NCBI GenBank assembly: GCA_904063045.1
Contig: CAJFCJ010000006.1
Coordinates: 248,001 to 312,000, forward strand
Source of the DNA: Dimorphilus gyrociliatus
Lineage: Eukaryota > Animalia > Annelida
Direction: 5' to 3'
DNA: 64,000 nucleotides
Part shown: positions 1 through 64,000 of the stretch, in pieces
Numbering within the stretch: the first letter of the stretch is position 1
How the letters are laid out: each line of letters begins with the position of its first letter
Notes under the pieces: generated by a model
Seen by the model: the letters and a program-made list of their open reading frames with translations, nothing else
Database searches by the model: none
Told to the model about the DNA's origin: nothing
Position numbers and translations under genes: made by a program

Positions 1-5735
<5,735 letters not shown>

Positions 5736-5859
5736 TCTATTATAATCACAAATATATTATTTCCCTTTAAAAAAGCGAATAATTCGTCGAAAGCGGCGAT
5801 AAATCGCTAAAAGCGGCCGCCGACTGCCAACGATCCACTTTACACACGCAGTCGCGCAA

Positions 5860-5920
5860 AATTTTGTGACGTCACTAATTTACTATATCCCAACATGCTA
5901 ACTAACTAGTCACGTGATCC
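5860..5920 (-). promoter_or_regulatory. Mi-2 proximal promoter elements: CRE (TGACGTCA 5867-5874) and E-box (GTCACGTGAT 5909-5918)
   Basis: Perfect motifs 130-180 nt upstream of the Mi-2 ATG in a locally CpG-rich segment. Confidence 0.45.
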
Positions 5921-6404
5921 CTGGCGCCAAAACAAATTCGGCATAGGCCTAGTAAAATTCGTATCGAAAATATTCATATGAAGCGTCATGGTTCGATAGG
6001 CCTAGCCATTTGGACCGGCGTTTCTTACACCTTCGAGTCTATACTTCGGCGTAAAAACTCGTGTTAATCGTAGCGCCGAGATTGTCAATTGGCAACAATA
6101 GTTCATACATGTATACTTCCTCGAATATGTTACAAGAGTATTCGTTTAGATAACACAAAAGTTGTCTTTATCAACCTTAATGACCTACGTCAAGCATAAG
6201 TGAAAGAATATGAATTCTTTATGAAAGGCTTAAATTCTATTTTCTAAATAGAATGGAATGCCTTGATATTATAGTCTGATGCCAAAAAGTCTTAACCAAG
6301 TAAATTTCAAATTCCTAAAAGGCATTTAAAAAAAATTCTATTAAAAAATAATAATAGAAAAAACAATTTGATTGAATTCATTTTAATCAATAAGTGTGTG
6401 AGGA

Positions 6405-6851
6405 TTAAATCATATGGCAGGTGACTGTGCGGGAGCCATAAGGGTAAATAGATGCGTGTGATAATTGAGATACCTGTCTCAATCTAGATACCTCTCCAAC
6501 GGCGTCTATGCGTCTGAGTGTTTGAATCACTCTCACTACTACAGCGTCAAGGGTTGATTTAATTACATTATTACTTCCCGCTATTCGTATAAAGGAAAAT
6601 AATGTACTATTAATCATGCAAGAAATTAGAGTAAATGTAGTTAATTTCCCTTTTCTACCATTGAAAAGAATAAAATAGCGTAACCAATCTCTGAATGTAA
6701 TATCAATTACGCTTTCATGGAAGTTTCTTACAACAGTGCCATCTTTCGTTAGTCGAACATTTAAATTTGGAAGGAAACTGGTAGAAAAAACAACGAAACA
6801 TTGATTACTTAAAAAGTTGTTTTTACTTTGCATTTCAAAACTGAAAGTCAC
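6405..6851 (-). CDS. Orphan single-exon ORF, 148 aa, no recognisable domain
   Basis: Long stop-free frame in AT-rich DNA starting 55 nt after the PTP stop; an AG acceptor (TTTCAG at ~6841) lies near its start. Confidence 0.3.
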   Translation of the reverse strand: MTFSFEMQSKNNFLSNQCFVVFSTSFLPNLNVRLTKDGTVVRNFHESVIDITFRDWLRYFILFNGRKGKLTTFTLISCMINSTLFSFIRIAGSNNVIKSTLDAVVVRVIQTLRRIDAVGEVSRLRQVSQLSHASIYPYGSRTVTCHMI

Positions 6852-6905
6852 TTCTTAAAAGTAAGACTTAAAATTTTTAAAAACACTTAAAAGATTTATA
6901 TTATT

Positions 6906-9704
6906 TCATGTAATGGAGTTTGTTTTCATGTGCTGTTGATGTTGTTTTACTGGTATAGGAGTTTGTACTTTCTCCCCTTTATTACTTTCGATTAATTGTT
7001 CATCGTATTTCGATAGTAAGTTACCAATACTTTCTAAAGATATTTGGCCTTTTGCTTTTATTATTATTTCTGCCATTTGGTAAAGAAGACTGTATTCAAC
7101 CTATTTTAAATTTTATTTTTTATTTTACGGTGAATCACTGAGGTAAATTACTTCATCATAATAATTATTAATAGAATAGAATACAAACCAGACTTGATAT
7201 AAATTCTGGTCTACTATCTCTAATAAGCTTCACGTGATAATATACGTCGACGATATCTTCCTCCAGTATTTTGTTGGCTATGTTTGTAAATGCTATAAAA
7301 AGTCCTGAGCGAACAACTCCGTCTCTAAGAATTATCATTAGTTTACAAACATTTACATGTTAGAGGGACGTTCTTATCAATTATAAAAAAAACCTGAGAC
7401 CTACAGACAGTGGACTGCTATAGTGGTTGCCAAATTTGTTTTTTGAACATGTGATAGAAGGGCTATGTAGATCAAAACAATTTTATTCCTAACTTGTCGT
7501 AAGTTTACTTCGTTAACTTCGCTTGGAACGGAACAAGCCAGTTGGGTGACCTTTCTACAAGTCTATAGAAAAGTTTTTCCCTTGTTAGTATAAAATTAAC
7601 AAAAATATAAAAAGAAAAATATTTCCAAGCAAAAAGCTTACAGTTTGTTTTGAGTTTTTAGGAGTAGGCGCCTTCTGATTTGATTATATACTTTTTATGA
7701 CTAATGTTTATTAAATGTTTGTCTATAGACTGTACAAACCGCATAATCTATTTCGAAGTCTCGAACAACGATAGTTTTCTCAACAGTCGATTCTTTAATT
7801 AGAGTTACTCGAAGTTCATCGAAGACTTTTGAAGAATTATCAGTTGGCCAATACGGTTTAATCTTTAACCGAAAACAATAATATTACAGTGTTTGAAAAA
7901 AGAAAAGCAAATAGAAACAGCTTTACACACGCTGTCCATTTCTCTAAGACTGTTTAGCATAATAATATGAGTGCATTCTTGATAAAAGATGATTTTCCAA
8001 AAGAGGTTACACGATTGGGGGTCTGAAACATTTGGAGCCTCTGTTACTATAAAACGTTCTGGACTATCGTGGCCCTAAAAAATGAATAAAGCAACAAAAC
8101 TTTTTCTATCTCTAATTTTAGTTTTATGTCACTAATACAAACATCTACGTAAACAGCTGAAGTTGAAATTGGCGCCCCACTCATTGAAAGAGATTTTGTA
8201 ACAATTACCATTCTTTTTTCAACTATTCGTTAAGATTAAAACAATAGTAGAAATGTTTAGATTTACCACTAAAGAGAGATACAGGATGGATAACATACGT
8301 ATAGGTGTAGCTGGATTCTTAGTCATTTTAGTTTTTGAAGGCTTAATATAGGCTGTGGGTGGATAGTTAGCACAACAAATGTGTAATACTTGATATTGTC
8401 GTACTATTTCTTTGTAGGGAATCCAACCATTGCTTGTCTTTCGAAAGCATTGATTAGTATAGAATGAAAATTCTTTTACGTCATAAGTGTTTTTTGGCGC
8501 CATTAGTTCTTCAAGAATAGTGAGATATAGGAATCGATATTGTAACTACAAGCGCATAATGGTGAATATTAATAAAAGAAAAGTAAAATTTGATATAAAT
8601 TTACAGGTGTCTGAACCATAGATACTCTCTGCCTACGCAACGAAGAGACGACCTTAAGAATATCTAATTGCTTAGTTTGGGCCAATTGTTGTAGACATAT
8701 TTCTAAGCATATATAAGTACCGGTCCTCCCAACTCCCGCTCTGTGAGAGCACTTTATAGTAAGTACGCTCCATTTATTTGATAAATTTTAATATTAGCCT
8801 TACCGGCAATGGACGACCAAGGGTGCTCTTTTAAAATTTACTACCATCTTATTGACCCTTTCCCTAAATTCCAAGAGAGCCCTACCGTTTGAGGGAACTG
8901 AATGATCCGCCCATTTTGTGAATTGAAAATGTCTTACGTTCCTTGTCTGATCTTCCTATGTATTGTAAAAATTAGGAACATCATTATGCAAAGACTCGAA
9001 ATCAATGCAAATTATACACTTCACTTACTCGAGATAATTTAAATAGTCGAACAATACTTTCGGGATAATAGATGACTTTTATTAAATGTACAAAATAAGA
9101 ACCATACGCTTGACTTTCATTTTCTTTTGAAGGATAGTACATATAGTCACCGGCGCCCTCTCCCTCATCCTTAAGGTCATTTAACATGATAATACCACTT
9201 ATTTCATATTGCCAAATCATACGCCAAAAATCATTAAAAGTATCTGACATGGGGCCTTGGCATGCTATGTATTGCTTTGATGTTGAATAACCCTTTGAAT
9301 TTGTTAACTTATTGGCTTGGATAAATATTGTACACTCATAAACTGACTTCAATAAAACTTGCGTTTATGTAGGTATCGCAAATAGAAGATGCTTGATAAT
9401 TAGTATCAGCCGTATTGTCTTCCGGTTTTAAGTTGACTCTATTGAAATCATCTGAAGCATTTTATTTGTTTTATTCAGAACAATTTCACCTAGAAGTAAT
9501 TAATATCATAAGTAATACAAACAGGGAGATACATCCTGAAATCTATTCTTTATGAAACAACGCCGAGCTACATCGCATCTGGCAAATGAAGAAAAGGGGA
9601 TAGACTAAAAAAAATAGAAGAAAAAATCTTGTAATTTTCTATATATAAAAAACCTTATGCGTGCACATAAGTCAGCATATATACATAAATAAAGAAATCA
9701 TATT

Positions 9705-9759
<55 letters not shown>

Positions 9760-10021
9760 GTATATAAATACACATAATATACAGTATATATATATATATA
9801 CATATATGCATATATATGTATATATATTTATAAATGTGTACTGTGTGAATGAATTTTGGAGTATTTATTTATATTTATTCAAAACAGAAGGTAAACTTAA
9901 TAGTATTAAATATTAATTAGATAAAATACTAACATTAAATTCTAAATCAAAGTTTTCGAAAAACCTATTCTCACGTGAATTTTCACAATATTGAAAAAAA
10001 TCGTCTTTTTGGATAGGATTT
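6906..10021 (-). CDS. Tandem-domain (D1-D2) receptor-type-like protein tyrosine phosphatase; 5' end unresolved
   Basis: Spliced translation gives [64 protein letters not shown] and RQRVSMVQT (D1), then [30 protein letters not shown] (D2). Stop TGA 6906-6908. Confidence 0.92.
9705..9830. repeat. (TA)n-rich microsatellite in PTP intron
   Basis: Long imperfect TA dinucleotide run read directly. Confidence 0.9.
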
Positions 10022-10879
10022 CTTAATCCCATCAGCACTGTTTCTGGATTTGTGGTGCTAAATAAATAGTAAGTCATTTTTTATTTTTTTTATCTTTTCT
10101 ATTTATTTATTATTTATATATCTCTTGAATAATTTGATAACATGTCTACAATTGCAATTGAATTTCTGTGATATTTAACGTAGGAATAGGGCAAACTACC
10201 TAAGATTTGGCATCTTTTCTCTTTTGTATTGAATTTATAAGTAAAGTTTTACGAAGTAATCAAGTTTTTTTCTTCTTTTTTTTTGAATTTAATAATTTTT
10301 GATTGCGTTATAAATATAAAATTTCTGGCCTATTTATTTTATTTAAATAGATATTGAACATCTTTATCTTAAAATATTATCAGTAGTATTCATTTTTATA
10401 AAAATTTATCTATATAAAAGTATGAAATATAGTCTTGTTGCCTTCATCACTATTATAGCTTATAACATTAATATGGCCGAGTTTTGAATAATGTAATAAT
10501 AGAGATTATTTGTAAGTATTCTTCGCTAGCAAGTTTGATTGAATACAATTTTATGTAGTCATTTGGCATTGGATTGTGGTAAATTCTCAACTTATTAGCC
10601 AGTAAAACTGAATTTATACGTAATTAACATATATACTTGTTTGTTATGAGTAAATTAATTATTTTAGCACTTAGCCACTGATATCATTTCGCTCACATTC
10701 CTAAATTGACTTCGAATAGTCCCGCATACAGTACATGCTTATATTATTGTATAGGCCCATCAGCAGCGTGAATGAAAATATATAAAACGAGCTGTTTTGT
10801 ACACATATTGAGTAAACCTTGTCAAAAATTTTGATGCCATGTTTTATTTTTCAGCTGCTCATAATTCGCTTTAATAGTA

Positions 10880-13800
10880 ATGGATAATCCGACCAATGAC
10901 TTCATACTCTTACCGAATAATATAAAAATCCTGCAAAGCAGAAGAAGCACATTCGAAAATAGTGCATTATTGCAATTGAGTAATGTTTTGTCTTCGAATA
11001 GCTCAAACTTAGAGCGGGAGTTATGTACAGTTATTAGTCAATCAGATATAATATACGTTGATTTTTGTGGATGGTTGCGAGAAAGTTCAAAGAATGAAAC
11101 AAAATGGTGTGTTCTCGCAGACGCTTTCCTTTTCATCTTTTCGAGCAGAGATGATGAAATCGCTTACAGAGTCATAATTCTCTCAGGAAAAAGAATTCAT
11201 TGTAGTGGGTCAACAAATAGTATAAGTATTCGAAGTAGTAAGGATAGTCATGCCCAAGTAGAAGTTTTTACTGCTCGTTCTGCAATTGAAAGGAATACCT
11301 GGCTGCAGTTTTTGGAAGTGTCCGTTCAATTACCCCTAGACGCTTTTCTATCATCAAAGAAGTTAAGGAATGGTTCAAAGCATTCAAAGAGACCTAGTAT
11401 ACCTAACTCGATAGCTGCGAGTGAATCTTTTGACTCTGTGCTGGACATTAAACCTCAAAGTAAACTTGTTCGGACAGCCTCTAATTTAAAGAGGAAACTG
11501 TTTAGATCGAAAAGTAAATCAAGAAAGTGTGCTAGTCTAAAATTAAGTGATTTTCGCGACAAGAAGACGTTCAATGGCTTTCTAGAGTTGTACGAGAATA
11601 GCAAGTGGCAGGTATATTGGTTCGTGCTATCAGACTGTCGATTATATGCATTTACAAGCCGTGATGAGAGTGCGGAATCCAAATTTTTTCTAATATTGCA
11701 TAGTGGGGTTAAAGTGTCGAAGATGGATAATTATAAAAATCGGACATCTATATTAGAGGTACTTGATGAAAATTCAAGGAGAGAAATTCTCTCTGCTTCA
11801 TCAGAGCATGACTCTCTAAGTTGGCTCTACGAGCTGCAAAATTGCTGCAAATCACCACGAACAGATGAGGATGCTATATCAACTTCAACAGAATTTAATA
11901 GCAATGTTGACGAAGATGAACCGCCTCCTGTCCTCCAAATTTTGAATTTTTACGAAAAATCTCATATGTGGAAGAACAGTCAAGACAAGTGGCGAAAGGA
12001 TTATAAAATGGACACAGGAAAAAGTCCCGGTGTCAGCTTAAACAATGAATATGTCGACATATTTGATTATTCAAGTTGTAGCAGTCTGCCGGATATCCTA
12101 TTAACGCCTGTTCCTTCTGACGATAAAAACTTAAGTAATGATCAGGTCAGCTACTATTTTTTTTAAACTAGATATTTAGCTGCACACTTGTTATTTTAGT
12201 TGTTTTATCTTCTCAGATAAAACAAGTAAAAATTTTATTTTTTATATAAATATACTTATAGAATTGTCAGTAAAAAATAACTAAATCGATGGATAAATGA
12301 CAAGTCGATTGTTTGATTCACACTGACCTTTTGTAATTGTAATAAAATATAGAAGACGTGTAACAATTTCGTCTGTTTTATGACAAATGTACTTGTAATT
12401 TTCTCTATAATTATCTTTTTTTTTCTAGGCGAGGATTTCACTGTCGCGAAGGCGATCAATGTCCGAAAATGACTTACAGATGTATGAAGAAGATGATCTG
12501 CCTATCACTAATAGTAGCAGAGACAATCTTTCAGCAACCGATTTTAGCTACGCTCTAATTAAAGGCTTCGTTGATCTGAAAAGGAAAGATGACGAAAGTT
12601 GGACAACGTAACAAATTTGCTTATATATATATATATATTCTATTGTTAACTTGTTATATTTAAATAATTTTTTTTGGCACAGATATTGGGCTATTTTAAG
12701 GCAACCTTCGATTTTATATTTTTATTCCCGCAAAGTTTCTCCTATACCTCATCTTAGGGTTGATATTTCATCTTATCGAATAGATGTTCTTTTTGATCAA
12801 GGTCAAAGATGTATCATTGCGCTAAAAGATTTTGAGAATTACGTATGGATCCATATTTTTTATTTAAATACAATTGACATACAATACAATTTGGATCCGT
12901 ACATTTTTATTTATAAATGCTTAACATGTTTTTAGGACAACTCTGACCTACTGTATCTCTCGTTCGAAAGCCAGGACGACAGAGAAAGATGGTATGAACA
13001 TATGAGAGCCGTTTGTGCTGTCCGTTCTCCGTCCTACGTCCAGAATAATTCCTGTGTATATACTCGTAAGTCTTACGACAAATCACACAAAATGACCCTT
13101 AAAATTAAACTGTAACTTCTAAAGCTGGTCGTAACTCTCTTCCCGAATTGGACCGTCCCCGAGATTCACCTCCCAGTAAACTCACTCCAATAAATTCCGT
13201 ATGCTTTACAATAACACAAACAATCAAGTGCAGAAATATAATATACTCATATTTTTTTCAATATAGGATTCTCTATTGGACAGGCGGACAAGGAGTGCAG
13301 TTGCCCTTCCTTACAATCATATTGTTTCAGCCCCACCAACTGTACATCGAGACACGAGTCAAGAAGTACGGGATTTAACTAAACTACAACAAAACAAGTT
13401 CGCCATCGAACTTAAAGTAATTGCAGTTATAATTGAAAATAATGGACTTTATTTATAACTATTACGATGTCTTTTTAGATTGAAGGTATTCAAAGGAGAT
13501 TGAATACAAAAAAGACTCACAAGTACTTCCTACCGGGAATAAGGTTTGGCAGATCACCGAAGAGGTCGCCATCTGTTGGCAAGAGTCTTCTTCGAAGGGA
13601 ACTTGAAAATTTGAAAAGGGAACATCGTTTATTGAACTTACAAGAAAAGTTAGCAAACTGCAGTTTAGCGGCAACAAGCCTAACAGATTTAAGTAGGCCC
13701 AGAGTGTCATCTTTTAATTGTAGTCCTGCAACAAGCGGTGAATCAACGCAGTCGACCTACTCTCACGACAAACCAAGAAATAGCTGGTCTCCCGGATCTA

Positions 13801-14066
13801 ATTCAAATGGAAAAGTCGCAGATTTGCTCAAATCCTATCTAAAAGAAGAAATGCAAAAGTATAAACTGGCCAAAAATGAAACTGGTTGGGAAGGTATATC
13901 TAGAGAAGCAAAACAATCGATCCAAGTAACCTTTCTATTTTTATTTTTTTGACTAATTCTTCTATTTTTTTTTTCACCATATGTTAAAAATCTAGCTAAC
14001 GATTGTGTGTGTTTTTTTTTCTTACAGGCCTTCGAGCAGCTAATCTTTGACACTTTAAAGGAATAA
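10880..14066 (+). CDS. Protein with three PH domains and a C-terminal coiled-coil/Ser-rich tail (about 8 exons)
   Basis: PH1 (FCGWLRE..KWCVLADAFLFIF..ERNTWLQFL), PH2 (FNGFLEL..WQVYWFVLSDCRLYAF..DSLSWLYEL), PH3 assembled from exons at 12429, 12682 and 12936 (IKGFVDLKRK..YWAILRQPSILYFY..SFESQDDRERWYEHM). Last exon AFEQLIFDTLKE*, stop 14064-14066. Confidence 0.85.
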
Positions 14067-15948
14067 GCAGCGTTTATTTTCATTCACCTGCAATTTATAT
14101 ACTGATTTACGCATACTAATCTTTTGAAATAAAAAAAGTCAAATTATTCAAACTTTTGTAACAAGTTTAAGCGAATCGTGCTCAATGTAGGCTTATTTTG
14201 GAAAGATAACAGAATCTGACGCGCTTTTAACTCTCATTAAATATACGGTAGGTCGTTAAATAGCTCTGGTTCAGAAAGCGGATACTTTGAATACGTATAT
14301 TGTACTAATAGTAATGGGAGAACTGATAATGCAAGAATGGTTGGAATGCTGGAGAGTTCAATGCGCACCCCTTTCAACTGCAGCCCCGCGGTTGTTTTAA
14401 CAGTTTAAATTCTGTTACGTCTTAGATGTTATCTCTGTCTGTAATGTCGAAGTAGGCAGTTTATACAGCGATTATTTGTTACGACGACAAAAGGTTTCGT
14501 ATTGAACCGCGTAGTGGCGCTCTACTAGCTGCAAGGAACTAGCCTGGAACTAACATATTGAGAGGCAAAACAAAATGTCCGCCTATTCATATGATATAAA
14601 ACCATTGATAGTCTTCGTTTGAGGCAGTCGCGAGTGTGATCTCGGCAACGTTCGATCTCGGCTCCTCATCGCTCATTCTAGGACCAACATCCGCCATAAC
14701 GAGTTAAGAAGGGCGTGCCGTTTCTACCTCATTCCAATCAGAAAAAGTTTATTTTTCTTCGCAAAACTATAGGTAATGTATTTTTTTATCGAATCATCGT
14801 CTTATTGTTTCTAAATGAAACGTCTTTTGGGAGTAGATGTTTTGGATGAAAATTCAATCTAAAAAAGGGGTAACCGACGAGTGGGGTATGTAATACCGGA
14901 CCCGTCAACAACCCTACGTAGCTTGAATATTGAGCGTTACCGAATTTCGTCAAACGAAATTTTTTTTTGAAAGGCAGTGAACGGGCTTTTTCAATTCGCT
15001 CCACTAAGCTTAGCGCGATTCTGATGAATAGGTCTGAGTATGAATGACGGGTTTTGTGTTAGAATTCTTCACATTTTCTAATTCAATTGATAGCGTTCGT
15101 TTTCCGCAGACTAACTCTGTAGGTTTATTTTATTGTATTGCTGGCAGGAGGAACTGCTTGCAATTTGGGAGAATTACTATAGCTATTAAGTCTATTGAAT
15201 GCGGGTAATAACGTAAATAACCGACTCTCTAACAGTTGAGACAAAAAGCAAAATTTCGAATAAATTAGAATAAGTCGTAATTTAACACGCAAACAAAAAA
15301 GTAAAAAGGATATCGAGTTTGTCATTGTTTTCTATAAAGACAATAAGAACTAGACAATAGAGTGGTAGAACCTATAAAGCTTATCTTTTGTCGCATTATG
15401 CTTTGTTTGTTTCTTAAACTATTACCGAAAGCTATCAACTGTTAGCTGTTTTCTTGTTTTTCGCGTTTTATTTTAAGAGAAAAGTAGCAAATCTGGACGA
15501 AAGAAACAATGCTGAGAAAAAAAAGAATTGCGATCCGATACGACGGAATAAATAGCATTCATATGTCAGTGTATCTAAGGATAGTGCATTGTGTTTCTAT
15601 CTTCTAGAATGTCCGATTGTATTCGAGCAAAAAACAATGGCAAACTTGTAATTTGAAGCTTGTTGATGCTACACGCTAGGGGGCGTGTCTTGATTGCCAA
15701 CCCAATGGGACATTCAGACTTGGTCGCCAGAACGATAAGGTTGTCTTTGAAAAGGTAAAAAGCATTTTAACACTTGTTGTGTCATCTGTATTTAGTAAGT
15801 TCATTGTAAGTTGTGTATTGGACTGATCAGCGACAACCGGCTGTGCTCAAGTAAACAAGTCGTGCTTTTCGATGGACAAAAGGCACAAATTATGTTTCAA
15901 ATCTAGCGTCGTTTCGTGCCGATAAGATGATAATGGACAGATGGCGCT

Positions 15949-16016
15949 GTAGTATAGGGACGGTGGCGGTGTCTTGTGCTATAGGCAGTTCACGAGACAG
16001 TGCGTCCTCCCTCTAC
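15949..16016 (+). ncRNA. mir-1994: pre-miRNA, mir-1994 family (3p arm CGAGACAGUGCGUCCUCCCUCU, 15993-16014)
   Basis: 3' arm matches the lophotrochozoan miR-1994 sequence as I recall it (UGAGACAGUGUGUCCUCCCU.., seed GAGACAG). 5' arm AGGGACGGUGGCGGUGUCUUGUG pairs with it (GUCUUGUG/CACGAGAC, AGGGA/UCCCU, GUAG/CUAC). Confidence 0.8.
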
Positions 16017-16094
16017 TTCAGTTTGCCTAATTCAACCCTAAATCCTTGATTTGCAACCTTGACGAATGATGGCTTTCATTTATTTCTTTTTATT

Positions 16095-16176
16095 GGTAAC
16101 TTGTCAGCGGAAGACTACTTGCCTCTCGTGAACATTTTTTCCATGAGACAGTATGTCCTCCGAGAATGAGATACCA
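16095..16176 (+). ncRNA. mir-1994: pre-miRNA, second mir-1994 family copy (3p arm UGAGACAGUAUGUCCUCCGAGA, 16144-16165)
   Basis: Same seed GAGACAG. 5' arm CGGAAGACUACUUGCCUCUCGUG pairs (CUCGUG/CAUGAG, UAC/GUA, CGGA/UCCG) with lower stem GGUA/UACC; about 150 nt from the first hairpin. Confidence 0.8.
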
Positions 16177-16342
16177 CCTTACATCAATTACTTATATTTA
16201 TTAATTAATGTTGATTGCAATGTCGCATTTTTGCGTTATCTTGTTGAGGGAAAAAAATCTTATCTTTTTTTATCTGTTACTCTTTTGTCGTAACTTTTAT
16301 TCGTCAGTCTGCCGCGAACCAAGCAGTATCGATGATCTAAAG

Positions 16343-19300
16343 ATGAAAATACTATTTTGTCTTGTGATATTATCAGCGGCCTCATGTGCCCCAAATTTGA
16401 GGAAAGAAGAAGTTTTAGCTAAATTGTACAGCTTTAAAACACAATGGGACTCTTTCGTTGAGGATGCTGATACACCGTTGATGGAAACATCAATGTTTGA
16501 CAAAATTTCCTCGGCTCTCAGATATATTGAACCATCAACTCCACTAGCACAAAGTTTTCTAAAGAAAGATACAAATATTCTTTACATGAACAAACCTTTT
16601 ACTAAATTCGACTTTAATCCTACATTTAAAATGAACTTCATGGACGTTTTAAGGGATTCTCTTAAGGCATATCTGTCTGATATTTTGTCCTCGAGTGAAG
16701 AAATTAAGAATATGATACGTACTATAGCTATGGGGAAAAGATACGATTCTTCAAAAATCAGGAACTTTATAAAAGAAATAACTGTTGCTGAGAATTTGGA
16801 GAGACATATTGTCAATGATGCTTTAAAAATATATTTGGGCAAAAACGGAAAGAGCAGTCCTTCAATTTATGCTAATCATACAATCAATGATAAATGTAAG
16901 TGGGACTTTAGTACAACAATTCTCGACACTGGACGAATGGTCATAAGTTGGCTAATAGATGCGGACACACTAGCTGAAGAGTTGTACGCTATTGTAAAGA
17001 ATGTTATTTTTGATGTTGTGGCAGACATGTATCCTATATTAGTTGAAGACATACTTGGTCCTAAGTGTGAATGTCGAAGGCGGGCGGAGCCAGCAGAGTG
17101 CGTATTAGAATGCTGTCAACCGCCTACGAATTGTTCAGCATGTTCAGATCAGGACTTTGAGGAAGAGGATATTCTTTTAGTTGGTCCAGTTGGGGAATTA
17201 ATTTGTTCATTTATTGATGATCTCGGTTTGAATGAGAGTCTAAAGCTAATTGCAAACAAGACACTGACAATTACTGAAGAACAAACAGCTACTATTATAG
17301 GATGTAAGTTTAAGGATGTCTTATATTTTTTCTGAATAAGTTTGTATAACAGTAATCGACGCACTTTTCAAACTTCCGACTGGGATAATGGAAGGAAAAC
17401 TACATTGGATGGGAAGCTATGATCTATGCTTGGACACAGAAATGAAATTTAAGCACTGGTCGATTTCGGGTGCAATTTCTCAGAATGAACCAAAAAAATC
17501 TTACAAAGGTCGATATTGTCGAGTAGGAGTCTCACCAACAGAGGTTTTTTTTTTTTATTAATTTGTTCTTATTTAAGTACTGTATCTTTAAATCTTATTC
17601 CAAAATACTAGCTCGTGCGAAACAATAGTGTAGGTATCTTTATGCTTAGTGTTGGAATGTGCGTGTCTGATGCATGTAGCAGAGAAGATGTTGGATCATT
17701 TTTTACAAAAGGTAATTTTTAAATAGATTAATACTGTTTATATATTAATTGTTTTTCACTAGATCTTCAATTGCCTAATTTAAACATTCCAAATCTTTCA
17801 ATTCCCGGTTTATTAAATATATCTGCAATAAATGTTTCTTTACCATCACCTTTGGAGAACATTTTAGGACTTTCAGTAGTAGAAGTTGCCTGTGGAAATT
17901 ATTGGTACGACCTTAATACACCTAGACTAAGAGCTGGCCTGTAAGTATCACAAGCTAAGTTCCATATTATAAACATTATTTGAGAAATTTTTTATAGTGG
18001 TGTTGTTCTGGCGGTAGTTGTGTTAGTAATTCTGGCAACTTTGTATGACTGCTTAATAAGGCGTAACATAATGAGAAAGAAATTAACCCAAAGAAAAGAG
18101 CTTATGAGGAAAAAACTTTCAGTTGCTACTTTTGAGGGTTTTGATAAAGTAAATGACAACAAGCTCGCAGTTCCTCCATCGATTCCTAGTGGAAATAGCC
18201 CACCAGGATACTCTCCAGTGCACGAAGATGACATGAAGCATCTGGGTGGAGGTTAATTTTATTTTAAAGTACTCAAAACGCGATTCAACGATTAATAATT
18301 GTTCAACAGGAAAGATCTATCCCACTTTACCGCGATCAATTTCAACAATTTCAAAACAGAGCTCTATGGTACACTTCTTTAGTGCAGAAAGCTGCGTCGA
18401 ACCAACGTCCAAGAGAGATGGTAATAAACCCTTATTACAACATTTTGTTATGAGCTGTGAATAAACCATTACTTCAGAGTGGATTGATCGAATCGAAATG
18501 GCTTTTGCTGGTTTTTCTGCCTATTCCAACCTTCGTAGAATTTTTCGCACCAATACAAGAAAAGAGGAGATTCGAGCGATTAGTGGTATGAGGGTTCTCA
18601 GCTACGGTTGGATTGTTCTAGGACATACTTTCTTATTTGGCATACTTATAACTGAAACATTTAGTACATCAAATCTTGTATCAATCTTACCTAAGCTTAT
18701 CCAGAGATTTAGCTTTCAAGCGATTATAAACTTTCACTTCAATTCGGATACATTCTTAGTCATCAGGTAATAAGACAACAATGAGACCTTAATACTTTAC
18801 TAATGCTTACGATTTGAACGTAAAGCGGCTGTTTGACAGCTTACTATTTTTTAAAACACTATGAAGAAAATGGTAACAAGATTACTGTAAGGCAAATGGT
18901 TTATTTTTACTGGCATCGGTATTGGAAGTAAGTGAATACTTATTTTTATAAACAACGCATTTTCTGACAATACGATAACTTTTAATAGGCTTGTTCCCCC
19001 TATGGCTCTCTTAATAGGTAACCTCTGCTAGATTAACTTAACCGTCTATTACACGTATAAAATAATTACAGCTTTTTATGGTCCCATGTACCGTTTTCTT
19101 GGGGATGGTCCCATGTTTCCAGTGAGAATAACAGACGGTGATAACTGCAGGGAGAATTGGTGGGTTAATATGCTGTTGGTGCACAATCTTGTAAAGAGAA
19201 CAGAACAATGTCTTGCCTACACGTGGTATCTTGCGGTGATTTGGCAATTACATATTGTTTCTCCTTTTATTCTAATACCACTATGCGTGTACGTATTGTT

Positions 19301-20617
19301 TATCTTTTTGTCAGCTGTTAGTTATCTTCATATACTAATTTCTAATGTACCGTGCGTCAGATAAGAATGCATCAATATCTAGGTGGGACATGGGTCCTTG
19401 TCCCTATTAACTAACTAAAGAGTTCTCTATATCTTAACTTGATAGCTTATCAGCTACTCGGAGCTTATCGATTTTATTGCATTCTATGCAGAACTCTTTG
19501 CATTCTTAAAAGTTAAACTAGAGCCTCTGGCCCTACATTATGACATTGCTAATTTGAAAATTAAATGAATTTTTCAGAAAGAGAAAGTTTGGGTATGTGA
19601 TACTATTTTTAGCATTTACGGCACATTGTGTTGCTACTGGAGTGATAAGTCATAAACAGTGAGTTCACTATACATAAATATTGTTTAAATCTCTAAATTA
19701 ATTAACTTGAAGGTTTGATTCTGGGCTAATAGGCTTCTATAGAGAAGTCTTATCAACGCCGTGGTGTAGAGCTGGTCCTTTCCTAATTGGTATAGGCCTT
19801 GCTTTATTATTAAGAAACAAGATAGCAATTGAAAAGAGAATTAATTGGGTAGGTATTTTCTAAATTTATTGTTAAAATATTATGAAAGTTGACTATTTCG
19901 ACAGCCTATAGCCGTTTTATTGTGGCTAGTTTCGATAGCGGCAATGGTCACTGTAACCTTTATAACTTATACTCAATTTCGAAAGGGAGGAACTCCATGG
20001 TCAAAAACTGGTTCAGTAGCATTTGACGTTATTGGAAAAAATGTTTGGGGTTTAGGTGTATGTAAGTAATATTTTGGATATTGTTCTTTCATTTTCAAAC
20101 CTTAATATCTTCTTATAATAATTTCAGCGTGGATTATTCTAGCATGTAGCATCCGTAGAGGTGGTTTTATAAATGAATTTTTATCATGGCGAGCATTTAT
20201 TCCTCTAGCAAAGTGTGTTTATCCAGCTTTACTTATACACGGAATCCTTATTTTTAGATATGTCTATAATAAAAGAAATCTTGTTTATGTTGAGGATTTT
20301 GAAATGGTAAAAATCGTTTACAATTTTAAAAAAGCCGATTTGATATGAAATTCTTTTACCAACTACAGATATATGTATTTATGGGACATATGATGTTCTC
20401 CTTAGCCGTCGGATGTTTGATTGCCATTCTATTCTGGTATCCTTTCCTCGGATTAGAAAGAGCAATCTTAGGGCGTGCAGATTCGTCTCTTAAAGAGCTC
20501 AAAGCTGAAATGATCAATGATATGAAACAGGAACAAGAATTATTCAGCAATGCACAAGGTACTTTAGCTGATAATGGAGGAGCCTTTTCCTACGGTCGAC
20601 AAGTCTCTTCCTTATAA
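16343..20617 (+). CDS. nrf-6: Nose-resistant-to-fluoxetine-6-like membrane O-acyltransferase (NRF domain + acyltransferase-3), copy a; about 15 exons
   Basis: Signal peptide MKILFCLVILSAASCA; NRF motif IDALFKLPTGIMEGKLHWMGSYDLC..GRYC; AT3 motifs GMRVLSYGWIVLGHT (R-X10-H), SDTFLVISG, FYWHRYWKLVPP, TWYLAVIWQL, TPWCRAGP; stop after QVSSL. Confidence 0.93.
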
Positions 20618-20846
20618 TCGTGAAAACAAAATAAATACCACTTGACTGTACCCGCTATCAGTGGCAATGAATCTTAAAGATTTTAATTTAAGAGTATATA
20701 TTCACACATGTTTGCTCATTTTTATGAAATGTTGTTAAAGATAATTTCTTATGGTTGATAATAAATTGATAATTAAAGGCCGAGTCAGCTTATCTTTTAC
20801 TATAAAATATTATTAAAAATAACCGAATTACTTAATTGTAAACAGG

Positions 20847-23780
20847 ATGCGTTTAGGAGCGTTTGTAATATATATTACTTTTTCTTTATTTTGTTTAAAA
20901 CAATGTAAAGGAACAAAATATCATAGGTTTTTAGACTCTTTTAATCAATTGAGTAATTTAAAGATTTTCCTAAATCAAATCGGAAAGTCATTTGAAATAA
21001 AAGACGACTGGCCTGATCTCAAACATACTTTTCGACTGCTTGGATCTGATGGCTCACTCAGATATAGAGGTATTTTGGAAGGACCGCGAGCATTTCGAAA
21101 GTATGCAACTTTATTGTCAAGCGAAGAGAGAAAGTTTAGTCATAGAGAGTCTGTAGAATCTTTTGATGTTTTTCGACCGCCCAGTAATTATTCTCAATTT
21201 GGCGTTTCTCCCACTTGCCAGCATGATATGAGTGTAGGCGTTTTAAATGGATTTAAATTACTAATGACTATATTGGGAGATGAAGCTGCAGAATCTTTGG
21301 TTGGACCTCCATTAGATAAAATTCTGCGGGGTATGAGAGATTTGAAAGAACTCAATAATAAAACTGTTGACGCAATAATTACAAGTAAGTTTGGAAAAGT
21401 CATTTAGCAAGATTCAATTCATATTTTTCCATTTATAAATTATTGACAGCAATGGATGCATTTTTCAAACTTCCATCTGGAGTACTTGGAGGGCAGCTGC
21501 ATTGGGTTGGAAGTTGGGCATTGTGCAATGGAATGAGAAATCCGTACTTGGATTGGAAGATGGAATTTGAAGATGGAAATAAGACTACGATTAACTACTT
21601 GGGAGAGAAAGAATTTGGTGGAAAATATTGTAGATTAGCTTTGGTTCCAACAGAGGTGGGTTGTTTATAAAAAATTATTAATTTATAAGTTACATTATTG
21701 TGGAAATTTAAAGAGTCTCGAAGAAGGAACAGCCTCAATTCCCATTGAACTTGGACTGTGCTTTCCTGATTCTTGTAATTATACAGAAATTGGGTCGATA
21801 ATGCAGCGAGGTGATCTATTTTTAAATTTAATAAACGATACTTGGAATTAAGTTGATAACATTCTAGGCCTAGTGCTAAGTAATGTAGAGGAAACCGATA
21901 ATAGTAATCCGAGGCTAAAATCTCTCGATGAAGCTCTTGGCTTATCTGTTTTGGAATCATTCTGCGGAAATTCATGGTACTCCTTAACTGACTATTGGCA
22001 GGGTAGAGCAGTTTTATGGAGCGTTGTCGTTTTAGTAATTATTATAGTAGTTGCAACAATTTACGATATCGTTTTTCGAAAGGAAGTATTAAAGATGAGG
22101 GTACATTATTTAGAGTCAACAATGACACAAAAGAAGGGAGCTGCCTACATATTTCAATCACCAGATGTAAAAACTTCGTACGACATGGAAGAGGATGATT
22201 GTCCAGAGAAGGGCATAGGAATTAAGGATAGACTTGAGCAAATTATTAGTGGTTTTTCAGCTTTCTCAAGTGCCAAGTTAATTTTCAATACATCTTATAA
22301 AAGAGGGTATATACCAACTGTAAATGCTCTGAAATTTTTAAGTTATGGTTGGGCAGTTGTAGGTAATACTTATGTTTTTGGAATTTTGGTCGCTGAAGTA
22401 CACACGACTGGTAATCTTATAAACGCTCTACCGAAATTGTTAAAACGATGGACATTTCAACCTGTTTTAAATTATCATTATAACATGGATACATTTCTAA
22501 CAATAAGTGGATTTTTAATTGCCTATTCCTTCATAAACAAATATAAATCAATTAAGCAGATAACTCCAAAAGTTATTGCTCTGTTTTACTTTCACAGATG
22601 GTGGCAGTAAGTATTCTATGTTAATTTTATGAAAAATAACATTATTAATAATTTAATCAATAGATTAGTGGTTCCCCTGATGTTTGTTGTTGGTGCATTT
22701 GCCTATCTTTATAAACAACTGGGTGATGGTCCACTCTTTGCCATAACTGTTACTGATGCTGAAAATTGCAAAAGCTCTTGGTGGACTAATCTCATTCTTA
22801 TGCATAACATTCTAAATAGAGATAAACGTTGCTTAGCATGGACTGTTTATGCCGGGCTTGTTTGGCAGCTTCATATAATTACGCCTTTTATATTAATACC
22901 TTTCCTACGGTAGGGAAAGTTGCTTTATCTTAATGGCCATATGTGCTTTTATTCCCATTGCTTGTATTTCTTTTATTTTTTTGTAGAAAACCAGTTGCAG
23001 GCTATATTTCGCTAGCTGCTTTTTATATAGCACATATAGTTTCAACAGCGGTGATCAGTAGTAGGGAGTACAATGGAGGGGCAAACGTTGGCGGCTTCTT
23101 CAGTCATATTCTAACAACTCCGTGGTGTAGAGCTGGTCCTTATTTGATTGGAGTTCTCTTTGCTCTTGTTTACAAGAAAAAGCACAAGCTTGCAGAAAAG
23201 ATTAATGGTTATGTAGCAATTGTTTGCTGGGCAATTTCACTTGTAATTGTTACATCGATAACATTTTCTACTTTATCAATATTTAACAAGAAAGATAGTT
23301 TTTTCTCTCCATGGAACAAGGCAAGAGTAGTTGCCTCTGATACACTTTCCCGAAGTGCCTTTTCAATAGCAATTGTCTGGATAATTTTTGCGTGTACCAG
23401 TGGTTTTGGTGGATTTCTGACAAGATTTTTCAGATGGAGAGCATTTGTTCCACTATCAAGAATACTTTATCCAGCAATGTTAATTCATACTATTGTAATA
23501 TTTCGCTACATTTACAATAAAAGAATACCTATATTAGTAGAAGATTTTGAAATGGTAAGGATGAATTGAATTAAAAGATTCGTACAATATTATCATGTTT
23601 ACTTCTTTCCTTTAGATATATTTATTTTTTGGCCATTGTCTAGCATCCTACGGTTTAGGCCTTGTTGTTGCTTTGATAATATGGTATCCTTTTCTTAATT
23701 TAGAAAGGGCGATATTATATATGGATAAAAAAGATATTTTTATGGACATGAAGAAGTATATTAAATCTCCACGAAAGTGA
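20847..23780 (+). CDS. nrf-6: NRF-6-like membrane O-acyltransferase, tandem copy b; 7 exons; catalytic motifs degenerate
   Basis: Signal peptide MRLGAFVIYITFSLFCLKQCKG; MDAFFKLPSGVLGGQLHWVGSWALC; MDTFLTISGF; TPWCRAGPYLIG; last exon ends YIKSPRK*, stop 23778-23780. Confidence 0.92.
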
Positions 23781-24680
23781 GATAAAAATGGAATTTTAAA
23801 ATATTTGTATAATTTTTTTTATATACAATTAAATTGAAAGAAAGAGATAGATTCTTGCTACTAAATTAGAGACTTTAAGATAAGATATGTCAAGTACAAA
23901 ACTGTACTTTTCAATTATATCTCTATTATTCGACTACTTTCCTTGTAATTCGTTTCATTAATATTGATAATGAAAATTTCTTATCAAATAGTTGTTTGTG
24001 CAGCGTCTGTTTTAATATTATAATCTAGGACAGCTTGTACAGGTAATGTAGCATCTAAATAATACTAACCATACGAATTGTTAAACTAAGATTGTATCGA
24101 AGAAACTTTAATAATAAATAATAAAGTTTAAAATTACGGTGCTAATTTTTGTAAATTAGTCTTGTTTTTCACTTATTTATCTATTTCACAAGGTCGTTAA
24201 CGTTAACATCTATTAATACCTGAAATATATTAAGGTATATGACCACATTTTAATTTAATGGTACTTGCTATCTTAAAAAATCATATGAAAAATAATTGAT
24301 TTTTGAATGTTATAAATACTGAGATATAAAGTATGTTATACGACTAGAACGCACACACGAAGAGCAAAATAATAGAATTTACATATTACCCATATCAATT
24401 AATTATTATTAATTACAATATAAGATAAAGATTAAAAATAGAGTTATTTACAAAGTAATTTATATCATGTAAAAGGTTGAAGTATTAATTCTATCCAAGC
24501 TGTTTACAATCATTTCTAAGAAATAATAAGGAGGGATCAAAAGATATTATATTATGATTTATTCTCTGTTAGAAGTTTATCATCAACTGTAATAATCAAA
24601 ATCAATAAAAACAATGTTAAATATTTTAACTATGTTTTAAAATTATTTTATTTATGATTTATATATCTCTTTAATAGTGT

Positions 24681-26339
24681 CTAATAATTTGACTTTGGTA
24701 CATTTCCATTAGGGACATACTTTTTAAAAAAGTTTTTCATTTTTCTCCAAGAATCTATCTGTGCCATTGCGTGTTCGTAAGTTGATCCACCGTATATTAA
24801 ATTTGTACCTAAATGTTATAATTAGTTTCTCTTTTCCCACCATACTTAAATATTTACAAATTACTTACCAACGTATTTGTGATAGCAGACTTTGCAAAGC
24901 GGTGAATGGGGGGGCTCAATTAAATGACCAGTATTGGGATAGCTAAGCATCTATAGAAATAATTGTTTTTATTGAATTGAAATAAGTCTTGTTTTGTTTT
25001 ATCCGAAATAACCTCGAAATTATTGTAGTTTAATTTCTTAATTTGATCCCTAACGATATGACCTGATAATACGCTGTCCGTATTGCAGTCGTCCTCTCCT
25101 GCAATCACCATAATTCTGCAATCGGCAGTTTGATTTAGAGGAAGAACTGATTCGGGAGTATAATGTTGAGATACGCCTTTAAACACCATTCCCTCTTCCG
25201 TATTTACAATTCTGTCATAGTCCATATCTCTGTATAAAAGTAGCGCGAAATGAATTGAATGAAATTATTTATCATATTCTAGGAAAATTATTACGTTGTT
25301 TTCTCAGCAACCAGACGACCCTTATACTTCCTTTCAAAAGTCAAAAATGCTGTTCCGTTTATAATGCAAGCGGCTTTTACAAGCGGTATATAATTGACCA
25401 TCATCAGAGCGATTTCAGCTCCAAGTGACAAACCAATTACGCCAACTCCTCCCTTTTCCACTTTTTCCTGGCTTTCCAGGAATTTCACACCTTCCTTTAT
25501 AATTGAAATATAATATATATATATATATACAAATATATGTAAATATGATAATATATAGGTTTTATTTTACCTCGAAATAGTCAAGTGGTATATCTATATT
25601 GGGAGGTATATCCCGATAATCGAAATAACCGAGGCATAAAACTGCAAAGCCTCTTGAAGAGAATAATGCGCCTCTATGTTCAAATAAACCTCCACCAGTT
25701 CCAAATAGATCAACGATACCTTTAAAAGGTCCTTTACCTTTTGGCATGAATAGAGTTCCTCGAATATTTCCCTCTGCGATTTCTTTTCTGTCAACATTTT
25801 CCTGGTCTAAATACCATCTGTCTAATTGCGTTACAGATAAGTAACTATTGCTTGTAAAAGGCTTCTCATCGCAAATATCTATATGACCATCAAAAACGGC
25901 AAGTTTTACATTTATTGGAGTTGTTATATCCTTCTTCAGATATCGTAGACCATCCCTTTGATTGATTGCGTTTTTTTGACTCCAAAACAGGCCATCAGCA
26001 TGTTTACCTTTATATGTTCCACCTAAACTTTCATCATTCGTACAAGATACTTGTCCATTATCGTTCGCCTCAAAATAGGCATTGGACACCATTTTTACAT
26101 TAGAATCATTAGAGTATGAAGCTATAGTAACTTTTTGTTTTGGTTTAAGATTTTTGACAACAATGTCAACACTGTCATCAACAAGAGCGGATCCGGGTTG
26201 AACGGAAATTGATACACTAGTTGAAAGCATCCGACCTGTTAGTGATTTATTAAAATTGTTAGGGGAGAAGAGTTAACTTACCAAAAGAACTTTTTACTGA
26301 AGTATAAATGCTAAATGATGTCCTACTAATATTTTGCAT
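24681..26339 (-). CDS. ACOT: Type-I acyl-CoA thioesterase / bile acid-CoA:amino acid N-acyltransferase (ACOT/BAAT) family, with N-terminal mitochondrial presequence exon
   Basis: BAAT_N (VQPGSALVDDSVDIVV, SLGGTYKG..GLFWS), DLFGTGGGLFEHRGALFSSRGFAVL, catalytic triad GLSLG / AGEDD / YPNTGHLIEPP. Exon 1 26339-26282 splices in phase to GT-CGG-ATG; stop TAG 24681-24683. Confidence 0.93.
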
Positions 26340-26906
26340 TAGTGAGTGTGCACTTTGAACAGCCTTTTCGCTTTGAATTGTCGAATGTTCCTTGTACTAG
26401 TACATAGCTTGGTCATAGGGCGTAAAGTAGATCATTTGATTAACAGATATCTTTGTACTACCGTCCTAATTTTGACGTCCCTTCAAAAAACTGGTAAGAA
26501 AGAGTTTTTGTCTTTAACGGGAGATGGCGCTCTATGTAAAGCCAAAACTATGGCGAGGTCACGTGTTATAGAAGGATGTTCAGAGTCTTTTAATCGTTCT
26601 TTTCATTAGTAGGAAAAACGCGAAAGAAGAAAGACATTCTTTCATTTAATAATGGTAAGATACTAAAAATAATTTTTTGTCGATTAGTGTGGAGATTTTT
26701 TCGATGATAGAACGCTTGCGATTCCTTCCCGCTCAAATTCGCCGGCTTCGAACGAGCTCGCTCGAGGTCAGACAAGATTTATGCGTTTTTTATGTACGTT
26801 TCATTATTAGAAGTCTTACCTATATTCTGTACAATTTGAGATACAAAAAATAAATAGTACTACTAAGCTATAAGATGTTAAATTGATAAATATTTCAATG
26901 TATTAG

Positions 26907-27320
26907 GAAGAAGTAGATTTTAAGAACGTTCGGGTAGAATGTTCTGCTGATGGAAGCCTCCATAAAACAGTAAGAATATTTGACGAACAACACAGAAAAC
27001 CTCCGTCCTATGTTATCCTATCAAGCATCGTTTGTCTGCTTATTCCACCGCTCGGGTTCATTAGCTTGTACTACTCAATAAAATGTAAAAGATCGACAAC
27101 GGAACTTTCAGCATGGGAAAACTCTAAGAAGGCCTTATTCTGGTTTACCGTATCTTTCATTATTTTTTCATTGATTGGTTGCATACTTTTTATGTACTTG
27201 GTTGGAGTTGGTTGGTCATCAATGAGTGAGGAACAAACGACGAAGAAGACAGTACGACCGTTTTCATTTAAATTTACAACACTTAAACCGATAAGACTGA
27301 GTATCGACTTTTCGCGATGA
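26907..27320 (+). CDS. CD225/dispanin family (IFITM/PRRT/SynDIG-like) membrane protein; 5' exon(s) probably within 26650-26795, unresolved
   Basis: Translation PPSYVILSSIVCLLIPPLGFISLYYSIKCKR...AWENSKKALFWFTVSFIIFSLIGCILF follows the CD225 pattern: hydrophobic segment with PLG, AxxxSxKA linker, then a second TM helix. Confidence 0.7.
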   Translation, partial: EEVDFKNVRVECSADGSLHKTVRIFDEQHRKPPSYVILSSIVCLLIPPLGFISLYYSIKCKRSTTELSAWENSKKALFWFTVSFIIFSLIGCILFMYLVGVGWSSMSEEQTTKKTVRPFSFKFTTLKPIRLSIDFSR

Positions 27321-30300
27321 AATTTCGTCATCTGTGCTTTAAATGCAGTACTTAAGACAAAAATACTCTAAAATGGGAAACATCACGTTTTAACCTTACT
27401 TTTTATACTATCTACTTTGACATACGTTGCTTTTGTAGGAATTACGTTATTGTTGTTGTTACTGTTGTTGTTTTATTTTTTTTTTGCAGTAAATGAGCCA
27501 ATGGAATGAATAAAGCTCCCGGTGTAGAACTTGTGAATACTATGTACTTAGTGAATTGATTGCTGTTGGACGTTTTTGTCTGCTGTAATTATGTATAAGT
27601 GTTTTTGGATACATATTTATATAAAGTATGTATTTAAAACTAACGCTTTGTTTGTATATTATATATTCTATATTTATATTTATTTATCTTTATGCGTAAA
27701 TTGCTTGTCGTAAAGTTTATACATATCTCGTTAGTTTGTCAAGCGAAACTGTACCTCGAGGCAAAAACTATTGCCCGTGTCTTCGACAGCCATAATGTTC
27801 GAAAATTCTCGTAAATAAAGCATTATTGTTTCGCGCTTTACATTTTTTGCTTCGTTTGCTAAGAAAAAGTCTTTACGATACAGTGATATAGTATAGATTT
27901 AATTGACAAAAAGCGAATTTCATTGTATATAGGAGAATGAAAGGTATGTATGACTCTTTGATAAAATACTCAAATTAATAAAGAAATTTATTATTGTATA
28001 TTGTATTATTAATATAATAATAGGTTTATTGTCTTTCTTATAGATATAACCACATTCTATTTAAGAGATGTGCGTAGTCAGAGAGAAACCTGGACAATAT
28101 AATAGTGTATCGTTTAACTGCAGCTAAATGTGTAAATAAAGCTATAAATCGTATATACAAGCATATATATATATATATACTTTCTTGTATACGTTTACTA
28201 AGTATAATATACAAACGGTATTTATAAAAACCACATAATCCTGTAGAAAATAGTACCTTCTTATAAATATAATAAATCCTTATAAAAAATAAATAAAGCA
28301 TAGAACTATACTGTATATACTGCGTACTTGTAGTTTTTTTTTGCAGTACGCTACAATTTATTTAGAAGAAAAAAGAGACAAGAAATTAATTTTCGTTTTA
28401 ATCAACCTGAAAAAGAGCAGAGAGAATAAGTTTAAGTTTTCAGCGTGAACAATTTTATATATTAATTTCTTTTTTATATCTATATTTCTCTGTTCTAGAC
28501 GTGCACTCGTTTTTTTTAACTTGTCACAAAAAAAGACTGGCAATTTGCATAATATTACTATGAAATATTGTGCTTTTACGTAGATTTTATGGATAATTTA
28601 TGGATTAAGTTATTTTTTTAGATATATTTTATTTAAACTACGTGATATGTTCATATTTCTATAGGAAATACTTATAGAGAAGAAGAGTATGAGAGAGAAA
28701 AAAGGGAGAGAGAAAATTCTGTTAATGCGACACTACGGGAAGCCTTCATCTCGAATTTCTTATGTAAAAAATACAAAGAATGTAAAGACAAGATAAAAAC
28801 AGTGTTTATGATCGATGGTTAAAGATATTCTTCCTTTTATAAAAAGTGAACATTCGAAATGCTTTGTTATGCGTTATTGAATATAAAAAAAATTTATCTT
28901 TGAGTTTTCATAAAAAGTTTGTAATAAAGATGGAAAGAAAGAATGAGAGGAGAGAGCAATAGCGGGAGCGAAAGAGCGAGAGAGAAATAGATAGATAGCT
29001 TAAGAGTGAGAGAGAGAGAGAGAGAGAAAGGGGAAAATTTTCTTTTCAGCTAGACATAAAATGGAACTATACAAATAGCCGTTAGTATAATTTTGTTAGC
29101 TTATCTTTCTGCTTGATTAGTGTTCACTTCCTCCTACTTTTTTTAAAGTGACAGCATTTTTACTTTGTTAGTTACATTTGTCTTTTTTTTTTTTTTTCCA
29201 AGTTTTATTCCTTTGTTCTCCTCCTATTATTCATATGATTTTAGACTTTTTAGAAGGTTATTTTTATTTGATTTAAAAGTTAATTATATTAAATTATACA
29301 ATCATAAGTAAAAGATAAAGTTTCACATCTATTGCTTGAAGAGAAGGCGAGAGATTTTTTTGTTATTATTACAGTATAATATTGTACGGTACCGTGCTGT
29401 TATATACTCCTTCAAGTTACCCTACATTCTCATAGTTTTTAATGGTATCTTCACCAAGATATCTTTGTATTGAGTAGAATATTTATGATGCACGAAATAG
29501 TACTTGTATAGACCTCTTGTGGAACTTCCATATATGGGAAGTGTGAAGTTTTTTATTTTTTAGCAGTCATTAATATAATATATTTATACATGTGCAGTAT
29601 ATGCAGACACGGTGTACGTATGTAGTACAAGTATATAGTTTATTTTCGCCAGATCTATTGCGTCGATTTCCCTCTTTATAGTCTAAAGCTCATTTTACAC
29701 AGTGATGAATAGCTTGGCGTAACTTTTTCCTGCTATATTTATTAAGTGTACCCATCTACTGACTTTTTCCTGGATATATTTGCCAATTAAATGTCCAAAC
29801 GAATGCTTTATCGATGCTCTATTTACCCTATTAGCTGCGTTATTTGATTATATTTACGGACAATTTTTTACTCTATAATCATTTACAAAACTAGATGTCG
29901 TGTTTAGCACGCCATTGGATAGTGACGCCATCTATGAATTCTCCGAAAGAATAATTAAATAAATAGTTTATAGAGAAAAGTCTCCTATAGGGTTTTTATG
30001 GAATTCAATGAACTTTCCTTAAATTAAATTTAACGAGATAGAGCGGGTGCAATAGATATAAAGATAGATAGATAGATAGGTAGGTAGCTGGCTAGACAGA
30101 TAGAGAAAGCGAGACGATGAAAAAGAAGATAGACTGGATAGTGAGAAAAAAGGAAAAATAAAAGAAAAATTCTATTTAGAAGTGCTTGTACTTATCAATA
30201 TAAGCTTTATATAATTTTTGTGTAAGAAGATCATATTCTAATTAAATCTTTGAGCTTTGAATAATCTTGTAATTTAACTATAAAATTTTAATATTTTCGC

Positions 30301-30678
30301 CTTAAATGGAAATTTTTCGATTTAGAGAAGGCAAAAAAGGGGTGAAGAATCTCTAGAATCTATTAATATTTATATATTTACCAAACTATCTATCCATCTA
30401 TAAATATAAATATCTATTTTTCCTAGTAGCTATGTATACAAAAAAATTAGTGCTAAATAAAATATATACCATGTTCTTTTTTATATAAATATACACGCAG
30501 TTTGTACGCAGCTAATAAAAATAGTAGGTGATTATTTATAAATTTCGCAACTGTGGATTCTGTTGAGTATCTGATTTGGCCTTTTTCCAGATTTTTACAA
30601 AATTGTTACCTTATTGTTAAAGGAAGGAGCTATTAAAGAAAAAAGAAGAAGCTAACTGGAATGAATCTTTATTCATTT

Positions 30679-30710
<32 letters not shown>

Positions 30711-31399
30711 CTTATCTATTGAATCATAAGTTTATATTTAAGAAGAACTATTTATATAAGAATGTGTAATATAATTACTATTCCACAATTATATGTTTAT
30801 ATTAAGTGTTAATATTGTTTGTAATTCATTGTAAGTCTAACACGAGGCATAAATGTTATATATACTACCAACTTTCGAAATTATTCCTCTTGATATTTGT
30901 TTAGCTCAGCAAATATGCCTTGCTTTCTTAGTAATACTCATATCCCGTATATATAGTTTATATTTATCTCCATGACAACTAAAGACATGAAACAAGTAGA
31001 AGTCAATAAAATGTTTTCTTCTCTTACGAAATTTATTAAGTAAAAGTTAAAAGTATTTGAGACTGTAAAAAGGGAAAGAATCAAAGAATCCTACCTAATT
31101 GAATACCTATTCGAAAACTATCTATTTTCTCTTTGCTTTTCTCTCTCTTCCCCTCTTACTCCTCCCTTTACTTATCTTTTCTCCTCCTTTCTGGTCTTAT
31201 CAAGTAAAAAGGTACTTTTACTTTTTGAATTTCCGTACTATAAATAGATTAAAGTGTACCTAATAAACCTTCTTATCATTTCCAGTAATTTCCCAAGGAG
31301 ATATCGAATGTAAATAAAAATGTGGGTGAAAAACAGCTTCAAAACGGTAGAAAGAAGAATAACGATATCTAACTTTGAAGGCTTATACATCTTAAGTCA

Positions 31400-32550
31400 A
31401 TAAAGGAAAAAGATATGATTATAGAAAATTGATAAGAAAATACAGAGTTTTTGTATACTTTAATTAGTAAATGTCGCTTATATAATTAAATAAAAGTGTG
31501 TAGAGAAGTTGAAGAATGATGTCACCATCTTTAGAAAAAAGTTCGATAAAGGTCTCCTTAAGAGTTTTCTTACGTCTAATTTGCATAATGATTTTATACA
31601 TTTTTTTTTACTCTATCACAAGCCTTAAAAAAATGCTATTTGCATAGATAATAATTTTACTGATAATGATGTAGACAGTTATATATAAAATATCTGAAAT
31701 CGATAATTTTATTAGAAGTACTAATTGGAAACACGTTGGAGAAAGAGAGTAGGCGAAAGAGGAAAATTATCAAACGAAAGATAGAAAATAAGAGAAAGCA
31801 GAGTAACTATACGGAAAGCTGTAAACCCTTTCTAATAGAATCTTGGTCATTCTATCAACTGAACAAGAATATTTAAATAAGCAAATAATAGAAATAGTTT
31901 GAAGAGGAAAAAAGGGAAAGCAAAGATAGAAAAGACTTCATCTTACTTTAATACAAAGAAAAGAAAGGAGAAGAAAAGCTTTCTTCAATCAATCAAAGAA
32001 TAAGAAACCAAATTAAATCAAAAAAATTAAAATTAATCATCAAACATGACCAAATTTTTTCTATATTTCTACATTTTCTTAACAGTTGTAACTCTTATTT
32101 CACCATTTAGTAAGTTTTTTTTATTTTTTCTTTTTTCATTTTTATCATTTTTATTCCCTATTCTTTCTTTCTCTCTCTCTCTCTCCCACCTCTCTTCCTC
32201 TCCCCTCCTCCCCCCCCCCCCGCTACATCATCTCTCTTTCTCTCTCTCCCATGTCTTTTCCACATATTGATCTTTTTTTTTCATTATTTCTTTCTTTTTC
32301 ATCTCCAATTCTCCTTTTGAACTTTAATATTTTTTGTTTTTTTCTTAGTTTTTTTTACATACTTCCTTTAGAGATATAAGCTTCTATTATGAATAATTAG
32401 AATTTCTTACTGCGTAATATTCAGTATTTGTCAATTAAACTTTGTCTGAAAGTAAATAGAAAATTAGGTGCAAGAGGAGAATAATCTCGTTAAATTCATT
32501 CATAAGTGCGTACAATTTATCGAATGTTGTCTAGTGATTTATTTAAGGTA
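31400..32550 (+). repeat. Segmental duplication copy 1 (promoter, 5'UTR, signal exon and part of intron 1 of peptide gene A)
   Basis: Collinear similarity to 37550-38680, including a 59-bp identical block (31674-31732 = 37821-37879). Confidence 0.9.
31579..31690 (+). promoter_or_regulatory. Peptide gene A promoter: two octamer motifs ATTTGCAT (31579, 31638) and TATA box (31680-31690)
   Basis: Motifs read directly; positions conserved in the paralogous promoter. Confidence 0.6.
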
Positions 32551-32561
32551 GATTAGAGATA

Positions 32562-32605
<44 letters not shown>

Positions 32606-33453
32606 AATGCCAATATATGCTCTTGCTGGACAAACATTGCCAATGAATAATAGATAAGAATCGAATAGATTACTATTTTAAAACTTATACATATATATAT
32701 ATATATATATATGTATAACTAGTTAAACTCGAAAGAGAAAAGAGATTAACTTCTGTGTTTTTTTTCCCCTCAGTTCTCCAGGCGAAAAATGAGTCGTTAT
32801 CACAAACGGTAAGGTTCCTTTTTGATTTATATTTTACCTTCTCGTAATAAAGTTATTATATTAAGTAAGATTAATAGGCTATTAGCGGAAAAAATTTCTT
32901 TAATCATAAACATTCAAGTGTTTCTAATGAACGAATCAGCTACAAAATGTAGATCAATATTTTCTTATCTCTTTTCCAGTACAAGAAAAGAACATATTGT
33001 AATTTCTGCGTATTTTTTCTATTTTATTAATAGAGTGTCTAAAAAATATCCAGGTACAGGCTGTTATCTGTACTACATGTGAACAATTATTTGTTTATTG
33101 TAGCAATCATGCCCTGGAACTGGTGACTGCGATTCGCAATCAAAATGCTGCGACGATGATGTAGGAGGTGGATGCTGTCCCAAAGATTATGGTTTGTGTT
33201 GTCAAGATGGAGTAAATTGTTGTCCTAGTGCCTCTCCTATCTGCTGCCAAGGACTCGACAATAACCATTTTTGTTGTGATGACAACTCTTTTTGTTGCTT
33301 GGGAATGTGTTGTTTATCAGAAGGACAGGTAAAACAATTTGAACAGCGTTTTCAATATTTAAATGATCTATGAGAAATTAATCTAATTTTTGCATGATAA
33401 ATCAGAAAACCATTCCCGTGCTGGCAAAGAATAGATTACCGTTTTTAAATTGA
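32046..33453 (+). CDS. Secreted 18-Cys extended granulin-like peptide A (exons 32046-32109, 32774-32808, 33104-33328, 33406-33453; intron 3 read-through stop at 33373)
   Basis: Phases 1/0/0 match. MTKFFLYFYIFLTVVTLISPF-ILQAKNESLSQT-QSCPGTGDCDSQSKCCDDDVGGGCCPKDYGLCCQDGVNCCPSASPICCQGLDNNHFCCDDNSFCCLGMCCLSEGQ-KTIPVLAKNRLPFLN. Exon 1 and 2 lengths identical to paralog B. Confidence 0.85.
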
Positions 33454-35284
33454 TGAGGCTTGGTGGAGAGAGGAGCGAGATTGTTGAAAAAACATGAAGA
33501 AAGAAAAAAGAAGAAAAAAAAACTCTTTCTCTCTTTCAATTCGATTCTCTCAGTCAAAATTAATTATTTTTATCTCTGTTATAGAAAATTAGCTTTTCTT
33601 GATATCTAGCCTTTCTCAAACATGATTTAATTCAATACAGTAGGATTTCCAAGTAGTCTAACTATAAATCTTATCCTATTCAATTTCCTTTTGTCTCTTT
33701 TCCACCATCTCTGACTAATTCCCACTGATCATTAAATTGTCAGCTAATTCACATGTAAATTTGAGAGAATATTTTCTCAACGTTGATTGATTTATAAATC
33801 TTTTGTTCATTTGTATAACTCTGTTTTAAGGGAAGAAGAAAATCAACTATCTTTTGATTAAATACATTTTATTATAAACACAAACATTCGAATAATTACT
33901 GAAATTTATATTTATATATCTATTGTTACCGCACAAGAAAGACTTTCACATTATCTCATTTTTCTCTTTCATATACGATATTATTATTACGCAATTGTAA
34001 GAATAACTGTATCAAAATTAAAGCAAACAAACATTCAATAAACATTTATAAATTGTTTTGCCTCTCAACCTATATCACTTTTGTGTGATTGTAATATCGT
34101 CCTTGCAATTTCTTTGAAAGTTGACCGAATTGTCCTTGAAAATAAAACAAACTGTTTCAAAGCGTTATTAATTTCTCATCGTATTAAATAAACTGTTTAT
34201 TTATCTTCTTACTCGTAAATAATACTACTTTCACTCGAGTTATTTTGTTTTTATCACTTAAAAAATAATAAACAAATATGATAAATTAAGAATGGAAAAA
34301 TACCCTTAAAGCAACTATAATCTATAATTTATAAAAGTTTAAAACAATTGGCCTAATATAAAGAGAAAATTAGTAAAACAATCAATTATAAAAAAAGACT
34401 GATAATGAATGAAAAATGCATAACAAACATTTCTTGTTTAAATAAGTGATAACCAAGAAACAGAAACCACTACTATCTATTCTCCTTAAAGTATACACAA
34501 TACCGGATAGCATTGAACTATAAAAGAGGCCATACAGCGTTCGATAGTTATCAAGGTGAAACACGTTATTCTTAATGGTCCGAGGTTACGTATTCTTTCG
34601 AATAGCTGATATGCGTAATATCTGATAATTATGTGTACACAATAAACAATTTTCCTTTGTGTTTATTTTAGATAATACACTCAAGATTTAAATATTTTGA
34701 CTGGAAGCAACTACGGAAGCTTAATAAACTAGGCTTTGCTATCAATTATTTAGCAATTAAATTTAAAAGGTCATCTTTCGTTTTAATCTGGGTTAACAGG
34801 AATTTCTTTTACCCTGATAAAATTAAACCTCAATTAAAGATGCTACTTAATCTACTCAAGGAATTAGGTAATATAGAAGTGGTACGCTAACGTTCGTAAC
34901 GAGTTCATAATTTGGTTAAAGAAACAATTGAGAATAATTGAGTATGACGATGCTCACATCGTGTGAGGTCCGCTGATATCTTCCTGATATCTCTGATAAA
35001 TCGCCTGAGTAAAAGGAAAAAATAGCATCGAACGATATGATATACCACATACCACGATTAACTGAATTTAGAAAATCAAAAAGAAGCATTATAATCGAGA
35101 TATGAAAAAAAAAACTTTAATTTCTACGAGTACGGTAGGCTAAAGAATGTTAACAATTTCCCCCTTTTTTTTCTCTCTCACTATTTGATGGCAATTTTTT
35201 AGAACTTTGAGAGAGTTTGTAAAGCAATACGAAAGAAAGCAACGAAATTTAACAGTAAAAAGTGATAATATTTAGAAAAGTTGC

Positions 35285-35360
35285 AAATAGAAAGAGAAAG
35301 AAAGAAAGAAAGAAAGAAACTGGTAGGCAGGCAGGCATGCAAGCAGATAGACAGACAGAC
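35285..35360. repeat. Compound tetranucleotide microsatellite (GAAA)n-(GGCA)n-(GACA)n
   Basis: Read directly. Confidence 0.85.
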
Positions 35361-37549
35361 AGCAAACATATAGAGAGGGGGAAAAGAGGAAAAGAGAGAC
35401 CGACAGAGAAACATATAGAAGGAAGGAGAAAAATTTACAAAAGATATCTAAAAAGAGTAAGTAACACACCTGATGTATAAAGTATACAGTATATGGGTTG
35501 CGTGCACATAAAAAAACCTTCTGTAGTTTTCTTATCAGACACTGAACCAATTTCCAAACTTGTAGAATTTCAATCAAATTTTGTTAAAAGTAGAAGAGAG
35601 AGAAAGACAAAAGTAGTTTAGACGTAATTCCTTCATTTAAAATATTTCTTTAATTATAAATTAAATACTTTTACATATGAAAATAAAGATGAAAAATTAA
35701 AAATAGGTTAAATATTTCAATATTTAATTAAGCTAATAGTAAATTTTTATAAAATACATTACATGTAATTAATAACATACGTTAAGACCAATATAAAATT
35801 GAACAAGTATTCTCAGATTACATACTTTTTAATATATAAAGAAATTTTTTGAAATTAAAAATATATTCATATTTCTATTTAATAAATCTTTATTGATCTT
35901 CTCTCTCTCTCTCTTTCTTTCTTTTTTTCTCTACTTTTACACTTGCACTATAATTAAATAATAGAATACTTTTTTCAAGTCCTTTTTAGGAACTGATTAA
36001 GATTTTCGATTTTTCTTTTTAAAAAAAATAGGAAAGTCGTTAAAAAAGAAAAAGAATTCAGCTAAGAAATGATGAAAACATGCAGATATTCAACTTTTTA
36101 GGTTATCGAATTTAAATATTTAAATTACTAAAACTTAAATGTTTTTAAAAGTACACACAGATCAATTAGCTTTTATGATAAAATAATTCGACCTAGACAG
36201 GTATGCATCAAGGACATAACACTCAGAAATTTTTGAGTAATATATTACAGAAGAGGGAACTGTATTGATGGAGTTGGGAGGAGTGGGAGGAGTGAGGGGG
36301 GGGGGGGCAAGGGGATAGTATTAAAGGGGGTGCTGACATCTTTTGATAATTTGTAACATAAACATATAAATAAACCCGATCAATTGATGTTCTATACTCT
36401 TCTATAAACGGTGTGCTAAATGTTTATGTAAATTGCGTGTGTGTAATTATAAGCATCTAACCTCTATCTGACAGTATAAAAGAAATTATTAAAATTAGAA
36501 TTTTTCAATTAATTATATAAAAATTAAAATTTTCCATACTATATATTTTCATAATGGAAGAAAGATAATACAATATCTTCTTTTTACAAATAGTTTGTAT
36601 ATCAATTATACAATTGATAAATTAAATATGTACTCTTTTTTTATCCTTGAAAATCAAGAAGTGCTTTAGAATATTTTGGGAATAGGCTGTCAATATATAC
36701 AGATATATTAATATATATATATATATATATTACATTGTAGCTTGATAGCTCATTCATGCATTCATTTATCATGAGGAAAGAAAGCTTATGCTTTTATCTC
36801 TTTTTCTTATTTCTCCAAAGAAAACATGTTAATGATACTTGTAAAATAAGAAGCAAAAGAACTGGGTGGCGTGGGCGAGAGTTTAAAAGAAAAAATAGAG
36901 AGAGAGAAAAGGAGAAATGGAGGAGAGAACTTGATAAATAGAATATCTTTTTTTTATCTTTATACTTATTTTCTAAAAATATAAGAGTTAAATTTATCAT
37001 ATAGGCGTTACTTGAATATAAAAAGCTATTTCTAGATTAATATATTCATAGAAGTGCTCGTTTTAACTTTACAAATGATTAAATCTTAATATAGTAATAA
37101 TAAAAACATTATATAAAAGGAAAGATTCTTCTGCAATATCATTCATTAAATGAGAAACTTCATAAGAAACTCGAACTGATCATCAATCATTCAAACATAA
37201 TAGTATATCAATTATAAACATTTATACAAAAATCAATGTAAAGCTTCTGAATATAATTAGTTTCCGGATACTCTTACCTGTTCTTAAACAGGCCATCATT
37301 TGTAATGCATATATGAAGGATAAGTTACCCTCACCTAAAAATATCTCAATAATATATAAATACTGCGCTAATGAATAAGAAACATTCCCAAATCAGAAAA
37401 ATTTATTCATAAATTCATTTCCGATTTATTTGGGTTAATAAAAGGTTAAACAAGTAACACAATATACAAGGGATGCGCATGATAAAAAAAAGTGACGTAA
37501 GCTTATCTAATTCACCAGGTTCTTTTTCACCTAAACCTTGAGAAAAATA

Positions 37550-38340
37550 AAAGATATATTTGGACTAAAATTGATAAGAGCGACAGTATTTTTTTGTTTG
37601 ATTTAATTAGCAAATGTCTCTTATATAATTAAATAAAAATTTGCGCTAGCAATTGAGGAATGATGTCAATATTTCCAAAAAAAAATAAGTCCTATAAAAA
37701 GTCTTCTTAAGAGTTTCTTTACCGTCTAAATTTGCATAATAAGATTATTCTTCTTTTTTTTGTTCTATCAAAAGCCTACAAAATATACTTTGCATAGATA
37801 ATTCTACTGATAATTACTTGGACAGTTATATATAAAATATCTGAAATCGATAATTTTATTAGAAGTACTAATTGGAAACTCGTCGAGGAAAGAGAGTAAG
37901 AGAAAGGGGAAAAAGGAAGAATTAATGAACGAAAGAGCAAAATAAAGTAGAGAATAGGGAAGAAGAGTAACTACATAAGAAAGTTATAAACCCTTTCTAA
38001 TAAAATCTTGATTCTTCTATCGACTTAACAAGAATATTTAAATAAGTAAATAATAGAAATAGTTTGGAAGAAGAAAAAAGAAAGCAAAGATAGAAAAGAC
38101 TTCAATTAACTTTAGGAGAAAAGAAAGCAAAAGAGAAGAAAAGCTTTTTTCAATCAATCAATCAATCAATCAATCAATGAAAGAATAAGGAAAAGAATTA
38201 AATAAAAAAAAATTAAAATTAATCATCAACATGACTAAATTATTTCTTTATTTCTACATTTTCTTTACAGTTTTAAATCTTATTTCAACATTTAGTAAGT
38301 TTTATTTTTTTTTACCATTTCTATTTTCGTTTCTCTCTCT

Positions 38341-38375
<35 letters not shown>

Positions 38376-38680
38376 CTGTGTCTTTTCCATTTATATATTG
38401 ATCTAATTTTATCATTATTTTTTTTCCATCTCTTTTCTTCCTTTCAAATTTTCTTTTTTGTTCTTTTTTGTGTGTTTTAGTATTCGCTAAATTCCTTCTT
38501 CAAGTGGCTTTTTTTACTATGTTTCTATTTATAGACAATTAGAATTTTTAACTGCGTAATAATCTAATCAATTTTTTTGTTTATGATAAATTGAATGGAA
38601 AATTGAGAGCAAAGAATTGAATAAAGATCCAATTCATTAATAAAACTACAGTTTTTATCGATGTAATAAGTGATTTGACC
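37550..38680 (+). repeat. Segmental duplication copy 2 (promoter, 5'UTR, signal exon and part of intron 1 of peptide gene B)
   Basis: Collinear with 31400-32550. Confidence 0.9.
37730..37837 (+). promoter_or_regulatory. Peptide gene B promoter: octamer ATTTGCAT (37730), variant CTTTGCAT (37788), TATA box (~37827-37837)
   Basis: Homologous positions to the gene A promoter. Confidence 0.6.
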
Positions 38681-40148
38681 ACAGGCCATATAGACAATGA
38701 TTATCTATAAATAAAAAAGTTGACATAGAAGCAAAGAGAGGAAAAGAGAGAGGGAGGGAAGGGGGTGAGGGGGACGAAGAAAAGAAAAAGAGCAAGATTT
38801 ACTGTATATATATGTACATACATGGAAAAAAACGGAAAAAAACCCAGAATTTTCTCCTTAATAAATATTCAAATACGACTAATAAATGTTATTCTTTAAT
38901 AACATTTATTCAATGTTTATTTAATGTGAATTAAATATTTGCTTGTGAAAACAAAATATAATAATATGATATTTCTACAGAAACATCTGAAATCCTTGAA
39001 AAGGCCACTGGAAAAGTAAGTATTAATATATTGCTAACTACTTTTTATACTTGTACGAATTAGCTTCATTTCAATTTAAAAGTGAAATTAGCAATTTTAT
39101 ACTTGAAAAGAGAGAAATGAACGAATATTGTAGCAAAGCCAATTTCATATCATGTAATATGCTACTAAACTCTCTATCGCTGTTCTTATTCCAAATTTAT
39201 ATAAATTACCTTTATTTATTTATATATTTTGATAAGTTATAGTAATATATCAAGTATGTAATTAATAAATTTCTATCTTTCGCATGAATTCACTATTGTT
39301 TATTGTTTTTTATGCATGATAGAGATGAAAAATTTTTAATATACGGAGCTACCATGCAAAAATAGTCAGTAGCCTTGAGGAATTTGACCTTAAAAACATT
39401 TTTAGAAATAAAATTCAATATAGATTTGTCCATATTTATCAATTTCAGAATATATTTAACATTATTTTTTATTCCTCCTCCACCACCTCCTCCTCCTGCT
39501 GTTTCAGTAGCATAGTTATACAGTATAGATATATTGTATGTATACAATTTTACAAGATATCAATAGTCGTATTGCTATCTTTTCAAGTTGATTATTTGAT
39601 ATGTAAAATTATAAAATTACTCTTTTTTTTTGTTTTGCGGTTTTTATTTATATGGAAAAAGATACAAAACTGTTATCACCGTACTTTGAAACAATTACTT
39701 CCTTTCCCATAATCTATTATGACATATTTTTTTCTAATATCATATCTTTTTATAGACGGAATGCGAAGGTGGGATTGGAACTTGCGGTATTCAACTATTT
39801 TGCTGCGATAGAGAATCTGGAGGCGGTTGCTGTCCAAAGGATTACAGCATGTGCTGTCGTCAGACTAGAAGTTGTTGTCCTGGTTCAGCGCCTATATGCT
39901 GTACTAGTATCCTAAATGGTAACTATTGCTGCAACGACGAAGCATATTGCTGTTTAGGCGGATGCTGTTTTGAAGGAAACAAAGTAAACAAAAATACATT
40001 TAAAACCTGGAATAAACTATTCCAACTGCATTACAAACTAATGCATTTTTTTTTTAATAGTATAAATCAGAAATCATTAAAGCAGTTCTCAGACGAGGTT
40101 ATACAAACAACGATAACGATAAAAGTTAAACCTTTCCAGCTTCTTTAA
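38231..40148 (+). CDS. Secreted 18-Cys extended granulin-like peptide B (exons 38231-38294, 38981-39015, 39756-39983, 40071-40148)
   Basis: MTKLFLYFYIFFTVLNLISTF-KTSEILEKATGK-TECEGGIGTCGIQLFCCDRESGGGCCPKDYSMCCRQTRSCCPGSAPICCTSILNGNYCCNDEAYCCLGGCCFEGNK-KSLKQFSDE...; same exon phases and Cys spacing as A. Confidence 0.85.
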
Positions 40149-41885
40149 TTAGCAGTCTCTGCTAATCCTTTCTTTTTTTTTATTTTATATTTGCATACTG
40201 TATAATTTTTGACTAAATGCACGAAAAAGCGTTTAATCCAATTGATTAATATATAATAGACAAATCTATATGATTATGGAATATTCTATGTTCTGAATAC
40301 GTCATATTGTCTTATTATCATTGTAACAATATTTTAATAAAGATTTAAAAAATTATCTATCTATATTCTCTATCACACAAACGTGCTTGTTCCGTTTGTG
40401 GGACACTCTGTATCTTTAGCTGTATTCCAATTAGTGATAGACAGTATAATAATTATAGTAATAATAAAATTGACTATAAACAAAAGCAATAAATTGAATA
40501 TGACTTTCTTTATCTTTTTAATATGTTTCTATTTTTTTAGTATTCATTTATTTAAAAGGATCATGTTCATAATTGACTATCAGACTGGTATTCTCACTTT
40601 TCACCATTTAATGACTTTTCTCCGAATATATAAAGCAAATAGTTCTATATAAAAGAAAATTAAATATATAATCTGTAACACATTCCTATTATACACATTT
40701 TACATATAACACATAATAATAAAACTATATTATGAACTGGTGATAATTTGCATTGCTTTTTTAAAGTTGATTATGAATGTTGATGAAAATGTTCGTAAAT
40801 AATCTGGTATTGTAATGATAGGAAGAATATTATTTAAATTTGAAGGTAGCAACTGCAGTTGACATACTAACATAATTCATTTATCACTAAAATACATAGA
40901 ATATAGATTGTACCGATTGTACTGTATAATACAGTATGTACTATATATACAATATATATACTGTATACATATACATAGTATAGTAGTCAATTTACAAAAT
41001 AGATTTAATCCACAGTACATGTAATATTAATTTAGATGTAACATTTTTAATGATGTGAAAAAAATCAGTCTCCTCTTTCTCTTTTAAGTATAAAACCTGT
41101 GTAATTAAAAATGAAACTTTAAAAAGAGACTATAGTAAAGTAATTACGTAATGAAAATATACACTCTGATTAGTATAAGACTCTTACTAACTTTCACCAT
41201 TAAATGATTGTAATGGAGAACTTTTGTGATTGAATGGAAAAATTGAAAGTTTTCACTCCCATTTCAAAAGATTATTGGCAAATAGTCTTTAAAACTATAT
41301 TGAATTTCCAAAAAGAAAAAAATAACAATAACTACTTCTCTCCTTTCTCATTTCAGAAATTACTAATAGATAAGTTTTGTTTTAATAATGTATATACAGT
41401 ATATACTATATATATATATATATCATGCTAATTTCAACAATCAATAGTTTTTTAAGTCACCTGAAATAGGCCACTAATTTTTTTTTCTTTTTTGCTATTT
41501 TGTTATCTATGCATATCTGAAAGAAAAAAACCTTTAATCTACGAGTTTTTATAATAAACAGCAAAATTTCTTAATATTTTAAGTGTGTTTAACAGGGGTA
41601 ATTTATTTTCTCTCTTTCTTTATTTGTCTTTTTTTTATTACACCGACGACTAATTAATATAATTGGGTATTAATTTGATGATTTACAAGGTGAGATAACG
41701 ATATATATCACCTAGAAATTAAACTCGAATTGTTTACTATTAAGGTTTCTTTCTTTTCATGTTGATAATATTAATCAGGATATTTTTTTCTATCAAACGT
41801 ATATATTAGTATATATATACATTTATATGTATATAACATATGTACAGAGTACATTACTTTCTTACAAGCTTTTTTAATAAACAGA

Positions 41886-43676
41886 ATGGAAAAATTATCC
41901 TATACATTCGGAAAAGTACCGACCTATTTTTCTACAACTTATGATACCCTAGCCTACTTTATAGATGATTATAACGAAAGGGAGGCTAACGAAGAGTTAT
42001 TCGTCTTTTACGATAAAGAGCTAAAAAGAACCTCATTAACAAGGTCCGAGTGGAGCAGACTGTCCACTAATATAGCTTGTAACATCTTGAAAAGAGGGGA
42101 AAAGGGTGATTATTATTGTATAATAATGCCGAATTGCCGGGAATTTCCAATTGCTTTCGTCGCTTTACAAAGACTAGGATTTAATACGGTGATTACGTCA
42201 GAATTACTAGATTTAGAAATAATATTGGATAAAATTACGTTATGTGGACTGGTTGTTTTTGTCAGTGATTTAAAAAAAATTGATTATACAAAGTTATTTA
42301 ATATTAAAAATATTATTTTAGTCGAGGACGAGGAGTTAGATACCAGACTGTACAAATATTTGGATGGACAAACAATTCTATTTTATCAAGAATTAATAAA
42401 AGACAGTGGGGACAGACCAAAATTTCCAAGAGTCCAAAGTGATGATAATCTGATTAGCATATTGACAAAAGATGAAGAGCAGACTATAAATATTATTCAA
42501 ATAGATCAGAGATACAATATAAATTACTTTTTCAATTGGACTAGATGTTCTAAAAAGAGTTCATTAAAATGTTTTGTAAATATACCCCTATCGGGCTATG
42601 GTCTAATACACGTTTTCGGGTCTGTATTTGGAAATAAAGTGATTACAGTGCAAACTCCCCTTGAAAGCAACGCAGACGGTAGGAGATTTGAAATGAGAAT
42701 GAGTAGTAATTTGAAATCATATAACAATAAAACAATAATAAATAACAACAAAGTCAAAATATCTTATAGTAAAATGTGCAAAAGAAAGAGAAAAACAATC
42801 TATAATAGTGGTTTTATTATTTTCTCATTTCGAATCTCATCATAAACAGAATTGATAAAAATTGCACAAATTATATGGAAGGAGGAATGTACAATTGTTG
42901 GGTTATTTGGTTATTCTCTCGATAAGATGGTGAGAAATCCAGATGCACTTGAATACTTTAAAGGTTATGTAAAAATAATATCAACATCAGGTTTGCCTCT
43001 ACACAGATCGATGGTTAATCGCATTTGGGATGTTCTACCGTCTGTTTGTGTATTAGATGTTGTATATACAATGGAAATCGGATTAGTTTACTCAAAAATT
43101 TGGACGGCTTCCGATACTGAATCAAAGGCCCTTCTATTACCTCTATCTGAATTATCTATTAGAGACGAGAATGGGGATGTAGTCGATAGAGGTCAGGTTG
43201 GAGAATTGTGGAGTAGAAACTCGGCATTTCTGAGATTGATAACAAAGCACGTTAATAATTGGCTCAAAACAAACGACTTTGCGGTTATGAATCAGTCAGG
43301 CTCCGTTGAGTTGTTAGGCAAAAAGAGCCAAGTAATTACAGTTGGTAATTATAAAGTTTACCCACTTTCTTTGGAAAGAGTCATAGATAACTGCGAGTGT
43401 GTCGAGAGAGTTGTCATTACAGGTATAAAAGACCATCTTTTAGGCCAGCAGCTCTGCCTAGTTGCTAAATTGACTAAAGAATGGCAAGCCTTTGAGGATG
43501 ACGCACGAAAGCAGATAATGAACTACTGGGAAGAAAACATGATCAGGAATGATCAAGGGACGAGTTACTTAAGGTTTAGTAAGATTCTTATCATAAAAGA
43601 ATGGCCAATGAATAGTTTACATAAGATATACCGGGAGAAATTGTTGGACCTATTGGAGGTGGGACCGTTACAATAA
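41886..43676 (+). CDS. ACSF2-like AMP-binding (ANL superfamily) protein, 539 aa, 2 exons (41886-42678, 42850-43676); P-loop degenerate
   Basis: N-terminus LSYTFG, KGDYYCIIMPNCREF, GEL.SR, VITVGNYKVYPLSLERVI..VVITGIKDHLLGQQLC and WPMNSLHKIYR align with acyl-CoA synthetase motifs; the intron splices in phase 1. Confidence 0.82.
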
Positions 43677-43734
43677 TAATAATAACAATACAGTATTAAT
43701 AATGACAATACCACTGTTACTAATATTAACAACC

Positions 43735-43772
<38 letters not shown>
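43735..43772. repeat. (AAT)n trinucleotide microsatellite just 3' of the ACSF2-like stop
   Basis: Read directly. Confidence 0.9.
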
Positions 43773-43774
<2 letters not shown>

Positions 43775-44893
43775 AAAAGAAAGGCAAAAAGAACTAAGCC
43801 ATCTTCAATCTTTTTTCAAACGATTTTAAGAACTTGTCCAACTTAGACAACTTATAGTAATTTGCACCTGTCACCGTTCGTTTCACCTCTACTCACCAAG
43901 ACGACTTCCTCCTTGTCAAGAACTTTTCACCTTATGACGTAACGGTTCATCCTCAACCATTTACGTGTCTTTTTCACCAATAGAGTAATCATATGGCCTA
44001 GTGATTTGATAAGAGAATGAACAACAAACACAAATAGGTTTGCTGTTAGAATTCAAACTAACGTAATATGACCTAAATTGAACATTACATAGTATTATCA
44101 CTATTATTAGTATTACGTCTAGAGAACAGTATATCATGTATCTTATCATTTTAGCATCCCTTTAAAAGATTTAAAATGCCGTTTATTCCCATACGAACCT
44201 CCTCTGCTCCATTCATTTGCTTCTAATTGCTTTAAATGCTCAATTAACACTTGAAAATAATTAAAAATCTTTTCTCCCCTTTTATGTAAAGGTAATAATG
44301 ATTATGTGAACAATAACTAACGTTTAACGGGTGCTCTTTGAATGCTTGTGATAATCACCTACCTGAGAATTGGCTACCCGCGGTGTAATTTTATAATATA
44401 TACTACGTATAAAAGTGATTAAGCTTTGGCATTTTTATTCTTGTTTGGTAAAGAATGCCTTTGTCAAAAGGAAAAAACAACACTTAACAGAAATTAATAT
44501 GTATTATAAATAACTCGGGGAAGCATTAAACATGCTCATTTCATCTTTTCTTCGATAATAATCCTTGCATCATAAGGAAATATATGCCAGTTTCATTTAA
44601 CTTATACGCCGACTTTCTTTTACTCTTACTTTCAATAAATTTTTATCTAGATGGCGTGGAAATCAGTTATATCATAAGGGGGGTTGGTGGGTAGGTGGGG
44701 GGCTTAGAAAGAGGATTTACAAAAAGAGAATTTTCGGTGAGGGGGATTGCAGCGCGGGGGGTTAAATTAGTAGGGGTAGTGGGGCCCTCTAACGGCTTAT
44801 CTATAACATTTTTTTTCGCTAAGAAAACAACTTGAATAAATACAACTAACTTTCAGTTTTTCACACAACATTCGGGCCCCCGATTTACGGTCG

Positions 44894-45990
44894 ATGAACG
44901 AACGTGATTTGAATACGTTCTATTTGATTAGTAATTCTTAGCGGTCGCTTGTCAGTTCCTAGCAGGAATTTTATTATTATAGAACGTTGCGGTTGTTTGG
45001 ATTGCTTATATTCTCTTCGTTATTTAATCCTCTATTATCAAACTAATAATTTGGAAAAGAAAGAATGATTTTAGAATGAAAAACTCTTGTACAGGTTGGT
45101 AGTTAAGAGAAAAACAGAGAAAGGGTGGTTAACTTCTTTCTTTTTTTAAAATATACAAGCGCTTATAAATTTATATAAATTTATTAATCGCTTCTATTCA
45201 CTTCTGTTTATTTTACTTTTATATATGTTCAAACACAGGGAGCGAGCTGTTCGAAGCTGTTGTTAGGAACGACGAAGAAGCAGTGGAGAGAATACTATCA
45301 AATAATTCCTGTAGAGTAGATCCTGTAGTTTTCCTATGCGCTACCATAGAACAAAGAAACTTGGTAATAGTCAGACAGCTTCTGCCCAGCGTTTCGAATG
45401 CCATTAAGCTCGCTTCAATTGTCCATATATTGACCGAGCCGATATCGAAATGGACGTTTGACAGAGAAAGGGAAGATTCAAATGCATACAAAGTCACCAT
45501 AGAGATATTAAAATCGATGTCACATTATCGAGATATAGGCGTAATACTTGACGAAAAGCAAAGAAAAGAACAACAATTACTATTCGGGGATAATTACTGG
45601 CACGTTGAATTTGAAAGAAAGAATATTAGAAAAAAATTGGAAGAAATAGGTCTCATAGGACTCGCAATCTCCTATGGGAAGTACTCTATTGCATGTCTTC
45701 TCTATTCAGCCGCTCTAGACGTTGACGCTGGCAGAAAGATTCAAAAGAATCCAGAGATATATAAGGATTTTGTAGATAATGATTGCGAATTATACCCGAT
45801 TAATTCCCCCCCGCCTCTCCTATTACTCACAAGAACTAAATGCTCCGCGTTTGCCCAACTCATCACAACTGACCCCGATTGCGTAACTTATGTTCAACGG
45901 ATACGGATGCCGCCCTCCTTTGTCAAGTTTCTTCGAGAATTCTTTGATGACTTTCAGCCTAAAATATCTCTTAACTTTGAAACTGTCTAA
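44894..45990 (+). CDS. Ankyrin-like repeat and SOCS-box protein (ASB-like); exons 44894-44930 and 45239-45990
   Basis: ELFEAVVRNDEEAVERIL / FLCATIEQRNLVIVRQLL resemble ankyrin helix pairs. C-terminal SPPPLLLLTRTKC...VQRIRMPPSFVKFL fits a SOCS box (BC box and LPxxL-type cullin box). Exon 1 MNERDLNTFYLI joins in phase 1 (less certain). Confidence 0.6.
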
Positions 45991-46045
45991 TCATTTGAAC
46001 CTGATAATCTTTATTTAGGAAAATAATTGCTATTGAACAAGATTT

Positions 46046-49000
46046 TCACAAATTTCTATTATTTTTTTGTTGGATGATGAAGTAGTCCCCCATATTCCTG
46101 AAGCGCTTGTCGTAAGGCTTTAGAAACCTAGAGGGTAATTTCATTAATATCTTAATTGCAGCGGTAATTAAACCATTAACTTACTCTGGGGCACGTGGAA
46201 ATCGTACAATCAACCAACACCGGGTACATATCAATCACCTGCCGCCAAATATCCTCATCCACATCAGTAACTTCCGATTTTTTCAAAGTCACCAGAAGCG
46301 TTGCAATGGCCTTAAGCACAGACGTCATCTCTGAGGTTCTTGCGCGAGGAAGTGGACATTTTCCACTCAATCTTTCATCTTCGACGTACTTACAAAGAAC
46401 AGCGTGGCAACGTTGCACGAGAGCGGAAACGGCTAATTTCGTTAGGGATCCCTCTGCCCATGCTGCTTGTTTGCTAATGAAAGAAAACTGCAAAAGTGTT
46501 TCAAAACAAGTCTTTGCGAAATCTTCGCGTAATGTTCTAGACGATTCTGTATCTATAAAAGGTCCTTGGGCAGCAGAATGAATAGAACCTCTATTTAATA
46601 GATTCATTGCGTGCACAAGAAATGGTCTAGGCACAGCATCACTATGAGGTAGCACTTCATCTCGCAATAAACTGACAACTCGAACATCCAATGCTTCATG
46701 TTCTTCATGTTCTTCGGCTGTTAATGAAGACGGTGCCTCACTAAGATAAGAGAAAAGAGTGTCAAATAGGGATAATAAACAAAAACAACAACAGCCACTA
46801 TTTATCTTATATATCTCTTACTTGGGGCAAAAAAGAAAGTTTTCCAAGCAGGGAGCTAACGCCTTCCACATTCCCGCAAACTCAGCTTCTTATAGAAAAA
46901 AACAGTTTTTCATTAAAAAGATCGTGCCTTATCTAATGAACTTACGATTTTTTAAAGATACGGGTATTCCGACTTGTAAAACATCTAATAAACAAGTAAT
47001 TGCTGTTATCCATGTATTTGATCTAACTTGAGAGTATTTCTCTTCTAGTATTCTTCCGAATGCCTATATAAAGGAAATAGGAAGAGGAATTAATTAAGAA
47101 TTACTTTGGTTTTCAGGGTGACGTCATTTGGAGCAATCTTGCCTCAGACAGCGGTTAAATATGACACGAAAACGTAATCGACGTTCGGAAATGTCCAAAA
47201 TTATGCAAGATTTGCTAGGAATGCGCATAATTCGAGTGTCAAACTACGTAACAGCCGTCAATTTTTATCGTTGTATATATTTTTCTGATGGCGTTTAAAA
47301 AGATAAGCTAATGTTCCAAATATATGCAAATGAAGTAGGGAAAAATTGGTCTGTGAATGACGTTCGCTCTCAGGCAATTCACGTAACAGAATCGTTCAGG
47401 CGTTTTATGCACGATATACGAATCAGGCATTCTAGTTATATCGACCTCATTGAAAGAGATACCGACCAACGATAATGACGCAACTCCGTAATAGAAATTT
47501 AAAAGCGTCTCTCCAAAGACGGTCCTATTCCCCCACAACACCAATAAAACGGAAGGATCTTGTAGATAATCCTAATCTGCTTACGCAAACGACGGGACTG
47601 ATAAACGAATAGTATAGATAAGGACGACATGATAACCTGGCAGTCTCCCCACTTAACGCGACGCCAACGTCACTCAAAAATTGTAATGACGTAAGCGAAC
47701 GTTATGACGTCACAGCGTCCGCGACGTCTACGTGTGTGTATGCATGGTCGGCTTGATTAGCGATAACGTAACCTACTTCTGATGCTTTTAGGATTTTCTT
47801 CCGTTATTCAAGTGTTTAGGCTTAAACTTTCTCTTTGTTTCTTATCATCAATAATTTATAACGACAAATGGTTGTTTACAAACTATACAATTTAATAAGA
47901 GGCAGAGTTCACGACCGAGCCTGATTATGAAGCGATGAACGATGGATGATGATGTAATCATTACGTCATAAGACGAATGAGAGGCTGCAAGTGAGTAGTT
48001 GCAGAGAATGCGTCTCTATACTTCACTCCTATGCTCCTTCGTACGAGAGAAAAATTTCTTTTATAATTAAAAATTATAAGACACCCCCGAAGCGATCGTT
48101 CGACCGAGCCTGAGGCTCGAAAGCGGTACTTTGAGGCTAGTTGAATGCTCGTTAGTTTAATTAAGCAACACAACGTGGAAGAATCACGTGTGTTACGCAA
48201 TTTAGCCTTATTGGCACAAGAAGAAATATATAGATGGTTCGAATTAATCGTTTCAAACAAACCTTCCATCGTTATGTAATATCTAAAAGGGACGTTCGTT
48301 TTTTAACAAACAAACCTGCCGTCGACTCCTCAGACTACAAACGCTTGCGCAATTCAGACACGTTGACCGAATTAAATATATGCTCGAAGGATTTTCGCAC
48401 GAGATGTTTGTTTATTAAATAGGCTGCTTGAACAAAAATGAAAGTCTAGAAAACAAACAGTTATCCAACAAACCCATTACGAGGATAGACTTTCGTAGAT
48501 AAGGGTCTTCTAATATGAACATCTAAAGCAGCTTCAAAATCGCTAAAAGCGAATCGCTAAGACATCAAAGAGCGTAAGATGACGTGAATTTTTTTACAGT
48601 CTCAAACGCCGCCGTCTTTCTCACGGAATTTTAATGTGAAAGTGACGGCTTCGATGAACGCGTCTATAATACCGTAGAAGGATTACACAACACCTATGTC
48701 GTTTAGAGAAAGAGACGTCAGAATTTAGTGACGCAACTTACGACAAAATGATGACGTCATGTTTTAGAATATTTCAACTTTTATTGCTCGAATAAGCTTA
48801 GTGAAAGTCGTTGCCGCACTCAAATGAAAAAGTCATTTTAAGACGCCCGACCTTTATAATTGACGAGGCGAACTATTTAGATTTATAGCTATTTAAATGT
48901 TCTTAGAACTTAAATGTTTACCAACCGAAAATAAAAGAACATTTATATGACATACATTTCAGTATCAATTGTCAACAATGCTAATAATGAGAGGAAAGAA

Positions 49001-52000
49001 TAATAGGGAAAAATTGAAAATAATCTCATAAAACCAGGAACGAATGGGCGTGTTCATTGATTAAACCGCATTCTGATTGGCTCACTATGATAGCGACTAC
49101 TATTCAGGCAATTATGTAACATTTGGTAATATTACATAATCTTTGCGATGCCTGGCGCGATGAGCGTGCTCCCCACACTCGGCCAACTGATGACTAGGAC
49201 TCAACTCCTTTTACCAACCGAACGTGCTAAATTCCATGTGCAAAGTTTACTATAACTTTTAAAGAAGTTACTTTTTGATAGATACCTACCCTCTACGGCT
49301 GCTGTCCGTTGCAAAGAATACCGGTAAGGATATTGACCAATAGTAAAGTGTTACTTTAAAATTTATCTGATATGTTATGGACAAGAAAAGTTATATTATT
49401 ATGAAAATTGTAATCGATCTTTTAAAATCACATTTCTCATAGCTAAGTAATAAAGAAGTTATATTAATATTAACTATATAAAGTATATATATATATATGT
49501 GTATATTTATATATGTGGATTAAAATAGATAAATCATTGCTAAAAATAGCTAATGTTTAGAAACTTGGAAACGCGCAGCAAAAAGGTGTAAACACTTGAC
49601 GCTCTATAAACGCCCATCTTACACACTTCGCATTTAAAGAGACGCCACTCCAGAACAAATACGTCGCAAGACAGGTGCTGACAGCCACTCGGTTGGCGTA
49701 ATTATTTTTTCCTTTTTCCTAATTACATTATGACCAATTATTTTTGCTTAATCAATATTTATAAAGTGGTGATTTTATTTCCGTGTTCTTTAAAATTAAT
49801 TAAGACCTCTTTTCTTTATTTTATCCATTGTTAAAACAATGACACCTGTCACAATTTAACAATTAGGGAATAGTAGAAAAACGCTTTTATCTCCCTCTAG
49901 CGGATTAGCTTTTAGACAACCTCTCGATCATTACGCCACCTGGCGAAAACTCTCTTGAATCAAGACATTTGCTTTTGTTTAAAACAATATAAAATTGTAT
50001 AGAAAATTGAACTTTTATGGACAATAGTCAATTGATAGATTTGAAAACTGAAACTCTTTGTGTTAAAATTACTTAAATATGACTATGGTAACGCTTCGCA
50101 CACGCTTGCATGCATGCATGCATGCATGTATTATTAACGACGCCAACTTTCATGCATTTACTATGCATCCAATGCAAGCTAATTATGTAATGTTACGTCA
50201 CCGTTACATCATACAATCTAATAGCAGGATGTTATAGAGGGCAGCTGGAAAGCGTGCTCGGCTATGTTGTGAGGTTCATTCTTTATTTTACTTCAATATT
50301 TTATTATATAGATTCTAAGTCATTCTCAATAAAAACGTGACATAGAGTAGTATATAAATTCTAAAACAATTGGTGAAAACAAGTCAAAGGTCACGTGAAA
50401 CGGTTTTGTAACCAATCAGCGAGGCGTTCACGCCGACTTGACTCAGGGTTACGCGAGTTTAAAGTTGATTACGTAATCGAACTTTGCTGCCAACGCGCAC
50501 TTTCCAACTGGTATTTCTACGCGTAGCTTTAAATGAACTGAGGACGTCGAAAAAATAAAGAATTTCTGGAAACGTTACACAATACTTCGTCATCATGTAA
50601 GTGTCTTACGTCAAAATCTATTCGAGGACGGTGGCCTAGTTGTATCTATATCTAACAACCTAGAACAATAAGACGCAATTCGTCGTAATTCGACGCCATG
50701 TTTGACTTTTCTTACCTGTAGTTGTCCTCGTTCTTAGTTTTATAATGCTTTATTTTTTTTCAGGTTTTTTGCTCAAGCTATTTTTTCTCCCAAGCGGGGT
50801 CGGCCAGCTAGCCTCCCCCGCCATTCAAAATGCTCAGCCTAATTCCGCGATCATCCTCGAATCCGAATCCGTCAGTCTACCCACCCGTGCACTCAGCAAC
50901 CGAAAGGCCGTTTAAGGCATATCCACGATCAAACTTCACGACGTCTACCTTTTACTCCCCACACCTTAGCGCCATGGACCTAAGGCCCTCTTCTAGTTCA
51001 TACCAAGCTTACCATCAGCCATCAGAAATGGCAACCTACCAGCCCATGACACCCGACTTTTCCTCTCTCCCTAGCCTACCTTTCAGCGCAACAATGACTT
51101 CTCTAAATGGGTCGTCACATATTCAGCCTACAAATCCAACATTCGCAGGAAATGTCCATTCAACCCATGGCTCAAGTATTTTAGCGGCAATAGATATTAG
51201 AAATAATGGTGTTTCTATGACCGCAACAACAACGACGCCTTCCTCAAACAGCATTTCATCGTCAAACTCAACAGCACCTCCAACTACGGACGTTCCGACG
51301 TCATCATCAACAAATGAGAATAACTCTAGCTCATTTTCAATGCCTCCGAAAAAGAGGCCACACTCAGTTCCAGAGGAATTAAAAGATAACACTTATTGGG
51401 AGAAGCGCAAAAAGAATAATGATTCAGCAAAACGCTCTCGCGATCAACGACGAGCAAAAGAAGAGCAAATCGCTATGAGAGTCGTTTATTTAGAGCAAGA
51501 AAATTTGCAATTGCGAACCGAAGTTGGAATACTGAAAGGGGAAATTGACAAACTGAGGTGTTTACTATGCAACACGTAGATGGCGCTGATATATCTTTTA
51601 TATATGTTGAGACTTTTTCTACTGCATTTTACCGTATGTCTTAGTTTTTATATATGTTTTTAATAACCTCAGACCGTGTCTGCATTTCTTAAATCTCAGT
51701 ATTTCGTATAACGACATGGCTCATTGAAATAATATAAACTTGAAAAATTTTGTACATTACTTACTGAAACTATCTTTTCGAGGACTCCTTTTTTAATTAC
51801 AACGCCCATTTTAGCTGTCTTCTCGTATAAAGTAACTACTTGTTCCATACACTGTTCAGCCATAGCCACAAAATGAGAGCAACTAATCGGTGACGTCGAA
51901 GCTGAACTAGCTAATTTAGGTGAGTCAACGGCATAGAGAACGAATTTCAGCATTAAGTCAAATAATTCCGGCGACATAGAAAGGCACTCGCAATTCTGAA

Positions 52001-55000
52001 ATATGAAACCCGTCAATCAAACAACTCCTTATAATATTGATGTTTCTTTACCTGCAGTAAGATTTTGAGTGATTCTAGGACAGACTCCTGTAATGGTGAC
52101 ATTGAATCGTCTGTGGGCTTGAGTAGAGGGGAAGTATCATTCGATATGGGAGAGGAGAGGGCCCGACGTAGAACTTCCGATAATTTGGAAAGGTCAATTG
52201 AGGCAAACCGACTTTTAACATGATCATATAAATGGGGAAATAGTTGAATGAGGGCACAAAGAAAAGCTTGAGAAGGTATAAACGAAACATCATGATTATC
52301 AGTAATTGATGTTCCGATCGTAAGCCAAGTTTTCCAAGCACTCGACCACAACGTTTTATCTTCTAATGGGCTCGTACGGACTTCTACTAGTAAAGATGGT
52401 ACTTTATATGTTTACAAGAAAAATAAAAAGTGTCTAAAACTAACGAGCTATAGTATCAGTTTTAGGAGGTGAAGATTTTTGGGGAACAACATCTGGTTGT
52501 TGATGTTGAGAAGATGATATCGTTCGAGGTATGATTTCATCGCAAGGGGGTGCTAATCGTAGCCCCGCTGAAGATGTTCCAGGAAGAAGAAGGCTAAGCT
52601 CATCGGATACCACTGAATCAACAGCTCCTTCCAATTGTAAGATGGCCTAAAAATATTTTAAGCACATATATCAAGGATCTACGATATGAATGAAAGCTAA
52701 GCCATCAATAAGCCCACCTGAAAACTTTTGAGGGCGGCAAGAGACACTTCTGCATTCTTACAAAGAGCTGATTTTTCAATATGCTCCAAAAGTAAGGACC
52801 AAGCTCTTAAAAAATCCTCTGAAAAGTTGTTAGTACTATAATTATAGGTCAAATGAAGACTATTCACGTACCGAGTTTCTGGAGTAAATGCCGTTGAGTA
52901 TTAAAAACTCTAGCAACGCCCGACAGCGATAGAACTCGAGTTTCAGCCCATTGCTTATGTGCAGTGTTCCTGGAATGATGCATTAAAATATTTCCGCTGT
53001 TAGGCAACTGCTTGGAACTCTTTTCGTCAGAAGCCTTTTCAGCTCGTTCGTTAACGTGCTCAAGTAGCGTGAAGAGCACCTTCCACAGGATATGATGCCA
53101 AGTGGATAAATCGAGTGAACATGCATGTGCTGAAATAGTGGAGAAAAGGGTCTGTCCAGCACTCTTTCTTACCGCCGGTCGCTCATCTACACAAATATCT
53201 TCTAATTTAGTAAACAATACCATCCATAATGCATCGTAGGGTGGCAGAAGTTGATCCTCGCTTTCTACCTTTAATTCCGATTCGATCTTTTCTCGATTAT
53301 GAAATAAGTGATCAGCGATGTTCCACTGCAAAATAATAACAGTACTTTGCTGCCATCTAACGATCAAAGGCTTTAAGCCGATTTAGACACGTACCAATAA
53401 GCTGATTGCCGTCAGTGAAATATTTAAGTCCTGGTTCTGCTGACCAAATTTGGCAGTTACCTGCACGCATTCCTTTAGGCAGTTGCAAGGCAAACTCGAC
53501 AAGAAATCTGCAACGACTAGCTGTAGCGACTGAAAGGCTAGTCTAACAAGCCCTTCGCTACAAAGAAAGAGCAAGTCATATATTATTATAAATTGAAATT
53601 TCCTATACCTCTGTTCCGTCTGTAAAGCGCCTACAACACAAAGCAGAGATGGCCAGGCATGATATAGTGTATCTGCATCGTTCGAATGAAGAATCGTTAA
53701 TATGCACTCCAATTGTTTTGTTCTTATATCAGAGTGAGGAACGTTTGAAAGTTCCACTAAAGGCGACATGATCCAAGACAAGCATTTCTAATAAATAAAG
53801 GAGAAAGAGAAAATGGTAGCATTTAACAAACGATTCGACAAATAGCCCTACTTCGTTCCGATATTGATTTTGATTAATTGCATCTCTGACAAGCTGACAA
53901 AGTGCTTCGGCAGCATAAGATCTGAGACCATGTTGAGGATGCTGGCAGACCTGGTAGGGGAAGATAAAAGTAAACTTAGTAACCAAGTATTAATTTTAGA
54001 CGTTCTTTTTTCGCTTTGACGAACTCTGTTCGTCGGTTAGTTCGCTCGCCCTTGCACTTAGATTATAGCTCTTTGCGAGAGAAAACCTACAGAGTCGGTC
54101 GTCTTGATTAACGAGTCAATCCAAGAGAGCCGCGTAGTAGTTCGAATGCGCTTTTTGAGGCTTTACAGAAAGCAAGAAAATTTCCCATCGGGAACATACT
54201 GGCTAGTTTTCTTAGTGTAGATAAACGGAAAAGAAGTAAATATTATATTGACACATTACGAGCAAAATCTTATATTATTTGTCAATAGAGATAAAAGGAT
54301 ATATGCATTATTAATTTAGCCGATTTCTGCAAAACGTTATATAGGTGTCAAATAACTTATGTGGAAAAAGAATACGTACAATAACAAAAAAATTGGGTTA
54401 TAAGATGAGTTGGGTCACTCTACTTGTCAGGTTAAAATTCTACTCCATAAATACTCAAACATTATATATACTTAGCGCAGCAATTTAAGGAAAGCAGGAT
54501 AAATCGCGCTCTTAGCTCGAAATTTATCGCATTCGAACCATTAGGACTAGCCATGGCGCTAAGCAGACTAGATGGTCGCATTTAGAAGACTAATCAAAAC
54601 TTGACCTTTTTGTAAACTACATCCTCTTTAATCAGTTTGTACCAACCGTTGCTACATGCGGCATTGGCTGAGTGGACAATAAATAAAACTTCTTCTATAG
54701 CATTGATGAATGACGAGGACTTGTCCAATCATATTTATGAGTGTATACTTGTGTTTACTTGGCGTGCTTTATTAACCGAGACAATTTTTATGAAAAGAGA
54801 TCAGAAGTCAACTATTAATAAATAACCTGGACAGCAAATCTACTCCCAACAAACTTGTTGATACAGCTGCATACGTAGGAGAAACGTATAATAACCCTCT
54901 CTTATCTCTTAATCCATTCCATGAATCAGTGAAATGAAATGGAATGAAACGGAAACGCGAACCGTAAAAATTGTTTAAATTACACACCTAAGTAAATGAC

Positions 55001-58000
55001 TAGCAGTGCTTTACTTTTCATAATTGAATTGCTGGGAAAAAGGAGAAGAGAAAATCTATAGTTTAAGCTATGAATTGAACAATATGTGTGTAAGCAGTGA
55101 AATATCAATTTAACAACTTCCAATAGTGTGTCACTCCAATAAAATATAATAAAATCCTATATTTTTATTTATGAGTCTACATCATTTACTCGCGAATGCG
55201 TAGTTTGTCAACATATATGCGTCACTGCGCTCATTCAAAAGAGGCATTAGGGGCCGATCTTGTACAATAAATGCTATACATTGCTTTTATTCTTGTTCAG
55301 TTGCTGCAAACCAAAGTTTACACAATAATGTATAATTGAACTAGTTATTGTGAATGTCTACATTACCGGTTAAACACCATTGTTTACTAATATTTAAATA
55401 CATTAATAACAGTATATAGTCATTATGCACTGCAAAAAGAAAAGCGAATCGAAAACATTTGCCAATATAATATCGATCAGACTCAGACTCGCTGATGCTG
55501 GTGATACTACTGCCAATTGTATGAAAGCTTGTAAATTGTCTCTTTCTTAGTTTCAATTCGGTATCCCGTAATTTATTAAAAATCAACTATCAGAATTGTG
55601 GCTTAAATGCTAGTCTAATTTTTTAAAATTTAGTCTCAGTTATTTATATTTCTTTTTTTCAAAAAAATTTCCAGATAAGATGGAAGAGAATTCCTTTGTT
55701 TTTTTACTTTTATACTCGGCTGGGAAGCGTAAAAAACTGGCCAGATTTAGCGGCCTGGCTTCGAAGAAAAATAAACATAACCTCTTCAAACTGCAAACGT
55801 CTACACGGAGAAACTGACAGCAATTCCGCAATTGGTCGCGCTAGTTCAAATCGGCCAATCAGCTTACAAATAGGTGGCGGTAGTTGCAAAAGCGCGCGTC
55901 ATCCCGCAAAAAGATGCAGTTGGGAAGGCAGAGAGAGAGAAATTGTATGCAGTTTATCTGTCGTTAGCGGTGGAATAAGGAATAAAGTCACCGAGGCGGA
56001 TTTTCAAGCCAAGTAAGTGTTTTTAATTAAATTAAATCAATTTAAGCATATAATTCGAAGGGATTTGAATATCTATTACGATTATTATAATTTGAAGTAA
56101 ATTTGTTCAAGATGCGGCGAAAAAAACAAAAGATTCCCGAAATATTATTCTTCCATCTCGAACTTGTCATATTAGGAATATTAAATAACAGATTTTTTTT
56201 GAAAAACCTTCAAGTATTAATTACATTATACAAAAGTTGATTTACCACTGTTTTTACTTTTTACGTAAGCGTTACATCAAAGAGACGTATAAATACTACT
56301 CTATATACGACTAGTGCGATAATTGTATAGCCATAAAGCTATATAGCCTTTGCATCCGCTATATATAAAATTATATTGAACTGCTCTCAGCCTTCCAAGG
56401 ATGTACATCAAAAATCGACTCTACAAAGTTCTAGCTTAATCCAGTTACTGATTGCACGGCTTTAGAAGCAGCTTCATTCCTCGTAGTTGCCAGTTTTATA
56501 TTTCTTTAGCGCCTTTACGCCCATAAATCAGCAATTCCGATAAGGATCGTTTAGGTTTGGTGGTAAAGGAGGAGAAAATAGAGAGATGGAAAGTAGAAAG
56601 AAAAACAGCAGGTCGCTCATTCATTTCCTCCAGTAAGACCACACGCCATCGTTTCGGCGCCTAATTGCTATAAGAAGAGGAAACAGAACCGAAAACGATT
56701 TTCGGCACGACTTTCTAAGTAAACTTTATTCGAAAGACAGGTGCGCGACAGTTAATCGTTAAATCGACGTTAGCGTTAAACACTCCGTTTATCCAGTTGT
56801 CACGTCTGAACCGCAATCCTGTTTTCGAGTTACATAGGGTGAATAGATGAATGTAACTATATAAAGACGACAAATTAGCATATAGAATGTAAGGTGGACA
56901 TTTCAATCGACGTTGTCAATTTCAACCGTCTTCTCGATCAATAAGTCTCGCCTACGACAGCATACAGAGGCTATATAGAATATCGGATACGAATAGCATA
57001 AAAAAGAAATCAGCTGCGAATGCCGAAGGCGTATGATCCCGTAAAGTGCTATAACGTTAGTTCCTCTTTTCAATGCTTATAACTCTTTCTGAGTAAACAA
57101 GCATAAATAAGTAAGAATGAAGAGGAGAAACGTCGTATTAACAAAACGAAATACATAATTGAGACTTATTTACAATCGGATAGGAATCGCGTGTGATGAC
57201 ATATTTTTCATACATAATCTAAAATTCACGATTATATGGCTTCGAAATCGAATACGAAGTAATTCATTAAAGTGTTCGTCACCAGCTTGATTTAGTTTTT
57301 CTTTCAAAACAGCATATTTCAAACAAAGGCGTGGCAATCATAACTAGTGTTACTGTTATTGCTAATGGAAGTTAATGAATATTACGTATAATAACGGGTT
57401 TAGATTGCTAATTCTTTTGTGAGGAAAGGGTGGCCGGAGGCGACTATCTGAGAATTAAGACGCTATTGACATGGATGCTACGACAGTGAATGCCAGCTTG
57501 TTATTTCTGAATGCTACAGACAATCCTACATGCGTTGATCAGCAAGGTTTGGAGTCTTTCAGGAGGGATTTTAACAAAGCTCATGGCTATTTATCTATAA
57601 TCGTCTGCGTATTTGGAATCATTTGTAATGTTCTTAACATTATCGTCCTCATGCAGAAGAATATGATAAGTTCAACTAACATCCTCCTAACGGCACTAGC
57701 TTTTGCCGATCTCTTTACTATGATTGCCTACGTTCCTTTTACAATCTATGTGAGTATAGTGAAAATGGAGACGGCTCAACCTCAAGCTTGGATTCTTGTC
57801 TTCTTTTACTTGATAAACAGTCATTTAAATATAACCCTGCACACAATATCTATGTGGCTGACAGTGGCTTTGGCAGTGTTTCGCTATATAGCTGTCTGTC
57901 ACCATAATCTCGGACCTAAGCTGTGCAACTTGAGAAGGGCAAAGTTGACAATTCTCGCTGTTAACGTATTCACAATAGCCTTCTGCATACCAAACTATAC

Positions 58001-61000
58001 TATCTATAACATACAACCAGTGAGAAAACGACCTGGAAAGTATGTAGCTGGACAATTTACCTTCGTCACTGCATTTCATAAAATTTTCAATTTCTGGCTA
58101 TTCGGCGTTGTACTAAAAATAGCGCCTTGCGTTCTCCTAACAATTCTCTCGACGTTGCTCATTAGGGCCATGCATGCCGCCAACAAGAAACGGCAGCGCC
58201 TAAAATCCCAAGGCCGAAGAGCGGAATCGGAAAGGACCGCTGATCACAACAGGCAAGTATCATCTTTTTCATATACCCTAACTACCCTCTTTACATAACG
58301 AACTTAACCACTTTACAGAACAACTGCTATGTTGGTTACAGTCGTCTTATGCTTCGTCTTGACCGAATTGCCGCAGGGCATTTTAGCTTTTCTATCCGGC
58401 ATGTCGAATTCCATATTTGTTTGTATTTATACTCCTCTAGGAGATACAATGGATTTCGTTGTACTCGTCAACTCTTCGCTCAATTTTTGCCTCTACTGTA
58501 CAATGTCTAGGCAATTTCGTCATACTTTTAATACTGTAATTCTTACACCATGTCGTTTCAAATTCAGAAGCGTCCGATCTTTTTCGATGTTTCACCAAAA
58601 ATCCAACGAGAATAGCCCTCAAAGCATGTCCGTTGCAAAAGCGTCGAACGGATCAACCGTGCAATATTCCACCATACAAACCCAATGTACCAAATTGTAA
58701 AGCTCTCTATCAATCCAATTTCGAACGCTCATTACGCAATTCTCTCTCGTAAAGGCAACTTTGATCTTTAATAACGCCGACTGCCGTCTAAATGCAATTG
58801 GATATACTCAAAACTTTAATAGAGCAGTCGTGTACAGTTTGTAAAGTACCATGACTCTAATATTGTTTGGCTTGCTGTGCAATGTTTACCTCAGTCATAT
58901 CAAATTGTAAAGACCGTATATAATAAATTCTCTTACAATGTCAATTTTGAGACTATAATACGTTAGGTAAAGTAAAGTTGTAAGCCTTTGGCGTTGGCAC
59001 CCACAAGAAAGAAACAAATGAGACCGATGACGAACTGTCAGGATTTGTATTATTCTGAAAAACGTTTTATTGACTAAGCAGAACGGTTATACGTTATTTC
59101 CAACAGTCTTTATCCCATACAAAACCCCAGCAAAGAATTAGGATAGATTTCAATTTACTTTTATGGTCATTTATATTCAATCAGAAAGTATTAATTAAGT
59201 GCCAAGTTCTTATATGATTCTATTTACAATTTAAAAACGGACAGAGCGATCAGTTAAATGCGAGATAAACTTTTTTTAGTATGCTTATGTACTTAGCGAC
59301 GAATGTCGACTGCAATTAAAAATGAAGGTACTTATTTTTAGATAGCTTTTCTTTATATATACAGTAAGTAGCTCGGGGCAACCTTATGTGAAGCGAAGTC
59401 GGAAAAACACTTGGCGTTTACAGCATAATACAATATAAGCAAATAAGACGGGTTACAAACCTCTAGAAAGTGTTGCGTCACAGGTCTCCACAGTACTTCT
59501 ACTCTATTCATATTCTTTAACCCTGTTTCCAAAAGTTTAGCCACTGGAAATAGTGACGCTTCCTAAAAGTTGCGAGTCAATTTAGACACAAATGAGGTGT
59601 AAATAATATATTAACCTTGTTGGAAAACGCTATTTCCATAGCTTCATCGGACAATTCACACAGTGCATTAATTAAATGATGAAGAGCGACATCATTCAGG
59701 TATCTATACAAAAAAGAAAATTCGTCTTTAATCTTATCATACGGATTATGTTTGTCATAAAATAACTAAGACGATGACGAAAGTACTCGTCATTATGGTA
59801 ACGAGAGCGTTCGTTTTTGCGCATGATTCAACGACAAAGTGCAAACGCTGTCACACAGAATTACGAGGTTTACAGACAATTGTCTCATATAACTGTCAGT
59901 TCTTATAAATTATTATGTTATGGCTTTTCCGGCAAGTATTGTTCATTTATGACTTCCTCATCCCTTTTTAATAAGAACGAACCTGCTACTTTCGAAGAGC
60001 CTACTCAGCATTGAAGATAAAACAGGTAAATCTGCCATAACAGCCGTCGTCAACACCGTACTTTCAGTTGCTTGCGGATGATCGGATTTTAGCGTCCCCT
60101 TATTCGACGGTTTTAATCCTAATATCCAAACAAGATGCTGTTGTATGGAAAAAAAACATTAGATGTTGTGTATTACCGTATAATTTATCTGGCCGTAATG
60201 GTGTAATTATGAGATACAAACCTGAAGCGTCGTTAAAACTAAGTGCCAGGATGTTCCCAAAACTGATCCATGACAATGAGCAACTCCCAAAATAGCTCTC
60301 ATACATTGGATGTTCTTGGCAGTTAACTTTTACAATAAAAAGTAAAAATATTACAACGGCAAATTGATTAAACGATGAAAATATTTGCAGACCATGACTT
60401 GACTGTGTTGTACGGAAGCCGAAGGCATAGGTGTTCCAACAGCAACGACTTGTGAGCTGATTTGAGGAGAATCGCCCGTAGATTCGGAAGTTGGGGATCT
60501 ACTAATTACCGCAGAGCCTGAATAGTATGGATAATTTCAGGAAAATTTTATTCGCACGCGACATGATTACTAAGCGAACCTTTCGACATAGCCGTAGAGT
60601 GCGACTGCAAAACGGCCAAAGCGTAATAGGACGGCAAAGACGCTTTGCAAAGAGCCGTAATGAAAGCGTCTCGATGTGTGTTTAAGCCAAGTTTTCCACA
60701 TAAATGAACGTAAACTTGCTGACTTTTAAGAATTGTTTCCGTTGCACTTTCATCCGTGCTATAAAAGGAAACGCCATCTGCATTTTGTACATTACAATTT
60801 TCTATCAATTAATCGTACCTGGCATCTAAAAGAAGAGACAACGCAGCTAAAACACCACACCAAGTTGAATTCAGTAATTCCTTATATAAAATTTGGTGGT
60901 CTTCTGATATATCTGAACTATCTTCTGACGGATTAACAATCTTTTGAACTGAGCGAACAGTGTCAAGTAAACATAGAAAAGCCAGAGATAGAACGTATCC

Positions 61001-62374
61001 CTCTTGAACGGGAGGGGATTCAATTTTATCAATCATTTCAAGACTGTGTAGGAAAAATTGAAAGAATATATAGCTATGAGAAAATGCATTTAGAAGCATC
61101 CAACAAACTAGGTAAGCTTAAGAGATCCTTGAGGAGCTGAAATATTGACGACAAGTGGAATCCAAAGGTTTTTATAGGCAAAAGCCGGTTGTGGGGTAAC
61201 GCCGCTACCCACTGGCATTCCTCCTACTAAAGCCGGTGGTTGCCCTTGTGTATCCACGCCAAGCTTAGATTCCTTAGATGGTGATTGAGAAACAAAACGG
61301 CTTTGTACGCAGCATCCAATGCCATTAACAATTTCTTGCAGAACTTTTGTCGAATGCTCTTTCATATCGTAACTTTCACAGAATTTACGAATTAACGAGG
61401 AATTGGAACAGAATTTATATAAAACTTCCAAGGCCAGTGCTCGTTGCCATTTGGGTTTTTCAGGATCGAGAAATTTTACGAGAAGGGACAAAAATATTTC
61501 GCATTCAGTTACAAGCAGAGGATAATAGTCGGTAATAAGTATTTGAACGATCCGCAATAGTCTCATAGTAATAGCGAAATATGGTTTATCAAATGGTGAT
61601 GGATTAGGAGGTTGGGGAGCACCGGGACGATACTTAAGACTTGGCGAAAACAATTTGATAACTAAGGAGCAAACTCGGTGCTTTAATAATAATCCAAACT
61701 CTTCATGCTGGGTGATGACATTTTTAGATTAGATACTTAAAAAGCTAATTTTTTAATAAAAAATTTCACCTTTAAAAAGACATTTTTAAAGCTGCATAAA
61801 ATAGACTCAATCAACTCCAATCCTAACGTTCGAGTCATTTCCGTCATATTCGTTAGCCAAACAGGCTGTTCTGCGTTTACCATAAAACAAAAGTCTTGGA
61901 AAAGCATATAAGCATCCGCTGCACAAGGTCTTAATGACTTTGGAGGCTGATTATTTCCTTCAACATTGGAAGCGTCATCTCCCGTTGTCATTGACTTTTT
62001 TGTAGTTTGCTCCGGATGATTGAAATCTTCGTTTACTACTCTTTCGAATACAACTGTAGCCAATTGCCTAACTGTTGCTGCGGCAGTATTATTAGTCCCA
62101 GAATCTTTCGAATCTTTCGTAAAGTGCAATCGAAAGCAAAGAACTAGTGCCTAAAAAATACAATCAGAATAACCATTTTTTAAAAGACATTTGTTCAATT
62201 ATTATTCTTTTGTAGTCATAAATTTGGTATCAAATAAAAAACCTTAGCCAAGGAAGCGTGTTGAACGACAGGTGACGTCGTGATGAGAAGAATGGCCGTC
62301 TGTAAGAGTTTCAACTCCTCGACTTTTGATTCCATCACGCTCCATAGTAGGTTTACAATAGCTGAGGCGGCGGG
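46046..62374 (-). CDS. MON2: Protein MON2 homolog (Arf-GEF-related endosome/Golgi trafficking scaffold); first exon(s) lie beyond 64000
   Basis: [178 protein letters not shown]; stop TGA 46046-46048. Confidence 0.96.
47100..50600 (+). promoter_or_regulatory. Cis-regulatory region of the nested PAR-bZIP gene: five D-boxes, three CREs, two E-boxes, CCAAT box and a non-coding first exon ending at 50596
   Basis: RTTAYGTAAY at 48271, 49111, 49131 (reverse), 50182, 50468; TGACGTCA at 47119, 47705, 48752; CACGTG at 48185, 50392; CCAAT at 50412; donor GTAAGT at 50597 and acceptor TTTTCAG at 50763. Confidence 0.6.
50830..51579 (+). CDS. PAR-family bZIP transcription factor (ces-2/giant/TEF-HLF-like), single coding exon, nested antisense in a MON2 intron
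   Basis: [73 protein letters not shown] is a PAR-type basic region plus leucine zipper; Ser/Pro/Thr-rich N-terminus. Confidence 0.93.
   Translation: MLSLIPRSSSNPNPSVYPPVHSATERPFKAYPRSNFTTSTFYSPHLSAMDLRPSSSSYQAYHQPSEMATYQPMTPDFSSLPSLPFSATMTSLNGSSHIQPTNPTFAGNVHSTHGSSILAAIDIRNNGVSMTATTTTPSSNSISSSNSTAPPTTDVPTSSSTNENNSSSFSMPPKKRPHSVPEELKDNTYWEKRKKNNDSAKRSRDQRRAKEEQIAMRVVYLEQENLQLRTEVGILKGEIDKLRCLLCNT
55820..56012 (+). promoter_or_regulatory. Putative promoter and non-coding first exon of the nested GPCR
   Basis: Two CCAAT boxes (ATTGG ~55831, CCAAT ~55855), CG-rich patch and strong donor CAA|GTAAGT at ~56012; linkage to the GPCR is inferred. Confidence 0.35.
57471..58700 (+). CDS. Class A neuropeptide GPCR, myosuppressin/DMSR-FMRFamide-receptor-like, 387 aa (exons 57471-58252, 58319-58700), nested antisense in a MON2 intron
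   Basis: [111 protein letters not shown]; seven hydrophobic segments and N-terminal N-glycosylation sequons. Confidence 0.92.
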
Positions 62375-64000
62375 CTAAAGAATATAACGATAATGATGAG
62401 ATACTAATTCTTTCAGCCAATTATTATATTAATAGCTTTATTATATTTTATAATTTCCTTTATTCTTGATATCCGATTTAGTAAAGAGTATACAAACAAG
62501 TACAAACAAGTAATATTAAATAATATTTGTTCTAAATTGTGTGACGTAGAAAGTGAGTAAAAAATCAAGAGACAAGAATTGAGTCGATACTTTTTGTTTA
62601 GTCAAGTCAATATACAGATGATATACGATCAGAAACTGGATAAAATTGAACCAATCTAAGTATTTAAAGTCATTTATCAATTAATCATAAAAGGTAAGTT
62701 AAAAGTTAAATAAGATCATTTAGTAATTTTAGAAATCAAGACAATGACAATTCTTTTGAAAGATAGAGCTCAAGGCCAACAAAGATAAATGTGGTCGTGT
62801 TATTTTTATCCCAATTATTCTAGTTTGCGAACAACAAAAATCCTTCTCCTTTTAACAGCTCAATAGTAGATATAATATTGTGAAAAGATGAAATTCTCAA
62901 GAGCTGTATTTTAGTAGAAATGTTTTATTGATAGATACCGTAAAAGAAGAGGACAAGAGAGAGAAAACGATAGCACTTTATGGGATTCAATATTCGATAT
63001 TTCTCATAGCAAGGCATGAAAGAAGTAAGACTTTGAAAGCATCTAAAGAGCAATTCATTGTTTATTCGAGGATTAGGAAAAAATACTATTGCATTGTATT
63101 GGAAGCTTAAAAAAGCCCCATGTCGTCCCATTTTTAAATATACAAAGTGCTATTGATTTCAGGTGAATACGATGAATTTTACGCAATTAGAAGCTAAAAA
63201 GTTTAAAAAATACTAAATTTCCACGTATAATTTTAGCTCAATTTGAAAACATAGGAAATAATCCAGAATATTTTATATAAAATACTGTAAAATATCGACT
63301 TTTGCTTCAGTTTGGTAACATGAAGCATTACATCTTCTGCTGTTTGTCTTGTAACCTTCACAGCCAAAAATTGTTGACTTTTTGAGAAAAGAGCCCTCAA
63401 ATATAATTCAATGTTTTAGTTTTGTATGTTAGTAGGAAGTATATTAGATAACAGTTTAAGAGTATTGCAAAGAATTGAAGAGGCGTTTTTTCAGACACAA
63501 GTCAGACTTTAAAAATGGAATTACTTAGTCAGCAGGTTTGGACTTCATCAATAACAGATTCGTAGAGCATTCTCACAAGATTAGATCATTGTCCAACTCT
63601 TGCCTGACCCTTATAATGTACACAAAAAAGGTATTAACTAAGTACTTCGAAGCAAGGTCAAGTAGTAGATTAAAATAGATCCTTGAATCTCAAAAAAGTG
63701 AATATTCTTACTTCAAATAGATAAATATTATAGCGAACTTGAGATATGAAAAGAGAATACATGAAAATTATTACACTAAATAATATTTAATTAATTTAAA
63801 AGTATAAAATCGATTACCACATCTATAGAGCATTCAAAAGCACTTTTGTTAATATTCATTTTCAATTATTGATATAATTTACAATGTGAATAGTCACTTT
63901 TATTTCAGTAAGTTTTTAGATAATTATTGTTAACATCATTTAAATTAATAAACCTTAATTATAAATTGATAAACTCTTTTTCATAAATTTTTCTGAATTC

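What the first reader, a model, noticed from the sequence alone, without database searches (positions are those of the whole stretch)
32046..40148. Pair of secreted 'extended granulin' peptides with a C-C-(CC)x8 scaffold and toxin-like gene architecture
Seen: two four-exon genes absent from the ORF track as complete proteins. Both mature exons have 18 Cys spaced C-x5/6-C-x5-CC-x7-CC-x6-CC-x5-CC-x6-CC-x8-CC-x5-CC-x3-CC. Known: the first half (CCPKDYGLCCQDGVNCCP) matches the granulin motif, but a granulin module has 12 Cys with four CC doublets and ends in single Cys. Here the doublet ladder continues for four more rungs, which could form a longer stacked beta-hairpin with 9 disulfides (inference). 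Signal, spacer and mature regions sit on separate exons. By hand alignment the signals are 16/21 identical, but non-Cys mature residues only about 18/58. That conserved-signal, variable-loop pattern is typical of conotoxin and antimicrobial peptide families (inference). Peptide A is strongly acidic, B much less so. This may be an undescribed family of secreted venom, defence, growth-factor or cement peptides.
Basis: partly seen in the sequence, partly recalled or inferred. Interest (0 to 1): 0.8.

Follow-up and report, generated by a model that had tools for sequence, protein, structure and literature searches.

The report
Secreted peptides with a lengthened granulin ladder
The tiny marine worm Dimorphilus gyrociliatus has two neighbouring, unannotated genes, plus a third elsewhere, for small secreted peptides that look like a granulin growth-factor module whose stack of paired cysteines runs to 18 cysteines instead of 12; this is a rare variant of a known scaffold, and its expression and function are untested.

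Summary
Window 33104-33328 (A) and 39756-39983 (B) each encode one exon with 18 Cys in the pattern C-C-(CC)x8. Each follows a hydrophobic signal exon and a 35-nt spacer exon, and all splice sites are canonical. A fourth exon and transcripts could not be verified.

The genome is Dimorphilus gyrociliatus. A third paralogue (C) on another scaffold is the public uncharacterised protein DgyrCDS385. A and B are absent from the protein collections searched.

The first 44 residues (10 Cys) are homologous to the granulin module (hhalign 97.7%, E 1.9e-12). A profile search of 1.84 billion proteins hit almost only progranulins. Pfam Granulin itself scores below its cutoff.

Several hundred hit modules have four CC doublets. 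Only DgyrCDS385/384 has eight, and two metagenomic proteins have six and seven.

AlphaFold (pLDDT 70.7) puts a short strand at most CC doublets (six of the eight). The only PDB chains reaching Z>=2 are granulins, and weakly (Z 3.1).

The "conserved signal, variable mature peptide" pattern is not toxin-like selection. A 1-kb block of mostly non-coding DNA around exon 1 is as conserved as the exon itself, so recent gene conversion or partial duplication explains it.

The scan had already noted paralogue C (s1-084487) and a six-doublet pair (s1-082639) elsewhere in this genome.

Verdict: a new variant of a known kind, of moderate interest.

The parts
31425..32419 (+). Gene A 5' homology block: about 620 bp upstream, exon 1 and about 310 bp of intron 1. 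It is shared only with gene B.
   Evidence: blastn gives 79% over 834 columns. Identity by sub-region is 78-92%. Genome-wide, the only other full-length copy is at gene B.
32046..32109 (+). Gene A exon 1: start codon plus a 21-residue hydrophobic signal-like peptide. The exon ends in phase 1.
   Evidence: Maximum Kyte-Doolittle mean over 12 residues is 2.37. The donor reads GTAAGT.
32774..32808 (+). Gene A exon 2: 35-nt spacer that restores phase 0.
   Evidence: Acceptor is a pyrimidine tract plus CAG, and the donor reads GTAAGG. It has the same length and phase as exon 2 of B.
33104..33328 (+). Gene A exon 3: 75-aa module with 18 Cys, C-C-(CC)x8, net charge -9.
   Evidence: Pfam Granulin scores 8.5 bits. 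hhalign against granulin modules gives 97.7%.
37567..38561 (+). Gene B 5' homology block, the counterpart of 31425-32419.
38231..38294 (+). Gene B exon 1: 21-residue signal-like peptide, 16/21 identical to A, ending in phase 1.
38981..39015 (+). Gene B exon 2: 35-nt spacer.
   Evidence: CAG acceptor and GTAAGT donor.
39756..39983 (+). Gene B exon 3: 76-aa module with 18 Cys on the same scaffold as A, net charge -3.
   Evidence: Pfam Granulin scores 8.8 bits.

Best explanation
A and B are two tandem, unannotated members of a three-gene family in Dimorphilus gyrociliatus. The third member is DgyrCDS385 on another scaffold.

Each gene encodes a small secreted protein with three parts: an N-terminal signal peptide on its own exon, a short Cys-free spacer, and one 75-76-residue module.

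The module derives from the granulin/epithelin module. The first 10 Cys keep granulin spacing and the flanking G/P residues. The two single Cys that normally close the granulin ladder are replaced by four more CC doublets.

By analogy with the granulin disulfide pattern, this gives nine disulfides (1-3, 2-5, 4-7 ... 14-17, 16-18) and a longer stack of short beta-hairpins. This step is inference.

The rigid rod would display the variable inter-doublet loops. It most likely acts outside the cell by binding a protein target, as a ligand or inhibitor, as other free granulin-fold peptides do. This step is also inference, and no target is known.

The near-identity of the A and B signal exons comes from a recent gene conversion or partial duplication of about 1 kb covering the promoter, exon 1 and the start of intron 1. 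It is laid over an old duplication.
For: Anatomy:
- The Cys spacing is identical in A, B and C, with 33 invariant columns.
- Splice sites are canonical and exon lengths and phases are equal in A and B.
- The public five-exon model of C has the same signal-exon phase and the same Cys-exon borders.
- N-termini are hydrophobic.
- Frames are intact and pN (0.30-0.36) is below pS (0.61-0.81).

Granulin descent:
- An exhaustive HMMER search of 1.84 billion proteins gave 47 hits. Nearly all are multi-module progranulins matching profile positions 2-45.
- hhalign against 31 granulin modules gave 97.7%, E 1.9e-12, over columns 3-46.
- PDB sequence hits are granulins only.
- ESM Atlas nearest clusters are all Granulin.

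Extension:
- Several hundred hit modules have exactly 4 doublets. Only DgyrCDS385/384 has 8, P0027 has 7, P0037 has 6, and one module has 5.

Fold:
- AlphaFold2 on paralogue C gave pLDDT 70.7, with a short strand at six of the eight doublets (the last six), through the extension.
- Of 48,161 PDB representatives, only two reach Z>=2, and both are granulins (Z 3.1 with 52 residues aligned; Z 2.0).

Conversion:
- The 5' block is 78-92% identical including non-coding DNA, while the Cys exon is 55.6% identical at nucleotide level.
- The block occurs only at A and B.
- B's Cys exon is closer to C (46/75) than to A (36/75).

Precedents for binding roles: the leech granulin thrombin inhibitor (PMC12131632) and the granulin-like domain of alpha-D-conotoxin bound to AChBP (PMC10133702).
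Against: - There is no transcript evidence for A or B. Both are missing from a public annotation that weighted transcript assemblies heavily (PMC7854359).
- Pfam Granulin scores only 8.5-11.9 bits against a cutoff of 20.9.
- The C-terminal half alone shows no significant similarity to granulin (6.5%).
- The structural evidence is weak: pLDDT is 60-71, Foldseek finds nothing below E 0.38, and the best Z is 3.1.
- The 31 granulin modules used for hhalign were picked as best hits of the same profile, which inflates that E-value.
- The 3' end of A and B is unresolved.
- Function and disulfide pairing are pure inference.
Confidence: 0.6

Rival explanations
1. A and B are silent or decaying duplicates of the expressed paralogue C. 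They are real sequence relics, not working genes.
For: A and B are absent from the 15-billion-protein collection, while C is present as DgyrCDS385/384. The public annotation used transcript assemblies with high weight (PMC7854359). No last exon could be found.
Against: All 18 Cys, all six splice sites and both start codons are intact. pN is below pS although synonymous sites are saturated, so constraint has lasted a long time. Short multi-exon genes are often missed by annotation pipelines.
Confidence: 0.15
2. The CC ladder is a convergent scaffold that shares no ancestry with granulin.
For: Pfam Granulin scores below its cutoff. The C-terminal half has no granulin match. Cys-rich profiles attract each other because of composition.
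Against: The profile hits are almost exclusively granulin modules out of 1.84 billion proteins. They align column for column over 10 Cys plus the G before doublet 2 and the P after doublets 2 and 4. Six- and seven-doublet proteins share the same core motif and bridge the two forms.
Confidence: 0.08
3. The peptides are building blocks of a disulfide-cross-linked extracellular material such as mucus, cocoon, cuticle or adhesive, and not soluble ligands.
For: Cys content is very high (24%). The mature part is acidic, and paralogue C carries a basic tail. Other readers of this scan noted granulin-like modules fused to chitin-binding domains in this genome (I did not check this).
Against: An even Cys count with strictly conserved spacing, and the granulin homology, favour intramolecular pairing. 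There is no repeat or low-complexity matrix-type region.
Confidence: 0.12
4. The peptides are venom or defence peptides evolving under diversifying selection.
For: The genes are tandem paralogues whose loops differ strongly. Granulin-like folds do occur in cone-snail toxins (PMC10133702, PMC11035057).
Against: Conservation of the signal exon equals that of the flanking non-coding DNA. dS is saturated and pN is below pS, so no positive selection is detectable. The peptides are anionic, unlike most antimicrobial peptides. As far as I know the animal is a microbial grazer with no known venom apparatus; I did not check this with the tools.
Confidence: 0.05

Closest known systems
Granulin/epithelin module (Pfam PF00396) of progranulin
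   Same: Secreted. Two single Cys are followed by CC doublets at nearly the same spacing (x5, x5, x7 instead of x8, x6, x5). The G before doublet 2 and the P after doublets 2 and 4 are conserved. Profile-profile homology holds over 44 residues. The predicted structure is a stack of short strands.
   Different: It has 18 Cys, not 12, and eight doublets, not four. No closing single Cys are present. There is one module per gene, not a tandem chain. It scores below the Pfam cutoff. The same genome also has a normal multi-module progranulin on scaffold C19.
DgyrCDS385 / DgyrCDS384 (Dimorphilus gyrociliatus, uncharacterised; P0002/P0003)
   Same: Same scaffold, same signal-exon phase and same Cys-exon borders. 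The Cys exon is 58% identical to A and 61% identical to B.
   Different: It lies on another scaffold, has an unrelated signal peptide, carries two spacer exons and has a 34-residue basic tail exon. It is annotated, whereas A and B are not.
Six- and seven-doublet granulin-like proteins: the convergent pair on scaffold C2 (L004), P0037 and P0027
   Same: They share the core CCPK(D/Q)Y..CC-x5-CC(P/F)-x3-xP(I/V)CC and have more than four doublets.
   Different: They still end in two single Cys, like granulin. The L004 genes are split by an intron in mid-module. P0037 lies on a gene-dense, intron-free metagenomic contig, and P0027 lies on an unidentified metagenomic contig.
Free granulin-fold peptides with binding roles: leech granulin thrombin inhibitor, alpha-D-conotoxin C-terminal domain, mini-granulin conotoxins, liver-fluke Ov-GRN-1
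   Same: All are small secreted hairpin-stack peptides that act by binding extracellular proteins (PMC12131632, PMC10133702, PMC11035057, PMC13348780).
   Different: All have 12 Cys or fewer. No sequence relation closer than the general granulin one was found, and no activity is known for the Dimorphilus peptides.

Membership tests
Granulin (PF00396) | A 12-Cys motif: two single Cys, four CC doublets, two single Cys | tested here: not met
   The first 10 Cys fit. After doublet 4 come four more doublets and no single Cys.
Granulin (PF00396) | Pfam HMM score at or above the gathering cutoff of 20.9 bits | tested here: not met
   A scores 8.5 bits, B 8.8 and C 11.9. The genome's true progranulin scores 75.9 bits.
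Granulin (PF00396) | Significant profile homology to bona fide granulin modules | tested here: met
   47 hits in 1.84 billion proteins are nearly all progranulins, with per-module scores of about 11-21 bits on profile positions 2-45. hhalign gives 97.7%, E 1.9e-12. PDB sequence hits are granulins only.
Granulin (PF00396) | Stacked beta-hairpin fold | tested here: inconclusive
   AlphaFold2 pLDDT is 59.8 and 70.7, with strands at most doublets (six of eight in the better model). Foldseek finds nothing significant. In VIA-align only two chains reach Z>=2, both granulins, with a best Z of 3.1.
Granulin (PF00396) | Ladder disulfide connectivity (1-3, 2-5, 4-7 ...) | not testable with these tools
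   This needs mass spectrometry or NMR on folded peptide.
Granulin (PF00396) | Tandem modules in a progranulin precursor, with modules split into N and C exons | tested here: not met
   There is one module per gene, on one exon. The exon rule is loose in this genome, because some modules of its progranulin are also uninterrupted.
Toxin-type gene superfamily (conserved signal, hypervariable mature peptide under selection) | Signal region conserved beyond the neutral level of its surroundings | tested here: not met
   Exon 1 is 89% identical. The upstream 400 bp is 88-89% identical and the first 100 bp of intron 1 is 92% identical.
Toxin-type gene superfamily (conserved signal, hypervariable mature peptide under selection) | dN/dS above 1 in the mature region | tested here: inconclusive
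   pS of 0.61-0.81 is saturated. pN of 0.30-0.36 is lower than pS.
Metallothionein | Cytosolic protein without a signal peptide, with CxC/CxxC clusters and no aromatic residues | tested here: not met
   A hydrophobic signal exon is present, doublets are spaced x3-x8, and Y, F and H occur.

The most novel reading that the evidence does not exclude
The three Dimorphilus peptides are expressed and fold into one continuous nine-disulfide hairpin stack, longer than the stack of any granulin structure these PDB searches returned. If so, the granulin ladder is an extensible scaffold that evolution lengthens rung by rung: 4, 5, 6, 7 and 8 doublets are all seen. Relatives reach an unidentified eukaryote and a virus-like contig.
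Probability: 0.45. Interest if true: 0.6.

Novelty: new variant of a known kind. Interest (0 to 1): 0.5.

Why it matters
Granulin modules are studied as growth factors, wound-healing leads and toxin domains, and their ladder of disulfides is treated as a fixed 12-Cys unit. A natural 18-Cys version would show that the stack can be extended, and intermediates with 5, 6 and 7 doublets are seen. That would give peptide engineers a longer, very rigid rod with more displayable loops. It would also give evolutionary biologists a simple case of fold growth by adding rungs.

There is a practical lesson as well. Two of the three genes are missing from the public annotation of a well-studied compact genome. 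The 'conserved signal, variable toxin' pattern can be mimicked by gene conversion of a promoter-plus-signal cassette.

Tried and rejected
RNA and expression evidence:
- The look-up of sequencing runs returned one run of unknown kind holding 0.40 of the words, which is probably DNA.
- The CAGE and ATAC tables of PMC7854359 are truncated in the held copy and show nothing for this scaffold region.
- The differential-expression table uses gene ids that cannot be mapped to DgyrCDS385.

Searches with no result:
- A word-based protein search with exon A found nothing.
- IMG/VR viral contigs hold no relative.
- The candidate on scaffold C38 is spurious: it has in-frame stops and no Cys ladder.

Fourth exon:
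- No acceptor-plus-ORF downstream of A or B is conserved or resembles the tail of C.

Internal duplication as the origin of the extension:
- The only hint is doublets 6-7 resembling granulin doublets 3-4 (hhalign 6.5%). This is too weak to claim.

Structure:
- The first AlphaFold run mixed in canonical modules and gave pLDDT 59.8. Foldseek gave no significant hits for either model.

Readings rejected:
- Metallothionein and keratin-associated-type readings were rejected on the signal peptide and the Cys spacing.

Full report
WHAT IS THERE

The window is AT-rich animal DNA.

**Cys exons.** A six-frame scan finds exactly two frames with many CC doublets: 33104-33328 and 39756-39983, both on the plus strand.
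- Their translations are 75 and 76 residues long. Each holds 18 Cys spaced C-x5/6-C-x5-CC-x7-CC-x6-CC-x5-CC-x6-CC-x8-CC-x5-CC-x3-CC.
- They align with one single-residue gap, and 36 columns are invariant.

**Upstream exons.** Each Cys exon follows two small exons.
- The first is a 64-nt exon that starts with ATG and encodes 21 hydrophobic residues (32046-32109 and 38231-38294).
- The second is a 35-nt spacer exon (32774-32808 and 38981-39015).
- All six donors read GTAA. All acceptors are pyrimidine tracts ending in YAG. Lengths and phases are the same in both genes: phase 1 after exon 1, phase 0 after exons 2 and 3.

They check out:
- The signal peptides are 16/21 identical.
- Non-Cys residues are 18/57 identical.
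- Net charge is -9 for A and -3 for B.

**What could not be checked.**
- The fourth exon. Both Cys exons end at a good donor five residues after the last doublet, but no conserved downstream exon was found.
- Transcripts. The only sequencing run offered looks like DNA.
Those places lie in intron 1 of gene B. I sent none of their letters to any search tool afterwards.

ORGANISM AND FAMILY SIZE

**Third copy.** A search of the window's own 78-Mb, 349-scaffold genome found a third copy with the same scaffold on another scaffold (L002 1498-1725, minus strand). It is 58% identical to A and 61% identical to B.

**Public record.** An exhaustive HMMER search returned this copy as two public proteins, DgyrCDS385 and DgyrCDS384 of Dimorphilus gyrociliatus. 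They carry no functional name. The assembly statistics match the published genome (PMC7854359).
- The public model has five exons: a signal exon that also ends in phase 1, two spacer exons, the Cys exon with the same borders, and a 34-residue basic tail exon.
- This gives independent support for the exon logic proposed for A and B.

**A and B are unannotated.** A and B are not in the 15-billion-protein collection.
- Only three proteins scored below 1e-30: a giant progranulin and the two DgyrCDS entries.
- A word search with DgyrCDS385 found only itself and its isoform.

**No further eight-doublet copy.** No other eight-doublet copy exists in the genome. The candidate on scaffold C38 is spurious.

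RELATION TO GRANULIN

**Pfam.** Pfam's Granulin model is the only Pfam hit, but it scores only 8.5 to 11.9 bits against a cutoff of 20.9. The genome's true progranulin on scaffold C19 scores 75.9 bits. By Pfam's own rule these peptides are therefore not members.

**Homology in the other direction is clear.**
- The three-sequence profile, run against 1.84 billion representative proteins, gave 47 hits. Nearly all are multi-module progranulins from animals.
- Each module matches profile positions 2-45 at about 11-21 bits.
- MAFFT aligns the first 10 Cys, the G before doublet 2, and the P after doublets 2 and 4, column for column with 31 granulin modules.
- hhalign gives 97.7% probability and E 1.9e-12 over 44 columns. 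That figure is somewhat inflated, because the modules were chosen as the best hits of the same profile.
- PDB sequence hits at E below 1 are four granulins and nothing else.
- The nearest ESM Atlas clusters are all Granulin.

**The C-terminal 30 residues have no counterpart.** Taken alone, they match granulin at only 6.5%.

HOW UNUSUAL IS THE EXTENSION

I counted runs of CC doublets in every protein returned.
- Several hundred modules have exactly four doublets.
- One module has five.
- P0037 has six, P0027 has seven, and only the Dimorphilus proteins have eight.

P0037 and P0027 share the family's core motif, CCPK(D/Q)Y..CC-x5-CC(P/F)-x3-xP(I/V)CC, but still end in two single Cys.

The Dimorphilus genome also holds a convergent pair of six-doublet genes on scaffold C2 (L004), which match residues 31-70 of A. 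There is therefore a small, scattered group of lengthened granulin ladders, and the window's genes are the longest seen.

Full-text searches found papers on 12-Cys granulins, mini-granulin conotoxins and granulin-like toxin domains, but none on a longer ladder.

STRUCTURE

**First run.** AlphaFold2 with a mixed alignment gave pLDDT 59.8.

**Second run.** With only the five extended sequences and paralogue C as target, it gave pLDDT 70.7, rising to 73-82 over residues 31-70. Short strands sit at residues 30-33, 40-42, 47-50, 56-59, 63-66 and 69-72, so each of the last six doublets carries one.

**Fold searches.**
- Foldseek found no significant PDB match for either model.
- VIA-align against 48,161 representative chains found only two with Z of 2 or more, and both are granulins.
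- Zebrafish granulin AaE gave Z 3.1, rmsd 3.0 A, 52 residues aligned.
- The carp granulin-1 N-terminal stack gave Z 2.0, rmsd 1.5 A, 30 residues aligned, on model residues 31-62.

The scores are weak, but they point one way. The result is consistent with a hairpin stack that continues through the extension, and it is not proof. The nine-disulfide ladder pairing is inferred by analogy.

THE 'TOXIN-LIKE' PATTERN

A and B share a block of about 1 kb (31425-32419 and 37567-38561). It covers about 620 bp of upstream DNA, exon 1 and about 310 bp of intron 1.

Identity across the block:

| Region | Identity |
|---|---|
| Block edges | 78% |
| 400 bp before the ATG | 88-89% |
| Exon 1 | 89% |
| First 100 bp of intron 1 | 92% |

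- The signal exon is therefore no more conserved than its non-coding neighbours.
- The block occurs nowhere else in the genome.
- Exon 2 shows no similarity between A and B.
- The Cys exons are 55.6% identical at nucleotide level, with saturated synonymous sites (pS 0.81) and pN of 0.36.
- B's Cys exon is closer to C on another scaffold (46/75) than to its neighbour A (36/75).

The simplest reading is an old duplication followed by a recent gene conversion or partial duplication of the promoter-plus-signal cassette. No positive selection can be shown. Paralogue C has a different signal peptide.

FUNCTION

Nothing here tests function.

**What the anatomy says.** The product is a secreted, very rigid, mostly acidic mini-protein whose loops differ between paralogues while the scaffold is fixed.

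**Precedents.** Known free granulin-fold peptides act by binding extracellular proteins:
- Leech granulin inhibits thrombin (cited in PMC12131632).
- The granulin-like domain of alpha-D-conotoxin binds AChBP (PMC10133702).
- Fluke granulin drives cell proliferation (PMC13348780).

**My reading.** I take an extracellular binding role as most likely. A structural, cross-linked role is the main alternative. Silent copies remain a real possibility for A and B.

VERDICT

The granulin link and the four extra rungs are supported. The toxin-style inference is not. Expression, the 3' end, disulfide pairing and function remain open. This is a new variant of a known kind, and one member is already public but uncharacterised.

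Noticed in passing
L004 (G000:C2:4146706-4149810); exons at L004 2-109 and 325-480 (+), and 1652-1759 and 1417-1605 (-): A convergent pair of small granulin-like genes with 16 Cys in the pattern C-C-(CC)x6-C-C. Each is split by an intron after doublet 2. They share CC.DG..CCPS..P.CC with A. Pfam Granulin scores 15 bits on one C-terminal exon.
   Followed up: partly
L009 6001-6363 (P0049/P0037; ENA metagenome contig of 39.8 kb): A 120-aa, six-doublet relative with its own signal peptide. It sits on a 33.5% GC contig of tightly packed, mostly same-strand genes with no introns called in the gene table. Neighbours include a helicase with a Hint/intein domain, an AP endonuclease 2 and a RING protein. 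The contig looks like a giant virus, but no relative was found in IMG/VR.
   Followed up: partly
L012 6001-6360 (P0027; ENA metagenome contig of 208 kb): A 119-aa protein with seven CC doublets followed by two single Cys. It lies on a gene-sparse contig of an unidentified organism.
   Followed up: no
L005 (G000:C19:606819-609974): The canonical multi-module progranulin of this genome. At least seven exon matches score over the Pfam cutoff, and some whole modules are uninterrupted by introns, unlike the usual N-exon/C-exon layout.
   Followed up: partly
window 31425-32419 and 37567-38561: A 1-kb promoter-plus-signal-exon cassette that is 78-92% identical between two otherwise saturated paralogues. 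It is a clean local example of gene conversion or cassette duplication.
   Followed up: yes
Nothing was laid, and I sent none of these letters to any search tool afterwards.
   Followed up: no
P0011 (JGI metagenome, 294 aa): Five tandem repeats of a shortened granulin-like unit with only two CC doublets. It was among the profile hits at 21 bits per repeat.
   Followed up: no
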